64,000 nucleotides of DNA from Azolla caroliniana (lineage: Eukaryota > Plantae > Polypodiophyta): positions 1,798,001 to 1,862,000 of the forward strand of contig JBHGNT010000022.1 of assembly GCA_043228905.1 (NCBI GenBank), in the 5' to 3' direction. Position 1 is the stretch's first letter, and the number at the start of each line of letters is the position of its first letter. Below, one piece after another: positions 1-64,000 of this stretch. The notes below the pieces were generated by a model. That model did no database searches. It was not told the DNA's origin and saw only the letters and a program-made list of their open reading frames with translations. The position numbers were made by a program, and so were the translations under genes.

Positions 1-16
1 CTTTATACACTTCGAT

Positions 17-1516
17 GTGTGGGGGCCGGCACAAAACGTTAGTCTTGGTGGGAGCCGATATTTCGTCTCCTTCATCGACGACCACACGCGGCACACGTGG
101 ATCTACCTCATTGAGAGGAAGAGCGAAGTCTTCGACTATTTCCGGGACCTCAAAGGGTTTGTGGAAACCAAAACGGGACGAAAGATCAAGTCCCTGCGGT
201 CGGATGGCGGGAAAGAGTACTTTTCCGGTCAATTCAACGGTTACCTACAACAAATGGGAATTCGCCGCGAATTCAGTTATAGATACACGCCGGAGCAGAA
301 CGGCGTGGCAGAGAGAAAGAATCGGTCGATTGTGGAAGCGGCACGGGTGATGCTGGAGGAGAAGAGCTTGCCCAAATTCTACTGGGCCGAGGCAGTAAGG
401 ACCGCAGTATACATCCAAAACCGGATCGGAGACAAAGTGTCGGCGCACGAGCTATATTTCGGAACGAAGCCGAACTTGCGACACTTGAGGGTGTTCGGTA
501 GCATTGCGTATGTACATATACCGAAGGAGAAAAGGAGGAAGCTGGATGCAAAGGCCGAGAAATGCATCTTGGTCGGTTACTCGGACGAGCAGAAGGGTTA
601 TAAGTGCTATAACCCTCGCACCAAACAAGCGCGTGTCAGCCACGACGTGGTGTTTGATGAGTCTGCGTCCTGGTACCTGCCCCCGACTACGAACCTAGAC
701 TCCAATCCGAGTTCTGACTATGAGGTCAGCGAGGCCGAGATGCCTCCGAATGAGCCCGAAATTGAGACCCGCGAAGAGAGTCCGATTTCACTCCGGTTAA
801 GTGGACCGATTGGACGACTGAGTCGGTACGACCAGTCCGATGAAGAGCCGGCGAGTAGTGGAGACTCGGCCGTGCATTCCCCGCGCAGGAAGTCGAGGAG
901 ACGGCTTACGCGCAAAGAGAAAGGGAAGAAGAAGGTGTCGGATTCCGGCACGGATAGGTACGAGTCAGACCGACGCGAGTCCGACTCCGAGGGAGCCGGT
1001 GACAAGTCTTTAAAGATGAAGACTGCGTCGACCGAGAAGGCCTCGACATCGGCTAATGTGAGATTACGCCGATCTACCCGCCAGAAGAACCCAGTTGTGC
1101 GGTTCGGATACAACGAGTACATGGCGCATCATTATGCGTACATGACCCGTGTAGCGGAAGTGCGTGAGCCGGAGAGCTACGCAGAAGCGGCTAAAGACGC
1201 GAATTGGCGTGCCACGATAGAGGAAGAGATGCACGCATTGGCGGAGAACGAGACCTGGGACCTGGTTGACGCTCCGAAGGGTGTAAAACCGATCGGGTGT
1301 AGGTGGGTGTACAAGGTCAAGTACAACACTGATGGCTCGGTCAACCGGTACAAGTCTCGGCTAGTGGCAAAGGGCTACACGCAGAAACATGGCATCGACT
1401 ACGATGAGACGTTTGCGCCATTCGCGAAAATGACGACCGTTCGTGTTTTGCTCGCAGTAGCCGCGGCCAAGGGGTGGCACCTACATCAAATGGATGTAAA
1501 GAATGCGTTCATGTAA
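17..1516 (+). pseudogene. copia A1 pol: integrase core (FIDD, RSDGGKEY, QNGVAERKNR), spacer and RT N-terminus; ends at a premature TAA
   Basis: 499-aa ORF; QMDVKNAF-M-stop-GDLEE shows an in-frame nonsense codon at 1514-1516. Confidence 0.93.
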
Positions 1517-1534
1517 GGTGACCTTGAGGAACAA

Positions 1535-2740
1535 GTGTACATGGTACAGCCCCCCGGATTTCACTCTGGAACGAACTCCTCGGCAGTATGCCGACTAAAG
1601 AAGTCCCTTTACGGACTGAAGCAAGCCCCGCGTGCCTGGAACGCGAAGATCACGCAACAACTGCGTCGGATGGGTTTCGTCACGTCAAAATCGGACTCTT
1701 CCCTGTTCATCCAGAAAGGTCGACTCGGCCCGGTTAGTATTCTACTATATGTCGATGACTTGGTCATCACCGGCGCCGACCTAGGTGAAATCGACCGCGT
1801 GAAGCTCCAGCTTGCGGCATCGTTCGACATGAAGGATCTGGGAGACCTTCATTACTTCCTTGGGATCGAAGTGATCCGTACCCCCGAAAGCATATTGATT
1901 AGCCAACGTCATTACGTGCTGAGTATGCTCTTCAAATTCGGGATGGCCGACTGTAAGTCCATCTCGACTCCTCTGGACAGAACCGTCAAGCTTCGTCCCG
2001 ATACGGGAAAGGTATGCGACCCTACGAGGTTCCGACAAATTGTCGGAAGCCTTATATACTTGACCATCACCCGACCCGACCTCAGTTATCCGGTCGGGGT
2101 GATCAGTCAGTTCATGGCACGACCTACCGAGGAGCACCTTCAGTGTGCACAACGCATACTTCGGTATGTCAACGGCACTAAGGACCGGGGACTGCTATAT
2201 CGGACCGGTGCAGCCACGCGGTTAGTCGCCTACACCGATGTTGATTGGGCTGGCAATGCCGCCGATCGCCGATCCACGTCTGGATACGTGTTCTCCCTCG
2301 GGAGTGTCGTGATCGCGTGGAGCAGTAAGAAGCAGCCGACAAGTGCACTGTCGAGCACCGAAGCCGAGTACCGAGGAGCGGTTGTCGCGACATGCGAAAC
2401 CATATGGTTGAAGCGACTACTTAAGGACCTGCGAGAGGAGGTGTCCGATCCAACGACGTTCTACTGCGACAACCTCAGCAGCATCCAACTCGCGAAGAAC
2501 CCCATCTTCCACGCACCGACCAAGCACATTGAGGTGCACTACCATTTCGTCCTTGAGCGTGTCCTTTCCGGTGAGGTCGAACTTCAGTACGTTCCGACGG
2601 ATCGGCAGACTGCCGACATCTTCACCAAGCCTCTTGGTCTGGACAAGTTGCGGCAATTCTCAGGTGCGCTCAGATTGCGTCACCTCAACGTGCCAAACTT
2701 GAGGGGGAGAACAGTCCCGAATGACCAAGCAAAGCAGTAG
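1535..2740 (+). pseudogene. copia A1 pol: reverse transcriptase (YVDD) and RNase H
   Basis: LKKSLYGLKQAPRAW, LYVDDL, WSSKKQ, TKHIEVHYHF motifs; same frame as the upstream ORF. Confidence 0.93.
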
Positions 2741-3223
2741 GAAAGGAGCGGAGACTGCGACACCGAGTTGGTTGTCGAGTTCGACTTCGGATCGGCTGAA
2801 GAAGCCGAGGGCGGATCCGCCGAAAAGTTCGGAAGCGGACAGAAGGGGAGCAACCGAAGGAGAGAGCCGAAGCCAACCACGCATGAGGAGGATGACGCCA
2901 TCGAGGGCGAGAAGACCGAAGACGAGTTGGAGACAGCCAACTCGGACGAGAGCGAAGACCGATCGGAGGTAGCCGAGTCAGTTCGGATGTTTGATTCAGA
3001 CACGCTGAATCAACCGAGGCCCAAGCGGAAGAAAAGGCAGCAGAAGAAGCGTCAACACCGCAACAACAGAAGAGCTGATGAGGGCCACATGAGCAAACAA
3101 GCCGACCAGAAGGGTTGAAGCGCGCGGAGTCGAACAGGTCGAGGAGCGCGAGCGAGGCGAGAAGCCAGGAGGAACCGGTGCTGTGAAGATCCCGAAGAGC
3201 CTCAAGTTGAGCTTGAGGGGGAG

Positions 3224-3610
3224 TGTTGAGAGACAAGCTCAACATCAGCCGGATCGGCTGAAGAAGCCGAGGACCGGATCAATTGGGACCGATCGGTTAG
3301 GCCGAGTGCATAAACCGGGAGGCCGTTAGGAAAGATATTCCATGAGGAATATATTTCGGAGTTAGTGTAGGAGCTCTTGATGAGCATTGAAGTACTATCA
3401 GTACTTCGGTCAGTCATTCTAGGCCTTGTATAAAAGTGCTCATTGAGCACGTCTTATGTACAGATTGAGTATTATTGTTGAATATAGTTTTTTGTGTTTT
3501 CTCTCTCTGTCTCTCCCGAGTATACTGCGTAAGCTCAAGCTCTCCATTGAACCTGAGTTTCCTTCCTTCTGTTCGGTCTTCATACTTGCTTCCGCACGTT
3601 ACTTTCTACA
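3224..3610 (+). repeat. 3' LTR of copia A1
   Basis: TG...CA termini, preceded by PPT, TATAAAA near 3430, homologous to the other family A LTRs. Confidence 0.88.
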
Positions 3611-3720
3611 TTATTTTACTAGTTTTCATATCGTGTGTGAAAAACCACACGACATTCACCCCCACCAAACCTGCATATCCACCAGTATGTGCCAATTGTG
3701 GTGAGGTTCCTCTTTTTTAA

Positions 3721-4917
3721 TTACTCTTCTTCAACCTCGATGTTCGAGGATACATCATCTAGATCTTCGATCTCAAGATTTGGGGCTTCTCTTCTCTTAA
3801 AGATCTTGATCCTCTTCCCTGCTATCGGCAAAGCAAGTCGAGTTCCATCCAACTCCGCTAAAAAATAGGTTGCATTGCTTTCTACTTTCTTGACCATATA
3901 CGGGCCAAACCATCGTTTTGCAAACTTTCGAGCAGTGCTATATTGATTATCGAGACTACTATCATAGACAAGAACCCAATCTCCTTCTTCAATTTTTCTT
4001 TGTCGAAGACGATGCTTTCTATCAAAATTCTCCTTGTTCTTCAATCGAGCTTGGTGCAACCGTTCTATTGCCAACTAGACATCTTCGAGCCTTCATTCTA
4101 ATTGTTGAATCCTCATGGCTAGCAAGTCTTCCCGACTCATTTCCTCTTGCCATGGCAAAGACGTCCACGAAGCAACACTTTGCTCAATAGGCATTATTGG
4201 TTTTTGTCCTAATATGAGTTCGGCGGGCATATATCCCGTAGTCGTGCTATGTGTAGTTCTATCTGCCCACAATGCATAAGGTAGTAATCGTGGCCAATTT
4301 CCCATCTTGCCATCGCAAGCCTTTGCTAGAGCTTTTACAATTGGACTATGTCCTCGTTCCACCTTCCCATTTGCGTCCGAGTTGTATGCCATGGTGAGCG
4401 ATAATTTGACGCCTATTCTTGAAAAGAACTCTTTAGCTTCATTCGCATCTAATTCTCCTCTATCGGCCACTATTTTGCCAACACATCCGTATCGACAAAT
4501 AACATCTTCAAGGAGAAACCTACAAACCGCCGAAGTTGTTTTATTCCTTAGCGCTCGTCCTTCTACTTGGTTGGTGAGATCCTCTCTTGCTAGCACGAGA
4601 TATTTCAATTGCCCCAATCCCATTGGCATAACCACTATGTCTACCAACCACTTATAGTGCATTGATAATGGATATGTCAGATGAAGTTCATCCCTATGTT
4701 GAATATTCGAGTATAATTGGCATTGCTCACATGTTTCAACATAGCTTGCTACATCTTTGTAAACACCCGGCCACCAATACTTCTCCTTGAGCTTTGCAAA
4801 TGTTGCCCATATACCACGATGACCTGCCCACACACTATCATGAAATTCAACAATTAGTGTTTGTTGATCCTGTTTCTTGCACACCACTCGAAGTGGAGTT
4901 CCATTCTTTTTCTTCAA
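3721..4917 (-). pseudogene. gypsy integrase (HHCC zinc finger, DDE core, GPY/F C-terminus; no chromodomain), split by a stop
   Basis: FHDSVWAGHRG...CEQC, DIVVM, ADRGE, NGKVERGH, KRWFGPY in ORFs 4093-4917 and 3721-4074. Confidence 0.9.
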
Positions 4918-4971
4918 AAACTTCCATAGATGTCCTTCTTTGAGGAAGAACTTGTAGGCCTTCTTCCTAAT

Positions 4972-5590
4972 TCAGTAGAAGTCTTCCTTTGACCATGATT
5001 CATCTTTTGTAAGAGAGCTTAAGTATTTGCCAATTTCGATGAATTCACCCTCATAATCTTCTACTTTGAACACTGCTAGCACCCGAGCACAAGAAACTGT
5101 AAAGAAGTTTAGGCCAACATCCTCTTCGTCGGAGTGCAAATCTTCTTCACCCTCATACCTCGCCCTTGATAACATATCGGCCACCACATTATGCTTTCCA
5201 TTTATATGCCGAATCTCGGGGTTGAGGGACTTGATATAGGCAATCCATCGCAGCATAGCAATATCCGGTGTAGCACAACCGGATATCATTCCGAGAATAG
5301 GTAGACAGTCGGTTTCGATTATGACCTCTAATCCTATAAGGTAGTCACAGTCGGTTTTAACCGCGGATACTATTCCCCATAGCTCTCTCTTTACTTGAGC
5401 ATACTTCCTTAGTCTTTCGGTTAACACCTTCGCACCAAATCGGATTGCTTACCGATTCTTTTCTTTGTCTTCTTGGTTTATCACTCATCCACTTCCGGTT
5501 GGGCTCGTATCCACCATCACATATATCGGGGTACCATCGGTGTAGTCGGCTTTGCACAGTGCTGGAGCTTCCAATAATAGTTTCTTTAGC
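4972..5590 (-). pseudogene. gypsy RNase H region, frameshifted
   Basis: YAQVKRELWGIV, ETDCLP, RWIAYI, GKHNVVADMLSR motifs. Confidence 0.85.
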
Positions 5591-5592
5591 TT

Positions 5593-7172
5593 TCAAATCG
5601 CGTAGGTATGCTCATCTTCCCATTCGAACTTCTTCCTTTTCTTTAATAGTCCATACAATGGTTCAGTGACATGGGCATAATGTGGAATCCATATGTGATA
5701 GAATGCACATGCTCCCAAGAATCTACGCACCTCCGTTTGAGACACACATTCTTCTTTCATCTCTTGAATAGCGTTCACCTTGGATGGAGATGGTTTCCGG
5801 CCATAAGACCCACATAAGTGTCCTACTACCAATATTTCTGGTTGACCGAATGTAGACTTCTCTCTCGAAAGCGTGAGATTCGCATCCTCAAGCTTTTGCA
5901 ACACCTTCTCGCTATCCTTTATATGATCGATGACGAATCTTCGACAACCATCTTCATCTTTCGATTCATCTTTCTCTTCCATCAAGCATCCTTTGATTGG
6001 AATGTCATCTAAGAAGGGCATTGTGATATCGGGGATGCAATCCCTCAACACTTTATTCATGGCATTCACCATGTGGGCTACGGAATTTGTTGCACCTTGG
6101 GGTAAGGTGCACATCCTTACCAACCCGATCGGCATCCTCATTGTCGTTATGTCTCTACTATTGACGGCCAATTGAAATTGATCATAGCCCGAGTAGAGAT
6201 CTCCAATGGAATAGATCAATCTTCTCGCGAAGGCTTCGGCAAATTCATCCACGCTTGGACCAATTCCGGCATTTCGGATCGTCACCTTGTTGACAGGTTG
6301 GAGATCTTGTATAAAGCATAAGGACCCGTTCTTCTTCGGCACCGTAAACCATCTATTAGAGTAGGGAGCATTGGATGGCTCAAGAATTCCCATCCTAACC
6401 TTTTCCTTTAGAAGCTCAATCAACTTTGGAATGTGAGCTCTTGGAACCGGTATCGGCTTGAGGTTCCAAGGTACATGTGGCACCATAAAAATCACCATCG
6501 GCTCTATCATCTTCGGGTCGGCACATCCGATCTCTTGTGGAGAGAAGGCAAAGGCTTTCCCATGTCTCTCAAGCATTCCGCGGAACATTCTCTCCTCTTC
6601 AGGGAGAAGGAAATCTTCCCTTCCAACTTGTAGCTTTCCTTTCGTCTCTTTGGTGAAGACATGACCTATTGCCTTTGGATCCCTTAAGCTCGGGTCATTG
6701 GCAACTTCTTTCATCTTCTGCCAGCTATCTTCCGGTAGCGGAACCGCAACTGGCTTGATCTTCTTATCCACCGTTTTATATTTTGTGTTGACTTCAGCTT
6801 CCTCCATCAAGATGCCTCGATGATATTCATCGATGATAGCGTACATGTTGACGGAGTTAACCGAAATCACATTTTGATCATGAGGGTAGCTCAAGTCCAC
6901 GACTTCCTCGATTTCACCGATGGTGTCGTTAAATGAGGCTTCCTCTAGAATATGAGACACGAATTCTTCTTCTTCGATTATGCTTTCTTCTTTCAGCATC
7001 TTCTCGAAGTCTTGTATCTTACGCTTGTCCTTCTTGTTGAGTACTGTTAGTTTACATGCGCCACTAGGTGTCACACATGTTGCTTCTCCTTGCGATCCAC
7101 TTATTTCGCTTCCTTGTGGGGACTTATGATTGCTCGGACTATTTGTGCCCCACGCTTCAATAGTCCGCTCTA
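5593..7172 (-). pseudogene. gypsy reverse transcriptase (pol ORF, in the -1 frame relative to gag-PR)
   Basis: VPKKNGSL, DLYSGYDQ, LPQGATNS, FLDD, VRRFLG motifs; frame is open upstream to the U-rich site at 7172. Confidence 0.92.
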
Positions 7173-7595
7173 AAAAACTGAGGATTCGCCTCCAAGGCTA
7201 TCTCGGTTCCTTTCGTGATTAGCCCGCACCGTAAGGAATTGAATAGATCTTTGATTGTCAAGGCTCTTGACTCGCGTGAAGGCCACTCCGTTATCGAACA
7301 CCTTAGTCTCCATCCGGGACGATGTGATATATGGTTGTCCTAGGATGATGGGATGTGAAGCCGAGTCTTGCACGAAGAAGTGTTGATCCATCTCCACATC
7401 TCCGATCGTGACTTTAACATTGGGGCAAGCTCCGTACAGGTCTTCCGTGGCCTTCGTTTCCGCTCGTATCTTCCATCCGTGGTTTGTGTTGATCGGCCAT
7501 CTTCCTTTCTTGTAGAATTTAGTGGACATGAGGTTGATCTCCGAACCATGGTCAATCAAGGCTACCACGGTCTCCTTCTTCTCTCCGATCTTCAC
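7170..7595 (-). pseudogene. gypsy aspartic protease
   Basis: ALIDHGSEINLM catalytic motif and IILGQPY motif. Confidence 0.85.
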
Positions 7596-8022
7596 CGGCG
7601 TCTCTGTTGTCGCTCTTGCCTAATGAGGCCGAGAGTAATGGTTGTCCGCCATCACTTCTTCTTCCTCCTCCTCTTCGGATCTTGCCATGGTTATGGCACT
7701 TGTTTTCACCTCTTCTTCATCCGATTGTTGCCGCTTCCGCTTAATCAAGTCCACGATAGTATCGTGGAACTCCTTCTTAGCGATCCCAAGTAGCTCTCTC
7801 AAAGTAAGGTCGACATGACTGTCTAAAACCTTCTCCTCAAGGACCTTCCGCAAGTTGGTTGTTTGTTCTATGTCCGACCTTAGCTTGTAAGTCGGCGCCA
7901 CTCGTTCCTTTCCTTTCTTCACAGATTCATCGACTTCCATCCGAGAAGGTTGGCTCGATCCACCGGGCTTCATGCTTGTTTCTCCTATCTCTTTTCGTGG
8001 CGTAGGTTGGGCTTGTCCTTCT

Positions 8023-8325
8023 TGTTGGAGATCAAGGTCGTCTATGCGGAAGATCAAGAAGCATTCGATTCTGTTCTGAGTACCTGCGTATGACAGTTTC
8101 TACGATCTTGCACAGAGAGAGAGAGAGAGAGAGAGAGAGGCACAAAAGACTTTCTATTCCACAAAGCAATAATACAACACCCAACCTTACAAAAAGGTTA
8201 CAAGGTCACTATATATAGTGACCGACTTAGGGCAACTACCCTTTATGCTAATTACACAAATGGCCCAAACTTGAGCTATAGAAGGGGATAGTGTGAATAC
8301 GTCCATTATACACTTGTATTCGACA
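8023..8325 (-). repeat. 3' LTR of copia B1
   Basis: TG...CA, near-identical to 13208-13504. Confidence 0.96.
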
Positions 8326-8517
8326 CTCCCCCGTAATGGGCGTATACATGGGTTATCTAAGATTACAGGTATAAACTTAGGTTCTCGGACATATCAGTTT
8401 TGTTCGAGTCGGCAGGGTCCGAGGCAGAAGACCGAACTGGTCGGGTCGGAAGAGTTGAAGCCGATCATTAAGGAACTGATGTCGGTTGTCGGAAACCATC
8501 CTGCGCTGTGTCCGGCT

Positions 8518-11500
8518 CTAACCGGACTGGTTTGTCGTTACGCCCATCTGATGCCGAAGAGACCGAAAGCGGTCTGCCGAAAGACACTTGGTCATTCCAT
8601 CTACGACATTGTCGGTTGTGGATATTTTCTCTAGACCGATTTTCCCTGAAATGACGCAGTCCCGAACGAAGTGATATCGAACGTCGATATGTTTGGAGGC
8701 GTTGTGGTGAACCGGATTTCTCGACAAGGCAACAGCACCTTGACTGTCGCTATAGACAACTGGGGCCGAGTCATGGTCGACTTGTCGAAACGTGTGCGCC
8801 AGCCGACCGAGCCACAAAGCTTCTTTTGCTGCGTCGGACGCAGCTACATATTCTGCTTCGGTCGTTGAGGTCGCTGTGCACTCCTGAAGTTTCGACTTCC
8901 ACGAGATTGCTCCATTGCCGAATTTGAAGCAGTATCCGGTTGTTGATTTCCGATTGTCTATACAGCCGGCGAAGTCCGAGTCGGTGTAACCGACTACGCC
9001 TGAGGTTCGGTTCGGACCGAAAAGAATGTCGTGGTCTTTTGTGCCAGCCAGATATCTGAACACATGCTTGACTGCGTTCCAATGCGATCGGCCGGGATTG
9101 TGCATAAATCTGCTAACGACTCCTACGGCGTGAGAAATATCAGGCCGTGTCGCGACCATCAGGTACATAAGGGAGCCGACTGCCGGTGCATACGGTACCG
9201 ACTTCATATCTTCCCCCTCCGGACCGGATGTCGGGCAGTCTCGCTGAGAGAGCCGAAGATTCATGGGGAGCGGGGTTGAAGCAGATTTGGCTGATTGCAT
9301 GTTGAAGCGTTCCAAGACACGTCGGATATAGTCGGTCTGAGACAAAAAAAGATGTCGTTTATCGCGATGCCGACTAATCTTCATGCCGAGTATGTGTCGT
9401 GCCGGACCGAGGTCCTTCATGGCAAACTTCAACCGCAGTTGCCGAATGAGATCGGCAAGTTCGCCCGCGTGGCGTCCAGAAATTAGCATGTCGTCCACGT
9501 AAATGATGAGGAAGATGGGTGATCCATCTTGAGCTGTGTTGGTAAAAAGACAATGGTCCTCATCGCTTTTTGAGAAGCCGATCGATTGGATGAAGTCGTC
9601 GAACTTCTTGTACCATTGTCGCGGTGCCTGTTTGAGGCCGTATAGACTCTTCCTGAGTCGGCAGACTAGATGTTCTTGGCCAGGTGCCACGAAGCCTTTT
9701 GGCTGCTCCATATAAATTTCCTCTTCAAGATCACCATGGAGGAAGGCTGTTTTGACATCTAGCTGAATCAGCTCCAAGTTGTCGGCTGCCACTACGCCGA
9801 GTAGAAAACGAAGGGTTGTCATTTTCACCACTGGTGAAAAAATCTCGTCGAAGTCGACGCCATATTCTTGTTGGAAGCCCTTCGCAACTAATCTGGCCTT
9901 GTACTTTGGGGTGGTCGAATCAGACGTCTCTTTTAGTCGATAAACCCACTTGCAAGGAAGAGCACGTCGGTTCCTAGGTAATTCGACCAGATCCCAAGTC
10001 TTGTTTGCCCGAATGGAGTGCATTTCCGACTCCATCGCCAGATGCCAGGTGGCTGAATCGACAGATGTCGATGCTTCTTCGTAAGACGTCGGTTCGCCGG
10101 CGTCGGTGAAGAAAATTCCAGGAGAATACCTCTCCGGAGGTTGCGACAGTCTCTCGGATCGTCGAGGTATGATTGGACTGGTCGCATCGGGTATCGAGGT
10201 CGGATGGTCCGAAAGCTGCTGTGCCGAGTCAGAGTTGTCTGAATCGGTAGTGTAAGGTTCAGCTACCCGTGAAGCTGACCGTGTGTTAAGAGTGGGGCCT
10301 TCTTGAAGGGTCGGCACATCGGAAAATGTTACCCTTCGGACTTCGATCGGTTTTTCGACTGATGGATTCATAGCCGACTCGTTGAACACAACGTCCGAAC
10401 TTCGGACGATTTGTCTGCGTTCGGGATCCCAGAGTCGGTATCCCATTTCGCCGTCGGATCCATATCCAAGGAAAATGCATTTCCTGGACCGAGGTGCAAG
10501 TTTTCGGCGATCATCTTTCGGAATAAGGGCGTACGCCTCGCATCCGAAGATCCTCAGCTTGTCGTAATTCGGCTTACTGCCGATCCATAGTTCCTGAGGA
10601 ATTTGAAGTCCTAGAGGTCTACTTGGCGACATATTGATTATGTGTACTGCCGTGAGTAGAGCCTCTGCCCAGAAGCCATCCGACAATCCGGAGTGTTGGA
10701 GCATGGAAACTATCCGTTCTTGGATTGTCCGATTCATGCGTTCGGCAATCCCGTTTTGCTCCGGGCTGTGTGGTGCCGTAAATTCACGTCGGATGCCGCG
10801 TTGTCGGCAGAATTTGACGAATTCTTCGGATTTGAACTCTCCCCCATTGTCTGTCCGAAAGCATTTCAGCTTTCGGTCGGTTTGATTTTCTACCATAGCG
10901 AGCCAATCGGTGAAGATCGAGAAGACACGATCTTTGGTGCGAATTGGATAAGCCCACACCTTTCGAGTCGAATCGTCAATAAAATTGACGAAGTAAGAGG
11001 CACCGCCGAGAGACTGATGCGGCATTGGGCCACAGACGTCCGAGTGGACTAAATCGAGAGGTCTCGTTTCTCTTGGTGCTGATGTCGGGTGTGATGCGGC
11101 TGCTTGTTTGCCATACTGGCAATGCTCGCAGAATTGATGGTCGGAGAAGGAGAGTTTGGGGATGTATCCGGCTCTAGATAGATGCGTAATGCCGGCCTTG
11201 CTGAGGTGTCCTAATCTTCGGTGCCATAGTGATGACACAGGAATATCCACCAAAAACAGGTTACCCTCTCTGAGCGTAACATGTAGCGGATACAGTGAGT
11301 GTATCTTGGGTCCTCTAGCAAGCAGGAGGTTCCCCCTGTGGAGTGTCCACCCTCCCGAAGAAAAACCGGCACGAATGCCGTCTTCATCTAGTTGTCCGAC
11401 TGAGATCAATGGCCTTGAGAGCTCGGGTACATGTCGGACATTGTGAAGTACAAGTGTAGAGCCACCTGCAAGGTTGAGCTCTACTGTGCCGATTCCGATG

Positions 11501-11700
11501 ATGTCACAGTGTTGTGAGTTGCCGACTCGAACTGAGTCGGAGTGACGGATCGTATATTGCCGAAATTGGGATCTATGAGGAGTCACGTGAAATGACGCGC
11601 CCGAATCCAAGAGCCATGTGCTTGATTCTTCAGTCGTGAGCAAAACTTCTGAGCCGATTGGATTTTCGATTGATAGTATATTCGGGTCGTTTGGTAGCAC
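8518..11700 (-). CDS. copia B1 pol polyprotein (PR-INT-RT-RNase H), uninterrupted 1060-aa ORF; frame stays open upstream through the gag zinc knuckle to about 12010
   Basis: WLLDSGAS, HSDVCGP, RTDNGGEF, IYVDDM, SKHIDVRYHF; CNYCKKPGHIKADC encoded in frame near 11780-11820. Confidence 0.95.
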   Translation of the reverse strand: MLPNDPNILSIENPIGSEVLLTTEESSTWLLDSGASFHVTPHRSQFRQYTIRHSDSVRVGNSQHCDIIGIGTVELNLAGGSTLVLHNVRHVPELSRPLISVGQLDEDGIRAGFSSGGWTLHRGNLLLARGPKIHSLYPLHVTLREGNLFLVDIPVSSLWHRRLGHLSKAGITHLSRAGYIPKLSFSDHQFCEHCQYGKQAAASHPTSAPRETRPLDLVHSDVCGPMPHQSLGGASYFVNFIDDSTRKVWAYPIRTKDRVFSIFTDWLAMVENQTDRKLKCFRTDNGGEFKSEEFVKFCRQRGIRREFTAPHSPEQNGIAERMNRTIQERIVSMLQHSGLSDGFWAEALLTAVHIINMSPSRPLGLQIPQELWIGSKPNYDKLRIFGCEAYALIPKDDRRKLAPRSRKCIFLGYGSDGEMGYRLWDPERRQIVRSSDVVFNESAMNPSVEKPIEVRRVTFSDVPTLQEGPTLNTRSASRVAEPYTTDSDNSDSAQQLSDHPTSIPDATSPIIPRRSERLSQPPERYSPGIFFTDAGEPTSYEEASTSVDSATWHLAMESEMHSIRANKTWDLVELPRNRRALPCKWVYRLKETSDSTTPKYKARLVAKGFQQEYGVDFDEIFSPVVKMTTLRFLLGVVAADNLELIQLDVKTAFLHGDLEEEIYMEQPKGFVAPGQEHLVCRLRKSLYGLKQAPRQWYKKFDDFIQSIGFSKSDEDHCLFTNTAQDGSPIFLIIYVDDMLISGRHAGELADLIRQLRLKFAMKDLGPARHILGMKISRHRDKRHLFLSQTDYIRRVLERFNMQSAKSASTPLPMNLRLSQRDCPTSGPEGEDMKSVPYAPAVGSLMYLMVATRPDISHAVGVVSRFMHNPGRSHWNAVKHVFRYLAGTKDHDILFGPNRTSGVVGYTDSDFAGCIDNRKSTTGYCFKFGNGAISWKSKLQECTATSTTEAEYVAASDAAKEALWLGRLAHTFRQVDHDSAPVVYSDSQGAVALSRNPVHHNASKHIDVRYHFVRDCVISGKIGLEKISTTDNVVDGMTKCLSADRFRSLRHQMGVTTNQSG

Positions 11701-12001
11701 ATCAGCTGAGAAGCTGACGTAATTGATCTCCTCATGCCAGCCACTCTTCTTGTTGTTCTTGTTCTTGAGTGCACGGCAGTCGGCTTTGATGTGTCCGGGT
11801 TTCTTGCAATAGTTGCAGATTCGGTTATCCCGTGACTGGCTCCGTCTTCGCTGATTGTTCGGCGGCCGTGAGGAATCTCTTCCTCGTGTGTTCGATCGGT
11901 CTCTCGAACCTTGTACTACGTAAGCGTCGTCTGTTGAGTCTTTGGCGAAAGACTTTCTCCGAGCTGCTTCGGTCAGGATTGCGCTCGTGACTTCGGAGTA
12001 T

Positions 12002-12514
12002 TTAACAGCCGTGGCACACGGTTGTGACGAAAGTTTCCCATGATGAGGGAAGGCTGCTCATGAGTATCATTGCTCTGAGTTCATCCTCGATTGCCGTCCC
12101 CTGTGACGAGATTTGGGAGCTTATGCTTTCGTACTCATTGAGATGTGCTTGAACCGAATCGGATTCTTTCATCCGCAAGTTGTAGAGGCGCCGGATCAGA
12201 AACATCTTCGTTGCGGCGACCTTCTTTTCGTAAGTGTCCGACAGTGTTTTCCACAGTTCGAATGCTGTCGTACACGATTGCACCGTAAAGTATACCGATT
12301 CCGATAGGTGCATCCGAATCGTGGCGCGGACGATTCTGTCCAGCTTCTGCCACTCAATTGGTTTGTATCCTTCTGGAGGTTCTTCATTTTCGATGGGATC
12401 GATTTGCCCCTTGACTATGAGATAGTCCTGCATTTGCTCCTTCCAGAAGTTGAAGTTCGATCCATCGAACTTTCGTAGACTCATTTCTGACGAGCCGGAT
12501 GTTGATGCCATCAA
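12002..12514 (-). pseudogene. copia B1 gag N-terminal part, frameshifted near 12010
   Basis: KFDGSNFNFWK, LMSSLPSSWETF; the related copy B2 reads TTVCNASTATVKY where B1 has a short deletion. Confidence 0.88.
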
Positions 12515-13193
12515 ATTTGGTTTCGGTTGACGAAGCTCGGTTCGGAGTTGACTACGAACCTTGTGGGAGTGCAGCCGGTTGGCTCACCCGATATCGTTCT
12601 AGTCGGATTTGAACCCGAGTCGGTTCGGCTTCGGATATATGTATTGTTGAACTTGCTCGAATTGACTCCGGTAACTTGAGGGACAGAACCGACTGGTCTT
12701 CCCGAAAGTTGCCGAGTCTGGGTGAGCCCGGTTCGCTTCGGATATATATGCCGAATACCGATTATTGAAACCGATTGTCTGGACCGATTCTGCTTTGGGT
12801 GGCTGCAGCGACGAGAGAGACAGATCCAACTGATCCTCTCGAATGTCGATCAGCCGGATGAAGCACGAATTGGGGTTGTTGTCTTGAGACCGATCTGCAC
12901 CGAGTGGTTACAATGAGCGGCGAGCAGCGATTGATGACCTCTTCGGATGCCGTTTAACCGAGTGGAGCACGATCGTGTCAATGTTGCACAAGGGGATTTC
13001 ACCTCGAGCGGTTACGATCACAGGGAATAGAGTACAACCTGTTGGCTTACTCCAAGCGAAGATGATCTAACGCGATGAGGTGCGAGCCTCGTTTTTCTTC
13101 TTCTTCTCTCTTCTTCGAATGACGCAAGAAACCGAATGCTGTGCAGGTTGAGACGACGTCCGACAGCGGATTGAAGGACCGAATACTGTGCAG

Positions 13194-13205
13194 GCTCTGA
13201 TACCA
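13194..13205 (-). other. Primer-binding site (tRNA-iMet) of copia B1
   Basis: TGGTATCAGAGC on the minus strand, 2 nt from the LTR. Confidence 0.95.
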
Positions 13206-13207
13206 GA

Positions 13208-13504
13208 TGTTGGAGATCAAGGTCGTCTATGCGGAAGATCAAGAAGCATTCGATTCTGTTCTGAGTACCTGCGTATGACAGTTTCTACGATCTTGCACAG
13301 AGAGAGAGAGAGAGAGAGGCACAAAAGACTTTCTATTCCACAAAGCAATAGTACAACACCCAACCTTACAAAAAGGTTACAAGGTCACTATATATAGTGA
13401 CCGACTTAGGGCAACTACCCTTTATGCTAATTACACAAATGGCCCAAACTTGAGCTATAGAAGGGGATAGTGTGAATACGTCCATTATACACTTGTATTC
13501 GACA
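13208..13504 (-). repeat. 5' LTR of copia B1
   Basis: TG...CA, adjacent PBS, TSD immediately outside. Confidence 0.96.
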
Positions 13505-13509
13505 CTTCT

Positions 13510-14840
13510 TTCCCTGCATTCCTTGTATTGTGACGCTTTGAGGTGCCATCTTCTTCACCGGTTCTTTTCCTCTTCTCTTCGACAAGAGCCTCATAGTTGT
13601 CGCACACAACCTCCGCAAAGCTTGTGTTATCGTCGACTGGATCCGACCATCCGGTTACTTGTCGCACATTCCGATCAGCATGTTTGAGATCCTCCAAATC
13701 TATTTTTCCTTTCTTTTCACACTCGAATACCGTTGGCCAAAACCCAATTCCCGGCTTGATCGTCTTTAGATTCTCTCTTCCGACTCGTATTCCCGCCGAT
13801 GCGGCGTAGTGCATGGCTTCCACATGCCTTGCAACTTCCTCTTCCACAATCTTTTTCAGCCCGCCTCTTCCAAAGTTCACTCGTAGCGGCTTTCGGGTCT
13901 CGCTCGAGTGAATCATGTTGCCGTCCAAATAGACGACATTCTTGCAAATCGCGTCTTGCAAGTCAGTGCACTCCCTTCGTGAGTGCTCGAAGTTGTCGCA
14001 CCACACACATCTATATGCTTCTTTTCCCTTTTGCCCGCGTCGACCTAAGTTGGCCAATGATACCACTTCAAACTTCTTGGAGAGCTCTTCGATTATAGAT
14101 TCCTCCATCGCTTTCTTGTCGAAATTGTTGATCGGCTTGTTAGACTCAATCGTCACAGGTGCATTCCTTCTCCACGATTGTGGATTCTCCATATCAGTTT
14201 CCTCTTGCCATTGTCGACGCTTATCAAGACGGCTCCAAGCCTTCTTCACCGCCGCCCAGTCCGCCACCAAGCCATTTGGTTATGTTTCATCCTCCAAAAA
14301 GTTACCCAATTCACGCCGATCTTTTGCATCCATTGCCTTCAGGAATAGTAGGACTTTATCTCCACCGAGAACTCGTTGATCAACACTCGGAAGTCGGTTA
14401 TACTTCTGGTCGAATTCGGCATATACTCCAGACGCACACATATTCTTCCCTTTCTTCTCGATCCAAGACATTAGCGTATGTCGAGTCATCCGTGATGGGT
14501 CTTCAAGCATGTATTCGGCGAGAAGCGCCTTTTCGAACTCCGCCCAAGTTGCATGCTCGCTTTGAATCTCCATGATGCGGTTGCAGATCTGTGGTTCCAC
14601 CACACGTTTAAAGCTAGAAATTTGTTTGAGATCGTTGACATCCCTTTGTTGCATCTCGTTCCGATAGGTAGCGAGAAGATCCGTGATGTTCTTGCCACTA
14701 AATCATCCAGCTATCTCGACCGTACGATCAACAGCTTTGTCGATTAAAGCTTCTCGATCTCTCACCTTCAGCATGTATTCCACTATGTACACCATACCTT
14801 TCGTTAATTCCTCTCCTTGAGTTCCGCTTGTTGAAGCCAT
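13510..14840 (-). pseudogene. gypsy gag with in-frame stops; continues at 7620-8022 on the other side of B1
   Basis: ATG at 14840 (MASTSG...), FSGKNIT, TWAEFEKALL, zinc-knuckle-like CVWCDNFEHSRREC. Confidence 0.8.
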
Positions 14841-14871
14841 TGTTGCACTTGATATCCTTCCTACCGCCTCT

Positions 14872-14889
14872 TTCACGTCGGGTTCACCA
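14872..14889 (-). other. Primer-binding site complementary to the tRNA-Trp 3' end
   Basis: Plus strand TTCACGTCGGGTTCACCA matches the 3' 18 nt of plant cytosolic tRNA-Trp as I recall it; 8 nt from the LTR end. Confidence 0.85.
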
Positions 14890-14897
14890 CTTAATTA

Positions 14898-17027
14898 TGT
14901 CGTGAAAATCCGTCACTATGTGCGGATCATGAGGCGGAACCGCCGAGGTTCTGGACTAGAAGGATTTAGTGCAACACGTACAACACAAGCAAGTTTTAAG
15001 CATAAGACAAGTGGGAGAGACAAATCATTTGTTTATTGCAAAAGAAAATCGATTCTTTATAATTTCAGAATCGTGTTACAATGGGTTGGGTATGGAAATG
15101 AGAGATTAGTTTTTCAAAGAAAGGAGCCAACAACCATGCAAGGAGTGGTCCGATATGAATACGAGAGATACTTTTTTACCAGAAAGCTCAAGTCAACAAA
15201 GCTAAGAGTTTGATATCAATATGTGAGATAATTTTCTTCTTGAATCCGAGAGGGAAGAAGAAAGAAGGGGAAAAAAAAAGAAAAAAAAACTAGGAGGGAA
15301 AAAATGGGACATATATCAAGCTCCTCGTTGATCCTCCTCCCCAATGTTACTTTGCATGCCCACTTTTAGTCGGATGGCCTCTATTTTTAGTTGCATGGCC
15401 TCTGCTTTTAGTCGCATGCTTCCATGTTTAGATGCATGCCCTTTTACTTTTAGTTGCATGGCCTTGGCTTTTGGTTGCATGCGATTGTCCGTATAATTCG
15501 GCCAAATGAAACAATCATCCATAAAGTTTAGCCCGTGAGAAATCCGTACGTGCATCACAACCAAACCGTAGACGCGTCAGCGCACAAAAGTCTCGACCAC
15601 GTAGTAGTGTACGCATCCACGCATGCGCACGTTGTCGCGTTGTTACGCGCGTGCGTGTGGAAGGGGCGGGACCACGGGGATCTTGGACTAGGGAGAAGAG
15701 GAGAAAGGTTAAGACAACGAATGGAAGATTAGCTCATAGCTCAAGAGGAGAAGAGAACGAATATGACATTATGATAGAAGAAGATGAAGAAGATGGAGTC
15801 AAGATACTCAACAAGAAGTTCGATTAAGAAAACATAAACGCTTTACAATGGTGGCCGCCATGGCCGCACCAAACGACTATAAGAAAACCCTAAAGGAAAA
15901 CCCAAGAAGAAAACCCTAACCGAACCCTAACGCTCGACCTATGTGGTATACCTCGCACACTCAAAAATAGGCAACCCCCACAATGGTGCCTTCTCTCTCC
16001 TTTTATAGCACAAGGAGGGAAGACCGTTTACAAAAGTGAGACTAAAATATCCCCTTTCATTCAAAGGGGATATTTGCCTTGATTTGGGGAAGGGTGAGAT
16101 TGATGGCCCCTTAACTCCCACCTCCTCACAAACAACTAGGTACCTATGTACCGCATAGTACCTCTCTCTCTCTCTCTCGCGTGGATGTGCGTACAACCAC
16201 ATCACCTTTATACCTTTATTACTATTACAAATACATTATGTACGTGTGCAACGTTGCACATCGCTCTTTGGCTCTCATTGCTCTGGTTTCCGCTCGTGGA
16301 CGAAAATCTTCACGACATCCGCCCGACCGCGCCGTAGTGTACGCATCCACGTGTGCGCGCGTCCAACCCGCACCGTATACGCATCCGCGCACAAAAGTCT
16401 CGTCCGCGCCGTAGTGTACGCATCCACGCATGCGCACACACGCATCCGCGGCGCACATACGCATCCGTCCGAAACGTCCACGCGTACATCCACGCGTCTG
16501 CACGCTCATCCACACATACGCGTCCGTCCGAAACGTCCACGCGTACGCTGGAAACTTGTACGCGTGCATCCACACATACGCGTCCGTCCGAAACGTCCAC
16601 GCGTACGCTGGAAACTTGCACACACGCGTACATCTGAAGACGTCCATGCACGTGTACTTCCGAAAATGTCCACGTGGCCATGTAGACGCGCGTACGCCCG
16701 AAGCGTGCACACCACATAGTGTAGCCCAAGTCACTTTGAACATCCTATGCTCCTCACATTGATAGAATGAATATGTTTTGGTTTCCCTTATATATTCTGG
16801 GTTCCAATGTTGTCCTATCTATGTGGGATATCTCACAATTTTGTCTTTTCTTTTCTTTTCTTCAAACTTCACACTCACATAACTTAATACTTGTTTATCC
16901 GTTTTATGCGTAGTAAAATACGCTATGAAGCTCTTTGACACATCTATCTTTCCATATCCATATATTAAGCTAATCGTAAATAATTATTTTACTATTTCTC
17001 ATATCGTGTGTGAAAAACCACACGACA
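14898..17027 (-). repeat. 5' LTR of the gypsy element (about 2.1 kb)
   Basis: 7-bp inverted termini TGTCGTG/CACGACA; minus-strand TATAAAA near 16001-16007; copia gag resumes at 17028. Confidence 0.88.
16300..16720. repeat. CG-rich tandem repeats (about 60-bp and shorter units) in the gypsy LTR U3
   Basis: CATCCACACATACGCGTCCGTCCGAAACGTCCACGCGTACGCTGGAAACTTG repeated; related block at 15540-15660. Confidence 0.85.
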
Positions 17028-18860
17028 GCGGCAAGCAAGGTGATGTACTGCTTCGCGTCCAGTGTCGATAACCAGCTGCTCAACCATATCTGTGACGCCA
17101 AGACACCGAAGGATGCTTAGGGAAACTTGAAAAAGGTTTTTGCCGCAAGCAACATTGCCCGGAAGCTGCAACTCAGACAGGAGTTGAGTAATGTTCGATA
17201 GAAGAACATGTCGGTGGCAGATTACACAGCCCGGATCAAAGGGATCTGTGACTCGCTTGCCTCTATTAACGTCACCGTAGAGGAAGACGAGATGGTGCAA
17301 GTCTGTCTTGGAGGCCTAGCATCCAAGTTCGGAGCTTTCCGGACTGCGGTTTGTACAAGGGAGAATAGGCCCTCATTTTTCGACTTACAGTCGATGCTCC
17401 TTGTAGAGGAGAACCACACCGATGCATCTACCAGTGCATCCCCAGACATCCGAATGCTGTACACGGAGCAGATCGGTCCCACGGGCGTGATGGATGAGGC
17501 AGGTCGGCACACAATGGGTGCTTCATTGAGGATGAGGGCGAAGTTATTGCGCAAGGGCGTAGAGATGGGAGGATGTTTATCCTCAACACCAATGATGTCG
17601 GCACCGCAATGTTCACCAAAGGACAGAAGGTCAAGTCGGATATCGACTTGTGGCACAAGCGGATCGGCCACGTCAACTACAAGAGGCTTCAAGACCTGCA
17701 AACGAAACAAGTCGTTTTCGGTTTGCCGAAGTTTAGCGGCCGGAGAGCCCAAATTTGTGAAGCCTGCCAACTCGGGAAGCAACACCGGCTTCCATTCCCC
17801 ACCGAAAGAAATCGAAGTCGTAACAAGCTCGATCTTATCCATTCGGATGTGTGGGCACCAGCACAAAATGTTAGCATTAGCGGGAGTCGATATTTCGTCT
17901 CCTTCATCGACGACTACACACGGCATACGTGGATCTACCTCATTGAGCAGAAGAGCGAAGTCTTCGAGTGTTTTTGGAGCCTCCAGAAGATTGTGGAACG
18001 GGAATCGGAGAGGAAGATCACATGCCTACGGTTAGATGGCGGAAAAGAGTACTTTTCCGGCCAATTCAACAGCTATCTGCAACAAAAAGGAATTCGGCAA
18101 GAATTCAGCTGCAGATACACACTGCAACAGAACAGTGTGGCCGAAAGGAAGAATCGGTCGCTGATTGAGGCAGCTAGGGCAATGCTGGAGGAAAAGAGCA
18201 TGCCCAAGTTCGATTGGGCGGAGGCGGAGGAGTCATAGCAGCGAAGGAGCTGAGATGGGCCTATTGAGCAGACATGCCGATGGTCGAGGCGCGCAGAACC
18301 AAAGGGGTCGCGGCAAACAAAACCGGACCGGACAAGGAGCGTGAGCAAGGTGAAGCGACGCTAGGAGAAGTTGGTTGGAAGAACAGAGGTTGACACTTCG
18401 ACCCTACCTCGGGTTGAGCTTGAGGGGCAGTGTTGAGCGGCAAGCTCAACCGGAGCCGAATCGGTTGAATAAGATGAGCCGGTAAGCGAGAGGAATCGGT
18501 ATGCCGGTGAGCAACCGAGCCGGTAAGCAGTAAGGACCGGTAAGCGAGAGGAGCCGGTATGCCGGATCCAATCCGTAACCGGAAGCCTAGTATAGGTTAG
18601 ACAACTAGGCAGTTATAGTCTCGTAGTTAGTGTTAGATGCTCGTGTGAGCATTGAAGTACACCGTACTTCTAACAGTCCCGTGTGGACTTGTATAAATAG
18701 CGTTGATGAGCGCGTTGTAGATACAGAGCACAAAGTATTCATATAATTTTGAAAAATAGTATGTTTTGCTCTCTCTCGCTGTCTCTCCCGCGTACTCTCT
18801 CTCTCTCTCTCTCTCTCTGTGTATTATTCTTTCTAACGCTTCCGCAAGCAATCCTTTACA
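17028..18860 (+). mobile_element. Internally deleted copia A2 (right part), host of the gypsy element
   Basis: gag fragment, integrase fragment 17573-18230, jump directly to the 3' UTR (RT/RH missing), PPT near 18422-18430, LTR 18431-18860. Confidence 0.88.
18431..18860 (+). repeat. 3' LTR of copia A2
   Basis: TGTTGAGCGGCAAGCTCAAC...TTTACA. Confidence 0.87.
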
Positions 18861-20752
18861 CTTCCTCCATAGCAGCACGCCAATTTGCGTCTTTCGTTGC
18901 TTCTACATAGCTCTTCGGTTCACACACATCCGCCACCTTAGTCATGTACGCATAGTGATGCGCCATGTACTCATTATACTCGTACCTCATGATCGGTTCA
19001 CGCACATTCGCCACCTTAATCATGTACGCATAGTGATGTGCCATGTACTCATTATACTCGTACCTCATGACGGTTTTCTTTCGATGGGTTGACCGGCGTA
19101 ACTTTTCGTTACCCGGTTTGAGGCCCTTCTTGGCCGGTTCGGACTTCCCTTTTGAAAATCCATCTTCTTCCTTTCTGGAGTTGGATTCGCTCTGATCCGA
19201 CTCATTGTTGCCGGTTTCATATTCCAGCATCTTCTTCTTCCCCTTCTCTTTGCACGTAAACCGTCTCCTTAGTTCCTTGCGCGGGGAGAGCACGACAGAG
19301 TCTCCACTACTCGTTGGTTCTTCATCCGATTGGTCATCCCGACTCAGCCGTTCATTCGGCCCACTTAGCCGGAATGGGATCGGACTCTCTTCTAGAGTGC
19401 CGAAGTCTTTATCTTCTACCCGGACCTCCTTGGGCTCACTAGCCTCATCTTCCGGAATCAAGTCTTCGTCGGGAGTTGGAGTCGGTAAGGAGTACCATGA
19501 TGCCATCTAATCAAACTCGACATCTCGGCTTACTCGGACCTACTTATTCTGGAGGTTTTAGCACTTATACGCCTTTTGCTCATGCGAATAACCAACTAGG
19601 ATGCACTTCTCCGACTTCTGGTCCAGCTTCCTCCGCTTCTCATCCAGTACATACACATATGCTATGCTACCGAATATCCGAAGGTGCCTCAAATTCGGCT
19701 TCCGCCCAAAATACATCTCATGTGCTGACACCTTGTCTCTGATCTGGTTTTGGATGTAAACGGTCGTCCGAACCGCCTCAACCCAGTAGAATTGGGGCAT
19801 GTTCTTCTCCTCCAGCATTGCCCTTGCCACGTCAACAATCGACCAGTTCTTTCTCTCGGCCACACCATTTTGTTTTGGTGTGTATCGGTAGCTGAATTCT
19901 CTCCGAATTCTGTTCTGCTACAGATAACTGTTGAATTGGCCGGAAAAGTATTCTTTTCCGCCATCCAACCACAGGCACTTGATCTTCCTCTTCGTTTCCC
20001 TTTCGACTAAACTTTGAAGGTTCTGGAAACAATCGAACACTTCGCTTTTCTTCTCAATGAGGTAGATCCACGTGTGTCGGTTGTAGTCGTCGATGAAGGA
20101 GACGAAATACGGACACCCGCCAAGACTAACATTTTGTGTCGGTCCCCATACATCCGAATGGATTAGATCGAGCTTGTTATAGCTCTGGTTTCGTTCGGTA
20201 AGGAATGGAAGCCGGTGTAGCTTCCCGAGTTGGCAGGCTTCACAAACCTGGGCCTTCCGGCCACTGAATTTTGGCAAACCGAACACAACCTGCTTCAATT
20301 GTAGGTCCTGAAGCCTCCGGTAATTGATGTGGCTGATCCGCTTGTGCCAGAGATTGATGTTTGATTCAATCTTCTGTCCTTTGGCAAAGATGGCAGTGTC
20401 GACGTCATTAGTGTTGAGGATGAACATTGTCCCTTCTCTGTGCCCTTGCGCAATTATGGGGCCTTCTTCGTCGATGAAGCACCCGAGGTGCATAAACCGC
20501 ACCTATATTCCTTGGTCGATGATTGTCCGACCGATACCAGGTTCTTTGTGATAGTCGGAATGTGTAACACATTCATCAGCTTTCCCTTTTGTTCCAACAT
20601 GGCTTAAAGGGACTTCTCCGACATGACAATCGGGTGAGGGGTGTCGTCTCCAGTTTCGACAATCCCCGGTTGTTCTGGCTTCTCCAAAAAAGATAACCAC
20701 TCTTCATGGTTGGTCGTGTGGTTGGACGCTCCGGAATCAACGTACCATACTT

Positions 20753-21614
20753 CCTCCGATTTGGAAGTAGTCTTCTTCATCGAGTTAGCCTTGTGCTTCA
20801 TCACGAAGGCCAGCCCTTGACCAGTCTTCCTAGTTCTGAATCCTTCTGATCTCTGATCCTTCCGCGTAGTGCGAGCTTTGCCGGTTTTCCTGACCGGCTT
20901 TGCCGGATCCGGATTTTTCCGAATCGGCGTGCTTCTTCTAGCACTCGCTATCCCTATGGCCTTTCTTGCCATAGTACTAGCATTCTGTGTCGGCGTTTCC
21001 TTGCCGGTTCCTGACACCACTTTGACTCCTCCTGCTTGTGGAGGGTCCAGAACTACTGTCGGCACTGTCCTTGTGCCTTCTATCTTGCTCTTGTCGTCCG
21101 CCTCCATTGTGTGCTAACCCACCTCCTCCTCCACGTCAACGGGGCCGATCCGACTCCATGTACAGCATCCGGTTGTCTTATTGCCTCCGATTTGGAAGTA
21201 GTCTTCTTCATCGAGTTAGCCTCGTGCTTCATCACGAAGGCCAGCCCTTTACCAGTCTTCCTAGTTCCGAATCCTTCTGATCTCTGATCCTTCCGCGTAG
21301 TGCGAGCTTTGCCGATTTTCCTGACTGGCTTTGCCGGATCTGGATTTTTCCGAATCGGCGTGCTTCTTCTAGCACTCGCTTTCCCTATGGCCTTTCTTTC
21401 CATAGTACTAGCATTCTGTGCCAGCGTTTCCTTGCCAGTTCCCAACGCCACTTTGACTCCTCCTGCTTGTGGAGGGTCCAGAACTACTGTCGGCACTGTC
21501 CTTGTGCCTTCTATCTTGCTCTTGTCGTCCGCCTCCATTGCGTGCTAACCCACCTCGTCCTCCACGTCAACGAGTCCAATCCGACTCCATGTACAGTATC
21601 CGGTTGTCTTATTG
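20753..21614. repeat. 431-bp tandem duplication within A3 gag
   Basis: 20753-21183 repeated at 21184-21614 with few differences. Confidence 0.92.
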
Positions 21615-22078
21615 AGTGGTCCTCGACCCACTCACGTGTGGTTTTCTTCGACCATCAACATTGATTGTAAGTCAAAGAAGGATGGTGGCTTCTCCCACAT
21701 GTAGATCGTTGTCCGGATTGGCCCGTACCGTTGTGCTAGACCACCGAGGCAGATTTGGACCATCTCGTGTTCGTCCACTGTCACGTTGATGGACCCGAGC
21801 GCGTCACAAATCTCCTTTATCTTAGTGGTGTAGTCCGTAACCGACATATCTCTTTGCCGGATGTTGTTTAGCTCTTGTCGGAGCTGCAACTTATGGGCTA
21901 TAAATCTTCCAAAGATTTTCCCCGACTTCCTTCGGCGTCTTCGCATCCTTGATGTAGCCCAACATCTAATCGTGCACACAAGATGCGAGGCAATACAATA
22001 CTTGGCTCACTCCTTGCTCCCATGCTAGGAAGTCCTTGTGTGTCGGGTCCGGCACTACCTCGTTGATTCCTTCCAAGT

Positions 22079-23150
22079 TGTCGTGAAGATCCATCACTAC
22101 GTGCGGATCATGAGGCGGAACCACCGAGGTCCTGGACCGAAAGGATTCGAAGTTTGTACTAGCTTTAGCAAGAAAGTATTTAAGATAGATTGAGAGATTG
22201 ATATGGAGAAAGAGAGAGATTGAGATAAAGATTGAACTTTTAACTTTTAGATTTAAGAGAGAAGATACATCAACAATAGGATTATAAGTTTCTTATTTTT
22301 CTCAAATTTTTTCATTAGTTTCATTTCTTTTATAGATGCCCCCATGCATATGGTGCATGTGAGGGTGCAAGACATGCATGTAATGCACGTAATGCATGCA
22401 ATGCATGCTTGCCATGTCATCATCTAAGCTCTCATGTATAAGAATTTACATGTAAAAGTATAATGATAAAAAAATAAGTTTTAAGGAAATGACTTGGCTT
22501 AGTGGTAAGTATATTACTTCCTATCTTGGAGGTGCAAGGTTCAAGCCTTGCTCACATCCCTTTTAAAACACAAAATACTACTAGGCTTTTGGTCTTGTAT
22601 TTACACCGAAAATCTTCAAACACCATGCACCGCGATCAACCGATCCGTCTGTCCGGTCCAGTTCAATCCGATGTTGTCCGTCATTATCCGGTCTCGGTCT
22701 GGTCGCCGGTTGCCGTCTTGCCGGATCCGTCCGGTCGCCGTCCGATTCCAGTCAACCAAAACCTTTACAAGTAGTTAGGCCACACCCATTCATCCGGCCG
22801 GTTTAGCTCAAGTCACCTTGAACATTCTATGATCCACTCATAAATACAAAGTAATAGATTTTGGCCCTGCTTATATACTCTGGGATCCTTATTTGTCTTG
22901 TCTATGTGGGATATCTCGTAGTTTTGTTTTTTCTCTTCTTCTTCGCAAACTTCATACCCACATAACTTGCCACTTAGTTGTTTGTTTCTTAGTTCGAAAG
23001 CTCTTGAAGACCTCCATCTTTTTGTACCAAGATATTAAACTAGTATAAAATAGTATCTTCACTAATTGTTTTATGTTGTGTGTAAAGAACCACGCTCGAT
23101 TTTGTACATTCCATTCAATTTTCACACCGCTGGCGAAAATCTTTATGACA
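22079..23150 (-). mobile_element. Solo LTR related to the gypsy family, inserted in A3 gag
   Basis: Starts TGTCGTGAAGATCCATCACTACGTGCGGATCATGAGGCGGAACC (homologous to 14898), ends TATGACA; 4-bp TSD AAGT/ACGT; removal restores gag WSYVEG. Confidence 0.85.
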
Positions 23151-23359
23151 ACGTAGCTCCAATATCCATGCCCCAACAGGTACTAGTGCATTTTATATGA
23201 CCAAGATGCATAGTTGCTCCGGTCGAGCTTCTTTATGGGAAGTGAACTCGCCATACCTCTGTCCATATCTTCCCCTGCCTGTCCTTACCGAGTAGTAGGG
23301 TTTGTCTTCGAAAGTGTCTGTCAGCTGCAAAGGTTCTCAACCCTCTTGCTCTAATACCA

Positions 23360-23771
23360 TGTGAAAGTAAACATGTGGAAGCGTTTGACAAACCGGGTCA
23401 GCTGGATAACAACAAAAGATGAAAGGAAAACTCAACACACACACAAAGTACGCGTACGCAGGAGAGACATAGAGAAAGAGAGCAGAACACAAACTCAATT
23501 CAAAATAACACTCTGTAAACTCTGTACATACAATGTGCTACAATAGCACTATTTATACAAGTAGAGTACATCAATATTCCTACGTGTGACTGACACTAAC
23601 TACAAGACAATGATTACCTAGTAGTCTAGGCTACAACTAGGCTTCTATTTCACGCTCGAATCCATCTCCAGCTGGTTGTTTCCGGATACCGATCCGGCTC
23701 ATCCTTCCGGATGTTGATCCGGCTCAAGCTTATCCAACAGATCTGAATCCGGTTGAGCTTGCCGCTCAACA
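23360..23771 (-). repeat. 5' LTR of copia A3
   Basis: TG...CA, adjacent PBS. Confidence 0.88.
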
Positions 23772-26700
23772 GGAATGAAGGTACATGCCGAATTGTCGGC
23801 ATTGGAGATGTGTTGTTGACGACATCAACCGGATGCAAGTTGCTGCTAAAGGATGTCTGCCACATTCCGGAAGTTCTACTGAAGCTGATATCAACCGATC
23901 GGCTGGATGATGAAGGCTACACGGGTAGCATCCGAAACGGAGTCATGAAATTTAGCAAAGGAAGCTTGATTGTGTCTCGAGCCCGGAAGATCAACACGTT
24001 ATATCTGATGCATGCCCGGATATGCAGGGAAGAAGTGAACGTAGCATCCGACAATACCGGTGAGTTGTAGCACAAGAGACTGTGTCATATGAGCCAAAAG
24101 GGGATGAGAAGACTTGCCAAAGACAACCTCATTTCGGAGGTGAAAGATGTGCATCTTGAGAAGTGCATTGATTGGTTAGCTGGCAAGCAAAACCGAACCT
24201 CCTTCTGGTCAAGACCACCGATGAGACAGAATGCACCAGTGGAGCTGGTGCATACCAATGTGTGTCAAGTGGACACGAAGTCACATGCTAGATCGCAGTA
24301 CTTCGTGACATTCATAGATGACCATAGCCGGAAGTTGTGGGTCTCACCACTAAAGACCAAGGATCAAGTGTTATCCGTCTTCAAGGAGCTCTATGCGAGA
24401 GTGGAAAGAGAAACCAGTCGGAAGCTGAAGGCGGTTCGAGCGGACAACGAAGGAGAATATTGGGGGCAATTTGAGGAGTACTGTCGGCCGAAGGGAATCC
24501 GGCTCGAATTTACCGTGTCGAAGACGCCAGAACTAAACAGGCTGGCCAAAAGGATGAACCGAACCATAATGGAGAGAGTTTGGAGCATGCTTGCACGTGG
24601 CAAGTTATCCAACATGTTTTGGGCTAAGGCACTGATGACGGCGACTTACGTGATAAACAGATCACCCTCAGTACCCTTGGATGGAGACACACCATAGAGA
24701 GTATGGACCGGTAAAGACGTGTCTTACTAGCATCTGAAGGTGTTCGGGTGTCTTGCATATCTGCATGTTGCAAAGGACAAGAGAGAAAAGTTGGATCCGA
24801 AGTCCAAACCATGCATATTCCTTGGATACGGCAATAATGAGTTCGGTTACCGGGTGTGCAATCTAATCGACAAGAAGTTGCTCCAAAGTCGGGACATAGT
24901 CTTCATGGAAGACAGGACCATTGCCGACTGGGAGTCAAAGAAGAAGATGATGAACTCCAGATCATCCAATGAAAACCGGTTTGAGGACACAAGGACCTAC
25001 CCGGTTGAAAACCGGATGTTGGCAGGCAACCGGATGACACTCGACGAACCGGCCGGATACGGACAAGAAACCGAACCGACCGAAGAAGAAGAAGAAGAAG
25101 AAGAAGAAGAAGACACCGGATCTGGACAAGATCCCAAATCAGACTCAGACTCGGAACAAATGGAGGAACCGGTAGCCAGAAACCAAGGACGGAGATATCC
25201 TCTCCGAGAGAGAAGAGTCCCCAGAGATTTTCGGATGTAGAGCATGTATTGCTGACAGATGAGGGGGAGCCGGAAAGCTTTGAAGAAGCAAAGAAAGACA
25301 CCAACAGCCGCAAGTAGTTGAGTGCAATGCAAGACAAGATGGATTCCCTGCATAAGAACCACATGTATGAACTAACGGAGTTGCCGAAAGGAAAGAGGGC
25401 ACTCCGGAACAAGTGGGTGTACAAGCTAAAACCGGGAGATGCCGGAAACCCACCGAGATACAAAGCCCGGATCGTGGTGAAGGGGTTCAAGCAGAAGAAA
25501 GGAGTGGATTTCGATGAGATCTTTGCCCGATAGTTAAGATGACTTCCATCCGGACGGTGCTGAGCATAGCGGCAAGCATGGACCTCGAGGTAGAGCAACT
25601 AGACGTAAAGATGGCGTTCGTCCATGGTGACCTCGAAGAGGATATCTACATGCAGCAGCCAGAAGGATTTGTGAAGAAAGGGAATGAGCATTTGGTGTGC
25701 CGGTTGAAGAAGAGCTTATACGGACAGAAGCAAGCTCCCCGGCAATGGTATCGGAAGTTTGACTCCTTCATGACCGACCAAGGGTACCACAGACGCAGGC
25801 CGATCACTACGTGTTTATGAAGAAATTTGACGGAGGAGATTTCTTGATACTCCTATATGTGCATGATATGTTGATCATCGGACGAGACCAAGGCCAGATG
25901 CGGATGTTGAAGAAGGCTCTGAACTGGACCTTGTCAATGAAAGACTTGGGTCCGGCAAGACAGATATTGGGAATGCACATCATCCAGAACCGGTCGAAGA
26001 AGTTGTTGTGGTTGTCACAGGAGAAGTACGTGACAAAGGTGCTTCAACGGTTTAACATGTCGGAGGCGAAACTGGTCGGATTGACACTTCCGGCAAACTG
26101 CAAACTATCCGGAAAACAAAGCCCGAGGACAAAGGCGGAGAAGATGGATATGATGAAGATACCATATGCCTTTGTTGTCGAAAGCTTGATGTACACGATG
26201 GTATATACCCGGCCAGATATCGGATATGTAGTCGGAGTAGTGAGCTGGTTCATGAGCAATCCCGGAAGAGAGCACTGGAAAGCGGTAAAGTGGGTACTCT
26301 GGTATTTGAAAGGCACCTCGAGTATGTGCCTCTGATTCGGCTCCGGTAAATCCCTCTTGGAAGCGTCACCAATTCGGATATGTTGGCTGATGCGGATACC
26401 ATTCGGTCTACATCCAGATATGTCATGACTTATGCAGGGGAGCTGTTTCGTGGTAGTCGAGGTTGCAGAAGACGGTTGCATTGTCATCCACAGAGGCGGA
26501 GTACATGGCAGCTCTGGAAGCCGACAAGGAGATAATTTGGATGAAGGACTTCATCAGAGAGCTAGGGATCCAAGAGGAAGAATACCGGCTCTACTGTGAC
26601 AGTCAAAGTACCATCCACCTTGCGAGGAACGCGGCCTACCATTCCCGAACGAAACATATCCAACGAAGGTACCACTGGATCCGGGAGAGAGTAGAAAATC

Positions 26701-27336
26701 AAGAGTTCGTGCTGACGAAGATCCACACCAAGGAGAACGGGTCGGATATGCTGACCAAGGTGTTGATAACCGACAAGTTGGACGTGTGCCGAAAGCGGAT
26801 TGGATTGACGAGACATCCCATGCCAAAGTCAAGGGGGAAATTGTTGGGAAGTCGGTCCCTCCGGATGTGATCCGATTATGAATGAAGAGAGGACTCGGTG
26901 AGAACCGGAAGAGAAGACATATTTGTAAATAGCCCTAAGTTAATATGAGTATAAATATGACCTAGGGCAATCACAAAAGTGTGGGTGTTGTCATATTATT
27001 GTATGTGCATAACTGTTGTATAGAGAGAAAGAGAGAGAGAGAGAGAGATACAAAGTGATACTCTGTTGTAACCGCCGCTTGGCGAAGATACAAATCTCGA
27101 GGTCGTTGCCTCTGAGTCTCTGATTGTACCTTTCTTATATAGTGATAGTTTGGAGTTTGTGGGCTCCTGTGGTTTTTCTCTATTAGGTTTTTCCACGTAA
27201 ACATCTTGTGTACTCTCTATCGTTGTTTGTGTGTGTACTTGCGTTCACTCCCTACTTCCCATTTCTGTGTTTGATTCTCAAAGAAGTGATTGAAGACTCA
27301 GTTGTGGCCGAGCAATATTCCGCGCTATTTCCCACA
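23772..27336 (+). mobile_element. Degenerate Tnt1-like copia C (PR-INT-RT-RH, 3' LTR), outermost element of the nest
   Basis: CRIVGIGDV, RADNEGEY, QLDVKMAF, RTKHIQRRYHW in broken ORFs 23772-26870; PPT AAGGGGGAAA at 26831-26840. Confidence 0.9.
26842..27336 (+). repeat. 3' LTR of copia C
   Basis: TGTTGGGAA...TTCCCACA, TATAAAT near 26950, homologous to the solo LTR at 55608-56426. Confidence 0.85.
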
Positions 27337-27568
27337 ATTTCCCATTTTTATTAGATTCATTGTTCTAATATACTGGATCACTTAACATTTCTTCCCTAAC
27401 AAATTTCTTGTGTGTGTGTGTAGGGAGTGGACACATTCAATAGCTTTTGAACAATACAAGGAAGATTAGCATAACCATGTGCTTCACAGATGATATAAAA
27501 ATCAAGAAAGGGTTAATATTTTGCGTTTCACTTTTCCTTAAAAATTATTTAACCTTTGGGGATGATGA

Positions 27569-27875
27569 TAAAATCTAGAGTGCTACAAACCACCGTGAGA
27601 ATTACAGTTTTAAGTTTTGAATCTCACGTACAAAAATGTCTATGGACTAAGTCAAAAGTTAAATAGGTAAGTACGAAGCAACAAAAGACAATATACATTC
27701 TCTAAATGGGGAATACATTTCAAACTAACCATGTGTATAAAATAGAGCGCTACAAAGGGCTACGAGAATTACACTTTCAAGTTTTGAAAGTCATGTACAA
27801 AAATGCCTATAGAATAAGTCAATATTTTAACATGTAAGTATTGAGCATGGGAAGACTATACACATATTCTTAAAT
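27569..27875. repeat. Degenerate tandem duplication (about 170-bp period)
   Basis: TAGAGYGCTACAAA...GAGAATTACA...TACAAAAATGYCTAT...TAAGTCAA appears twice. Confidence 0.65.
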
Positions 27876-28228
27876 AACATACACATCGATGATGATATCC
27901 ACGTGTTTTGGAAATTGTAAAATTCAAGAGTTTGTTATGTGAATAATTATGTCAAGTTCCAAGGTGAGCATAAATTCCTTATCACAACATTGTTGGAGGA
28001 GAAGAATAAAAGCTAACATATGAATAACTCGGTTTAATCATAGATTTACACGTCGGGATGCATGCATTACAAAGAACAATGTTCTATTGACAATCAAAAA
28101 GCTAATGTGAAATCAAGTAGCATTCAATTTTTTAATTTTTTGCAAATCTATGGTAATGATACAATATCCAACTTATGTTATTGGACACAAATATTGTGTC
28201 ATACGGAAAGCACAACATGCAATTTTGG

Positions 28229-28634
28229 AACCACGCAAGCAAATGCGTGCAGCCCTTGTATGGAAAATCGTATCAATGGTTACATTATGGATCTTATGGA
28301 AGTATCGTTGTAAAAGACAACATGATTCCACAATTCATCTTCTCTTAGATATATTGCCAGAATTATGGGGGAACTTATTGACAATTGTGCGGGGGCAATA
28401 TGACAATATGTTAGGCTCTTCAGAGGTTGTTCTTAAGAAAAGGAAAAAATTATTGCAATTATGGAGGAAATTGCCTTTGTTCACAGTCTCCTCTCAAGGA
28501 CCGATATGGAAATATCATCACCAATTGGTCTTGCCCTGACCATTTTGTTTGTATATAACACTCTCTAATTATACATTTTGTAGCGCTCTAGCACTTTTCT
28601 TAATACTAATGAAGAAAATCTTTTGGGAAAAAAA
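28229..28634 (+). mobile_element. 5'-truncated L1-type LINE (ORF2 C-terminus, 3' UTR, short poly-A)
   Basis: 15-bp TSD AACATGCAATTTTGG at 28214-28228 and 28635-28649; A-tract before the second copy; peptide VWKIVSMVTLWILWKYRC resembles a plant L1 ORF2 tail. Confidence 0.82.
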
Positions 28635-31237
28635 AACATGCAATTTTGGTTACCATTATCGCTTGATACATGTGGGATAATGGCTTCAATGTGCAACCAA
28701 CTATTATTGTTTACAACAATGCAACAAAAATGTCTCAAATATTTTTAAACGACAATTGTAATCTAGTTGAACTAACACGTATTTTGGGCAATTTAATTCC
28801 TCAATTTTTTAATAGGGAGTTAATAGTTACATGTTGCATGAATAATTTGGGTAGTCTATGTCAATTTGCACATGAGAATGAGTCACATACATAACAGATA
28901 TTTTACTTTTTAAGTCTCGCCCTTTCATATGGTCCAATAACCCAAAGAAAATGTTGTATATGAAGACTCCAAATAGAGCATATAAGAACCATAGATGAAA
29001 GATTCAAAATCCCCCAATGTTTTGGATACTCCACAAAAGGCTTGGTTTTCACAATGCAAAATTGATTCATTACTCTTTGATAGGGCAAAATGAGAAAAAT
29101 GTGTAGAGATATCAATGTCAACTACACAATTCAAGTCCACCTATGTCAAAAGTGTAAGGGAAGATACCTTATGTAGTAAGGACAATGGATACTTTATCAT
29201 ATGCCAAACCACTCTCTTGTCACAAGGAACTAGTATATGATTATTTGTGAAATACATATAGAATGTTCTATATAAACAATGCATCCCTCAGTTCAATTAA
29301 TATAATATTTTCTCATGCCCCGCTTGGATGCAAGATATGAAAAAATGGTTTGGAAAATCGAGTGCAAAACACTTGCTTCATGATGCATTAATAGATTTCT
29401 CTATGAATGAGGTCGTTTTACAACCCCAAAGTATCATGACATGGGAAAAAATTGGGGGTTCACACTTCATACATTATATTACGTATGTTGCACCTAACTA
29501 CAAAACCATACTCTTTGCTGAAGAAAGAAAACAGACACATCAATAGATGTTAGAGCACATCCCGTGTTGTTTGAATCATTGCTTCCATGTTGATTGATTA
29601 ATTAACACTCACTTTGAAGTGAGACAAGACATTTGAGTATTGGTGAAAAGTCTAGTCAACTATGCACATTTTGCCCTAAACAATTTCAAGAATTTGGTAT
29701 CACACTTTGATACAATGCTCTACCTTTGATCACATTTGACTATGTTTTCCACGTATCATTGATCAAACCCAATCCTTGAACAAAAAATCCTCACATTCAG
29801 AGTGTGCACAATCAATAGTGACATTCATTAGTAAAGTTCTTGAACATCGAGAACTGTTACCCATTTCACATGCATTATGTGAAAATATTATATTTTTGGT
29901 CTTGTAGGTCATATATTTGGATGATATGTACAATTCGAGCAATTACATATATGGTGGTCTATTCATCCACTTTCTCTCTTTTTTAAGGGTTGACTAATTT
30001 AATTCAAGAAAATCACAAAAACCTAGGGGCATTCTAGGAACTTAAGAAAATAAGGGGCATTTCTTAAATTTTCCCTACTTGAAGGAAACCTTAATATAAA
30101 ATGACATCCCACAAAATTAGTAATATACAAAGTTATGTTTAAATCTATGTAGCTCTCTGAACTTTTTCATGACCAGAACTTGTACATGTCCTCATGGTGT
30201 GAGTGAGTGAGTTTACTTAAGTGCAAAGAGGATATAGTAATTTTGTTTAGTCATAATCTGAATTGAATTCTTTGGTGATGGTTTCTCAAGCAATCATTGC
30301 ATGATTATTTCTAGCTCCAAAATATTTCCCTCGACAACCCTCGAAATTTCATGTAGTGCTTTGATTACAACAATGCATAATTGTAATATTTTTTGTGGTT
30401 TTTTACTCACCTTGAGGTTTCCCACCAATAATTACTTAAAAAGTGGAATTCTTTGGTAAAAGGGCTATATTCCAAACTTCACGTTTATGAAGTATCTTCT
30501 TGAATGTGGTTTATGCGTTGTGAGACTTTTGGTGTCAAAACTTGGACATGCCATGTTGTATTGGCTCTCATGTTCAAAGTGTCTATCTAGAGAGATTGTT
30601 GTTCATAGGGTAGTTGATTTGAAGTGTGTGCACTTCCACCTCACTAATAGATGAATGTCCATGAACTCACATATTCTAGGGAAGCCTTGATATTAGAATG
30701 TTCATTTGAAAGTAGTTTCCCACTTTCAATTCTAGGTGTGTGGGAGCGGTGAATGGTTGATCAAATAACTAAATACCATGTTGTCATTGACATCTAACCA
30801 ATGAATGTCACATCTGTTGGGGTGGGTGATCTAATTATCAACGTGCCCTTTGACCCACGAGTAGATGAATGTCCATGAACTCACATATTTTAGGTACCAA
30901 CAACACACAAATGATTGGCCTTATCCATGTGTGTACATCAATAACGTTGTCCTACGGGGCATCAACATGCCTACATAAGCCTCACAAAGGGCCTTCTGCA
31001 CTTTGTCATGCATTTTTAAAAGAACTACTCTTAAATGTTTTGATATTGATAACATAATCACATAGTCTAGTTGATTCGTGCATGTGTTGTCATACAAGCT
31101 CCACTTATACAATATACACATGTTGACATATGACCTACTAGGGAATTTTATCTTGTTATGGTCATGATCATGATTGATGGAGTCTAGATAACTAAAAGTG
31201 AAGACTTGGTATTGGAATGTTCAGTTTTGGACCCGCT

Positions 31238-31520
31238 GTATGCGTGCGTGCGTGCGTGTGTGTGTGTCTGCGGTGAACAATGGAAGGAGTTTTATTGGAA
31301 GATCAAAGAAAGGAATGCCATATTGTTCTCAAATTCTAACCAATGAATGCCCCACATGTCTTGGGGCGAGGGAATCATGTTCATGTTTGAATTCTATGCG
31401 CGTGAGTGTGTAGTGAACAATGAAGGGAGTTTCATCGGAAATATCAAATCAAGGGATGCCATGTTGTTCTTGAAATCTAACCCATGAATGCCCCCACATC
31501 TGCTGGGCTGAGGGGATCCA
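31238..31520. repeat. About 140-bp tandem duplication upstream of the host gene
   Basis: GTGAACAATG..GGAGTTT...ATGCCAT.TTGTTCT...CTAACC.ATGAATGCCCC occurs twice; partial related copies at 30648-30894. Confidence 0.7.
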
Positions 31521-31689
31521 ATCATCGAATGACTCAATTGCTCAAGAGATCGAACTAGGGAACAACACAAAAAACACTCTAGGAGGGGGGCCTTCCATGT
31601 CCATCCGCCCAACTCTCTGCCCAATTGCCTTGGGAAAGGACTAACCCTGCCAAAGCAAGGCTTAAGAGAAAGAAGAAGAGATTTGATAG

Positions 31690-31910
31690 ACACAAATAGA
31701 TAGATAAAGATAGATAGATAGATAGATAATAGTAGTAGTAAATTGTAATAGAAGAAGAAGAAGAAGAAGAAGTCTATATGAACCAAAATGTGTTATATAA
31801 TTTTTTGTTCTATTCAGTTCATACATATGTACATATATATATATTACAAACAAAAGCTTCAATATTTTCTTCTTTCCGTCTTCTTCTTCTTCTTCTTCTT
31901 CTTCCTTCTT
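31690..31910. repeat. Microsatellite cluster (GATA)n, (TAG)n, (GAA)n, (TA)n, (TTC)n in the promoter/5' UTR region
   Basis: Directly visible simple repeats. Confidence 0.85.
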
Positions 31911-31991
31911 TGCGAGCAGAATTACGAAGGGAAACCCCACGTCCCAGAAAAAAGCCCCCAGATTCCTTCACTGCAAGCCATCGGCCCACGC

Positions 31992-34076
31992 ATGGCTGCA
32001 GCAACAGATATGGTCTGTCAATCTCTCTTTATCCATTTTCTCCTCTCCTTGGCATTGTTGTTTGAAAGGAAATTGTTGCATCTCAGAGTGCACCCCCCCC
32101 CCCCCCCCCCTCATGTTTTTTGTCTTCTTTTTCTGCTCAATGTTTAAATTTTCTGCCCATTGATTCATATAAAATGGCACACATTTGAGGCCTCAATTCA
32201 CTGCTTTGGGAATGGAGGACCACGTTCTTTTGATGGGAAGAAGAAGAAGAAGAATATGATGATGAAGAAGGAGAAGTAGTTCTTGATGCTCATGATGATG
32301 GTGTTGGTGGTGATGTTCTTAATGTTGAGGATGATGGTGGTGATGGATCATCCCCATCCAATATATGCTAGTATTTTTGTGTGATTCTATTTCTTGATCA
32401 TTTTATCACCCCATTGTTATCGGTAATGCAGGCTACGGGTGCAGGTAGTAGAAGAGCTGTTATACGAAGTGAGAGGTTCATGCAATGGCAGCGTGAGTTG
32501 AACAGGTACATTACTGTTCTTGCTCTGTTATATTTATGAACCCATAAAACCCTAAATTAGATATATTTGTTGAGTTATCTGTATAGAGCATTTTTTTTAC
32601 TAATTAGGTTTCTGTTCATATAACTGTAAAATCTATTTACGGTTCCTGTGATATGGGAATTTGGACATACATCGATAAAATGTGACTATGGTTTGATGCA
32701 AATACATATGTATTCTGTACATAAATTTGTGAAACGTGTACAGAGTTATCGATTCTGTACATACATCTGCAAAAGCTCTATGTAGTTTGATGGAAATCAC
32801 ATCTGCACCAGAGTATGAAGCTGATCTTTTTTAGTGTAGTTGATGAGTTTCATCATGTAAGATCTGGATATATTACTGGAAATAGATTGTTTGCACAGAT
32901 GTCACTACTTGCATGATACATTTGAACATATTTGATGCCATATCATTTGGTTGTGTACATCGCAGCAGTGATTGTTGTTAAGTGACCACTTATCATGTCA
33001 TACAAATGATGCCAACTTTTGTGTCTCATTCTTTGAATTTGCAGTAATCGATCATTATTTGGTGTTTTTGGACCTTATGACGAGAAGAATGAAGACATCC
33101 GGACATATCAAAGGAAAAGGCAGGCTTTGCTATTGTCTGGTTCCTAAAAATGGTAGGGTTTTCCACGAGAAGAATTGTTTAATTATTATCTTACTGCATT
33201 GCAGTGACAATGGAGGAAGGAGGGGCCATACCAGTAAGCACGAGAAATTCAAAGAGAGTCCTGATTGGCAATCAGATGTTGTAAAAGCCAAGGGAAAAGA
33301 GAAACTAGAGCAACATGAATCAAAGGAAATTCTGGATTGTAAACGACTTGGAACTGATATCGACTCCGATATTCATTCCAAACAAAAGGTTAGCATTTCG
33401 AAACCAGAAATTGACATTAATGGTTCGAAGCCAGAAGAGCTTGTTCAACAACATCAGCAGAAACACGATGAACCTGATCAATTACGTGCCAAGAGACGGC
33501 GAAGGGTTCTAATAACAAACGAACAAGTATTGGAGCAGTCAAGGAGGTAATTGTCTTTATTTTATGGCTTTTCTGGTGAGAGGATTAGCTCTATGGATTT
33601 CTCTGTGTGTTTGATTATGAGCTGCATGTAACTGAGGATTCTTCAAAGGTCACAATGATAAGGTCATTGATAATTGAAAACCATTTGTACAGATCCACAG
33701 CTTGTGAGACAAATGATGGTATGGACCACTCTTATACAAGAGCCTCAAAAAGGTCTAGCCGGATATTGGCAAAGAAGTTGGGTACATCAGTTACTAGGGA
33801 ATCACCACCTCAACCTATGAAGCTTCCAAAACTTCAAGTTGTTCTGAATCGTAAAGAGATACAGGATGATTGGTTCAAGATAACTGGACATAAATACACT
33901 GGAAAGCCAAAGAAGTCAGGGCTCAGTCAATGGGTATGTTTTGCTTTATTCTGCAATATTATAATGAAACTTGGCATGTTTAATGTGCTGATCCATTGTA
34001 TAAATTTTTGCAGGGTCTGGGTCTATGCACATCATTGTCATGCCCTTCCTCCATACGATATCTTAATGGTCCCTGA
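31992..34076 (+). CDS. Spliced host gene encoding a DUF1639-like protein (about 246 aa; 271 aa with the optional exon)
   Basis: Exons 31992-32012, 32432-32505, (33045-33119), 33205-33546, 33693-33933, 34014-34076 join in phase with GT-AG introns; C-terminal PKLQVVLNRKEIQDDWFKITGHKYTGKPKK resembles the DUF1639 core PKFSISLSRKEIEEDF..MTG.KP..RPKK; first exon least certain. Confidence 0.78.
33205..33546 (+). CDS. Internal coding exon of the DUF1639-like gene
   Basis: TTGCAG acceptor, GAG|GTAATT donor, open frame with a basic RAKRRRR stretch. Confidence 0.8.
33693..33933 (+). CDS. DUF1639-domain exon
   Basis: TACAG acceptor, TGG|GTATGT donor, domain motif. Confidence 0.82.
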
Positions 34077-37002
34077 CATAAGTTGTTACTTGTGACAAGA
34101 ACAGATTCTAATCAGTGTACTTATGCAGTTAATAACTTGGTACTTTATGTTAATGCCCAATGCTGAAGGATTCTTTCTTCAATCCAACTTGTTAATGAAG
34201 GAAATCATTACATCCACAGAAGATGAAACTGAATCATTAAGCTGAAAGATATGATTGAGGTTACACGCTAAAAGCTCACAGGTGATATGAGCACAGTCAA
34301 AGACCGTGCTCTGTTCATTGACTTCAATGGACTCTTTCAAAATCCAATTAATAGATGGAATTTGACTCTTTGCTCACAAATCAAAAGGTGGTCTGTGAAT
34401 ATCCGACAAATTATTTTTCTTTGGTTCATTCAGCTTCCTCACTTTCTTACTGATAATTTTAAAGACAATTGGGGTCACCAGAGAGGTTTCGAAGTACAAG
34501 AAGGCTATGTGGTGATGCCTTATGTAATCCCTATTCAAAGATGACAAAGATCATGATGTAATTAATTGTTGTGAGTTCTCTAGTTTCATAGGCTTTGAGC
34601 CTATTGCCTGCATTCTAAGCTTGTTATTTACAAAGATTCTCATGTGAATTAATGTAAGAACTGGCAATGCTAGAAGGAAAGAGTATTTTGCAAGGTCTTC
34701 ATTTAAATTGCTATTATGAATGGTAGATGCACGATTAGAGGTTGAATGTATATAATGCATGCAAGGTTGAAATTCCATTAAATGGTTCAATGTATACTCT
34801 AATATAGAATGTACATATATAGAGTACAAACATATTAAATAGGCTGAAATGTCTATGCAATAAAATGGAATTACATGAGTTTTCTGGGAAAGGAAATATC
34901 TAAGAAATGTTTGAGAAAAATGTAAAAAATTTGGGGATTTGTACTTGATACACTATGACAGGCCATTAGACTCGAGTGATTCTGCCAAGATGATGAGGCC
35001 AAATCAAATTGCTAAAATTCTTCAACATTCAGGTAAAGACTGTCCATCACTGCAATATTTGGTTTGTAAAACCTGGAATGCGTGCAAAATAGCATCCATA
35101 TTGAGTTTTCAATCCAACAGCTATGGCTAGTAGATGCAATCTTGTTTATATATTGATGTTGGACACTTGCAGTATTGCTTTATGTATTCATGCTGCTTGT
35201 TTATATATCCATGATTCAGTCAATATTATTGTGCACATGAAAAATAAAAGCAGGCTATAGCTTCTCTGGTTTGGATAGGCCAGATCAGGAACTGCGGCCT
35301 CTAATAATGGACCTTAAGACCTCTTGGCACATTGATATTTTGTTTTATCATGAACATAAATAATAATAAATAGAGATTTTGAACTTCAGGTTGGTGTTGA
35401 ACTTGAGTGATCAGATGAGGTTTGAATCGAGATTAATTCATCCAGCCTCATCTCCATTTCATGTTTTTCATGATAAAAATGTGGGTTTCAATGCAACTCG
35501 TTTGATTAAATGTCTTGGTCTGTCAAATATAATTGATTGATCTCCCAGTTTCCATTGCTAAAATGGCTTCTAGATCAGCAAAATGTCATGAATTTGAATG
35601 TACATTTTGGGCTCTTTCTATATAACCTTTCTCTGATAAACTTGTATTATAATACCACACTAGTACATAACTGACTTAGTTTCTTTCTAGCTACAGTTAT
35701 CATTTACACAGTCTAGTTTTGATTTCCTCATGTTGGCTTGCGATGTAAGATTCCTTGTTGCATGCTCCTTCTATCGTGTACTTCTGTGTCGTCCTTTATC
35801 ATTGGGTATCAGGTGGGAATTGGTTGGTACTTTTTTGCTCATATATCAGGTAAGTATCCCAGTTAATATCTATGAATTATGATTTTGTGATGCTTGCAAA
35901 GAACTGCAATGTCTTTGCATATAAGTAATAATATCATTGGTATGGTGTATGATACCAATCAACATATGGTCATAACCTTTTGTATTTTAGGGATATTCAA
36001 GGGCCAAACTTTTTGACTTGTCCATAGATTAGATCTTTTGAATTTCTAATTAAAAATTGGTGGGCAAGGCAGGCCTAAATGCACTGCATGTGTATGATGC
36101 ATTATCTGCGTTTAATTTAGGATTCTTCAGATCATGATTCCTGTGCAGAAGCAAGAACGACTCTGCATTGGAACCAGAAGAACAATCTTAACTGCATTGG
36201 ATATGGAGGGCCAACTTTGCAGGAATATGTCTCGCTCAATGCCTTCTTGCCTTTCAAGTGTTTGAATGGAACAAGGAAGAACTGTAGGTAGTAGAAGATG
36301 AAGTCAATGCTAGTGATGATTTATGCAAGGTTGAGAATGATTGGATTCATTTAGGGGAAAAAGTACTCTGGGATGAATCATGAAGCTAATGATAAGAATG
36401 GTATTGAAACATATGATATTGATCTATGATGCGTTAATTACTATGTTTATGATGCCCCTGATGGGAATGTTTTGAACAACTGGTTCATGCTAATGCTTGG
36501 AATGTAGATGGCTGCTGAAGTGATGAGATGATTAGTGTTCTTGATGATATATTGTGTCATATGATGCTTTTCCCTGATAGATTTTATCATCGTTGTTCAA
36601 GGTCAAAAGTGATAAGTAAGATGGTGGTGGGGACCTGTTTGCAGATTGGGATGATGATGGCCATAATGTTAATTCTCTGAGTTGCAGCAAGGTCTTGCAA
36701 AATGATGGGAATACTTCTGCAGTTGATGATATACATATCAAATATTGGTCATTGTCTGGATGTTTCTGTGATAAATGGTTAGATCAGCTTTGGTGGTTTT
36801 AAATGCGAAAATGCGATGGCAAAAAATGAGCGCGAAGGGCATATGAATTGCATATGCAAAAAATGTTCATACTGATGATATTGATGAGCATGGTCATGCT
36901 TGTGACACATCAAAAATTTGAGGCTGCTGATGCTTTTGGGATCTTTGTAGTCATAATCTGTGGGTACTGAAATGTTAATAATCATATGGGTGATGATATT
37001 TT

Positions 37003-37275
37003 CAAAACAATATGGTGGTGTTGTGACCGATGAACATTGTTTTTGTGATAATGTGGACATTGAGCTTGGTGATTATTAGTTTTATATGAAGATGGTGCTC
37101 TCTTTTATAATGCAACTGATGGTATATATCATATAATTCTGTAAAACAATGTGGTCGTGTTGATGCGACCGATGATCATTGTTTTTGTACGAATTTGGAT
37201 TTGAGCTTGGTAATTAGTTTTATATGAAGATGGTGCTCTCTTTTATAATATATATCATATGAGTTTGTAAAGCAA
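37003..37275. repeat. About 140-bp tandem duplication
   Basis: GACCGATGA.CATTGTTTTTGT...TTGAGCTTGGT...TAGTTTTATATGAAGATGGTGCTCTCTTTTATAAT twice. Confidence 0.75.
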
Positions 37276-40200
37276 GCTCTTTAATGGATACATAAAACTG
37301 TTTTACAAAATTCCTTTATTTGGTTTTAATTGAGATTACACATTTAAGGCATCAAGAAAAATACATAATTAGAAGTGAACATCAGTATTGAACTATTGAA
37401 AAATGAAGGCCGAGTTTACCTTGCCAGCTCAATCTGAGTTTACCTCACCCTTGAGCTTCTTGAATAAGTCATGAGGATGGTTAATGATCTTTATATTCCT
37501 ATATTTTAGCATGATTTATTTGTTGAAACAATGGCTACCATTTATCATTCTATAAGTTCCAAGGTTGCACTCGATTCTTCTCAATGTTGATGCCGTCATT
37601 CATCTAACCAAGGTTGGCTTAGTTGCATCTATAGGATTTAAAATTTCCATTTACCTTTGTACTATTGCTTAGTTGTGGTATCATAGTGAAAAGAAAAGAG
37701 TAATTCCTTCTGCCTTCGGATTACTAAAAGATTGGAAATCTTGTTGTAGACAATATAGAACCTTTTTGTAGAAAGTAAGCCTACATATGAGCACTTACTG
37801 AGAGAATGTGTGCTAGTAGAAAGACAAGTAATATTTGAATGATTGGACTCCTCTCAACTTACAATGTGAGTTCTCATCCATTATTTAACACGATATCCAC
37901 AACAATTTTGCATATGAAGTTTAGTGTACAATATTTGAATAAGTGCTTAGTGCATCTACATCACTATATCTCATGAGTTTTCAAATTTATATTTTCTAGG
38001 AGGCAATTTATGTAATTCTCGAACATTTCTTACATATTTCCTTTTCCAAATGTAATTCCATTTTATTGCAATAAGAAACACTCCTACAATAATTACACCA
38101 TAGAAGACATGTTTCCAAATCCTCTTGAAGCCACTTGCATTTACTTTCTTGAAATATTTGTTTGGCCTAGCTAACTCTCTTCACCTCATGAAGCAACTCA
38201 TGAGAGTAGACTTGGAACACAAAATCAATATCATGGTCTTTTACAAGCTCTTCTAAAGACACATTTTCTTTGAAAGATGTCAAATTTCTCCTAAAACCAA
38301 GCATTGTAAAAAGGTTGACTTTACTTTGCCTTACTATTTTTGATGTGAGACATACTGTACCACTATATAGGGTGTTGAATTGAGATAATCCTTGTGTTCC
38401 AATTATGAGAAGGAGAAACATATATACACAATCCATGTATTCCAAATAAAATAAGGAGATTAAAATGCCTTACATATATGGAAGTTTATGAGGCAAGAAC
38501 GGATGCAATTTTCCACTATGGATCTTCCAATCTATGAAAAAAGAAAGAAGAAAGAGGAAGGTGAGTATTCCAAACAACTTTGTCTTAGTATTATCTAGAT
38601 TAACTCGTATATTCATCCAATGTAATGAGAGCAATTTCTAAACAAGAAGAAACTTTGTAAAACGTTGAGTTGAACGATGACATAGAAAGACATATAGACT
38701 AAGCATCATTAGTTATTCAATGTGGTCTCTTTCGTAATAAATGAATCCAATTAACTCATGTCATCAAACATTATGTATTTTGTTGGGAGCCATGATCTCC
38801 CAAAATGAGACAAATAATTGCATGTGGCATGGATGCTTATGCATCTCTCTTGAATTCTCTCAAAATAGAAATATTAAAAAGCTTGCCAACAATATGCTAA
38901 CCAAAAGCAATATTATGTTTGAAAGGTTTGTTAAGTTTATGGTGAATGTGTAACTTGTGCTCAAAAGTGCATGCCTACAGTATCATAATCAAGTAAAAGT
39001 TAACAATATGGTAGCGTACAAAAAATGACACGTGCAACCTTTGCAAATTTGTATTTATACATCATATAAGAGACTTCAAATGTCACAACCAATTTAAGGT
39101 TGTGGGTTAAAATCGTCTATAATAATACATTCATTGCATAAGACTTGAAAACATGGAATCCATAATTTTTTTTTCAAATACTAAGCTTGAGATCATGCTC
39201 ACTAAACAATTTAAGAATTCCAAGTTTGGATCACTATACAAATTTGGAGAACCTATTAGATGGGTGACCTCATGAACAATCTCTTTCCAAAAGCATTTAG
39301 GGATTTTGAGACATAAACTATTGATCCAATTCCATTTTCACTCTCTAAGTTGGTCCAAGGTATTTGGATTGAACCAAATAACTCCAATTTAGTCAAAATT
39401 GAGAAAGAATTAGGATTCTATCAAGAAGATGGATTAGAGAGGTCCATTAAGAAAAAGTATTAGAGTTTGAAAAATCGAGCAAGAATTAGAGTTCAATGAG
39501 AATCCGAGGATTAGGGTTTCAAATAAAGCAGTGGGTTCAAGGGTTCCATGAATGTGCATGATGGTTTTAGAAGTCAAGCAAAAATTAGGGCTTTTTCAAA
39601 ACAAGATATGCGTTTTAGGATTTCAAATATATCAAAGATTAACCATCAAACAAAGGAGAAGCCATTGAATGCAAGGAACTTGTCGAAGAAAATATGAATC
39701 TTATATGCCACTTGAAAAAAAGAAGGAAAAGCTTCACATTAAAAGTCTACAAAAAGATAAATACGTAAATAAAATATATCTTGATAATGTTTTATAAAGG
39801 TAATATTAAAAACACACTATGATAATATTATACATTATATGTAGAGGCAAATAAAACATATATATTATATTACATGGATAAGAGAAGACTTGAACCAATA
39901 ACCCCCACCTTAAGACTTTGAAACCTTAACATTTACCCTATAATTGTAGTATGTATAAACTACATGTCTTGTTTTATTTGAAGTAATATTGTATGGTTTA
40001 AATCCTAAACTTCTAGGCGAGCCACGCCACGACAACGTTCAAAGGGGAGCTCCCCACTGTGGTCTTCGATATCTTCGAGCTCATTCTGTTGAGGAAATAA
40101 GGAGGTGGCAATCCAACACAACGAGCATTTGTAAGGAGGTCGAGGTGGCGCAAGAACTCTACCCCACTTCGAGGGATCATAACCATGGGAGGTAGTTGCG

Positions 40201-41485
40201 GTCTTGACGGCCCGCTCGACTCACCTACACTGGAAGCTTCACTTCTCTCACTTCCATCTCTTGCTTGAGCTCATGGTTAACTCGAGGTTGCCACCATTGT
40301 AACCCTTCCCCTTTTGTAACTTGTAAATGTTATTCTATAAAGGGTCCTCTACATGTAATCTAGCGTCAACTTCATAATACAATATCATTTTGTCTTAAAC
40401 TTGTACTCATCGCTTTAATCACGTGATCAAACTCTCTATCAAGCATTTGAGACGACCTAGTTCGTATTGGTGAACTCTAATGATGCCATACTCCGTGATT
40501 GTTTGCTCGAAGCCTTCGACAAGCACATTTCTTCAACAAGAGTGAGTCTTCGATTTACACGTTTCTTCACATACTCCTCCCATTTGACATTCACGTTTCT
40601 TCGACTTGCTCCTTTCAATATATGTGTTTCTTCAACAAACACATTTCGTCGACAAAGAGTGAGTCTTGGTTGTTCTTGTTGACAAACACAAAGGGTCGAA
40701 CAACCCTCTTGTAGAGTCGTTCTATCAAAGAGGATTGTGGTTGGAGATAGGAGTTGGTCGGCTCTATTAAATAATCACTTAACACAATCATGTAGAAATA
40801 TACCTTTAAAGAATTACCATACTTAATTCCATTATAATAGAGATCGATTTTAAGCTATAATTATAGAGTAACATAAATTCAATACACAGAATAACAATTC
40901 AATACCCTGACATACTCCAAGTAACAAACTTATATTAAAAACTATAGCAATACAAATCTATGATTTACAATGCTCCCAAACCCTTTCTTATAGGCGACTT
41001 GAGAGACTTACCAAGAAAATATAATTGCCAAGAACCTACAGTTACCACTAACTGTCCTATATCATAATTATTCGACTATTTCTTTTCACACTTGTACTGT
41101 TACGACTACGACTTCGACTCCTATTTTGACTATCATTTACTAGTCTGTCGACCTATATACTTTGGCTAGCTTAGTTGGTCGATCCGATCAACTAACACAT
41201 TGTACTCTTGTGGGATAGTGCCTTGCACAGTCGAACCCAAACAATCAGTGACTTAGTCGTCCTTGTCTCCGTTTACATCCTCCTCTTCGTGCTCATTCAA
41301 AATGTCTAGCAAATTTGGCTCCTTCTTGTACTGATCTTCGTTCTAGTCAATGTCATCCAGGGCTTGCTGACTTTTTGTTTGTTGTAGTTGATCGGCATGC
41401 GGAGTCGACTCTAGACCATTATCCTTATCTGTGCATGTTTGTTGTAGGTCTTCCAACCCTACTACTTGCTCGTTGTTTTGCTTGG

Positions 41486-41871
41486 TGTTGAGCGAACAAG
41501 CTCAACCGGATCCGGATCGGTATCCGGAACCAAGAGCCGGATTGTAATCGGTATCAGGATGAACTGGTAGGCCGTTAGAGGCCTACAGATCTAGCCTAGT
41601 ACATAGGCATATTTTTGGGAGTTTGTGTCAGTCGCTCGTATGAGCATTGAAGTGCATGTTAGTATTTTTGTCAGTCCTTTTAAGCACTTGTATAAAAACT
41701 GTTTCGTAGGACATTTGTAAAAAAGATGAGTGTTTATATTTTTGAATATCGAGTTTTTTGTTGTTCTGCTCTCTTTGTCTCTCCCATGTATTCAAGCTTT
41801 CCATTATTTCTGTGTTCTGTTGTTATCTGGCTGAGCTGGTTTGTCATAGCTTCCACACATTCACTTTTACA
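41486..41871 (+). repeat. 5' LTR of copia A4
   Basis: TGTTGAGCGAACAAGCTCAAC...TTTACA followed by TGGTATCAGAGC. Confidence 0.9.
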
Positions 41872-42549
41872 TGGTATCAGAGCGTGAGGGTTGAGAACCT
41901 CTACAACCGACGAGCAATTTCCAAAGACAAACCCTAATACCTGGTAGAGAACAGAATGTAAAAAAGTTAGAATGGACTGAGGAATGGTTAGCTCGCTCCC
42001 GACGGAGAAGCTCGATTGATCCAACTATGCATCCTGGTCGTACAAGATGCACTAGTACTTGCTCAGGCATGGCTGTTGGAGTTATGTCGATGGAGCTAAC
42101 GATACGGCACCTGATGCGGCACACAAGGACTTCCCGGCTTGGGAACAAGCGGCAAGTAGGGTAATGTACTGCTTCGTGTCCAGTGTCGGTGATTAGCTGC
42201 CTAGCCATATCCGGGACACCAAGATGCCAAAGGAAGCTTGGGGAAACCTGAAAAAGGTCTTCGCAACAAGCACCACTACCCAGAATCTATAACTCCGATT
42301 GAAGGAGTTGAGCAATGCCCCCAACTATGAATCTTGGTCGTACAAGATGCACCAATACCTACTCGGGCATGACTACTAGAGTTATGTTGACGGAGCTAAT
42401 GATACAGACACGATGCGGCACACAGGGACTTCCCGGCTTGGGAACAACCGGCAAGCAGGGTAATGTACTCCTTCACGTCTGTGTCAGTGATCAACTGCTC
42501 AACCATATCCGGGACACCAAGATGCCAAATGAATCTTGGGGAAACCTAA

Positions 42550-42976
42550 ATAGTACTAAGATAGAGAAGGAATTAGTACTAAAAGATGAGGATTAGTACT
42601 AAGGGAGGTGTAGAACTCTCGAGAGAAGGAAAGAGTGAGATCGAGAGAGAGAGATCGAGAGAGAGAGAGAGAGAGAATGATGATAACAAAAGATATATAT
42701 TATATTAAGAGAATATACAATAGTAGCTACGAGGCTTAAGAGTGGCATTGAACCGATTTGGTTAGAAATAATGCCTTGTGCCTCCTTTTATAATGTTCTC
42801 AGGAGTACTCCTGAAGTTTCTAGAATGTTCTAGAGAAATCTGGAATATACATCAATTTTTTATAGTAAAACTTAAATGAAAATAATATCCTTCATGTTAC
42901 AACATATAGTCTAATGGTCAAGAGCTCGACCCATGTAACATAAGGTCATGGGTTCGAGTCTTGCCATATCATGACA
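42550..42976 (-). mobile_element. Truncated LTR fragment carrying a TATA box, heat-shock element and tRNA-like boxes
   Basis: Ends CATGACA (TGTCATG on minus), minus-strand TTATAAAA at 42786-42793, (GA)n tract; copia A sequence on both sides. Confidence 0.6.
42812..42835. promoter_or_regulatory. Heat-shock element (four alternating nGAAn/nTTCn units)
   Basis: tGAAgtTTCtaGAAtgTTCta, about 20-40 bp upstream of the minus-strand TATA. Confidence 0.65.
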
Positions 42977-43486
42977 ACAAGTCCGATTTACTCACTGTGA
43001 TTGTTTCATCGAGGAGGAAGATCAGATCATCATGCAAGGGTGTTCATCCCTGAAACCAATGATGTTGGCACCGCTATGTTTGCAAAAGGGCAGAAGGTCG
43101 AGTCGGACATCGACCTCTGGCATTCTTGCATTGGGATGGAAGAATGTTCATCCCCGAAACCAATGATGTTGGCACCGCTATGTTTGCAAAAGGGCAGAAG
43201 GTCGAGTCAGACATCGACCTTTGGCATAAGCAGTGTTACTCTTGGGCCGGACTTGCCTCTAACACAAGGTGTCCTTTCAGATCACTTCACCAAAGGGTGG
43301 TTACGGTAAGAGATTCAATACCAACAACTATAACCGGTTATCGTCCGGTTCGGTATTCCGATCCACAACACATCAATTATACGCGTAAGATCCATACATT
43401 GAGCGCAGAACGGAATACAAACATAAGATGAACAAAATAACAATAACAAAACTCTCTTATATTAATATTCCATTGTTTAATACATT

Positions 43487-43905
43487 TGTGAAAGATTATG
43501 TGCGGAAGCAATAGAAAACCGATGACAGAAACGCAGGTTTAATAGAGAGCTTGATAGTATGCGGGAGAGACAGAGAAAGAGCAGAATAAGTTAAATCTAT
43601 TTCAAAACAATAACAGTTCTCTGTACATAAAACGTGCTCAACAACACTAATTATAAAAGTCCTAAGAGGACTGACAGAAGTACTATGTACGTCAATGCTC
43701 ATACGAGCGTCTGACACTAACTACGAGACTATTAACTACCTAGTAGTCCAGGCTACTACTAGGCTTTCGAATACTATTTGATCTAGCTCACCGGCTCACC
43801 GGCTCACTTGCTCACAAGCTCACCGATCCGGCTCATCCTTCCAGATGTCGATCCGGCTCAGGCTTATTCAGCTGATCCGGATCCGGTTGAGCTTGCAGCT
43901 CAACA
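43487..43905 (-). repeat. 3' LTR of copia A5
   Basis: Highly similar to 48810-49212. Confidence 0.92.
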
Positions 43906-46900
43906 CTTCCCCTCAAGCTCAACTTGAGGTTGGATCGTAGTGTCAGCCTCCGTGGCAGCCAGACCTTCCACCCGGCTCCTTCTGGCATCACTCCGCCTCG
44001 CTCACGCTCCTTGCCCGGTCCGGTCCCGTTTGCTGCGACCCTTCTGATTCTGTGCACCTCGACCTCCTCGGTCGGCTTGTCTGCTCAACAGGCCCAAATT
44101 AGCTCCCTTGCTGCTATGACTTCGACGCTTGTCGATTCGTCGATTCCTTCGTGTTGGCATCGACTTTCGCTGCCTTCTCGTCCTCTTGGCCTTGAATTGA
44201 TCCGGTTCTTCTGAATCCGTCTGTTGGCCTTCTTCTTCCACTCGGCTCTGTCCTTCTTGACTCTGCCGCCACTACCGCTTGCTCCGACATGTTTGGATGT
44301 GTCAACTTCCTTTGTCGACTCAGCTCCTTTCTTTTTCTTGTCTCTCCCCTTGTCAGTTCTTCCCTTACTGGTGCAATCGACAATCTCTTTGCATTTGCCC
44401 GTTCTGTTGTCTTTGCCCATTCTCCCCCTCAAGTGTGGCATGTCAAGATGCTGAACACCAAGCATTTCGGTGAAGTGCTGCAACTTGTCCGATCCGAGCG
44501 GTTTGGTGAAGATGTCGGCAACTTGCCGATCCGTATGAACATACCGAAGTTCGACTTCACCGCTCAGGACACGCTCACGCACGAAGTGGTAGTGCACTTC
44601 TATGTGCTTTGTGCGAGCATGGAATACGAGGTTCTTGGCGAGCTGCATGCTGCTTATGTTGTCGTAGTAGATTAGGATCGGGGTCGGCACCTCGATCCGT
44701 AGGTCTTGCAACAGTCGCCAAAGCCAAATGGTTTCATAGGTGGCAACGATAGCGCCCTGGTATTCAGCCTCAGTGCTCAACAGAGTCACTGTTGGCTGCT
44801 TCTTGCTGCTCCATGCAACAACCACGCTACCAAGGGAAAACATATAGCTGGAGGTGGATCGGCAATCCGATGCATCGCCGGCCCAGTCGGCATCGGTGCA
44901 GCCGACTAGCTCTTTGGTTATACCATGCCGGTATAACAATCCCCGGTCCTTCGTGCCGCTCACATATTGCAAAATTCGATGTGCGCACAGAAGGTGCTCC
45001 ATGGTTGGCTTCTACAGATATTGGCTAATCACGCTGACTGGATAACTGATGTCAAGTCGAGTGATTGTCAAATACATAAGGCTTTCGGCAATTTGTCGGA
45101 ATTGCTTCTCATCGCAGGTCGGTCCGGAGTCGGGACAAAGCTTCTGGTTCAGGTCCAGGGGTGTGGAGATCGGTCGGCATTCCGTCATGCCGAACTTGTA
45201 CAACATATTCAACACATAGTGTCTTTGTGAGAGCAATATGCCATCGGGGGTTCAAATCACCTCGATCCCAAGGAAATAGTGAAGGTCCCCCAAGTCCTTC
45301 ATCTAAAATGCGTCCGACAGCTGGGACTTGACTCGGCTGATTTCATCGAGTTCGGGTCCAGTGATGACTAGGTCATCAACATACAGCAAGATGCAAATTG
45401 GACCGTCCGAATCTTGTCGGATGAACAACGAAGAGTCGGACTTGGAGGCCACAAACCCCATCTTATGGAACCGGTGCATGATCTTTGCATTCCAGGCTCG
45501 GGGGGCTTGCTTCAAGCCATAAAGTGACTTCTTCAGCCGGCATACCGCCGACTTGTTCATCTCCGACTGGAAACCGGGGGGTTGGGTCATAAAGAACTCT
45601 TCTTCAAGATCACCTTGAAGAAATGCATTCTTCACGTCCATCTGGTGAAGATGCCACCCCCTTGCTGCTGCAACTGCTAGCACCACACGAACCGTCGTCA
45701 TCTTCGCTACCGGAGCGAAGGTCTTGTTGTAGTTGATTCCGTGGGTCTGTGCGTAACCCTTCGCCACTAACCAGGCCTTGTGCCGGTTAACCGAACCGTC
45801 AGTATTGTACTTTACCTTGTACACCCACTTACATCCGATCGGTTTATAGTGTCGGGGAGGGTCGACTAGATCCCATGTGTTGTGGGCGTCAAGTGCCCGT
45901 ATTTCTTCCTCCATTGAAGTACGCCAATTTGCATCCTTTGCCACTTCTACGTAGCTCTCCGGCTCACACACTTCTGCTACTCTGGTCATGTACGCATAGT
46001 GATGCGCCATGTGCTCATTGTACCCGTACCGCTTCATAGGGTTCTTCTGGCGGGAAGACCGGCGTAACTTATCGTTACCTGGTTTGGGGCCCTTCTTGGC
46101 TGGCCCGGAGTTCGCTCCCGAAGATCCGCCTTCATCCTTTACGGAGTCGGATTCGCTCCGATCCGACTTAGCGTTGCCGGTTTCGTATTCCAGCATCTTC
46201 TTCTTCCCCTTCTCTTTGCGCGTGAACCGTCTCCTCAGTTCCTTGGGCGGGGAGAGCACGATAGAGTCTCCACTACTCGCCGGTTCCTCATCCGATTGGT
46301 CATCCCAACTCAGCCGCTCATTCGGTCCACTTAGCCGGAATGAGATCGGACTGTCTTCTAGAGTGCCGACGTCTTCATCTTCTAGCTGGACCGGTTCAGG
46401 CTTACTAGCCTCATCCTCCGGTATTGGGTCGGGATCGGAAGTCCGAAGTCGGAGCCGGTAAGGCATACCATGATGCCGTCTCATCAAACTCAACATCCCG
46501 GCTAACTTGGACCTGCTTCGTCTGGGGGTTATAACATTTATACCCCTTTTGCTCATGCGAGTAACCAACCAGGATGCATTTCTCCGATTTTGCATCCAAC
46601 TTCCTCTGCTTCTCATCCGGCACATGCACATAAGCAATGCTACTGAATATCCGAAGGTGTCTCAAATTCGGCTTGCGCCAGAAATACAGCTCATGCGCGG
46701 ACACCTTGTCACCGATCCGGTTTTGGATGTAGACGAACGTCCGGACCGCCTCCGCCCAGTAGAAATGGGGCATGCTCTTGTCCTCTAGCATTGCCCTTGC
46801 TGCGTCGACAATCGACCGGTTCTTCCTCTCGGCCACCCCGTTTTGCTCCGGTGTTTATCTGTAGCATAACTCTCTCCGAATTCCTTTTTGCTGCAGATAA

Positions 46901-48809
46901 ATGTTGAATTGGCCGGAAAAATATTCTTTTCCGCCATCCGACTGCATGCACTTGATCTTCCTCTCCATTTCCCGTTCAACCAGGATTTGCAGGTTCTGGA
47001 AACACTCGAAGTCTTCGCTTTTCTGCTCAATGAGGTATATCCATGTGTGTCGACTGTAGTCGTCGATGAAGGAGACAAAATACTGACTCACGCTAAGACT
47101 AACGTGTTGTGCCAGTCCCCATCCATCCGAGTGGATTAAATCGAGCTTGCTATGGCTACGGTTTCGTTCGGTGGGGAATGGAAGTCGGTGTTGCTTCCTG
47201 AGTTGGCAAGCTTCACATGCATGGGCCTTCCGGCCACTAAACTTCGGCAAACTGAAAACAACTTGTTTCGTTTGCAAGTCTTGAGGCCTCCGGTAATTGA
47301 CGTGGCCGATTCGCTTGTGCCACAGGTCGATGTATGATTCGACCTTCTGTCCTTTAGCGAACAAAGCGGTGCTGACATCATTGGTATCAAGGATGAACAT
47401 CCTTCCGTCTCTACGCCCTTGCGCAATAATCTGGCCCTCTTCCTCGATGAAGCACCCAAGGTGTGTAAACCGCTGGTTGACAATCTGTCCAACCAACACC
47501 AGGTTCTTCGTGATAGCCGGAACATGTAATACGTTCATAAGCTTCCCCTCTATCCGACGTGGCTCAAAAGGACTTCTCCGACATGCACGATTGGGTGAGG
47601 AGTGTTGTCTCCGGTTTCGACAACTCCCGGTTCTTCCGGTTTCTCCAAGAAAGAGAATCACTCTTTGTGGCTCGTCATGTGATTCGACGCACCAGAATCA
47701 ACGTACCACACTTACTCCAATTTGGAAGTGGTCTCCTTCATCGAGTTAGCCTTGTGTTTCATCACCAAGGCGGCCACCGGCTTTCCTGGTTTTGGATCAT
47801 CCCGATCCTTCTGCATAGTATGAGTATTGCCGGTTCTCTCTACTGGCCTTGCCAGATCCGGATCTGTCTGAATATGCGCGCTTTTTCCAGCACTCGCTTT
47901 CTCTGTGTCCCTTTTTACCACAGTACCAACATTTCGTGTCGGCCTTTGCTTGCCGGCCTCCGGTGCCGCCTTGACTCACCCTGCTTGTGGAGGGTCCGGA
48001 AGTGTTGTCAGCACGTTCTCTGTGCCTTTGGTTCTGCTCTTGCCGGCCGCTACCATTGCGAGCCGACCCGTTTCGTCCACCATGTCCACGGGGCTGATCG
48101 GCCTCCGTGTACAACATCCGGTTGTCGATGGGTGCACTTGTTGATGCACTAGCGTGGTTCTCCTCTACAAGGAGCATTGACTGTAAATCGAAAAATCACA
48201 ACGTATCCTCCCTTGTACATACAGCCATTCAGAATGCTCTGAACTTAGACGCTAGGCCTCCAAGACAGACCTGCACTATCTCATCTTCCTCTACAGTGAC
48301 GTTGATAGAGGCAAGTGAGTCACAGATCTCTTTGATTCGGGCCGTGTAATTGGCTACCGACATGTTCTTCTGTTAGACATTGCTCAACTCCTGTCAGAGT
48401 TGCAACTTTCAGGCCGTAGTGCTTGCCACGAAAACCTTCTTCAGGTTTCCCCAAGCTTCTTTTGGCGTCTTGGCATCTCGGACATGGCTTAGCAGCTGAT
48501 CTCCGACACTGGACGCAAAGCAGTACATCACTCTGCTTGCTGCATGTTCCCACACTCGCGAGTCCTTGTGTGCCGCATCAGGTGCTGCGTCGTTAGCTCC
48601 GTCGACATAGCTCCAGTAACCATGCCCAAGCATGTACTGGTGCATCTTGTATGACCAAGATGTGTAGTTGGATCTGTCGAGTTTCTCCACTGGGAGCGAG
48701 CTAGCCATTCCTCTAGCCATTTTGTTTGTCCTGTTCTTTACGAAGGTTAGGTTTTCTCCTTGAGCTAAGGTCAGCTACAGAGGTTTTCAACCCTCGCGCT
48801 CGGATACCA

Positions 48810-49212
48810 TGTGAAAGATTATGGGCGGAAGCAATAGAAAACCGATCACAGAAACGCAGGTTTAATGGAGAGCTTGACAGTACGCGGGAGAGACAGAGAA
48901 AGAGCAGAATAAGTTAAATCTATTTCAAAACAATAACAATTCTCTGTACATAAAACGTGCTCAACAACACTATTTAGACAAGTCCTAAGAGAACTGACAG
49001 AAGTACTGTGTACTTCAATGCTCATACGAGCGTCTGACACTAACTACGAGACTATTAACTACCTAGTAGTCTAGGCTACTACTAGGCTTCCGATTACTAT
49101 TTGATCCAGCTAACCGGCTCCCCAACTCACCGGCTCACTTGCTCACCGGCTCACCGATCTGGCTCATCCTTCCGGATGCCGATCCGGATCCAGTTGAGCT
49201 TGCCGCTCAACA
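48810..49212 (-). repeat. 5' LTR of copia A5
   Basis: TG...CA with adjacent PBS. Confidence 0.92.
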
Positions 49213-52200
49213 ACATCGATACCTGGACCAGAGCCTTTTATAGGTCTATGGTTCTACGTTACAAAACGGTGCCTAACCCGCAACCGGCTACGAATCGGTC
49301 CGGATCCGGATTGGCATACCTATTCCGGATCCGTCCGTTCCTATAATAATTCTTACTATTAATATTATTATTATATACGGAACTGGCTCGTCCCTTTTCC
49401 CTATTACATACTTTGGCCGCCACTGGCCAACACATGGCACGCCCGTGGGATAGTACATTGTACTTTGAACCCACATGCCTTGATGGATATCTTTCTTCGA
49501 CCGGAACTTCCATCGGTCCTGTCATCGATCGACTCTCTCAATCAGAATGCTTGACTCGAACATCTCCTTCCGTCAGCAAATCTAACTCGACACGAACATT
49601 CCCGTTCTGTTGGTTCATGAACTTTGCCATGGGTCCAAAATTACGTTGTGAGTATGTGTTTTCTTCCGTGAGTGATCTTGTGAGTTGTGAATATATCTCG
49701 TCCATTTCTTTTAGGTTGATGAGTTTTGAAATTTTTTCTCTGTCCTTTAATTTTTAAAATTTGATGCGTTACCCTCGCTTTTAAAATTCTATTGAGTACC
49801 CTCTAGTTTTTAAATTTTTGCCTCATGCCCCTGTCTTCTTGTCTTCTATTTTTCCTCTCTTTTTTCTTCTTCTCAATTTCATATTGTTATAATTTTAGAA
49901 TTGCTTTTAGGTCATTTTTTTCCTCCCAGTTTGTGTGTCTTTTTCTGTTTTTCTCTCTTTCTTCCTTAGCTTCTTATTGTTTTTCTCTTCTTCTTCTTCT
50001 TCTTCTTCTTCTTCTTGTCTCTCTCTATTCTTCTTCTTCTACTATTTCTTTGTCGTTATGCATCCCTGCATTGTCCTGTCTGGTGCATGTCCATCTGGTC
50101 CGGTCCGGTCATCTTTGTGCATTTCGGTCATCGGTCTATCCGTCGCTCATAGCCTCATTCAGCCACCGTTCAAATTGCTCTTCGTCCGTGTCATTTCCGC
50201 CAACATATGTGGATATACTTAATCGAGAAGAAGAGCAAAGTCTTTTTGTGCTTTCGGGACTTAAAGAATCATGTAGAACGAGAAAACGAAAGGAAGATCA
50301 AGTTTCTGAGATCGGATGACGGAAAAGAGTACTTTTCCCGTCAGTTCACAAATTATCTACAGACGAAGGGAATCCAACGAGAGTTCTCCTGTAGATACAC
50401 GCCGGAGCAGAATGATGTGGCCGAACGTCGGAATTAGACGTTGGTAGAAGTGGCAAGGGTGACGTTAGAAGAGAAGTGCATGCCCCGGATTTAATTGGCC
50501 GAAGAAATTCGGACAGTTGTCTACATACAGAATCAAATATCTACCTCAGGGATAAAGTTGTCGCCGCATGAACTGTATTTCAAGCAAAAGCCGAATTTGG
50601 CGCACCTTCGAGTATTTGGCAGTATTGCGTATGTGCATGTGCCGGATGAGAAGCAAAAGAAGCTGATGCCAGGGCCGAGAAGTGTATCTTGGTTGGCTAC
50701 TCCGACAAGCAAAAGGGGTACAAATGCTTCGAAGTAAGTCTGAGTTAGTCGTGATGCCGTTTTCGACGAATCGGCATCCTGGTACTTCTCATCACCCGAT
50801 CCCGAGCTGATTGTTGCAAATGAGACAGCGGAACCCAAATAGAGGGATAGTTCGACTTCTCTATGGATTACTGGACTGAATCCAAACTGATTGAGCCGGA
50901 GTGGTCAACTGGATGATGAGCCGGCGAGTAGTGAAGACTAGGTCATGCTCTCCCCGCGTAAGGAACCGAGGAGACGGTTCATGCACAAAGAGAAGGGGAA
51001 GAAAAAGATGTCGGAATATGATAACAATAGAGATGAGTCGGATTGGAGCGGATCTGATTCCAGAGGGAACGAAGATGAACCTTTGAAAACGAAGTCTGCG
51101 TTGGTCGAGAGGGCCAAGAAATCGGTGAACCAAAAGTTTCGTCATTCCACCCGCCAAAAGCACCCTGTAATTTGTTATGGATATAATGAGTATATGGCAT
51201 ACCATTATGCGTACATGGCGAAGGTGGCACCGATGCATGAGCTGGATAGCTACGTAGAAGCGCCTAAGGATCCGAACTGGTTGAAGGCCATGGAGGAAGA
51301 GATGCACGCCCTCACGGAGAATGAGACGTGGGATTTAGTGGACATACTGAAAGGAGTGAAGCCGATCGATTGTCGATGGGTATACAAGGTTAAATACAAA
51401 GTCAACGGCTCCGTCAACAGGTACAAGGCACGGTTAGTGGCAAAGGGCTACATGTAGCCGTACAACATCAATTACGATGAGACGTTCACGCCGGTCGCAA
51501 AGATGAAGACCGTCCTGTCTTGTTTGCGATGGCAGCATCGAAGAGGTGGCATCTACATCAAATGGATATAAAGAATGCGTTCCTGCAAGGTGATCTTCAA
51601 CAGTAGGTATATATGGTTCAGCGCCCCGGATTTCAGTCCGGAATGAACAGATCGGCGGTGTGCCGACGAAAGAAGTCCTTTACGGACTAAAGCAAGCCCC
51701 ACCTGCCTAGAATGCGAAAATCATGTAGAGATTGCATAAGATTGGCTTTGCTACGTCGAAATCAGACACTTCCCTCTTCATCTAACCAGGTCGGAATAGG
51801 TCGATGAGCATTTTTCTCTATGTGGATGATCTTTTCATCATCAGCGCGGGTCTGGACGAAATAGGCTGCATAAAAGCCTAGCTTGCGGCATTGTTTGAAA
51901 TGAAGGATCTCGGTGACCTTCATTACTTCCTCGGGATCGAAGTGATCCGCACCCCCAAAGGCATACTGATCAGCGAGGGGATTACGTGTTGAGTATGCTC
52001 TTCAAGTTCGGTATGAAGCTTCGCCCCAACTTTGGAACGACATGTGACCCGAAATGGTTCCGACACATCGTCAGAAGCCTTATTTATTTCACCATCACCT
52101 GGCCAAACCTCAACTATTCGGTGGGAATAATTAGTCAATTTATGGAACATCCAACTGGGGAGCACCTTTAGTGCGTGCACCGGATACTCAGTGTCGAATA

Positions 52201-53628
52201 CGAGTGTATAATGGCCGTATTCACACTGTCCCTTTGGACAGCCCAAGTTCGGGCTATTTTTGTAAATAGCATAAAGGGCAGTTGCCCTAGGATAGTCACT
52301 ATATAAAGTGACTTTGTAACCTTTAGTGAGGGTTGTTGTTGGTTGTCATTTGTAACGATTGCTATTGCAATATAACGTTCATTTTGTGCCTCTCTCTCTC
52401 TCTCTCCCTCTGTGTCTATCTTGCTCGCGCATACATAGGTTCTTCTTCATCACGAATGTTGCTTGTACTTCCGCACTGACGGCCTTGTCCCCAACATTTG
52501 GTATCAAAGCGTTGGAGGTTCTTCAACCCGCTGCTGGCCGTCATCGCACAACATTCTGTTTTTCGTTTTCTTTGAAGAACAGAGAAGGGGTGCGGATGAA
52601 AGAATCCGATTCGGTCCAGGCACACCTCAACTAGTATGAAAACATAAGCTCCCAAATCTCGTCTCAGGGGATGGCAATCGAGGATGAACTCAGAGCAATG
52701 ATACTCATGAGTAGTCTCCCCTCTTCATGGGAAACTTTCGTTACAACCGTGTGCAATGCTTCAACAGCTACCGTTAAGTACTCCGAAGTCATGAGCGCAA
52801 TCCTGACTAAAGTAGCTCGGAGAAAGTCTTTCGCCAAAGACTCGGCAGATGAAGCTTACATAGTACAAGGTTTGACCGACCGATCGAACAACCGGGGAAG
52901 AAGTTCTTCCCAACCGGCGAACAATCAGCAAACCCGGAGCAAGTCCCGGGACAACTGAATTTGCAACTGCTGCAGGAAATCGGGAAACATCAAAGTCGAC
53001 TGCCGGGCACTCAAAGCAAAAACTGACAAAGCTCAGAGAACGAATCAAAAGAGTAGCTGGCATGAGGAGGTCAACTACGTCAGCTCTTCAACCGAAATTT
53101 TGACGACCGACCCGAACATATTGTCCATAGAGAACCCACTCGAATCAGAAGTTCTACTTACGGCTGAGGAATCGAGCACATGGCTCCTGGACTCGGGTGG
53201 ATCGTATCATGTGACACCTCACCGATCTCAGTTTCGGCAATACTCGGATCGGCACTCCGACTCAGTTCGAGTCGGAAACTCGTAGCACTGTGCTATAATC
53301 GGAATCGGCACCGTAGAGCTCAATCTTCCGGGAGGCTCTACACTCGTACTACACAACGTCCGACACGTTCCTGAGCTCTCAAGACTCTTGATCTCAGTCG
53401 GACAACTTGACGAAGCCGGCATCTGTGTCGGATTCTCATCAGGAGGGTGGACACTACACAAAGGGAACCTCCTGCTTGCTCGAGGACCAAAGGTACATTC
53501 CTTGTATCCTTTATATGTCACACTCAAAGAGGGTGACTTATTTTTGGTTGATATCCCCGTGTCAATGTTATGGCACGGACGACTTGGACACCTCAGTAAG
53601 GCCGGCATAACGCACCTATGCAGAACCG

Positions 53629-55302
53629 GTGTTGTGTTGCCGGTGTCTCCATTGCTGCCATTACTGTTGTTATTCACATCCCTTTTCATCTTCATCATCT
53701 TCTTCTTCTGCTTCTTCTACGGCTTCTTGTAACCATGTATGTTACATCTCCAAACTCTCCTCCTCGGATCACCAATTCTGCGAGCATTGCCAGTACGGCA
53801 AACAAGTAGCCACATCACACCCGACATCAACACCAAGAGAATCGAGTCCCCTCGATTTGGTCCACTCGGACGTCTGTGGCCCGATGCCACATCAGTCTCT
53901 CGGCGGTGCTTCGTACTTCGTCAGTTTTATTGACGACGCGACTTGGAAGGTGTGGGCTTACCCCATCAGAACCAAAGATCGGGTGTTCTCGATCTTCTCC
54001 GAATGGCTTGCAATAGTCAAAGATCAGACTGGTCAGAAACTGAAATGTCTCCGAACCGACAATGGAGGAGAATTCAAGTCTGAAGAATTCGTCAAATTCT
54101 GCCGGGAACGCGGCATTCGACCTGTATATACGACACCCTATAGTTTGGAGCAGAACGGAATTGCTGAACGCATGAATCAAACGATTCAAGAATGTGTAGT
54201 ATCCATGCTCCAACACTCTGGACTGTCGGATGGCTTCTGGGCGGAGGCTTTACTTATGGCAGTACACATAATAAATATGTCACCAAGTAGACCTCTAGGA
54301 CTTCAAATACCTCAGGAAATATGGACCGACAGTAAGCCAAATTATGAAAAATTGAGGATCTTCGGTTTCAAGGCGTATGCTCTCATACCGAAAGACAACC
54401 ACCGGAAACTCGAACCAAGGTCAAGGAAATGTGTTTTTCTTGGATATGGACTCGACGGCGAGATCAGATACCGACTCTGGGAGCCCGAGCATAGACAAAT
54501 TGTCCGAAGTTCGGACGTCGTGTTCAACGAGTCGGCCATGCATAAAATGGCCGAAAGACCTATTGAAGTCCGAAGGGTAATATTTTTTGAAGTGCCAACC
54601 CTTCATGACGGCCCAGCACACAACACGAGATCGGTTTCATGGGTAATCGACAACTCTCGTACCGAATCCACCTATTCGGCACAGTCGAATGGCTCGGCTC
54701 CCGACTATCTGACATTGACACCCGGTGCGACTAGTCCAGTAATACCTCGCAGATCTGAGAGACTCTCGCAACCTCCAGAGAGGTACTCTCCTGGAATTTT
54801 CTTTACCGACGTCGGCAAACTGACTTCTTACGAAGAAGCATCGGCATCTTCCGATTCAGCCACATGGCATCTAGCGATGGAGTCGGAAATGCACTCCATT
54901 CGGGCAAACAAGACTTGGGACTTGGTCGAATTGCCGAAGAATCGACGTGCTCTTCCGTGTAAGTGGGTCTATCGACTAAAAGAGACATCCGACTCGACCA
55001 CCCCAAAGTACAAGGCCAGATTAGTTGTGAAGGGATTTCGACAAGAATATGGCGTCGACTTCGACGAAATCTTTTCACCAGTGGTGAAAATGACAACCCT
55101 TCGTTTCATGCTTAGTGTTGTGGCCGTCGAAAACTTGGAGCTGATTCAGCTAGATGTAAAAATGGCATTCCTCCATGGTGACCTACAGGAGGAAATCTAT
55201 ATGGAGGAGCCGAAAGGCTTTGTGGCATCCGACCAGGAACATCTAGTTTTCCGACTTAGGAAGAGTCTCTACGACCTCAAACAGGCACCCCGACAGTGGT
55301 AA
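53629..55302 (+). pseudogene. copia B2 integrase and RT N-terminus
   Basis: HSDVCGP, RTDNGGEF, QLDVKMAF; premature stop at 55300. Confidence 0.88.
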
Positions 55303-55607
55303 AAGAAGTTCGACGACTTCATCCAATTGGTTGGCTTCTCAAAGAGCGATGAGGACCACTATCTCTTTACCAAAACAGCTCAAGATGGGTCTCCCGTCTT
55401 CCTCATCATCTACGTGGACGACATGCTCCTCTCCGGCTGGCATGCTGGAGAACTCACTGAACTCGTTTGGAAACTGCAATTGAAGTTTGCAATGAAGGAC
55501 CTCGGTCCGACAAGACACATACTTGGTATGAAAATCAGTCGGCATTGCGATACACGACAACTTTTCTTGTCTCAAACTGACTACATCGGACGTGTCTTGG
55601 AACGCTT

Positions 55608-56426
55608 TGTTGAGAACTAGTCGTTCCTTATGCTCAACACTCGGCCACAACCGAGCTTAGAATCATACACAGAAAACGGGAAGTAAATGCACGACACAAA
55701 GGAGAGAAAAGGTACACAAGATGTTTATGTGGAAAACCCAAACTAAGGGAAAAACCATGGCAACCCACAGGCTGCAAACTATCACTATGTTGGAATGTAC
55801 AAACAGTGAGTTCACGGAGGCAACGACCTCATGCTCACTATCTTCGCCACAGGCGGCGGTTACAACAGAGGCATCGACCTCTTTCTCTCTCTCTCTCTCT
55901 CTGTACACTATTACACACTCTAATCTCGTGCAAAACAGGAATGACAACAACAACCAAACACTAAAAGTTTGCCCTAAGTCATATTTATACTAATATGACT
56001 TTTCGGCTATTTACAAATATAGCCTCAATGGACTCTCAGAAACATATTTACGAATATGTCTCTTCATCCGGTTCTCACCGGGTCTGCACCATCTGGCTCT
56101 CCGTAGCCGGGTACTCCTCATCCGGATCTCACCGGATCTGCGTCATCCGGCTCTCCGTAGCCGGGTACTCCTCATCCGGTTCTCACCGGGTCTGCGTCAT
56201 CCGGCTCTCCGTAGCCAGGTACTCCTCATCTGGTTCTCACTGGGTCTGCGTCATCCGGCTCTCTGTAGCCGGGTACTCCTCATCCGGTTCATACCGGGTC
56301 TGCGTCATCCGGCTCTCCGTAGCCGGGTACTCCTCATCCGGTTCTCACCGGGTCTGCACCATCAGGCTCTCCGTAGCCGGGTACTCCTCATCCGGTTTCC
56401 CATCCGGAGGGACCTGTCTCCCAACA
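55608..56426 (-). mobile_element. Solo LTR related to copia C, inserted in B2 RT
   Basis: TG...CA, perfect TSD CGCTT at 55603-55607 and 56427-56431; minus-strand start TGTTGGGAGACAGGTCCCTCCGGATG resembles 26842. Confidence 0.93.
56064..56396. repeat. 54-bp tandem array (about 6 copies) in the solo LTR U3
   Basis: TCATCCGGTTCTCACCGGGTCTGCGTCATCCGGCTCTCCGTAGCCGGGTACTCC repeated. Confidence 0.95.
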
Positions 56427-58350
56427 CGCTTCAACATGCACTCGGCCAAGTCTGCTTCGACCCCGCTCCCCATCAACCTTTGGTTGTCTCAGCGAGACTG
56501 CTTGACATCCGGTTCGGAGGGGGAAGATATGAAGTCGATACCGTATGCACAGGCAATCGGCTCCCTGATGTACGCGATGGTCACGACACGGCCTGATATT
56601 TCTCATGCCGTAGGAGTCATCAACAGATTCATGCACAACCCCGGCCGATCGCACTGGAACGCAGTCAAGCAAGTGTTCAGATATCTCGCTGGCACAAAAG
56701 ACCACGACATTCTTTTCGGCCCGAACTCAACCTCAGGCGTAGTCGGTTACACCGACTCAGACTTCGCCGGCTGTGTGGACAGTCGGAAATGAACAATCGG
56801 ATATTGTTTCAAATTCGGCAATGGAACAATCTCGTGGAAATCAAAACTTCAGGAGTGCATAACCACCTCAACAACCGAAGCGGAATATGTAGCTGCGTCC
56901 GACGCGACAAAAGAAGCTTTATGGCTTGGTCGACTGGCGCACACGTTTCGGCAGGTCAACTCCGACTCGGCTCCAGTTGTCTACAACGACAGTCAGGGTG
57001 CTGTTGCTTTGTCAAAAAATCCGGTTCACAACAACGCCTCTAAGCATATCGACGTTCGATATCACTTCGTTCGGGACTGCGTCATTTCAGGGAAAATCGG
57101 TCGAGAGAAGATATCCACAACTGATAATGTCGTAGATGGAATGACCAAGTGTATTTCGGCGGATCGTTTCCGGTCCCTTCGGCACCAGATGGGCGTAACG
57201 AAAAATCGGTCCGGTTACAATCAGACACACAACACAGGACGGTTTCGGACAACCGACATCGGTTCTCTGAGGATCGGCTTCAGCTCTTCCGACCCGACCG
57301 GTTCGGTCTTCTGTCTTCGGATCTTGCCGACTCTGACAAAACCGATCTGTCCGATAAACCTTGTATATATACCTGGAGCAGCGAGTAGCAGCCGACAGTA
57401 GCACTGTGGAGCACTGAGGCTGAATACTGAGGAGCGGTTGTCGCAACATGCGAAGCCATATGGCTCAAGCGGGTACAGAAGGATCTGCAGATGGAGGTGT
57501 CCGACCCGACGATGATCCATTGTGACAATCTCAACAGTATCCAACTGGCGAAGAACTTTGTTTTCCACGCCGGACCAAGAAAACCTTTAGGTGTACTACC
57601 ATTTTGTCCGTGAACGTGTCCTCTCTAGTGAGATCGAACTAGTATACGTTTCGACAGATCGGTAGGTGGCCGATATCTTCCTCAAACCCTTAGGTCTTGA
57701 CAAGTTGCGGCAATTCTCAGGCATGCTTGGTGTGCAACACCTCGATATGCCGAACTTAAGGGGGAGGAATGAAAGGAATAAAAGGGGAAGAGATTGTCAA
57801 AACGAACTACGGAATCAAGCCGAGAAAGAAGATGTCTGGAAAACCGAATCAGATACCGATTTCAATTTCGGTTCGACTAAAGAAGTCAGAATGTTCGGAT
57901 CAGATGAAGAAGGTAAGGACGGATGGACATGCACAGATAGAATGGACAAGTGGAGACTTGTCAAACGCAGGGGGAGCGACCACAAAGGGAAGCCGGAGCC
58001 GAAGCCAACCAAGGAAGGGGGGAGGCAAAGCCAAGAAGGGCAACAAGGTCAAGACACGGACATGGTCCGATGTTGTGAAGGGCTTGCAGACTGAAGACAA
58101 GTTGGAGACAGCCAACTCGGGCAAAAGTGGGAACGAATAAGAGACAATTGATTCGATTGAGATGTTTGTTTCGGAGGAGCCGAATCGACTAGAGGCCAAA
58201 GGCCAAGGGAGCAGACAAGCGGATTGAGAAGGTCAAGGTGCGCGGAATTGAACGGGTGAAGGAGTGCGAGAAGAGGCCAGAAGAAGCTAACTGCAAAGCT
58301 CAACAAACACTAACAACACGATCCAACCTCAAGTTGAGCTTGAGGGGGAG

Positions 58351-58825
58351 TGTTGTGCGGACAAACTCAACCGGATCTGGATCGGCTCAATAAGCTAGAG
58401 CCGGATCGTATCTGGATCAGTGTTCGGATCATATCTGGAATGAAGGGGTCGGATCAGTATCCGGAACTAGGAGTTGGATTGGAGAATTAGATCATAATCC
58501 GGATCAGATCGGGTTGTAACTAGTAGGTCGTTAGAGGCCTACGAATCTAGCCTAGTATGTAGGCATATTTTTGGGAGTCAGTATCAGTCGCTCGTATGAG
58601 CATTGAAGTACATGTCAGTACTTCTGTCAGTCCGTGTAAGGACTTGTATAAAAGTGCTCTCTGAGCACATTCTATGTAAAGAGCATTATTATTTGAATTA
58701 AGTTTTCTGTTCTGCTCTCTCTGTCTCTCCCGTGTATTCAAGGTTTCCATTAAGCCTCCGTTCTGTGTTCTGTTGTTATCCGGACTAGCCGGTTTTGTCT
58801 TAGCTTTTGCACAATATCCTTTACA
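58351..58825 (+). repeat. 3' LTR of a family A copia
   Basis: PPT GAGGGGGAG then TGTTGTGCGG...TTTACA. Confidence 0.88.
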
Positions 58826-59357
58826 GTATGGATTCGAAGAAGACATGTTTACCTCACATGAAGCAGCTTCCCAAAGACATCAATGATGATTGTCTAGGCT
58901 CACATGCGCTTGGTGGGATGCTTGGCTTATAATGGCTCAGTTAGACGTCACGTCTTTGTTACTTACCCGAATGTCAACAATGACCCCAACTTGACTGTTA
59001 CAATGATTCAAAGGGTTTTGAGGTGTTGGGGTCATCCGTTTCCCCCCAGTTCTCTACATTCAATTGGATAATACAGCTAGGGAGAACAAGAATTCAACTG
59101 TCTTCGGATATTTGAGTATGTTGGTCAACCAAGGATTGTTTAAGAAAGTGAAAGTTAATTTTCTCTTGGTTGGACACACACATAATCATATTGATCAGAT
59201 GTTCAGTACATTCTCTAGACAGTTGTCTCGATATGATGCTTTCACTTTACCAAAATTATTTGATGTTATTTATGATGCATACATGCTACGTCCGAATGTG
59301 TTCCACTTAAAGGAGATATATGACTTTAAGATATACATATCAGAGACACATGCTTGA
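58826..59357 (+). pseudogene. DNA transposon DDD transposase remnant (Sola1-like)
   Basis: MDSKKTCLPH...PK, LYIQLDNTARENKN, FLLVGHTHNHIDQMFS motifs with frameshifts. Confidence 0.7.
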
Positions 59358-59448
59358 GGTGCCTCTCCGATACTGAAGTATCCACTTTACTATTGCCCAA
59401 TGCCCTCTTCTGGGGTTGCTCATGTATCGACCAACGATTCCATGTAAA

Positions 59449-59661
59449 TTTGATCTAATCATAACACAACCCAAACAGAAGTTGAGGGACAAGGTTGTTA
59501 TGAAATCTTATTATCATGAAAACATACCATTTCTCATCCTTTTTTATTGTGCCCATGCCAAAAAGGGCAATTTCAATATTTAGTTTGATGTAATCATAAC
59601 ACAAACCAAATAGGAGTTGAGGGACAAGGTTGGTATGAAAATCTTCTTATCACGAAAATAT
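59449..59661. repeat. Direct repeat pair (about 77 bp)
   Basis: TTTGAT.TAATCATAACACAA.CCAAA.AG.AGTTGAGGGACAAGGTTG.TATGAAA at 59449 and 59584. Confidence 0.75.
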
Positions 59662-59811
59662 AAAATTTATTGTCTTTTTATAGTGTCCTTGCCAAAGAGG
59701 GCCTACTAGGGTTTAGGGTTTGCCATGTCCATTGCAAAGGGTCCCAATTAACCTTACATAGCCATGTGTTTTCGAGAGTACATATGTGCCAATCTGGTTG
59801 TACTTTGATAG

Positions 59812-60269
59812 GATCAGGATCTACAATCCATTTATGCCCAGTAAACGCTAGTACTCGAATTGCCTTATTCTGTGTTGGTGTCTCATTGACTTGCAATTCA
59901 GACCTTGCGATCCTGTCTAGTGTTTCCTTACCTCTTGGGAGCAAAGAGCCCTCCTCCTCATAGCCTATCAATTTCTCTATTGTCGTCCTTTGATTAGCAG
60001 CTTCCCTAATAAGTAAAGCGTTAATGATTTCAGATCTCATAGCCCATCCGCCCCTGATTCCATGGAGTATGTTGGCTTGGCTGCTAATCAAAAGACGACA
60101 ATAGAGAAATGGATAGGCTACGAGGAGGAGGGCTCTTTGCTCCCAAGAGGTAAGGAAACACTAGACAGGACTGCAAGCTCTGAATTGCAAGACAATGAGA
60201 CACTAACACAAAATAAGGCAATTCGAGTACTAGCGTTTACTAGGCATAAATGGATTGTAGATCCTGATC
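59812..60269. repeat. Inverted repeat, 190-bp arms with a 78-bp spacer
   Basis: 59812-60001 is the reverse complement of 60080-60269 with about 10 mismatches; ORFs 59678-60091(-) and 60062-60346(+) share a peptide. Confidence 0.93.
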
Positions 60270-60596
60270 TGTTGAGATACAAGCTCAACATTGGTCGAAT
60301 TGGCTGTGCAAGCCAAGAACCGGATCAGTTGGGACTGATCGGTTAGGCTGGACCGGTGCGTAAACCGGGTGCGTAAATCGGTGCACAACGAGAAGGCGTA
60401 GCGGTGCATAAACCGCGAGGCCGTTTGAAAGATATTCCGCGTAGGAATATATTTTGGGAGTTAGTGTAGAGCTCATTTATGAGCATTGAAGTACGTGTCA
60501 GTACTTCTGTTAGTCTGTATGGACTTGTATAAAAGTGCTCATTGAGCACATTCTATGTATAGACTGAGTATTATTTTTTAATAGAGTTATGTGTAT

Positions 60597-60636
<40 letters not shown>

Positions 60637-60723
60637 GCGTACTGTGTGTGTCCAAGGTCTCCATTAAACCTATGTTTTCCTAGGTTCTACTTTCTGTTGC
60701 TTCCGCACGTTGTTCTTTTCACA
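60270..60723 (+). repeat. 5' LTR of copia A6
   Basis: TGTTGAGATACAAGCTCAAC...TTCACA plus PBS. Confidence 0.9.
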
Positions 60724-63700
60724 TGGTATCAGAGCGCGAGGGTTGAGAACCTCTACAGCTGACCTTAGCTCGAGAAGAAAACCTAACCTTCGTAAAAAAC
60801 AAGAAAAACAAAATGGATAGAGGCATGGCTAGCTTGCTTCCTACCGATAAGCTCCACAGAAACAACTACGCATCTTGGTCGTACAAGATGCACCAGTACC
60901 TACTCGGGCATGGATATTGGAGCTATGTCGACGGAGCAAATGACACAACACCCGATTCGACACACAAAGACTTCCCGGCTTGGGAACAGTCAGCGAGCTG
61001 AGTTCTCTACTGCTTCACGTCTTGTGTGGGCGAACAACTTCTGAGCTATATTTGGGATGCGAAAACGCTGAAGGATGCTTGAGGAAATTGTAAAAAGATT
61101 TTCGCCACAAGCACCATAGCCAGAAAGCTCCAACTCCGACAGGAGTTGAGCAAGTTGTGACAACGTGATTTGTCGGTGGCTGATTACACCTCGAAGATCA
61201 ATGATATATGTGACTCCTTAGCCTCCATCGATGTGAACATCGAGGAAGGCGAGATGGTGCAGATCTATGTCGGGGGACTGGCGTCGAAGTTCGGAGCGTT
61301 CCGAACTACTGTGTGCACACAAGAGAATACACCATCGTTTTTCGACCTACAGTCGATGCTCCTTATAGAGGAGAACCACGTGGGTGCGTTGACGAGTACG
61401 CACACCGATAGCAAGATGTTGTACACGGAGGGAGATAGGCCCCGTGGTCGTGGCGGACGAGGCGAGTCGGTGCGCAATGGAGGCGGCCGACAGGATCAAG
61501 TAAGAAGGCACTGAAGTGATGCCGACAACAATTATGGACCCTCTGGAAACAGGGGGAGTCGAGGCGACCAGAACCGGCAAGGGAAACCCATCGTGAAATG
61601 TTGTTATTGTGACAAGAAAGGACACAAGGAGAGCAAGTGCTGGAGGAAGTGCGCTGATTCGGAGAAAACCGGATCCGGATCCGGATAAACCAACAAAGGA
61701 AATCGGCAGTGATTGCACTACGCCGAAGGATCCGAAAAAGTCAGAAAGGGGGCAGCCTTCGTGACGAGACACAAGGCGGACTCGATGAAGAAGAACATCC
61801 CGAAATCGAACGAGGTGTGGTACGTTGACCTCGGCGCGTCAAAACACATGATGAGCCAGAAGGAGTGGCTCTCATACCTTGAGAAACCGATGCAACCGGG
61901 AGTAGTTTCAACAGGAGACGACACTCCGCATCTGATCGAGAATGTCGGTGAAGTTCCCTGAGCCATGTCGGGCAGAAAGGGAAACTCATGAACGTGTTAC
62001 ACGTCCCGACAATCACGAAGAATCTAGTGTTGGTCGGGCAAATCGTCGACCAAGGGATGCAAGTTTGGTTCACACATCTCGGGGGCTTCATCGAGGAGGA
62101 AGGCCAAGTTATTGCGTAAGGGTGCAGAGACAAGAGGATGTTTATCCTCGACACCAATGACGTTGGCACCGCAATGTTCGCAAAAGGACAAAAAGTCGCG
62201 TCAGATATCGACTTGTGGCACAAGCGGATAGGCCACGTCAACTATCAAAGGCTTCAGGACTTGCAATCGAAATAGGTTGTATTCGGATTGCCGAAATTCA
62301 GTGGTCAGAAGGCCCAAATTTGTGAAGCCTGCCAGCTAGGGAAGCAACACCGACTTCCTTTCCCTAACGAGCGTAACCGGAGCCGGAACAAGCTCGACTT
62401 GATACATTCGGATGTATGGGGGCCAATACAGAATGTTAGTCTTGACGGGAGCCGATATTTTGTCTCCTTCATCGACGACTACACGCGGCACACGTGGATC
62501 TATCTCATTGAAAAGAAGAGTGAAGTCTTCGACTGTTTCCGGGACCTCAAAAGCTTTGTAGAAAGGGAAACAGGGAGAAAGATCAAGTGTCTGCGGTTGG
62601 ATGGCGGAAAAGAGTACTTTTCCGGCGCATGAGCCGTATTTCGGAAGAAAGCCGAATCTACGACACTTGAGAGTTTTCTGTAGCATTGCATATGTGCATG
62701 TGCCGAAGGAGAAACGGAGGAAGTTGGACGTGAAAGCGAGAAGTGTATCTTGGTTGGCTATTTGGACAAACAAAAGGGTTATAAGTGTTATAACCCCCAA
62801 ACGAAACAAGCTCGCATGAGCCATGATCTTGTGTTTGACGAGTCCGTGTCCAGGTACTTGCCTTTGACTCTGGACCTCAACTCCAACTCCGGATCTCCGG
62901 ACCCGAGTTCTGATGATGAGGTCAGCGAGGCTGAAATGCCTCCGGATGATCGCAAAATCAAGACCCTTGATGAGAGTCCGATTTCATTTCGGCTAAGTGG
63001 ACTGAATGAGCGACTAGGTTGGTTTGACCAGTCCGAAGAAGAGCCGACGAGTAGTGGAGAATCGGCCGTGCATTCCCCGCACAGGAAGTCGAGGAGACGG
63101 TTTACGCGCAAAGAAAAAGGGAAGAAGAAGATGCCGGAGTATGGCACGAATAAGGATGAGTCAGATCGATGCGAATCCGACTCCGAGAGGAGCGATGACG
63201 GGCCTTCGAGAGCGAAGTCCACGTCGGCCAAGAAAGCCTCAACATCGGCTAATGTGCAATTACGCCGATCTACCCGCCAGAAGAACCCTATTGTGCGGTT
63301 TGGATACAATGAGTACATGGTGCATCACTATGCGTACATGACGCGTGTAGCGGAAGTGTGTGAGCCGGAAAGCTACGCAAAAGCGGCGAAGGATGCAAAT
63401 TGGCGTGTCGCAATGGAGGAAGAGATGCGCGCATTGACGGAGAATGAAACCTGGGACCTAGTTGACGCACCGAAGGGTGTGAACCCGATCGGGTGTAGGT
63501 GGGTGTACAAGGTCAAGTACAACACCGACGACTCGGTCAACCGACAACAATCTACTGCGATAACCTCAGCAACATCCAGTTAGCGAAGAACCCTATCTTC
63601 CACGCCCGGACTAAGCACATTGAGGTGCACTACCACTTTGTCTGTGAGCGTGTCCTCTCTGGTGAAGTCGAACTTCAGTATGTTCGGACGGATCGGCAGA

Positions 63701-64000
63701 TCGCCAACATTTTCACCAAGCCCCTTGGTCTCGACAATTTGCGGCAATTCTCGGGTGCGCTTGGGTTGCGACACCTCGATGTGCCGAACTTGAGGGGGAG
63801 AGTAGTGCCGGAAGACCACGGAAGGGAGCAGGAAAGGAGCGGAAGAGACTGTGATGCCGAGTCGAATTACGATTTCGATTTCGGGTCGGTTGAAGAAGCC
63901 CAGGGCAGATCTGTGAAAGAGTCCGAAAGCGGACGTGAGGGAACCAGCCGAAAGAAAGAGCTGAATTCAGCCAAGCATGGGGGAGATGAAGCCAACTCGG
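60270..64000 (+). mobile_element. Degenerate, internally deleted copia A6; runs off the window end
   Basis: LTR 60270-60723, PBS TGGTATCAGAGC at 60724-60735, gag/PR/INT remnants, deletions near 62625 and 63545, RH end near 63790. Confidence 0.9.

Follow-up and report, generated by a model that had tools for sequence, protein, structure and literature searches.

In Rous sarcoma virus, the protease lies within gag and the slippery heptamer abuts the stop codon. A pseudoknot-stimulated −1 shift near the end of this first open reading frame (ORF) leads into pol (PMC5009743, available sections). The same sections place ribosomal stimulators typically 5–9 nt downstream, and give G_GA as a first triplet and the heptamer G_GAU_UUU as known −1 sites, from umbra- and dianthoviruses. 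Plant LTR retrotransposons are mostly single-ORF elements that rely on splicing or a stop instead of recoding (excerpts of PMC5580714 and PMC6317226), and a 2003 survey had only +1 arrangements in plants, as summarised in the part of PMC5009743 at hand. Ogre and Retand (Tat) resemble the family described here in that the break falls between protease (PR) and reverse transcriptase (RT), but the break is an intron in Ogre and a single in-frame stop in Retand, whereas the ORFs of the present family overlap in different frames; Tcn1 and Selgy also have overlapping ORFs, yet at the gag/protease boundary. The REXdb survey gives the ORF organisation of the Phygy lineage as 'not determined' and lists a gag-PR / −1 / RT-RH-INT layout for no plant lineage. 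The initial annotation of the DNA analysed here had called a pro/pol frameshift with an adjacent stop codon unusual for plants.

Our literature search, with most subscription journals and Repbase notes outside its coverage, found no account of the signal reported below. In the available text of PMC7466625 the words 'frameshift' and 'ORF' do not occur, the portions of PMC12786077 and PMC5580714 at hand treat frameshifting in general terms and splicing for plants, and the accessible part of a Chlamydomonas preprint (10.1101/2022.06.16.496473) mentions retrotransposon frameshifts in passing only. The comparisons presented here argue that the recoding signal is genuine and conserved. Its kind is known, but for this lineage no description was found.

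The element lies on the minus strand of a 64,000-nt stretch of an Azolla caroliniana contig (JBHGNT010000022.1), i.e., the whole of the DNA analysed, which we call the window. Its gag part (7620..14840) and the protease end of the gag-PR frame (7170..7619) share one frame, and RT, RNase H and integrase are encoded in a −1 frame (pol, 3721..7197) that is broken by stops in this copy. The initial annotation had gag-PR ending in the minus-strand codons TCA GTT TTT TAG at 7181-7170, which can be read directly from the sequence, and the RT frame is, as it also claimed, exactly −1 and open across the site, from 7197 to 5596. The heptamer position is 7173..7179, with A_GUU_UUU in the window copy and G_GAU_UUU in the family, and the UAG closing the gag-PR frame is 7170..7172. 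Pfam identified RVT_1, RNase H and integrase in the downstream frame and, as a weak match below the cut-off, an aspartyl protease in the upstream frame. This element is a dead copy: both gag and pol contain stops, and a copia element is nested in gag (about 8024-13506, minus strand). The copia element is about 5.5 kb long, with terminal repeats identical over 208 nt and an ORF of 1179 codons, and the start of its gag (12002-12583) overlaps in another frame; an inverted related copy lies at about 52773-57229 and contains a tandem repeat with a 54-nt period (56006-56437). No second PR or RT of the gypsy family was found elsewhere within the 64-kb window.

Downstream of the heptamer, a spacer of 5 nt (7168..7172, minus strand as for all features of the site) leads to the first stem-1 pair of the window, and 6 nt lead to the first pair shared by the family. 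Stem 1 of the predicted pseudoknot joins the 5′ arm CGGACTATT (7159..7167) to its partner AATAGTCCG (7135..7143), and stem 2 joins GTGGGG, within the stem-1 loop (7148..7153), to CCCCAC (7116..7121), with loops of 5, 4 and 13 nt. Both stems of the H-type pseudoknot proposed at the outset pair in the window as described, but the outermost stem-2 pair, G7153-C7116, is unformed in the closest relatives, where position 7153 is A. Pseudoknot prediction, suggested then as a check, gave the window a score of 39 against a shuffle mean of 2.1, a score that none of 40 shuffles reached, and the nested fold had a z of −2.75. The minus-strand GGACU at 7167-7163, in the stem-1 5′ arm, can also pair with AGUCC at 7125-7121, adjoining the stem-2 3′ arm; the nested fold of one related locus, L001, favours this alternative pairing, which would make a two-state RNA possible.

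A metagenome scan for relatives retained 80 of 181 matching loci, with 58–94% protease identity; 75 of the 80, all from a single accession series, are assembled from multicopy repeats, and the samples are non-independent. An RT match was present in 64 of the 80 loci, and in 59 of these it lay in an overlapping downstream ORF at −1, as in a canonical −1 signal, with four at +1/−2 and one at 0. Stops separate the site from RT in three of these five exceptions, namely the frame-0 locus and two of the four +1 loci. Where pol is open for at least 500 codons from the site (38 loci), 36 are at −1, two at −2 and none in frame, or 37 and two among 39 sequences once the window is added; intact members with PR and RT in the same frame, which the initial annotation had named as evidence against its own reading, were thus absent from these 38. 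A gag-PR of at least 650 codons was found in 26 of the 30 loci having a pol of at least 1000 codons.

These data bear on a rival explanation, in which the frame change arose by an indel peculiar to one dead copy and the stems pair by chance. The window copy is dead indeed, but the offset, the heptamer and both stems are common to loci down to about 60% PR identity, and in contigs from four runs, which cover three organism labels and three studies, no indel is listed at the U-run; several of these contigs span the site without gaps. Because offset, heptamer and stems recur across loci, the offset is not an indel of the window copy and is, by this comparison, a feature of the family; the private indel, already refuted by the family data, is left with negligible probability.

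Protein databases extend the family, with 233 longer protease relatives of which 120 were listed, the named ones coming from Physcomitrium, Riccia and Adiantum. Among the 120 proteins listed, 62 have a C-terminal [DGV]F and 33 more have [DGV]F one to six residues from the end, and 23 of 69 more distant representatives continue past the site. Viral contigs were scanned for relatives and none were found. For the protease of one homologue, atlas neighbours include Basidiomycota clusters, which we note as a lead.

Sites were located by the pattern G[AGT]T TTY, which leaves the first base, the following codon and the structure as the sole free tests; four loci had no such site, one ended at the site and one ran off. 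Under this pattern 76 sites were located, in 75 loci and in the window: 64 G_GAU_UUU, five G_GAU_UUC, two G_GGU_UUU, two G_GUU_UUU, one G_GUU_UUC, one A_GAU_UUU and the A_GUU_UUU of the window. The family conforms to X_XXY_YYZ in the zero frame if GGA, GGU or GUU is tolerated as XXX, with G_GAU_UUU/C at 69 of 76 sites. Where the minus strand of the window has A (7179) and U (7177), the relatives carry G and A, respectively, and the contigs of the runs differ from the window base in essentially all depth at 7177 and in 92–97% at 7179, which gives G_GAU_UUU. Read against its relatives, the window heptamer is a decayed form of the family G_GAU_UUU, two substitutions away. The initial annotation had noticed this odd heptamer and offered either a mutated site or single-tRNA slippage at the stop; the family bears out the former, and the latter is unneeded because a sense codon follows the heptamer in 7 of 55 distinct sites. 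The first base of the heptamer is G in 53 of the 55 distinct sites, in the third position of codons for 12 amino acids, compared with 26% G at upstream third positions. Six loci have a pol frame that opens just two codons before the site, which ties the shift to it.

A stop codon stands directly 3′ of the heptamer in 48 of the 55 distinct sites and otherwise one to five codons later, partly within stem 1; across this sample the adjacent stop is usual but not required. In L058, L060, L078 and L079 the gag-PR stop falls within stem 1, five codons past the heptamer, and the pseudoknot sequence is different; Physcomitrium and Adiantum proteins ending in DF/GF-xxx-PL have a late gag-PR stop as in the L058 group, and in L076 an adjacent stop is present as well as the later one. 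A candidate C_CCU_UUA heptamer behind PL* protein ends proved wrong, the DNA being CCA TTG TAA within stem 1, with the heptamer five codons upstream.

A stop placed directly before a pseudoknot at most sites would also suit pseudoknot-stimulated readthrough of the kind known from murine leukaemia virus, and, with a spacing of 9 nt, a frameshift pseudoknot is able to promote readthrough (PMC3458567, available part). Here the gap from stop to stem is 2–3 nt, all three stop codons are used, and seven sites have no adjacent stop at all. Moreover, RT lies outside frame 0, and because this frame closes within 64 codons past the stop, readthrough cannot reach RT and is excluded as a route to it; we give it next to no probability as the explanation of the site.

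The pseudoknot itself was examined over the 55 distinct sites. In a plain MAFFT alignment, 84.5% of stem-1 cells are paired, against 22–44% for slid controls, and two-sided change is seen at 8 of 10 pairs in a count that ignores shared ancestry; of the outer two pairs, one is broken in 36 and the other in 32 of the 55 sites. Stem 2 was tested free of alignment, since its 3′ arm floats with loop length, and its 5′ arms scored 14.4 with their own partner against 11.6 with foreign arms, a value that 0 of 20,000 permutations equalled, with 17 distinct 5′ cores and ancestry uncorrected. Pairings range from GUGGGG/CCCCAC and GCGAGA/UCUCGC to CAAGG/CCUUG and ACAGGG/CCCUGU. A pseudoknot score of at least 30 was obtained at 49 of 55 sites (below 30 at the other six); of 2086 control windows, 59 scored as high, and so did five of 93 further words resembling the heptamer. 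The spacer from heptamer to stem is 6 nt in 53 sites and 5 nt in the remaining two, L049 and L055, which places the covariation-supported 3′ structure within the 5–9 nt expected of a canonical −1 signal. Nested folding recovered stem 1 in four of five sequences, the other pairing appearing in L001, and the nested fold of L058 was no better than shuffles. The stem sequences also encode a linker peptide of pol. Covariation in both stems supports a conserved H-type pseudoknot; the family copies, which the initial annotation had proposed to check, keep the frame offset and show compensatory changes in each stem. In the L024-L042 subfamily, many members could form a CCGG-N4-5-CCGG hairpin in loop 3 over the end of stem 1, as a possible third stem or a competitor.

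The family therefore has a two-ORF layout with a −1 offset, a conserved heptamer and covarying stems. From this combination, we consider it highly probable that it makes pol by −1 frameshifting at the heptamer with the help of the pseudoknot, and the original annotation, which placed a −1 frameshift and its H-type pseudoknot between PR and RT, appears well founded in the conserved offset, the conserved heptamer and the two-stem covariation. Gag and protease would be translated in one frame and RT-RNase H-integrase in the overlapping −1 frame. Most ribosomes would terminate at the adjacent stop and release Gag-PR, while the pseudoknot, 5–7 nt past G_GAU_UUU, would hold ribosomes so that a minority slip back by one base. 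We infer tandem slippage, in which tRNA-Asp and tRNA-Phe would re-pair from GAU UUU to GGA UUU, with much Gag-PR and little Gag-PR-Pol as the outcome; the slipped ribosomes would make the full Gag-PR-Pol, and RT and integrase would be rationed against Gag-PR.

An intron, as in Ogre, could in principle remove the stop and join PR to RT in frame. The TTTTTAG of the window resembles a 3′ splice site, and 15 gene models from Physcomitrium and Riccia, among the 120 proteins listed and all eukaryotic gene models, fuse PR to RT-side sequence. However, the heptamer is followed directly by an open pol frame, which leaves nothing to splice out. At 15 of 55 sites the final 90 nt of gag-PR contain a donor-like word, with at most six at one offset, and an AG after the U-run sits at five different offsets and is absent from 6 of 55 sites. 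The junctions of 11 of the 15 gene models are at several different places, and splicing leaves both the invariant first G and the pseudoknot unexplained. We regard an intron as very improbable. In the public models P0001, P0063, P0064, P0071-P0079, P0092 and others, PR is joined to RT-side sequence at differing points, and these fusions probably reflect introns predicted so as to bypass the frameshift.

Separate expression of pol, by termination-reinitiation, an internal start or polymerase slippage on the U-run, is a little less remote but still improbable. A pol-frame AUG does occur just upstream of the site in both −2 loci (three codons in L049; 6 and 23 in L055), and reverse transcriptase is reported to slip at the HIV U6A site (PMC5737442). 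In the −1 loci, however, the first pol-frame Met comes 2 to 110 codons after the site, making an internal start unlikely in that group, and the U-run is just 4–5 long in most of the family. The pseudoknot, besides, falls within the 5–9 nt typical of ribosomal stimulators in the accessible sections of PMC5009743.

The two loci with an intact pol at −2 deserve separate treatment. L049 (2497-2560) and L055 (2835-2900) have AG_GUU_UUU within the site sequence CAG GTT TTT xAC TAG GAC T and a 5-nt spacer, and their pseudoknots, five bases past the heptamer, score 40 and 44. Their −2 frames are open for 1099 and 1152 codons, respectively, and the −1 frame is shut after 5 and 0; in L055 the −2 frame carries RT, RNase H and integrase by Pfam. 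The two are sisters in a quick tree (support 100), and their pol sequences share 82% identity, with a dS of 1.16 against a dN of 0.10, from which it follows that the −2 offset has outlasted long purifying selection. Contigs from three of four runs span the L055 site without gaps, those of the fourth (depth 2369) also do so, though at the rule's limit, with no indel listed; among pol clusters, those that match have 54 and 6 members. Both loci show the arterivirus-type combination of G_GUU_UUU, a downstream ORF at −2 and a closed −1 frame. The C-rich arterivirus motif CCCANCUCC, expected 9–10 nt downstream, is absent from L049 and L055, and the pseudoknot occupies its place.

In the laboratory, −2 slipping works best at spacers 1–2 nt shorter than those for −1 (PMC3458567, available part). 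In L049 and L055 the landing codons would lie as far from the pseudoknot as before, and the take-off site would have become AG_GUU_UUU, one base closer. We lean, with some reserve, towards the reading that one clade turned the −1 cassette into a natural pseudoknot-driven −2 frameshift as its route to RT. A +1 shift, which gives the same resulting frame as −2, and reinitiation at the pol-frame AUG a few codons upstream are open alternatives for these two loci.

The element likely belongs to the Phygy lineage of non-chromovirus Ty3/gypsy elements, given its moss relatives, its primer-binding site and its want of a chromodomain. The primer-binding site is 18 nt long (14872..14889, minus strand), is common to 10 of the 11 related loci examined and presumably matches tRNA-Trp, as the Phygy site does. 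The order GAG-PR-RT-RH-INT is present, and Pfam identified no chromodomain or extra RNase H in the window, L001 or L055, an absent Pfam match being weak evidence. Phygy elements are further marked by a target-site duplication of 4 bp, NCGN. Moss relatives and the lack of a chromodomain and of a second RNase H are shared with Phygy as defined in REXdb; the present family differs in having relatives from Riccia and Adiantum as well.

If the proposed reading holds, the lineage supplies a plant −1 signal with a covarying pseudoknot, settles the ORF organisation of its likely lineage, explains the varying invented introns in gene models of these elements and offers dozens of natural pseudoknot variants for plant ribosomes. 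The natural −1/−2 pair, one spacer base apart, would make the mRNA-tension model directly testable on evolved sequences, and the −2 clade would be evolution's version of the laboratory spacer result.

Compared with Rous sarcoma virus, the family is a plant retrotransposon with a G_GAU_UUU heptamer and a compact two-stem pseudoknot. Pea enation mosaic virus 2 and red clover necrotic mosaic virus share the heptamer, the plant ribosomes and a stop shortly after it (PMC5009743, available sections), but umbra- and dianthoviruses use a stem-loop with long-range pairing to express their RdRp (same sections), whereas the family would use a local H-type pseudoknot before RT. Arterivirus nsp2TF, made by −2/−1 shifting, uses the G_GUU_UUU of the −2 clade, at which A-site re-pairing is possible and P-site re-pairing limited (PMC6675879, available part). 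Arteriviruses rely on a protein complex bound to the C-rich motif 9–10 nt downstream, whereas the −2 clade has a covarying pseudoknot 5 nt downstream, and in this clade, unlike in arteriviruses, the shift would be the route to RT.
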